Source: Clostridia bacterium
GTDB taxonomy: Bacteria; Bacillota; Clostridia; CAKSNL01; HGM11501
Length of the DNA stretch: 19,813 nucleotides
Reading direction: 5' to 3'
Assembly (NCBI GenBank): GCA_045545475.1
Contig: JAZQAZ010000043.1
Coordinates: 1 to 19,813, forward strand
Under the pieces are notes generated by a model. The model made no database searches. It was not told where the DNA came from and was given only the letters and a program-made list of their open reading frames with translations. The first letter of the stretch is position 1, and each line of letters starts with the position of its first letter. The position numbers were made by a program, and so were the translations under genes. Below are positions 1-19,813 of this stretch, piece after piece.

Positions 1-19
1 TTGTTTTTCTCATGCACCA

Positions 20-123
20 CAAAATTCTCGATTTTGAGTGCAGGACACGGAAAAAAGCCGAAGGAATCCTTGACGGATTGCAAGGCTTTTTGACACAGTA
101 ATGTGCCAAAATCGTGGATTTTG
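20..123. repeat. Long imperfect palindromic intergenic element (REP/MITE-like or structured RNA)
   Basis: Nested inverted repeats: CAAAATTCTCGATTTTG (20-36) / CAAAATCGTGGATTTTG (107-123), AAAAAGCC (52-59) / GGCTTTTT (84-91), AATCC (65-69) / GGATT (75-79). It may extend left of the window. Confidence 0.55.
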
Positions 124-137
124 GGCGATTTATCCCT

Positions 138-171
138 AAGAGGTACCGCCGTTCGGAGGTACTTCTTTTTT
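138..171 (+). terminator. Intrinsic terminator for a + strand transcript entering from the left; may also act weakly for the convergent - strand gene
   Basis: Hairpin AAGAGGTACC-GCCGTTCGGA-GGTACTTCTT running into a T-run (166-171). It lies 15 nt from the stop codon of the - strand gene at 187. Confidence 0.75.
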
Positions 172-186
172 GATGTGAATTCAAGC

Positions 187-2385
187 TTATGCATCTTTTC
201 TTAAATCGTTGTTGGATAACTCCGTGACAGGAACCAGATTGTGATGAAGCCTTGCCAGGTCGTTACGTTTTTCCGAGTAGGAATAGCCTTCTGTACGCAT
301 GTATGCATTCCATCTTACATGCTCAATCTTGCCAATTTCAACTTTATCTTGCAAGGTCATATCTTCCCATGCTTTATCGGTGATTTCGGATTTATATTTG
401 AGATTTTTTCTTAAACGTTTATGAATAGCTTTTGCAATGGAAGAGCGATAATTGTATTCAAATCTGAAACTTTCTGTCGCTTTCTTTTTCTCATTTTTCT
501 CGATCTCGGTCCACAGTTTTTCGATTTCGGGATCGGTAATAAGATTATTGAACTTCGCATAAACCAGCTTTTCCCATTTGTCAATTCTTTCCGTTGCAGT
601 ATTCTTAAGTTTAAGAAATTCTTCTTCGGTTACACCGTTGTTTACTGCCTTTTCCTCTTTTATAGTCATAAAGGAAAAATCGCTTTTGGATTCAGGGAAT
701 TTTAACGCCTTTTTGCCGTCTTTGACAAGAAGAGCGAAATATATATCCCATGATTCCTTGAGGCCTTCAGATGCTATAAATTCATTCCATTCATCTTCCA
801 TGGTATCTTCTGCAAAAGAAACTTTTTTATAGTCGACACAGTAGTCGGTGTGGCTGGCAAATCCGTCTGCAACCAAGTCTGAATTTATTACGGTTTCTTC
901 AGAATAGAAGGTGTCAAGGTCGCCTGTCATCAAAATGTTATAAGGCTGTTTTTTGTAATTTGCGGCACCAAGCTTTTCTTTGCCTGAATTTTCTATATTA
1001 TCCCAGGTTATGCCAAGGCTTTTTCTTACATTTGAATCGTATATAATTGTCTCAATGTCGGGTTTTCTGCCGTCTCCCGAATAGTTGATACGCTCACATA
1101 TAGTCCTTATTTCGGTGGAGGCACTTAAATTGGCTTCATCATTTCCGAGACATACAAAAATGTAGGTGGCATCGTCTATTTTTGAAAGCAATTCCTCGAA
1201 TTGCGGAACGGCAACATCAACTCCCGAATGAATGGTTATTTCATAATAAGGCTCCCCGAAGATGAATTTTTTGTTGTATTTCTCACTCATGAGTTCGGGG
1301 CACATGGCTTTTAATTTTTCTTCGGCTTTTTCGTCTGCATCAAAAGCGTTGATTTTGAGCTTATAATCTTCAAGCTGACAAAACCATGTGAGTGCTTTAA
1401 GCATTTCCTGTCCGTATTTGCCGAGACCTATAATGACTGCGGAAATCACGTCTTTTTCGCCGTCGGTTTTACGTGCTCTTTTAAAGAGATTGATGCCGTT
1501 TTTATCAAGATTGTGATAGATGAGAGACTGAACATCGTTCACCCTAGTTAAACTCATGTTTTTAACATTGTTTTTTGCCAGAATAAGTTCTGTTCTGATA
1601 TCGTCTGAGAAAATCCAAAGGCCGACACCTTCATAATCGTAGTTTTCTATTATGCTTTCAGCATGGCGTATCTTTTCAGACTCGTCATCGGAAATTAAAT
1701 AAAAATTTACTTTTCGGCAGGAGTTGGCACGCTTGAAGTGAACAGATTCCAAGTCCTTTCGGAATAAAATAGCACCAATTTCCTTCGCTTCCTCAATTAA
1801 GTCAAGGCTAAGTTCTTCTTTTTTGTCTATAATATCGGTAAAGACAAAAAGACTTCTAGGAATGAATTTTAAAAACGGATTGCTTTTTTTATGTAATGAT
1901 TTTGCAAGAGCCAGGGATTTTTCGTTCAATTCCGAAAAAACATGTGTTTCCGTCCAGAAGCAGCCTTTGTATTTAAGATATGAAAAAAAGTTTTTGAAAA
2001 ATGTAAGGATGAAGCCGAAGGTGAGAAGAGGGGCAACTGCATAAAGAACAGCACCGAAGGAAATATAAAGTTCCTCTATTTCGGCAGGATAATTTTCCGT
2101 TGCAATAAACTCGGTAAATTCACCGTCCAAACCGAAAATTCTGAATGAATGTTGAAAAGAGGATAAAATTGCAGGAAACACGTCAAGGCCCTTCAGCAAA
2201 TACAGCGGAATAAAGTATGCAAAGGCAGAAATGAATATTCCGACAAAGGAAACTTTGCCGGGAGTGAAAATCGTGGTTCTTTTATTGTGATTGAAAAATT
2301 TAAGTGCCAACAGTGCCAGTAAGGTTAAAATCAGAAAGTATAAAAATACACCCCACCTGCTGTTTAAAAAACTACACCAATCCAT
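187..2385 (-). CDS. Membrane protein: N-terminal TM/pore-like region, RCK/TrkA-N-like Rossmann domain(s) and C-terminal bacterial RyR (ryanodine receptor repeat) domain; 732 aa
   Basis: Hydrophobic helices in the first ~130 aa; AVIIGLGKYG Rossmann motif; C-terminal EHVRWNAYMRTEGYSY...RNDLARLHHNLVPVTEL...RKD, typical of the RyR domain. Start moved from 2418 to ATG 2385 because GGAGG precedes it. Confidence 0.75.
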   Translation of the reverse strand: MDWCSFLNSRWGVFLYFLILTLLALLALKFFNHNKRTTIFTPGKVSFVGIFISAFAYFIPLYLLKGLDVFPAILSSFQHSFRIFGLDGEFTEFIATENYPAEIEELYISFGAVLYAVAPLLTFGFILTFFKNFFSYLKYKGCFWTETHVFSELNEKSLALAKSLHKKSNPFLKFIPRSLFVFTDIIDKKEELSLDLIEEAKEIGAILFRKDLESVHFKRANSCRKVNFYLISDDESEKIRHAESIIENYDYEGVGLWIFSDDIRTELILAKNNVKNMSLTRVNDVQSLIYHNLDKNGINLFKRARKTDGEKDVISAVIIGLGKYGQEMLKALTWFCQLEDYKLKINAFDADEKAEEKLKAMCPELMSEKYNKKFIFGEPYYEITIHSGVDVAVPQFEELLSKIDDATYIFVCLGNDEANLSASTEIRTICERINYSGDGRKPDIETIIYDSNVRKSLGITWDNIENSGKEKLGAANYKKQPYNILMTGDLDTFYSEETVINSDLVADGFASHTDYCVDYKKVSFAEDTMEDEWNEFIASEGLKESWDIYFALLVKDGKKALKFPESKSDFSFMTIKEEKAVNNGVTEEEFLKLKNTATERIDKWEKLVYAKFNNLITDPEIEKLWTEIEKNEKKKATESFRFEYNYRSSIAKAIHKRLRKNLKYKSEITDKAWEDMTLQDKVEIGKIEHVRWNAYMRTEGYSYSEKRNDLARLHHNLVPVTELSNNDLRKDA

Positions 2386-2424
2386 AAAAATTCCCTCCGT
2401 GAAATACCAAATATTCATATGGAC

Positions 2425-2453
2425 ATTATAACATCATATCAGAGGAATGTAAA
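2425..2453 (-). promoter_or_regulatory. Sigma-A promoter of the RyR-domain gene
   Basis: On the - strand: TTTACA-17 nt-TATAAT with extended -10 (TGtTATAAT). Confidence 0.7.
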
Positions 2454-2480
2454 TAAGCAAATTAATGCTTGGGTTTTCTG

Positions 2481-2519
2481 AAAAACAAAAAACCGGCAGA
2501 CTCCTCGTTCTGTCGGTTT
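2481..2519 (-). terminator. Intrinsic terminator after the DUF378 gene / mgtE transcript
   Basis: On the - strand: AAACCGACAGA-loop-TCTGCCGGTTT (one mismatch) followed by TTTGTTTTT, 7 nt after the stop codon. Confidence 0.75.
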
Positions 2520-2526
2520 GATGCTT

Positions 2527-2751
2527 TCAGTCTAGTGGTTTGTCGTCGGATATAACCCCACGCTCTTTGAACAGAAGGGTAATACACCAGATGCCTGCAA
2601 GTCCCACAAGGGAATAAATAATTCTGCTGAGTAAAGCCATCTGGCCACCGAAAAGAGTGGCTACAAGATCGACTCCGAAAAGACCGATAGAACCCCAGTT
2701 TACGGCACCTACAATAACCAGCACCAATGCAATTATGTCCGCTATCATCAT
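2527..2751 (-). CDS. DUF378 family small membrane protein (YuzA-like), 74 aa
   Basis: Signature LVIVGAVNWG.IGLFG.DLVA.LFG...SRIIYSLVGLAG. AAGGAGTG RBS favours ATG at 2751 over GTG at 2760. Confidence 0.9.
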   Translation of the reverse strand: MMIADIIALVLVIVGAVNWGSIGLFGVDLVATLFGGQMALLSRIIYSLVGLAGIWCITLLFKERGVISDDKPLD

Positions 2752-2773
2752 ATTAATCACTCCTTACAGAGTT

Positions 2774-2803
2774 AAGTATAGCCGTTCTGCGGACAAATTA
2801 TGC
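2774..2803 (-). promoter_or_regulatory. Candidate forespore sigma-F/sigma-G type promoter for the DUF378 gene
   Basis: On the - strand: GCATA-15 nt-GGCTATACTT, matching the GYATA-N15-GGnnAnAHT pattern, in the short gap between mgtE and DUF378. Confidence 0.55.
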
Positions 2804-2804
2804 A

Positions 2805-4184
2805 TTATACATTAAAAATTATTTGAGCAACATTGAAATAAATTAAAAGGGAAAGTGAATCGACGATTGTAGTAATGAAGGGAGAGGCCATAATCGCAGG
2901 GTCAAAACCCAGTTTCTTAGCACCTATGGGAAGGAGACAGCCTATGGATTTTGCGAAAATTACCGTGATGAAAAGGCTGATACTTACGGCAAGAGCCATA
3001 TCAATAACCTGATTAAGGGCAAATTCGCCTCCGCCGAAATAATATTTCATAATGAAAATTCTTATAAAATTAACTAATGAAAGGGCAATTCCGCAAAGCA
3101 GGGAAATTCTTATTTCCTTAAACCAGGCTTTAAGAACATCAATTCCCTTAAGTTCGCCGAGAGCAAGACAGCGGATAATTAGAATTGAGGTCTGAGAACC
3201 GCAGTTACCGCCTGTGTTCATCAGCATGGGGATAAAGCCTATGAGGAATCCCAGGGACGACAGCTTGGCCTCAAAAGAATCGATAATTGCTCCTGTGATA
3301 GCCGCAGAAAGCATAAGTATCATAAGCCAGGGGATGCGGTTTGCAAAATGACGGAATACACCTGTTTTAAGGTAGGAATCCTCGGAGGGTGTAACCGCTG
3401 CCATAATTTCAAAGTCTTCCGTTACTTCTTCTTCAATAACTGTTACAGCATCGTCAACCGTGATGATACCGACAATTCTGTTTTCCGTATCAACCACGGG
3501 CATGGCAAGCAGACCGTACTTTGTAAACATTGCGGCAACTTCTTCCTTGTCATCGCCGGTGTGACAAAACACAACTCTTTCGTCCATAATGTCGCCGATT
3601 AAGGTATCTTCGCTTGCAAGGATGATGTCTTTAAGTGACAGTGTACCAAGCAAAACTCTGTCACGCTCTGTTACATAAAAGGAGGAAATATCCTCCACCG
3701 AATCGCCGAAACGTCTTATGTGCACAAGTGCACCCTTAACGGTCATTTCCTTTTTGAGGTCAATAAATTCGGTGTTCATTAAGCTTCCCGCCGAATCCTC
3801 CGGATAGCGGAGAAGCTGATTTATTGCCTTGCGGGTTTCGGAGTCGGTGTGCTTTAGGATTCTGCTCACCATATTGGCGGGCATTTCTTCAAGCAAATCC
3901 ACCGTGTCGTCGACAAAAAGCTCGTTTAAAATATTGTGAAGCTCCCTGTCGGTGATTGCGGAAATTACACTTTCCTGTAAATCCGAATCCATGGAGGCGA
4001 AAACCTCCGCTGCCGGCTCCTTTGGGATAATGCGGAAAATTTTAACCGCATCTTCTTCCTTCAATTCTGCGAGAATTTCTGCAATATCAACCTCGTTATA
4101 CTCTTTTAAAATTTCCTTTATTTCCGAAATTTTTCTTTCCGCAAGAAGAGAGGACAAGGTTTCAATGATTTCTGTTTCAAACAT
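2805..4184 (-). CDS. mgtE: Magnesium transporter MgtE, 459 aa
   Basis: MgtE N domain, YPEDSAGSLM, CBS pair (GIITVDD), RIPWL, GGNCGSQ, DPAIMASPFITTIVD. Start ATG 4184 follows GAAAGGCGG. Confidence 0.97.
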   Translation of the reverse strand: MFETEIIETLSSLLAERKISEIKEILKEYNEVDIAEILAELKEEDAVKIFRIIPKEPAAEVFASMDSDLQESVISAITDRELHNILNELFVDDTVDLLEEMPANMVSRILKHTDSETRKAINQLLRYPEDSAGSLMNTEFIDLKKEMTVKGALVHIRRFGDSVEDISSFYVTERDRVLLGTLSLKDIILASEDTLIGDIMDERVVFCHTGDDKEEVAAMFTKYGLLAMPVVDTENRIVGIITVDDAVTVIEEEVTEDFEIMAAVTPSEDSYLKTGVFRHFANRIPWLMILMLSAAITGAIIDSFEAKLSSLGFLIGFIPMLMNTGGNCGSQTSILIIRCLALGELKGIDVLKAWFKEIRISLLCGIALSLVNFIRIFIMKYYFGGGEFALNQVIDMALAVSISLFITVIFAKSIGCLLPIGAKKLGFDPAIMASPFITTIVDSLSLLIYFNVAQIIFNV

Positions 4185-4211
4185 AAAAAAACCGCCTTTC
4201 CGCACAGGCGA
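4185..4211 (-). terminator. Leader hairpin plus U7 overlapping the mgtE RBS (attenuator terminator or RBS sequestrator)
   Basis: On the - strand: TCGCCT-GTGCGGAA-AGGCGG-TTTTTTT-ATG. The 3' arm is the mgtE Shine-Dalgarno. Confidence 0.6.
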
Positions 4212-4236
4212 AAAAGCGTAACGAAAGACAGGCAGC

Positions 4237-4317
4237 CTAAAATCTGCCGTTTCCGGACGCTAGCCGACCGTACGATATTTTGATAAAAATGCATAATCGA
4301 CTACTGTCCGCGTCCAT
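4237..4317 (-). CDS. Putative mgtE leader peptide (uORF), 26 aa MDADSSRLCIFIKISYGRLASGNGRF
   Basis: GGAGGTG RBS (4323-4329) lies 5 nt before ATG 4317, just downstream of the promoter. TAG is at 4237-4239. Not in the ORF track. Confidence 0.7.
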   Translation of the reverse strand: MDADSSRLCIFIKISYGRLASGNGRF

Positions 4318-4345
4318 GAAAACACCTCCGTCTTTTATTAATTTC

Positions 4346-4374
4346 ATTATAGCACTCATGATTTGATTAGTCAA
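4346..4374 (-). promoter_or_regulatory. Sigma-A promoter of the uORF-mgtE transcript
   Basis: On the - strand: TTGACT-17 nt-TATAAT with extended -10 (TGcTATAAT). Confidence 0.85.
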
Positions 4375-4419
4375 TAATGATATTTTACACAAAAATAGCG
4401 GAAAATATGCTTGTTTTAC

Positions 4420-4448
4420 TTGACTAAAACGCTATTTTAATATAAAAT
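4420..4448 (+). promoter_or_regulatory. Sigma-A promoter of the obgE operon
   Basis: TTGACT-17 nt-TAAAAT upstream of the GAGAGGAG RBS. Confidence 0.7.
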
Positions 4449-4486
4449 AATATAGATATAGTATATTTTTGAGAGGAGCGCTTAAC

Positions 4487-5758
4487 GTGTTCGCAGATAA
4501 GGCGGAAATTTTAATAAAAGCAGGTAACGGCGGAAACGGCCTTGTGTCTTTCAGACGTGAAATTTATGTGCCTGCCGGCGGACCCGACGGCGGTGACGGC
4601 GGCAAGGGCGGCGACATTGTTTTTGTAATTGACCCCGAGGTTAATACTTTGGCGGATTTCAAATTTAAAAGAAAATATTTTGCAGAAAACGGTGAGGACG
4701 GAAGGGCAAAAAAGTGTTTCGGTAAAAGCGGTGCGGATCTTTTAATCGGCGTTCCCGAAGGAACACTCATCCGTGATAAGGAAACCGGAAAAGTGCTTGC
4801 CGATATGACGGGCGAAAATAAGAGAGTTGTTGTGGCAAAGGGCGGTAACGGAGGATTCGGAAATCAGCATTTTGCAACCCCCGTGCGCCAGGCACCTCAG
4901 TTTGCGAAAAGCGGAATAAAAACCAAGGAACAAACCGTAACGTTGGAACTTAAAATGATAGCAGACGTTGGCCTTGTGGGCTTCCCGAATGTGGGAAAGA
5001 GCACAATTTTATCCTGCGTCACCAAAGCACAGCCTAAAATTGCCAACTATCACTTTACCACACTTCAGCCCAATTTAGGAGTTGTGTTCATGGGCGAGGG
5101 AAGAAGCTTTGTGCTGGCCGACATTCCCGGTATTATCGAGGGTGCATCAGAAGGTCTCGGTCTGGGTCACGACTTTTTACGCCACATTGAAAGAACGAGA
5201 ATAATAATTCACGTTGTGGACGTGTCGGGAAGCGAAGGCAGAAATCCCATCGAGGATTTTGAAAAGATAAACGAAGAACTTTTGGCATATAATTCAAATC
5301 TTGCCGCACTTCCTCAGGTTGTGGCGGCCAATAAATCGGATATTGTGTATGACGAGGAAATGAAGGATGAGTTTCTTAACTACCTGAAGGAGCGTGACAT
5401 TCCCTGCTTCTTAATTTCTGCGGCAACGCATCAGGGATTAACGCCGCTTCTTAACTATGTGGAAAGTCAGCTTAAAACTCTGCCTCCCGTACCTGTGTTT
5501 GAATCGGAAATTGCCTACGATCTTGAAACGGAGACCTCCGATGAGTTTGAAATTACTTTTGAGAACGGAGTATATTTTGTGGACGGTCCCTTTGTTGAAA
5601 GGCTGGTTGGCAGCGTAAACTTTGAAAACGACGAATCCGTGGCATATTTCCAGAGAACCCTCCGTAAGCGTGGCATAATTGATGCTTTGGTTGAAGCAGG
5701 ATGCCGTGAGGGTGACACGGTTTGCGTAATTGATATTGAATTTGAGTATAAGGACTGA
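4487..5758 (+). CDS. obgE: GTPase ObgE/CgtA, 423 aa
   Basis: Gly-rich Obg fold (GGPDGGDGGKGG), G1 GFPNVGKS, YHFTT, DIPG, NKSD, and C-terminal OCT domain. GTG start at 4487 follows GAGAGGAG. Confidence 0.98.
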   Translation: MFADKAEILIKAGNGGNGLVSFRREIYVPAGGPDGGDGGKGGDIVFVIDPEVNTLADFKFKRKYFAENGEDGRAKKCFGKSGADLLIGVPEGTLIRDKETGKVLADMTGENKRVVVAKGGNGGFGNQHFATPVRQAPQFAKSGIKTKEQTVTLELKMIADVGLVGFPNVGKSTILSCVTKAQPKIANYHFTTLQPNLGVVFMGEGRSFVLADIPGIIEGASEGLGLGHDFLRHIERTRIIIHVVDVSGSEGRNPIEDFEKINEELLAYNSNLAALPQVVAANKSDIVYDEEMKDEFLNYLKERDIPCFLISAATHQGLTPLLNYVESQLKTLPPVPVFESEIAYDLETETSDEFEITFENGVYFVDGPFVERLVGSVNFENDESVAYFQRTLRKRGIIDALVEAGCREGDTVCVIDIEFEYKD

Positions 5759-5763
5759 TTTTT

Positions 5764-6057
5764 TTGTTAACAAGTAAAGAAAGAGCCTATTTAAGAGGCG
5801 AAGCAAATAAGCTACAGGCGAATTATCAGATTGGTAAAGGCGGAATAACAGATGCTCTTTGCAAAAGCTTATCGGAAGCATTGGAAGCAAACGAGCTAAT
5901 CAAGATAAAAATTCTTGAAAACGCAGACCTTCCCACAAAAAGTGCGGCGGTAACAGTTGCGGCAGCAACGGCTTCCAACATCGTTCAGTGTATAGGTCGT
6001 GTGTTTGTGCTCTTCCGTGCCCACAGGGAAAAGGAAAAGAGGAAATATCTTAAATGA
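5764..6057 (+). CDS. yhbY: YhbY/CRM-domain RNA-binding protein
   Basis: MLTSKERAYLR..A..L...QIGKGG...ELIKIKIL...VQCIGR.FVLFR; usual position next to obg and nadD. Confidence 0.93.
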   Translation: MLTSKERAYLRGEANKLQANYQIGKGGITDALCKSLSEALEANELIKIKILENADLPTKSAAVTVAAATASNIVQCIGRVFVLFRAHREKEKRKYLK

Positions 6058-7181
6058 GGAAAATTGCTCTTTTCGGCGGAAGCTTTGACCCGATTCATAC
6101 AGGGCATGTTGAAATTGCAAAAACAGCAATTTCAAGACTTTCCCTCGACGAGGTTATTTTCATCCCGTCTGGGATAAGTCCGCATAAGGTCGGACTTACA
6201 GCATCCAATGAGGACCGCTATAATATGGTGTGCCTTGCACTGGAGGGTGAAGAAAAGCTTTCTGTTTCAGATTTTGAAATAAAAAAAGAAACCAAATGCT
6301 ACAGCTTTGAAACTGTAGAGGAATTTAAGAAGCGTTATCCTTACGATGAGCTTTACTTCATAATCGGTGATGACCAGTATGAAAAGTTTACCACTTGGTA
6401 TAAGTGGGAAGAACTTCTTTCTATGTGTCATTTCGTTGTTTTTACAAGGGACGGAGGAGAAATTAAACCTCCTTTTAAGGAAATAAAAATTCCGCCCATT
6501 GAAATTTCTTCCACCGAAATACGGGAAAAGATTAAAAACGGTGAAGATGTAGGGTCTGAGGTTTCAGAAAAGGTGCTGTCCTATATAAAAGAAAAAGGGC
6601 TTTACGGGGCAAGGTACGGTGCAATAATTAAAAAGCTCAAGGGAACACTGAAAGAATCAAGGTTTCGCCACACACTTGGCGTTGCCGATACTGCCGCAAC
6701 CCTTGCAAAGCATTACGGGACGGATGCCGATAAGGCGTATCTTGCGGGATTACTTCACGACTCGGCCAAGAACTTTACGGATGATGAGCTTTTTGCCCTT
6801 TGCGATAAGTATAAAATCCGCTTGTCGGAAAATGATAAAAAAGCCCCTCAGATAATTCACTCCTATGTGGGTGCGGCAATCGCAAAAGAGGAATACGGCG
6901 TAGAGGATAAAGAGATATTAGATGCAATATATAACCACTCGACGGGATGCGAGGATATGACGTTGCTTTCAAAGATTATCTTTGTTTCCGATATGACGGA
7001 GCCGGGGCGTAAGGATTTCCCGGGGCTTTCGGAAATAAGGAAGCTTATGTATGAGGACATCGATAAGGCGCTTGTCGCTTCGATGGATGCAACTATTTCA
7101 TATACAAAAATGAAGGGCTCCTTCATACATCCCGATACCCTTAAGGCAAGAGACTATGTTTTAGCGAAAGGAAAAAATTAA
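6054..7181 (+). CDS. nadD: Fusion of nicotinate-nucleotide adenylyltransferase NadD with YqeK HD-domain Ap4A hydrolase
   Basis: N-half has GGSFDPIHTGH, FIIGDD and ISSTEIR. C-half has RFRHTLGV, AGLLHD, H..VGA, HSTG and D..EPGR. One continuous frame. Confidence 0.93.
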   Translation: MRKIALFGGSFDPIHTGHVEIAKTAISRLSLDEVIFIPSGISPHKVGLTASNEDRYNMVCLALEGEEKLSVSDFEIKKETKCYSFETVEEFKKRYPYDELYFIIGDDQYEKFTTWYKWEELLSMCHFVVFTRDGGEIKPPFKEIKIPPIEISSTEIREKIKNGEDVGSEVSEKVLSYIKEKGLYGARYGAIIKKLKGTLKESRFRHTLGVADTAATLAKHYGTDADKAYLAGLLHDSAKNFTDDELFALCDKYKIRLSENDKKAPQIIHSYVGAAIAKEEYGVEDKEILDAIYNHSTGCEDMTLLSKIIFVSDMTEPGRKDFPGLSEIRKLMYEDIDKALVASMDATISYTKMKGSFIHPDTLKARDYVLAKGKN

Positions 7182-7519
7182 TGGAAACCAAGGAAAAAAC
7201 AGCTTTAATAAAAAGCATACTTGAGGATAAAAAAGGAATTGACGTAACAGTACTTGACCTTACGAATATTTCAAGTGTAACCGACGCTTTCGTAATTGCA
7301 TCGGGTACATCAAATCCTCACATAAAGGCTCTTTCGGATTATGTGGAAGAGGGACTGGGCGAAAAGGGAATAGATCCCTTACGTGTTGAAGGCTATGACA
7401 GTGCCAAGTGGATTCTTCTTGACTATGGAGATGTTTTAGTTCATATATTCAGCGAGGAAGCAAGACAGTTTTATTCGTTGGAATGGCTCTGGGCGGATGC
7501 TCCTAAAGACGAAAATTAA
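7181..7519 (+). CDS. rsfS: Ribosome silencing factor RsfS (Iojap)
   Basis: DKKG.D...LD, D.FVIASG.S..H, EG....WILLDYGDVLVHIF...R.FY.LE.LW. Confidence 0.96.
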   Translation: METKEKTALIKSILEDKKGIDVTVLDLTNISSVTDAFVIASGTSNPHIKALSDYVEEGLGEKGIDPLRVEGYDSAKWILLDYGDVLVHIFSEEARQFYSLEWLWADAPKDEN

Positions 7520-7548
7520 TAAAGCAACATCAGAAAGGATGAATTAAT

Positions 7549-9957
7549 ATGTATGATTTTAAAAAGATAGACAAAAAATGGCAGGAATACTGGGACGAGC
7601 ATGAAAGCTTTGTTGCCAAAACAGGTGAGGACAAGAAAAAGAGCTTTCTCCTTGTAGAATTCCCCTATCCGTCAGGTCAGGGGCTTCACGTTGGTCATCC
7701 CAGGTCCTACACCGCTCTTGACAGCGTTGCAAGAAAGAGAAGACTTGACGGAGAAAATGTGCTTTTTGCCATCGGTTGGGACGCATTCGGTCTTCCCGCT
7801 GAAAACTATGCAATAAAAAACCATGTTCATCCCCGTATCGTTACGGAGCAGAACATTAAAAACTTTAAGCGTCAGCTTAAGTCCATCGGCTTCTCCTTTG
7901 ACTGGAGCCGTGAGATAAACACCACCGATCCCGGCTACTATAAGTGGAGCCAGTGGATTTTCCTTAAAATGTTTGAAAAAGGCCTTGCCTATAAAAAGGA
8001 AATGCCCATTAACTGGTGCACAAGCTGTAAGTGCGGTCTTGCCAACGAAGAAGTAGTCGGCGGCAAGTGCGAGCGTTGCGGCGGTGAGGTTATTCAGAAA
8101 CAGCAGAGCCAGTGGATGCTTAAAATAACAGAGTATGCAGACAGACTTTTATCCGACCTTGAAGGTCTTGACTATGCAGAGAGAATCAAGGCTCAGCAGA
8201 TAAACTGGATAGGAAGAAGCGAAGGTGCAGAGGTTAACTTTAAGATTGCAGAAACAGAGGATACATTAACCGTTTACACCACACGTCCCGACACACTTTA
8301 CGGTGCTACATATATGGTAGTGTCTCCTGAGCATCCGTTTATCGAAAAATATAAGGAAAAAATCACAAACTATGATGAGGTTCTGGCGTATAAGGAAGAG
8401 TCAGCCAAGAAGTCAGAGTTTGAAAGAACCGAGCTTGCGAAGGACAAGACAGGTGTTGCCCTTTCAGGTCTTATGGCAGTAAATCCCGTAAACGGCAAGG
8501 AAATTCCCATCTGGACAAGTGACTATGTGTTAATGACCTACGGAACAGGAGCGATTATGGCCGTTCCCGCTCACGATACAAGAGACTTTGACTTTGCAAA
8601 GAAGTTCGACCTTCCCATAATTCAGGTAATCGACGGAGACTGTGATGTTACAAAGGAAGCATTCACTGATGTTGAAACCGGCACAATGATAAATTCCGGT
8701 ATATTGACAGGCCTTTCCGTAAAGGAAGCACAGAAAAAGATTATTGACTGGTTAGAGGCTGAAGGCCTTGGCGTAAGAAAGGTAAACTTCAAGCTCCGTG
8801 ACTGGGTATTCTCACGTCAGAGATACTGGGGCGAACCCATTCCCATTGTTCACTGCGAAAGTTGCGGATATGTTCCCGTTCCCTATGAAAACCTTCCTCT
8901 TACACTTCCCGATATTGAAATGTTCGAGCCCGGTCAGAACGGAGAATCACCCCTTAACAACTGCACAGAATGGGTTAACACAACTTGCCCCAAGTGCGGT
9001 AAGGCGGCCAAGAGAGAAACAGATACCATGCCTCAGTGGGCAGGATCCTCCTGGTACTTCCTCCGCTATACCGACCCCAAGAATGATGAAGCACTTGCAT
9101 CCAAGGAAGCTCTCGATTATTGGATGCCCGTTGACTGGTATAACGGCGGTATGGAGCATACAACTCTTCACCTTTTATATTCCAGATTCTGGCACAAGTT
9201 CTTATATGATATTGGCGTAGTTCCCACAAAGGAACCCTATGCAAAGCGTAGCTCTCACGGCATGATTTTAGGAGAGAACGGCGAAAAGATGTCCAAGTCC
9301 AGAGGAAATGTTGTAAATCCCGACGAGATGGTTGAAACCTACGGTGCGGACGCATTCAGAACCTACGAGCTCTTCATTGGTGCTTTCGATCAGGCAACAC
9401 CATGGTCAACACAGGGGTTATCCGGCTGCCATAAGTTCTTAGACAGAGTTTGGAACTTAAGAGAAATGATAACAGACGGAGACGAATATTCAAAAGATCT
9501 TGAAAGTAATATGCATAAGACCATCAAGAAGGTTACTGACGACATTGAAAAAATTAAGTTCAATACTGCTATTGCGGCATTAATGGCACTTGTTAATGAC
9601 TTTTATAAGAAGGGAAGCGTAACACGCGGCGAGTATAAAACTCTTATTACTCTTCTTAATCCTTTCGCTCCCCATATCACGGAAGAACTTTGGGAAATGC
9701 TTTCCTACGGCGGTGTGCTTTCCGATACAAATTGGCCTTCCTATGATGAGGCTAAAACTGTGGACGATGAAATTGAGCTTGCAGTTATGATGGGCGGAAA
9801 AATAAAGGCGAAAATTATGGTGGCATCCGATGCAACAGAGGATGCAATAAAGGAAGTTGCTTTAGCAGATGCTAAGGTAGCTGAAGCTCTTTCGGGAAAA
9901 ACAATAGTAAAAATTATAGTTGTTCCCGGAAAGCTTGTAAACATAGTTGCGAAGTAA
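7549..9957 (+). CDS. leuS: Leucine--tRNA ligase
   Basis: [13 protein letters not shown] (HIGH), TTRPDT and [12 protein letters not shown] editing domain, [21 protein letters not shown]. Confidence 0.99.
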
Positions 9958-9979
9958 TATATCTGAAGGATAGATTTTA

Positions 9980-11257
9980 ATGAAAACCAATTACGACAGC
10001 TTAACAGAGCATAACGCCACGCTTGCAAAACAATGCATTGCGGCAGATGCTTTTGTTAAGACCTTTCCCGAAAAAGCGGCATCACTTTATGGCAAGGCGG
10101 TAAAAACCTTCCTTGCCGTAATATGCTGTAATAATGACATCGCCTTTGACAGAACCAAGGATTTAACCCCCATCAATATGATTGGAGCGGCATATTCCTA
10201 CGGTGTAATAAGCAAATACGAAAAAGGTGTGCTTGATGATATGCGCTATGCCGCATATCTTGCGGATAATCCCCGCATTGTGGGAAAGAGGATAGATACA
10301 AAAACCTTAGTTGAAAAGGTAATAAGCTTTTTCGGTATGGTAATGCGTTATTACCATCTGGAAAATGAGCAGTATTCCGAGGACAATCTGCCAATCGGGG
10401 ACTGTGAAGTGATTTCGGTTATAAAAAGCTTTGAGATGGATACCGCTTATGACAGAGTGTATCTTGCGTCGGAAGAAGGGGGAGGCTTTGCCATTGTGGC
10501 ACAGTATGCCCTTCACCGTTCTGAATCTGCGGACGAGGTATTTTCCTATCTTGCGGAGGAAGACTTAAAGCGTCGCTTTGTTTCCTGCAAGAAAGTTCTG
10601 CGTCCCGAAATTATTCCTTATCAGGAGGGAAACAATCTGATATGCGTAAAGACAAGTGTGCCGGAAGGTTATGTAAGCTTGACCTTTGACGATATTTCAA
10701 ATCTTTATACTGAGCAAAGACTAAAGCTTATTGTAAATCTTGCCAAGGTTATTTTTGACCTTCATACATCGGAAAGACCGCTGGCTCTCGGCGGGTTTGA
10801 GCCTTCTGACATCTGGGTTTCCTATAAAGGACTTAAGTGCGTAATATCTGGCCTTGAATCAAAGGTTAAGTCGTGTGTGAATACTGAAAATAATGTTAAG
10901 GCGGATATAAAAAGCTTTGCTTTTCTTGCGGCAAGCCTTCTTCCGGAGTATGAGAATATTCCCATAGCAGGTCTTCTTATAAAGCATGTGCTTATGGGTA
11001 GCGGAAAAGCTATGATGGACAGAATATATCCGGTTTTGAAAAAAGAAGCGTCTCACTTTGCTTTCGAAAGCGTTCAGCTAAAGGAGCTTTTAGGGCGTTC
11101 ACCTTCTGAGTTTTATGAAGATATTAAAAACGGACTTCTTGAAATAAAGGAAGAGGCATCAAGGCCTGCTGAAAAGGAAGTAGAGGAAAAGAAGGCAGAA
11201 GCAGGGGAAGAAGACGTTAATTTTGATGAAATGTATAACAAGGTATTTAACGATTGA
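9980..11257 (+). CDS. Hypothetical protein; probable degenerate DUF4145/HEPN-like N-terminus plus protein-kinase-like (pseudokinase) domain and acidic tail
   Basis: Long ORF with an AAGGA RBS, tightly packed in the operon. Kinase-like spacing LAKVIFDLH...LGGFEPSDIWV...VISGLE...KADIKSFA, but without HRD or DFG. Confidence 0.6.
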   Translation: MKTNYDSLTEHNATLAKQCIAADAFVKTFPEKAASLYGKAVKTFLAVICCNNDIAFDRTKDLTPINMIGAAYSYGVISKYEKGVLDDMRYAAYLADNPRIVGKRIDTKTLVEKVISFFGMVMRYYHLENEQYSEDNLPIGDCEVISVIKSFEMDTAYDRVYLASEEGGGFAIVAQYALHRSESADEVFSYLAEEDLKRRFVSCKKVLRPEIIPYQEGNNLICVKTSVPEGYVSLTFDDISNLYTEQRLKLIVNLAKVIFDLHTSERPLALGGFEPSDIWVSYKGLKCVISGLESKVKSCVNTENNVKADIKSFAFLAASLLPEYENIPIAGLLIKHVLMGSGKAMMDRIYPVLKKEASHFAFESVQLKELLGRSPSEFYEDIKNGLLEIKEEASRPAEKEVEEKKAEAGEEDVNFDEMYNKVFND

Positions 11258-11280
11258 TTAAAAAAGAAAGGGTGATTCGG

Positions 11281-11769
11281 ATGGAAAGACGGGATAAACA
11301 TAATTACTATCTGGATATTGCACAAACTGTATTGGAGCGAGGTACATGCCTTCGCAGAAATTACGGTTCTATTATCGTGAAAAACGACGAGATTCTTTCT
11401 ACGGGATACACCGGTGCTCCCAGAGGAAGAAAAAACTGCCTGGATATGGGAACTTGCCGTCGAATGATGCTGAATGTACCCAGGGGAGAACGCTATGAAA
11501 TGTGCAGAAGCGTTCATTCCGAAGCTAATGCCATAATAAGTGCATCGAGGAAAGACATGATAGGCTCAACGCTTTACCTGGTTGGCGTAGAGGCGGACAC
11601 AGGCGAGCTTGTTCATGATGCCTGCAGTTGTGCAATGTGTAAGCGTATGATAATTAATTCGGGTATCGAAACAGTTATCATCAGAAACACAGAGAGTGAA
11701 TACACCGTTACGTCCGTTAATGAATGGATAGAAAATGACGATTCGTTGGGAGATACAACCGGTTATTAA
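11281..11769 (+). CDS. dCMP deaminase family (ComEB-like) zinc-dependent deaminase, 162 aa
   Basis: TC.RR.YG.IIV, STGY.GAPRG, VHSEANA, CAMCKRMIINSGI. ATG 11281 follows GAAAGGGTGA. Confidence 0.9.
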   Translation: MERRDKHNYYLDIAQTVLERGTCLRRNYGSIIVKNDEILSTGYTGAPRGRKNCLDMGTCRRMMLNVPRGERYEMCRSVHSEANAIISASRKDMIGSTLYLVGVEADTGELVHDACSCAMCKRMIINSGIETVIIRNTESEYTVTSVNEWIENDDSLGDTTGY

Positions 11770-11778
11770 GAGGTTTTT

Positions 11779-12747
11779 ATGATACATGAGGAGATAAAAA
11801 AAGGGCTTAATCATTTAATAGAAACGGACAGGATTTTTCATGCCGTAATTTTTTCGGGTACCGAAGGAATCGGCAAAAAAACTCTTGCCCGCTCCTTTGC
11901 CATGGCCATTCACTGTGAAAGCAAAGAGATGCGTCCATGCGGTGTCTGCCCCTCTTGTATCAAACATAAAACAGGAAATCATCCTGACTTTCGAGAGGTT
12001 TATCCTGAAAAGGACAAGAAAATAATAGGCGTAAATGTGATAAGAGAAGCCTTTGAAGACTTGTATATCAAGCCACTATTATCGGATAAAAAAATAATTT
12101 TTGTCCCTGAGGCGGACTTGCTTGAGGCTCCGGGACAAAATGCAATGCTTAAAAGCTTTGAAGAGCCGCCACCATACGGAGTTATTATTCTGGCGGTGAA
12201 AAATTTGTCGACGCTCCTTGCTACAATTAAGTCCCGTGCGGTAATTTATGAGCTTAAGAGTGTATCGCAGGGCAAAATTGAGGAAATACTTAAAGAGAAA
12301 TATCCCGAAAAGGCAGATGAAATTACTTTTATTGCAAGCTTTTCCGGAGGTATTATAGGAAAAGCGATAGCTCTTTGCGAAAGCGAGGAGTTTGCAGTTT
12401 TAAGAAAAGATGCGATAAATCTTATGCTGTCATTTCCGAAAAGCAGATATGCATCAATTAAGCTTTCGGATTTTTTTAAGGAGAGAGAGGATAAAGAAAA
12501 TATTCTCTTGGATATAGCCTTAAGCTTTTTCCGGGACCTTTCGGCAGCCAAAGAGGGGCTGACGGATTTAATTAATTCGGATTTTTCGACGGAAATTATA
12601 AATGCATCGAAAAACGTAAGTAAAACGGGTGCGGCAAAGGCTCTTTTCCTTTTGGCGGAGGCTAAAGGAAAAAAATCAAAAAATGCAATTTACGATTTGT
12701 GGATAACTAATCTTTTTATAGAAATGTGGGAGGTAATAAATGGTTAA
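11779..12747 (+). CDS. holB: DNA polymerase III delta-prime subunit
   Basis: HA.IFSG..GIGK, Zn finger C..(x)..PCGVCPSC, HPDF, NAMLKSFEEPP, TIKSR; lies directly before yaaT. Confidence 0.92.
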   Translation: MIHEEIKKGLNHLIETDRIFHAVIFSGTEGIGKKTLARSFAMAIHCESKEMRPCGVCPSCIKHKTGNHPDFREVYPEKDKKIIGVNVIREAFEDLYIKPLLSDKKIIFVPEADLLEAPGQNAMLKSFEEPPPYGVIILAVKNLSTLLATIKSRAVIYELKSVSQGKIEEILKEKYPEKADEITFIASFSGGIIGKAIALCESEEFAVLRKDAINLMLSFPKSRYASIKLSDFFKEREDKENILLDIALSFFRDLSAAKEGLTDLINSDFSTEIINASKNVSKTGAAKALFLLAEAKGKKSKNAIYDLWITNLFIEMWEVING

Positions 12748-13615
12748 GGTAGTTGGAATACGGTTTAAACCCGTAGGAAAGATATATTTCTTCGACCCCT
12801 CAGGAATTGATTTTGAAGAGGGCGATTATGCTGTTCTGGATACTGCACGAGGTGTTGAGTGCGGATATGTCGCACAGAAAAATCACGAGGTTATGCCTTG
12901 TCAGGTAATTGAGCCTTTAAGAAAAGTAATAAGAAAAGCGACAGACGAGGATAAAAAAAGGCTTGAAGCAAACCGCCGTCGTGAGGATGAGGCTTATAAA
13001 ATCTGTGCCGATAAAATTACGGAGCATAAGCTTGATATGAATCTTGTGGATGTTGAATGTGCATTTGACGGAAGCAATCTTCTTTTCTATTTCACTGCTG
13101 ACGGAAGGGTAGATTTCAGAGAGCTTGTAAAGGACTTGGCAGGAGTGTTCCGCACAAGAATCGAGCTTCGTCAGATCGGTGTAAGGGATGAAGCGAAAAT
13201 GATTGGCGGCGTGGGTATATGCGGAAGAACCCTTTGCTGTCACGGCTATCTTGACACCTTTGATACAGTATCCATCAAAATGGCAAAAGAGCAGGGACTA
13301 TCCTTGAATCCCACCAAAATTTCAGGCTCCTGCGGAAGATTAATGTGCTGTCTTAAGTACGAGCAGGAGGCGTATGAGGATCTTACAAGATCCATGCCAA
13401 AGGTCGGAGCACTGGTTGAAATTCCCGGAGGCAGCAAGGGAACAGTTGAAAAAATTGCTCTTCTTCGCCGTATAGTAACCGTAAGAATTGACGGAAATAA
13501 CACCTCCGATTTAAAGGATTTTCCGGCTGACGAAATAAAAGTTCTCCGAAACGGAAAGGCTCGTTCTGAGACGGATAGCGACGTAAACGAAGACGATCTT
13601 AAGAATCTTGAATAA
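12740..13615 (+). CDS. yaaT: PSP1-domain protein YaaT/RicT (stage 0 sporulation family, Fe-S)
   Basis: FYFTADGRVDFRELVKDLA..FRTRIELRQIGVRDEAK, GICGR.LCC, KISGSCGRLMCCLKYE. Confidence 0.96.
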   Translation: MVKVVGIRFKPVGKIYFFDPSGIDFEEGDYAVLDTARGVECGYVAQKNHEVMPCQVIEPLRKVIRKATDEDKKRLEANRRREDEAYKICADKITEHKLDMNLVDVECAFDGSNLLFYFTADGRVDFRELVKDLAGVFRTRIELRQIGVRDEAKMIGGVGICGRTLCCHGYLDTFDTVSIKMAKEQGLSLNPTKISGSCGRLMCCLKYEQEAYEDLTRSMPKVGALVEIPGGSKGTVEKIALLRRIVTVRIDGNNTSDLKDFPADEIKVLRNGKARSETDSDVNEDDLKNLE

Positions 13616-13672
13616 AAGTAAAAGACACGAAACATATGCCGAGTGTTCTTAGGGACAGTTATATCATATTAT

Positions 13673-13717
13673 AAAAGAAAGAACAAGAATTCAAATTTTG
13701 ATTCTTGTTCTTTTTTT
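13673..13717. terminator. Bidirectional intrinsic terminator between convergent yaaT and the DeoR gene
   Basis: Perfect 13-bp stem AAAGAACAAGAAT (13678-13690) / ATTCTTGTTCTTT (13701-13713), with an A-rich left flank and a T-run on the right. Confidence 0.8.
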
Positions 13718-13740
13718 GTTTAAACAAATTGAACCGTTTC

Positions 13741-14472
13741 TCAAAGTATCTTACATTCTGAATTTAATTCTTTCCAGACTGTATCAAATATGGCGATATC
13801 AATATCATTTATTGATGCGAGTGTATATAGTGATTTTCTGTTGAATTTTTCGCTGTCACATAAAAAAACACTTTGTTTAGTATTTTCCAGCATAAGAGAA
13901 CGAAGATAGTTTTCTTCTTCTGTAGGGTCAGAAATAATTCCGTTTTTATCCAGCGCATAAGACGAGAAAAACAAAATGTCCGTATGAATTTCAGAAATCA
14001 CTCTATAGCTCTGAGGTCCTGATAGTACGGCGGAGTTATTCACACTGCTCCCACCGACACAATGCGTTTTAATGCCATAGTTTATGGCGTTAATGGCCGT
14101 AATCATATTATTTGTGAAAAGGGTTACATCTTTATGCTTTGCAATATAAGGAATTAAAAAACCGGCAGTGCTTGAACCGTCTAACATTATAATCTGTCCA
14201 TCATAGATGAGGGTTTCGGCTTTTTTGGCTATTTTCCTTTTTGCAATGGTGTTTTGCATCAAACGATTGTTAAGCGGAGCTACCTGATTTGCATTTAATA
14301 TATTAGCCCCTCCATGTGTACGCTTGATAAAATACATATTTTGCAGTTTGGTTAAATCACGGCGAATGCTTGATGCGGAAGTATATGTTAATTGGGAAAG
14401 TTTATCTACTGTCATAAATCCGTTTTCGTTCAATAATTTCAAAATTTGTTCTTGTCTTTCTGAAATGCTCAT
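13741..14472 (-). CDS. DeoR/GlpR family transcriptional regulator, 243 aa
   Basis: ERQEQIL..L...SASSIRRDL..L...RTHGGA HTH; K..IAKKA, MLDGSST, TNN, LCDSEKF. Start moved to ATG 14472, where the family N-terminus begins. Confidence 0.95.
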   Translation of the reverse strand: MSISERQEQILKLLNENGFMTVDKLSQLTYTSASSIRRDLTKLQNMYFIKRTHGGANILNANQVAPLNNRLMQNTIAKRKIAKKAETLIYDGQIIMLDGSSTAGFLIPYIAKHKDVTLFTNNMITAINAINYGIKTHCVGGSSVNNSAVLSGPQSYRVISEIHTDILFFSSYALDKNGIISDPTEEENYLRSLMLENTKQSVFLCDSEKFNRKSLYTLASINDIDIAIFDTVWKELNSECKIL

Positions 14473-14536
14473 TTCTTCACAATTCCTGCTCGTTTTATAT
14501 TTTTTTATGATTGTTTTTCTGATTTGTCGCCGAATA

Positions 14537-14565
14537 TTGAAAACAATCAATCAGCTGATTATAAT
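14537..14565 (+). promoter_or_regulatory. Sigma-A promoter of the araD-like operon
   Basis: TTGAAA-17 nt-TATAAT; the spacer carries the palindrome AATCAGCTGATT. Confidence 0.7.
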
Positions 14566-14591
14566 TATAGCATAAAAAGATAATTTGTCAA
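14564..14591 (-). promoter_or_regulatory. Sigma-A promoter of the DeoR gene
   Basis: On the - strand: TTGACA-16 nt-TATAAT with extended -10 (TGcTATAAT). Confidence 0.7.
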
Positions 14592-14605
14592 TATGAGGTG
14601 ATATA

Positions 14606-15304
14606 ATGTTGGAAAATATGAAAGAGAGAGTGCTTAAAGCAAATCTTACTTTGAAGAATGAAAATCTAATTATGTTGACTTGGGGAAATGTATCGGAAAT
14701 CGATAAAGAAACTGGCTATGTTGTAATAAAACCCTCAGGTGTGGATTATGAAAACATGAATGCCGATGATATGGTTGTAGTTGACCTTTCCGGGAAAGTG
14801 ATTGAAGGGAAATGGAATCCTTCTTCTGATACCCCCACTCATTTAGAATTATACAGAAGTTTCCCCGAAATTGGTGGAATCACCCATACCCACTCAAGAT
14901 GGGCCACAATTTTTTCGCAATGCGGAATGGATATTCCGGTGCTTGGTACAACGCATGCCGATACTTTTTACGGGGTTGTTCCTTGCACCCGAAAGATGAC
15001 TGCAGCCGAGATAACAGGGGAATATGAACTTGAAACCGGCAAAGTTATTGCAGAGCTTTTCACCAAAGAAACTATTTGTAGCATTCCCGGGGCTCTCGTA
15101 TATTCTCACGGCCCTTTTACCTGGGGAAAGGACGCGAAAGATTCTGTGAAAAACGCAATTATTTTGGAAGAGGTAGCAATGATGGCATGGCATACTATTA
15201 TGATGAAACCCGATATGAAATTCCAGAAAGAACTTCTTGATAAGCACTATTACCGAAAGCATGGGGAAAATGCCTACTACGGTCAGAAAAAGGAGATAGA
15301 TTAA
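14606..15304 (+). CDS. araD: L-ribulose-5-phosphate 4-epimerase (AraD/UlaF/SgbE class II aldolase fold)
   Basis: [64 protein letters not shown]; GAGGTG RBS. Confidence 0.95.
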
Positions 15305-15306
15305 CG

Positions 15307-16560
15307 GTGTTTGATGATATCATAAAAAATATTTATGATTGTAAGTGCGAGCATATTCACACTATATCATTGCAAAAGATAGTATGCAAAGAAAATGCGT
15401 TAGAGTTTGCTCCCGGAATTATTGCTGAATTTTCAAAAAATAATAAAGTTACAATGGTGTGCGATGACAACACCTACATTGCAGCGGGAAAGACATTGGA
15501 AGAAAAATTTGATTTTTACCAGATTATCAAACTTGACAGTAACGGACTTCATGCCAACGAAAAGGGCGTTGAGATGGTTTTGGATGTGGTAAAACCCGAT
15601 ACAGACCTTTTGGTTGCTGTCGGTTCAGGCACAATTCATGATATTACAAGATATGTTGCAGCTCAGAAAAATATTGACTTCGTTTCCGTTCCTACTGCTC
15701 CCAGTGTAGATGGATTTGTTTCAACAGTTGCTGCTATGACATGGAACGGTGCCAAAAAGACACTGTCTGCCGTTGCCCCCATTGCTATGGTCGCTGATTT
15801 AAATATTATTGCCTGTGCTCCGCAAAAACTGATTGCTGCAGGCGTCGGTGATATGATAGGCAAATACACATCTTTGCTGGATTGGAAAATTGCGAACCTT
15901 GTAAGCGGTGAATACATATGCGATTATTTAATCGGGCTTGAGGAGGAGGCAATTAAAAAGGTTGCTGCAAGTATAGATAAAATAAGTCTCGGAGACAAAG
16001 AAGCAATCGGCGACTTGTTCTATGGTCTTGTTCTTTCGGGGCTCGCTATGCAAATGTGCGGCAATTCAAGGCCGGCTTCAGGCAGCGAGCATCATATCTC
16101 TCATTTTATTGAAATGGGTGCAATGGGGTTAGAAAGTGAAGCTTACCACGGAGAGAAGGTTGGTGTGGGACTGGCTCTTGCGTGCGACAAATATAAAGAA
16201 ATGGCGTCTCTTTTGGATAACACTTTATCTGTAACAGAAAATTATCAATTGCCAAAAGATGATATAAATAATGTTTTTGGTTCTCTTTCCGGTGAAGTTT
16301 TAAGTGAAAACGAAAACGATTGTTTAAGCATGGTGGATATAAAAAGAGTTTCAGAATGTATAGAGGAGATTAAGGGCTTGATTGACGAACTTCCGTCAGG
16401 AACTGAAATAAGAGAAATGCTCAAAAAGGTAAACGCCCCATATACATTGGAAGATATAGGTGTTGCATCAGAATATAAAGAAAAAATCCTTAGATTTTCT
16501 CCTTTTGTCAGAAACAGACTTACCTTTATGCGACTTCTGCATTTATTCGAAGCCGTATGA
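15307..16560 (+). CDS. sn-glycerol-1-phosphate dehydrogenase family protein (AraM/EgsA-like)
   Basis: GSGTIHDITRY, PTAPSVDGFVS, AGVGDMIGK...DW, SRPASGSEHHISH, HGEKVGVG; AAGGAG RBS before the GTG start. Confidence 0.9.
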   Translation: MFDDIIKNIYDCKCEHIHTISLQKIVCKENALEFAPGIIAEFSKNNKVTMVCDDNTYIAAGKTLEEKFDFYQIIKLDSNGLHANEKGVEMVLDVVKPDTDLLVAVGSGTIHDITRYVAAQKNIDFVSVPTAPSVDGFVSTVAAMTWNGAKKTLSAVAPIAMVADLNIIACAPQKLIAAGVGDMIGKYTSLLDWKIANLVSGEYICDYLIGLEEEAIKKVAASIDKISLGDKEAIGDLFYGLVLSGLAMQMCGNSRPASGSEHHISHFIEMGAMGLESEAYHGEKVGVGLALACDKYKEMASLLDNTLSVTENYQLPKDDINNVFGSLSGEVLSENENDCLSMVDIKRVSECIEEIKGLIDELPSGTEIREMLKKVNAPYTLEDIGVASEYKEKILRFSPFVRNRLTFMRLLHLFEAV

Positions 16561-16587
16561 ATTATAAAAAGGAAAGAGGCTTTATAT

Positions 16588-17937
16588 ATGAATTGTGTTA
16601 CATTTGATATTTCCAAGAAATTTGATTGCGATGTTTTTGTTTGCGGAGGCGGTGTGGCAGGTATTGCCGCAGCGGTTTGCGCTGCAAGAAATGGTGCAAA
16701 TGTTATCCTTGCTGACAACAACGGTTATCTTGGCGGATCTGCAACTGCGGGTATGGTAGGAACATTTATGACCTGTATGGATACTAAAGGCGAAAAGCAG
16801 ATTATTAAAGGATTTTTTGAAGAATTTGTTCAGGAACTGCTTAAAGAAAACGGAGCGAGATACCATGCTGATTGTCCGGGTTGTGACAGTTATAGCGGTT
16901 ATCGTGAGACAGGACATATCGGGGTTACTCCATATGACTTTGAAGCTTTTAAACGTGTGGCAGAAAGATTATGTAAGGAATCAGGCATGAAGCTTATTTA
17001 TCATGCGACTCTTATTAAAAGCGAAGCCGTTGACGGCAAGGTGAAAACCGCATACCTTGCCTTAAAGGATGGTATATACCAAATCAATGCGGATATCTTT
17101 ATTGATACCACCGGTGATGGTGCTTTGGCATATCTGGCAGGAGCTGAAACAATGTATGGTGATGAAGAAGGAACAATACAGAATTCCACTCTTTTCTGTA
17201 CAATCAACGGGGTTGATAAAGAGATGCTTGATGAATATGTTGCTAACAGTAAAGATGCCCGTGAAAGATTTTATATGGATCTGATCGAGGAAAGCCGCAA
17301 AAAAGGAGAATTCCCTTGCGGTACATATAAACTCCGCTTGTTTGAAGGACTTAATGGCTACTGGAATGTTAATATGGCACAGGTAGATGAAGATATTGAT
17401 GTTTTGGATGGCGAGGCTATTACTGAAGCAGAAATTTCGCAAAGAATACAGCTTGTGGAGATTATAAACTTTCTTAAAGCGAACATCCCTTCATTAAAGG
17501 ATATAAAAATGGTTACGTCAGCCGCTGCTTTGGGCATACGTGAAAGCAGGCGTGTTGTCGGAAATCACATTTTAACAGCTGATGATATAAGTAATTCAAC
17601 AGATTTTGCCGACAAGGTTGTTGCCTGCGCAAACTCTATTGACATTCATTGCAAAGACCGCGTTAACTATATAACACGAAAAAGTGAGAAGAACTATTAT
17701 ATTCCGCTCGGAAGCCTGATAGTAAAAGGATTTTCAAATCTTCTTGTGGCCGGCAGATGTCTTTCTGCTGACAGATTTGCTCTTGCCGCAGTAAGGGTTA
17801 TGCCACCGTGCTTTGCTATGGGAGAAGCAGTAGGCGTAACAGCGGCACTGGCGTGCAAAGGGAATAACGATGTCAATGCTGTTAATGTAAAAGAGGTTCA
17901 GGATATTTTAATTAAAAATAACGGATATCTGGATTAA
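16588..17937 (+). CDS. FAD-dependent oxidoreductase (FAD_oxidored family)
   Basis: DVFVCGGGVAG..AA..AAR.GA, LGGSATAG, FIDTTGDG.LA, GIRESRR..G, NLLVAGRCLS, RVMPPCFAMGEA.G. Confidence 0.9.
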   Translation: MNCVTFDISKKFDCDVFVCGGGVAGIAAAVCAARNGANVILADNNGYLGGSATAGMVGTFMTCMDTKGEKQIIKGFFEEFVQELLKENGARYHADCPGCDSYSGYRETGHIGVTPYDFEAFKRVAERLCKESGMKLIYHATLIKSEAVDGKVKTAYLALKDGIYQINADIFIDTTGDGALAYLAGAETMYGDEEGTIQNSTLFCTINGVDKEMLDEYVANSKDARERFYMDLIEESRKKGEFPCGTYKLRLFEGLNGYWNVNMAQVDEDIDVLDGEAITEAEISQRIQLVEIINFLKANIPSLKDIKMVTSAAALGIRESRRVVGNHILTADDISNSTDFADKVVACANSIDIHCKDRVNYITRKSEKNYYIPLGSLIVKGFSNLLVAGRCLSADRFALAAVRVMPPCFAMGEAVGVTAALACKGNNDVNAVNVKEVQDILIKNNGYLD

Positions 17938-18027
17938 TAACAAATATTATTTTGATAAATGAAGTAATTGTAGGAGAAGTTTGATACTTTAATAATATAA
18001 AACTTACAAGAAATCCGGGAAATAAGC

Positions 18028-18154
18028 TTAAGTCAAGTACAAGACAGAAAAAGCCTTCGCTATGCTCAGGAAAAACTACGTTTTTGCCCGCAAGCTATGT
18101 GGCGCAAGAGAAACTTGCTTTTCAAAATGCGAAATTTTGCTGTTCTTGACATAA
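18028..18154. repeat. 127-bp inverted-repeat-bounded multi-hairpin element (MITE/REP-like or structured RNA)
   Basis: Terminal IR TTAAGTCAAGTACA / TGTTCTTGACATAA (12 of 14 complementary) encloses five short hairpins, four of them abutting. Confidence 0.5.
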
Positions 18155-18174
18155 AAATGCAATTGTGGTAAAAC
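18146..18174 (+). promoter_or_regulatory. Possible internal promoter formed at the right end of the element
   Basis: TTGACA-17 nt-TAAAAC with TG extension; the -10 lacks the conserved final T. Confidence 0.4.
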
Positions 18175-18209
18175 CTTAAAAAGTATTAGCTTAAGAAGAA
18201 GGTGAAGCT

Positions 18210-18323
18210 GTGAAAGCGGAAAGAAATAAGACCATAGAGCTTGATGCTCTTATGGAATATTCACCACTTGTACGCAACAGATTAACACTTATGCGACTTA
18301 AAAGAGCCATAAAAAATATATAA
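18210..18323 (+). pseudogene. 37-codon ORF containing the C-terminus of a second G1P-dehydrogenase paralogue (gene remnant)
   Basis: MKAERNKTIELDALMEYSPLVRNRLTLMRLKRAIKNI. Its SPLVRNRLTLMRL matches SPFVRNRLTFMRL at the end of 15307..16560 (11 of 13 aa). AAGGTG precedes the GTG start. Confidence 0.7.
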
Positions 18324-18339
18324 TCAACCGGAGGCAAAA

Positions 18340-19347
18340 ATGAAAAAGTATTTATTACCAAATGAAGGAAATTTCTACAAGGCAAATTTACACTGTCATT
18401 CCAATTTAAGTGACGGAGTTCTCAGCCCAAAGGAACTGAAGGAACTATACAAAGCACATGGTTACTCTGTTCTGGCATATACCGATCACGATATATTTAT
18501 TCCACATCATGAGCTCACCGATGACAGTTTTGTTGCTTTATCAGGCTTTGAAGCTCAATTTAACGGAAACAACAAATATCCCGGTGTGCCAAATGAGAAA
18601 AAATGCCATATATGTATTATAGCCGGCACGCCGGATATAGTTAAACAGCCGTGTTGGAACGAAGAATATGCATACATAGGAAATGCTGCCAAAAACAAGG
18701 ACAAAATTAAAATTGATGAAAAAACAAGTGATTTTGTACGGGAATATTCTCCCGATGGCATAAGTAAAATGATAAAAATCTGTCGGGATAATGGATTTTT
18801 TATAACGTATAACCACCCTTCCTGGTCTTTGGAAAACTATGAGCAATACATAAATTATGACGGTATGCACGCTTTGGAAATATTCAATTACAGTTGTGAG
18901 CTTTTAGGATATCAGTCATATGCTCCGGGTATATATGACGATATTTTAAAATCCGGAAAGAAAATTTTTGCAGTAGCGGCAGACGATAACCATAACAAAA
19001 GTCGCCCCGATTCTTGCGGTGGCTTTGTTATGATAAAGGCGAAAAAACTTAAATATGAAGCTATAACAGAGGCTCTTTTCAACGGAGATTTTTATTCATC
19101 TACCGGACCGGAAATTTATGAATTATATGTAGAAGATAACAAAGTTCACATAAAATGTTCGGATGCAGTTATGATTAGTTTGACTACCGACCGCAGATTT
19201 TCAAAATGTATATGGCAAGAGGATGGCAAATTCATTACTGAAACCGTTTTTGACTTAAATTGTGAGTGTGAATATTTCAGAATTACAGTTAAAGATATTA
19301 ACGGAAACCACGCAAATACAAATGCGTATTTTACGGAGGCTATTTAA
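18340..19347 (+). CDS. PHP-domain metallohydrolase/phosphoesterase (CehA/McbA-like)
   Basis: KANLHCHS..SDG, Y..LAYTDHD, SGFE, NHP.WS, EIFN, ADDNH, G.FYSSTGP; GGAGG RBS. Confidence 0.88.
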   Translation: MKKYLLPNEGNFYKANLHCHSNLSDGVLSPKELKELYKAHGYSVLAYTDHDIFIPHHELTDDSFVALSGFEAQFNGNNKYPGVPNEKKCHICIIAGTPDIVKQPCWNEEYAYIGNAAKNKDKIKIDEKTSDFVREYSPDGISKMIKICRDNGFFITYNHPSWSLENYEQYINYDGMHALEIFNYSCELLGYQSYAPGIYDDILKSGKKIFAVAADDNHNKSRPDSCGGFVMIKAKKLKYEAITEALFNGDFYSSTGPEIYELYVEDNKVHIKCSDAVMISLTTDRRFSKCIWQEDGKFITETVFDLNCECEYFRITVKDINGNHANTNAYFTEAI

Positions 19348-19348
19348 T

Positions 19349-19813
19349 ATGAATGGTTCAAGAATTATTTTGGCAGCACACAGGGGAGATAAATTCAATT
19401 TTCCTGAAAATACTATGCCGGCATTTGAATCGGCAGTAAATATTGGTGTTGATATGATTGAAACCGATATTCGGATGAGCAAAGACGGCGAGCTTGTGTT
19501 AATACACGACAGAAGTGCACTTCGTACAACCGGAATAGACAAAAACATTGATGAAATGACTCTTTCGGAAATTAAAAAACTTGATGCAGGATGTACCGTT
19601 ACTAAGCCTGTAAAGTGTGAAATACCAACGGTAAGAGAGTTTTTGGAACTTATTAAAGATACGAATGTACTTGTAAACTGGGAATTTAAGGTTTATCCCT
19701 TTGATTTTGATGAGAATACTGCATTTAAGGTAGTGGATAAGCTGATTGATTTGATTGATGAATATGATATGACCGAAAAGTCAATGATGAATTCATTCAG
19801 TGCAAAAGTTCTG
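19349..19813 (+). CDS. Glycerophosphodiester phosphodiesterase (GDPD, GlpQ/UgpQ family), truncated by the window end
   Basis: Not in the ORF track. Manual translation gives MNGSRIILAAHRGDKFNFPENTMPAFESAVNIGVDMIETDIRMSKDGELVLIHD...IPTVREFL...NWEFK, with the AHRG, PENT, E.D, HD and N.E.K motifs. GGAGG RBS lies inside the PHP gene end. Confidence 0.93.
   Translation, partial: MNGSRIILAAHRGDKFNFPENTMPAFESAVNIGVDMIETDIRMSKDGELVLIHDRSALRTTGIDKNIDEMTLSEIKKLDAGCTVTKPVKCEIPTVREFLELIKDTNVLVNWEFKVYPFDFDENTAFKVVDKLIDLIDEYDMTEKSMMNSFSAKVL

Follow-up and report, generated by a model that had tools for sequence, protein, structure and literature searches.

In Gram-positive bacteria, the control of mgtE is generally ascribed to the M-box. 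This raises the question of how mgtE is controlled in a gut member of the Clostridia in which an M-box is not detected. The stretch of DNA analysed here (the window, 19,813 nucleotides) comes from such an organism. At the gathering threshold, Rfam gives no match over the whole window. When the search is relaxed to E<=10 on positions 4100-4500, around the leader of mgtE, seven matches appear, all far under the gathering scores and six of them to snoRNA or sRNA families. The M-box model (RF00380, cut-off 44 bits) finds nothing in the window, in 4100-4500 at E<=10 or in the whole genome, and an M-box is also absent from four other genomes of the genus and from one genome of a sister genus (G013) included in our class sample. 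In line with what the initial annotation had supposed, this leader is not an M-box, and it matches no other Rfam family either. As CorA and CNNM were not found either in the genome, which is 95% complete, mgtE is the sole Mg2+ route detected there.

The leader is organized on the minus strand as follows.

4369-4374, minus strand: -35 hexamer TTGACT; the promoter has the same position across the genus leaders
4346-4354, minus strand: extended -10 element TGcTATAAT, with the -10 proper at 4351-4346
4323-4329, minus strand: Shine-Dalgarno (SD) motif of the upstream ORF (uORF), GGAGGTG, 5 nt 5' of the ATG and invariant in 11/11 genus leaders
4237-4317, minus strand: leader uORF, 26 codons plus stop, MDADSSRLCIFIKISYGRLASGNGRF, with its ATG at 4317-4315 and its TAG at 4239-4237
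4291-4329, minus strand: conserved box, made of the SD, the spacer and codons 1-9; codons D2, A3, D4, S6 and R7 are invariant
4297-4299, minus strand: rare in-frame arginine codon CGA, uORF codon 7
4310-4315, minus strand: 5' strand of P2, GGACGC (last base of the ATG, codon 2 and first two bases of codon 3), in the minimum free energy (MFE) and consensus folds
4255-4260, minus strand: 3' strand of P2, GCGTCC (region 2), in the MFE and consensus folds
4231-4248, minus strand: GGCAG/CTGCC hairpin (P3), whose loop contains the stop codon TAG of the uORF
4220-4230, minus strand: pyrimidine tract TGTCTTTCGTT, which can pair with the uORF SD region (P1) in the MFE fold; the pairing is weak and has no control comparison
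4193-4218, minus strand: intrinsic terminator hairpin, made of an 11-bp stem and a loop of 4 nt, -15.7 kcal/mol
4194-4200, minus strand: SD of mgtE, GGAAAGG, within the 3' arm of the terminator, an arm that is kept in the genus
4185-4191, minus strand: U7 tract, following a G and abutting the ATG of mgtE (4184-4182)
2805-4184, minus strand: mgtE, 459 aa, with Pfam domains MgtE_N, CBS and MgtE

The elements described by the initial annotation, that is the promoter, the SD, the 26-codon uORF, the hairpin with its U7 tract and the mgtE SD in the 3' arm, were all found where it had placed them. The promoter matches the consensus at 11 of 12 positions, carries the TG extension and has a 17-nt spacer; transcription is predicted from the sequence to start about 10 nt 5' of the perfect uORF SD. 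By inspection, the ribosome binding site of the uORF, with 7 nt of anti-SD complementarity, is indeed better than the GGAAAGG of mgtE, as the same annotation had remarked. A distance of 52 nt separates the uORF from mgtE. The 171-nt leader has an MFE of -55.6 kcal/mol, compared with -42.5 +/- 3.7 kcal/mol for 200 shuffled sequences (z = -3.5). Inspection also reveals GGAC-GC-GGAC direct repeats, an imperfect ATGGAC-N10-GTCGAT inverted repeat and several GGA motifs spread over the leader. Around mgtE, the divergent strand carries obg, yhbY and nadD-HD, and a DUF378 gene follows downstream. Metatranscriptome contigs from one run (word share 0.12) fall on parts of mgtE and obg with low likeness and leave the leader uncovered.

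We propose, with a probability of about 0.6, that 4185-4374 is an mgtE leader acting as a ribosome-mediated attenuator and SD sequestrator of the kind formed by the leader peptides MgtL and MgtQ. By analogy with these systems, the attenuator is probably Mg2+-responsive. Its uORF is, judging from its sequence, very probably translated. That it is translated, which way the switch works and that Mg2+ is the signal are inferences within the following scheme. Ribosomes would translate the 26-codon leader ORF from its perfect SD. Codons 1-9 (M-D-A-D-S-S-R-L-C, with the rare codons GCG, AGT, AGT and CGA) would constitute region 1, able to pair with a later part of the same ORF, region 2 (GCGUCC with its flanks); indeed, the predicted pairing of GGACGC (4315-4310) with GCGTCC (4260-4255) sets the 5' codons of the uORF as region 1 against region 2. 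The terminator and U7 tract would be regions 3:4, which would both end transcription and bury the SD of mgtE. If the ribosome reaches the P3 stop codon without delay, or does not start, P1 and P2 hiding the initiation region, the terminator would form and mgtE would be off. At low Mg2+, the ribosome would linger at the acidic, rare-codon start and hold region 1. Region 2 would then be free for the 5' arm of the terminator, mgtE would be transcribed and its SD exposed.

This scheme has close precedents in enterobacteria. According to the published accounts, acidic N-terminal residues destabilize or pause early ribosomes, more strongly at low Mg2+; MgtL uses this effect to control mgtA, and MgtQ to control mgtB, by way of 1:2, 2:3 and 3:4 pairing. 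In the same accounts, MgtL begins with MEPDPT and requires Glu2 and Asp4. The MgtL of E. coli and Salmonella is thus described as a short uORF before a Mg2+ transporter gene, with acidic residues at positions 2 and 4, in which destabilization or pausing of ribosomes in early elongation at low Mg2+ selects between alternative mRNA folds and premature termination. The two leaders differ, however, in several respects. The window peptide lacks the EPDP-type prolines of MgtL, its terminator is an intrinsic hairpin followed by U7 instead of being Rho-dependent, and the gene is the channel mgtE of a Clostridium-class host, not the P-type ATPase mgtA. Moreover, the fold models predict that absence of translation means OFF here, whereas abolished mgtL translation derepresses mgtA.

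Two further attenuator types share parts of this design. The trp-type system is a transcription attenuation and the erm-type a translation attenuation; both have a leader ORF, an intrinsic terminator or SD-sequestering hairpin and a region 1 in the ORF that pairs with region 2. Unlike in the trp, his and erm attenuators, the present uORF has no run of cognate amino acid codons, its conserved part is the extreme N-terminus, and the gene controlled is an ion channel with no link to antibiotic resistance. As described in PMC8092293, MgtQ of Salmonella overlaps region 1 ahead of mgtB and a 3:4 hairpin sequesters the transporter ribosome binding site; Asp2 and Glu5 are critical, Asp2 (together with Glu5) slowing the uORF ribosome and thereby favouring 2:3. 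The scheme proposed here follows this logic. MgtQ has 8 codons, is intergenic in an operon and acts on translation only, whereas the window uORF has 26 codons in a 5' leader and 3:4 doubles as an intrinsic terminator.

Modelling of the ribosome on the leader gives a mixed picture. Masking by a ribosome on codons 1-6 lowers the probability of the terminator in 7 of 12 leaders. In the other five, among them the window's own leader (G000), this probability stays at 0.87-1.00 at every modelled ribosome position. Complementarity between region 2 and the 5' arm of the terminator beats shuffled sequences (p<0.05) in 6/12 leaders and is at chance level in the six others, G000 included. As to the earlier suggestion that the position of the ribosome chooses the fold, a ribosome-dependent antiterminator is predicted in just the seven leaders and not in that of the window itself, and a conserved antiterminator was not demonstrated across the 12 leaders modelled. 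At the level of the class, pairing of the uORF start is at chance (26/48 leaders, compared with 15-29 in controls), and so is pairing of the mgtE SD (40/48, compared with 24-38 in controls and 37/43 among uORF-less leaders).

Conservation within the genus was followed by blastn, which finds the leader ahead of mgtE in 10 of the 11 other species. The eleventh (G001), in which mgtE starts at the end of a contig, was left out, so that the assessable set comprises 11 species including that of the window. Over this set, the 38-nt box running from the SD to codon 9 is invariant, synonymous sites included. The start codon is ATG in ten leaders and GTG in one, the peptide MDAD[SG]SRLC is kept, and every one of the 11 leaders encodes Asp2 and Asp4. 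Proline is absent from the window peptide, of which only two residues are acidic, and from every genus homologue. The conserved part of the uORF is limited to the first nine residues, and the C-terminal two thirds differ completely among the genus lineages and throughout the class. The frame remains open for 23-28 codons in 11/11 leaders; this is weak evidence of coding, because the other two frames contain just 0-2 stops across the same stretch. The consensus fold of the 11 leaders keeps seven pairs of P2 in 10-11 sequences and contains the terminator, with double-sided changes at 2 of 8 consensus pairs. A pyrimidine-rich tract occupies the position of P1 in all genus leaders. By inspection, a small hairpin contains or adjoins the stop codon of the uORF in the genus lineages, and in the nine leaders measured this stop is located 50-58 nt 5' of the ATG of mgtE.

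The invariance of the box exceeds what the peptide demands. In the same comparison, only 22 of the 241 codons for invariant mgtE residues are themselves invariant and third-position identity is 43-54%, that is, synonymous sites of mgtE are near saturation. Given the codon retention observed in mgtE (D 3/19, A 1/19, S 1/13, R 1/12), the expectation for box invariance under selection on the peptide only is about 1e-5. Selection therefore bears on more than the peptide, and some direct recognition at the RNA or DNA level may be involved. Codon-type conservation, for which the initial annotation had suggested a test, is not what is seen inside the genus, where conservation is of the nucleotide type. 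The box is also very restricted in distribution. It is single-copy in the genome, and a scan of 185,579 species genomes with its pattern gave 13 matches, corresponding to the 10 genus relatives and three out-of-context chance matches. With a codon-degenerate pattern, metagenome contigs gave 27 matches, 24 of them due to chance and three real, with an unchanged box; the gain was one new variant (L087) and no synonymous variant.

A different type of conservation appears at the scale of the class. From 150 Clostridia genomes, 91 mgtE leaders were retrieved and scanned for an SD, an ATG, GTG or TTG start and GA at codon 2 in an ORF of 8-50 codons; the NTG and GA features are thus partly built into the result. 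An SD-NTG uORF with Asp or Glu at codon 2 was found in 48/91 leaders, compared with 0/91 reverse complements and a mean of 2.8 (maximum 7) over 50 shuffles. SD-preceded uORFs of any kind occur in 59 leaders, including these 48, and the SDs are of the GGAGG/GGTGA type. The initial annotation had suggested testing Clostridia for a conserved RBS-ATG-GAY-NNN-GAY-AGT uORF; the outcome is positive for the modified form SD-NTG-GA[N]. Its Asp4 is not a trait of the family, since glycine is commoner at position 4. Information content is lowest at third codon positions (0.18 bits, compared with 0.45 and 0.43 bits), synonymous variation affects the codons for Ala, Gly, Pro and Leu (for instance GCA/GCC/GCG/GCT, CCT/CCG/CCC/CCA and TTA/CTG/TTG), gaps between conserved blocks are whole codons, and codon 2 is GAC, GAT, GAA or GAG, acidic with no fixed triplet. 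Close relatives of the window peptide in other families include MDAGGNGRLC, MDAYPGRLC and MDVGDYSRLS. Proline is present in some of these subfamilies (MDSDPLP, MDAYPGRLC), and some Clostridial uORFs, starting with M-D-x-D-P-L-P, are MgtL-like; together with the critical Glu2/Asp4 of MgtL and Asp2/Glu5 of MgtQ, this makes the analogy with MgtL drawn by the initial annotation an apt one. The window uORF represents a single branch, confined to its genus, of a family of uORFs found before mgtE in at least 23 further GTDB families of Clostridia. A description of this leader uORF was not found in the literature searched, and Rfam at E<=0.01 gives no match on twenty uORF-bearing leaders of other families.

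The class pattern scan also gave a match at the beginning of a CNNM gene in the sister genus (MDADPL), the reversed control pattern likewise giving one match. The CNNM genes of the genus begin with MDPASS. Because 120 CNNM homologues mostly start with M-S-S-D-P-I-W-P, the D-P is a trait of the CNNM family; we regard the resemblance as due to chance and do not retain a motif or origin shared with the CNNM/CorC gene.

How do these uORFs relate to the M-box? An M-box is present in 27 of the 150 sampled genomes and adjoins 13 of the 91 mgtE leaders retrieved. The initial view that Firmicutes mgtE is usually under M-box control does not extend to Clostridia, in which mgtE is not usually accompanied by an M-box. 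The window leader resembles M-box (RF00380) leaders in its position before mgtE, its comparable length, the intrinsic terminator that follows and its presumed Mg2+ signal, and differs from them in that window and genome have no match to the covariance model. The uORF was initially seen as standing in place of an M-box. This describes the window, whose leader has none, and goes too far as a rule: in 6 of the 13 M-box-bearing leaders, a uORF is also present, following the M-box as an additional device.

It may be asked whether the RNA itself, and not the ribosome, is the sensor, the 38-nt box and P1/P2/P3 forming an unclassified riboswitch for a ligand or ion, possibly Mg2+, with the uORF secondary or part of the expression platform. 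The invariance of the box at synonymous sites next to nearly saturated mgtE would be expected in that case, as would the stable folding of the leader into a three-way arrangement followed by the terminator. In addition, an AGT-to-GGC swap at codon 5 is coupled with a changed P2 partner, and CGA is kept at the nucleotide level in many Clostridial families. However, apart from the absence of an Rfam match, the conserved part is a single contiguous block whose first elements are a perfect SD and the start codon, instead of nucleotides scattered over junctions, and the 3' partner of P2 shifts register between leaders, so that pairing alone does not fix the box. The class pattern is codon-like, with its weak third positions, its synonymous Pro, Leu, Ala and Gly changes and its whole-codon indels, and the variable triplet at codon 2 keeps only acidity. 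A riboswitch is thus unlikely. A comparable case is the mgtE motif of Thioalkalivibrio, a strong riboswitch candidate, which is also a genus-restricted structured mgtE leader with an SD and AUG in a stem; as described in PMC11109978, it is set apart by its gammaproteobacterial host, by the SD and AUG being those of the main ORF and by having no uORF.

Another view keeps the ribosome as the sensor and places the signal in decoding. CGA accounts for 5% of Arg codons in the long ORFs of the genome. Yet it makes up 25 of the 42 Arg codons within codons 2-15 of the class uORFs, compared with 7/127 at mgtE starts, and 25 of 40 CGA occurrences are in frame. Among the 35 tRNAs found in the genome, an incomplete set, Arg anticodons are ACG, CCG, CCT and TCT. 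As tRNA-Arg(UCG) was not found, CGA would be readable only by the tRNA with anticodon ACG. Presumably, this tRNA is read as ICG and decodes CGA through inosine-adenosine wobble. The sensor could then be, beyond the acidic peptide alone, a programmed slow codon (CGA at about codon 7-8), as a decoding-based Mg2+ sensor common to the uORF family; the weak wobble would slow further as free Mg2+ falls, the ribosome would be parked over region 1 and mgtE would be on. We nevertheless consider a CGA-based sensor unlikely. As for the favoured attenuator, it counts against it that the window peptide has just two acidic residues and no proline, di-acidic residues by themselves being insufficient according to the EttA paper.

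The box might also be the site of a trans-acting factor (an RNA-binding protein, a small RNA or a DNA roadblock repressor at +17 to +55) acting on termination or on uORF initiation. Its contiguous nucleotide-level invariance in the genus, the direct and inverted repeats and the multiple GGA motifs would suit such a site. Nonetheless, the box occurs once in the genome, so that there is no regulon of similar sites, the genes adjacent to mgtE include no regulator, and the class family keeps features of the peptide type, not of the nucleotide type. Control by such a factor is therefore improbable. Finally, it is hard to believe that the stretch from promoter to terminator is a small gene of its own, encoding an sRNA or a 26-aa protein with a separate function (for example at the membrane or in modulating a transporter), with mgtE expressed only by unregulated read-through. 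The unit is complete in itself (promoter, strong SD, ORF, terminator) and peptides modulating Mg2+ systems exist, such a role being proposed for Rv1805A of M. tuberculosis in PMC12810186. But the lack of conservation beyond the first nine residues argues against a folded or membrane peptide. Moreover, the U-tract extends right up to the start of mgtE and the mgtE SD sits in the terminator, so that mgtE lacks any further promoter and any free SD and is mechanistically tied to the uORF unit. Rv1805A (uORF2) is itself a small uORF, conserved, in its N-terminal part too, and located in a leader related to Mg2+. According to PMC12810186, it is specific to mycobacteria; unlike a sensor placed before mgtE, it is what a translational M-box with Rho termination regulates.

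A ribosome-mediated attenuator thus remains the reading that we favour for the mgtE leader. In the sample of 150 Clostridia genomes, the majority of mgtE genes lack an M-box and roughly half have a conserved uORF with an acidic start, which replaces the M-box or lies behind it; such leaders are currently unannotated and are missed by Rfam. To our knowledge, the only genes for which a leader peptide is established to sense Mg2+ through the ribosome are mgtA, mgtB/mgtCBR and corA of enterobacteria. If the Clostridial uORFs sense Mg2+, the dominant control of Mg2+ uptake in a major class of gut bacteria would be translational and not riboswitch-based, and the conserved rare CGA would provide a testable link between decoding and ion homeostasis. 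The use of an acidic N-terminus to probe ribosome stability would then be either ancient or repeatedly invented.

The mgtE leader of the window is a real, conserved regulatory uORF followed by a terminator. All the elements named in the initial annotation (promoter, SD, uORF, hairpin with U7 tract, mgtE SD in the 3' arm) are present in the sequence.

Features of the mgtE leader in the window, as read from the sequence
4374-4369, minus strand: -35 hexamer, TTGACT
end at 4346, minus strand: extended -10, TGcTATAAT, with a 17-nt spacer from the -35
4329-4323, minus strand: SD of the uORF, GGAGGTG
4317 (ATG) to 4239-4237 (TAG), minus strand: uORF of 26 codons, MDADSSRLCIFIKISYGRLASGNGRF
4248-4231, minus strand: small hairpin with the uORF stop codon in its loop
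4230-4220, minus strand: pyrimidine tract
4218-4193, minus strand: terminator, 11-bp stem and 4-nt loop
4191-4185, minus strand: U7 tract, directly 5' of the mgtE ATG (4184)

The promoter shows 11/12 matches plus the TG, and the mgtE SD, GGAAAGG, sits within the 3' arm of the terminator. The folded leader (z = -3.5) is more stable than 200/200 shuffles. Downstream lies the gene for a 459-aa protein with MgtE_N, CBS and MgtE domains, and on the opposite strand, pointing away from it, are obg, yhbY and a nadD-HD gene. Neither CorA nor CNNM genes were found in the 95%-complete genome, so that mgtE is the sole Mg2+ route detected. A DUF378 membrane protein gene (77 aa, 2527-2760, minus strand) lies 44 nt 3' of mgtE and may be co-transcribed with it. 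Further 3' is a 743-aa ORF (187-2418, minus strand) with no Pfam match at E<=0.001.

The window leader matches neither the M-box, as the initial annotation had supposed, nor any other Rfam family. The whole window gave no family at gathering score, and 4100-4500 gave only seven matches at E<=10 (six snoRNA/sRNA families and one ribosomal-protein leader), each far below its own family's gathering score. The M-box model had no match in the whole 95%-complete genome, and Rfam had none in twenty uORF-bearing leaders sampled from the class.

Among 40 relatives searched with blastn, the leader was detected only within the genus, in 10 of its 11 other species; in the eleventh, G001, mgtE begins at a contig end. 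With 14 genomes only, the GTDB order includes two further genera, in neither of which mgtE was matched at E<=1e-20. All 11 genus leaders keep GGAGGTGTTT, the start codon (ATG in 10, GTG in 1) and MDAD[SG]SRLC. Beyond this motif the peptides diverge completely, in a frame open over 23-28 codons whose stop lies 50-58 nt upstream of the mgtE ATG (9 leaders measured). The invariant 38-nt stretch from the uORF SD to codon 9, hereafter the box, is single copy in the source genome. Exact searches of 185,579 species genomes returned 13 matches, corresponding to 10 genus relatives and 3 chance occurrences, and no other genome; a metagenome scan added one variant.

Codons D2, A3, D4, S6 and R7 are unchanged in all genus leaders, whereas in mgtE (10 species) the codon is also kept in 22/241 invariant-residue columns (D 3/19, A 1/19, S 1/13, R 1/12), with 43-54% third-position identity at identical residues between lineages. 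Under selection on the peptide only, the probability of such invariance is roughly 1e-5. Selection thus acts on the RNA (or DNA) sequence as such. According to the fold models, this constraint on the box is in part due to pairing: in P2, which joins the 5' codons of the uORF to region 2, GGACGC pairs with GCGUCC in both the MFE and the consensus fold, and the codon 5 change AGT-to-GGC is accompanied by an altered partner. Otherwise, the 3' partner of P2 shifts register and the box stays fixed; pairing and coding are therefore not the full explanation. Several codons of the uORF are also rare in the source genome, where GCG accounts for 15% of Ala codons, AGT for 11% of Ser codons and CGA for 5% of Arg codons.

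Across the class, mgtE was located in 104/150 sampled Clostridia genomes and the M-box in just 27/150. Upstream DNA was taken for 91/108 mgtE matches outside the genus, the other 17 being excluded because E exceeded 1e-100 (14), because they were the second copy of a tandem pair (G130 and G042) or because the gene lay near a contig end (one). Tandem mgtE pairs occur in three Clostridia genomes (G130:C20:24575-27327, G069:C21:30739-33905, G042:C3:750293-752962). A uORF of 8-50 codons preceded by an SD, with a start codon followed by GA at codon 2 and lying <=260 nt upstream of mgtE, was found in 48/91 leaders, compared with 0/91 reverse complements and a mean of 2.8 (max 7) in 50 shuffles. The 48 leaders spread over 23 GTDB families (manual count from family labels). 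The comparative check proposed initially thus recovers an SD-preceded uORF with an acidic second codon, in a form modified from RBS-ATG-GAY-NNN-GAY-AGT. Three N-terminal groups were recognized: MDAGG[SN]S..K[PY], the MgtL-like M-[DE]-x-[DG]-P-L-P, and that of the window, M-D-x-x-x-(x)-[SG]-R-[LW]-[CSW] (including MDAGGNGRLC, MDAYPGRLC and MDVGDYSRLS). Similar uORFs in three more leaders have Asn or Ala at position 2.

Information is lowest at third codon positions (0.18 bits, against 0.45 and 0.43; 45/48 rows, 3 doubtful starts dropped), variation is synonymous at Ala, Gly, Pro and Leu codons (TTA/CTG among them), conserved blocks lie whole numbers of codons apart, and CGA is in frame in 25/40 occurrences. 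At the sequence level, these are signals of coding. Within the conserved N-terminal stretch, 25/42 Arg codons are CGA, as against 7/127 at mgtE starts; the CGA of the window's uORF lies at 4297-4299. No tRNA-Arg with anticodon TCG (UCG) was found among the genome's 35 tRNAs, an incomplete set with Arg anticodons ACG, CCG, CCT and TCT. A codon-specific pause at CGA is therefore a live possibility.

The closest out-of-genus mgtE homologues (L099, L101, L102, L103, L104, L109; 51-56% identity) have, as in the window, an mgtE SD that runs straight into 5-8 T and then the start codon, so the design in which the terminator arm is the SD recurs in other orders. An acidic-start uORF was not detected in 4/6 of these leaders.

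The anatomy fits an attenuator with competing 1:2, 2:3 and 3:4 pairings, region 1 lying in the uORF start and 3:4 being both terminator and SD sequestrator. Smooth translation of the uORF, or no initiation, would give termination; a ribosome stalled over the start of the uORF, with its acidic residues and rare codons, would free region 2, allowing read-through with the mgtE SD open. Between the uORF stop and the terminator stem are 20-24 nt (manual count from leader sequences), enough that a ribosome terminating there should not interfere with the terminator. When a ribosome footprint was moved along the uORF in a fold model of 12 leaders, the terminator formed in 12/12 without ribosome. A ribosome on codons 1-6 lowered its probability in 7/12 (G003, G002, G004, the metagenome variant, G005, G008 and their metagenome twin), with no drop in G000 (the source genome), G010, G009, G007 and G011. 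Complementarity of region 2 to the terminator 5' arm exceeds shuffles (p<0.05) in 6/12. The leader-peptide attenuator first proposed is partly supported: the uORF and terminator are conserved, but the model shows no antiterminator in the window's own leader and fold tests at class level reached chance level only. Contigs of the one metatranscriptome run available gave no coverage of the leader.

In Salmonella mgtQ-mgtB, the ribosome on the uORF is slowed by Asp2 and Glu5, which shifts pairing towards 2:3 (PMC8092293), the same logic as the two states envisaged here. Close to this mechanism is MgtL-mgtA, in which Glu2 and Asp4 cause early ribosome destabilisation, stronger at low Mg2+. The window peptide has two acidic residues only and no proline. 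The window leader most likely works like MgtQ/MgtL, with a putative antiterminator and a putative Mg2+ response. No paper found in the literature searches describes a uORF ahead of mgtE in Clostridia or any other Firmicutes. The nearest published cases are MgtL, MgtQ and CorL (E. coli corA) in enterobacteria, a mycobacteria-specific uORF behind an M-box (PMC12810186) and the mgtE RNA motif of Thioalkalivibrio (PMC11109978). The IRD preprint places E. coli ybeX/corC under N-terminal acidic control. In the sister genus (G012), a CNNM/CorC-type transporter gene (443 aa, L066:239-1570) starts GTG-GAC-GCA-GAC (MDADPL) behind GGAGGAG, resembling the window uORF start; its homologues in the window's genus start MDPASS. 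This likeness is probably due to chance, since N-termini of the family are mostly M-S-S-D-P-I-W-P.

The uORF had been proposed to stand in place of an M-box, of which the source genome has none. Class-wide this is too strong: 6/13 mgtE leaders with an adjacent M-box also carry an SD-preceded uORF between aptamer and mgtE (for example L146, L154, L162, L164), and the two are therefore not alternatives. In 4/6 (G092, G031, G060, G020) this uORF starts M-D-[SP]-[GD]-P-L-P, 58-100 nt past the aptamer. Such leaders would be tandem arrangements of a riboswitch and a leader peptide. The uORF of the window belongs, as one branch, to a family of mgtE uORFs found across the class.
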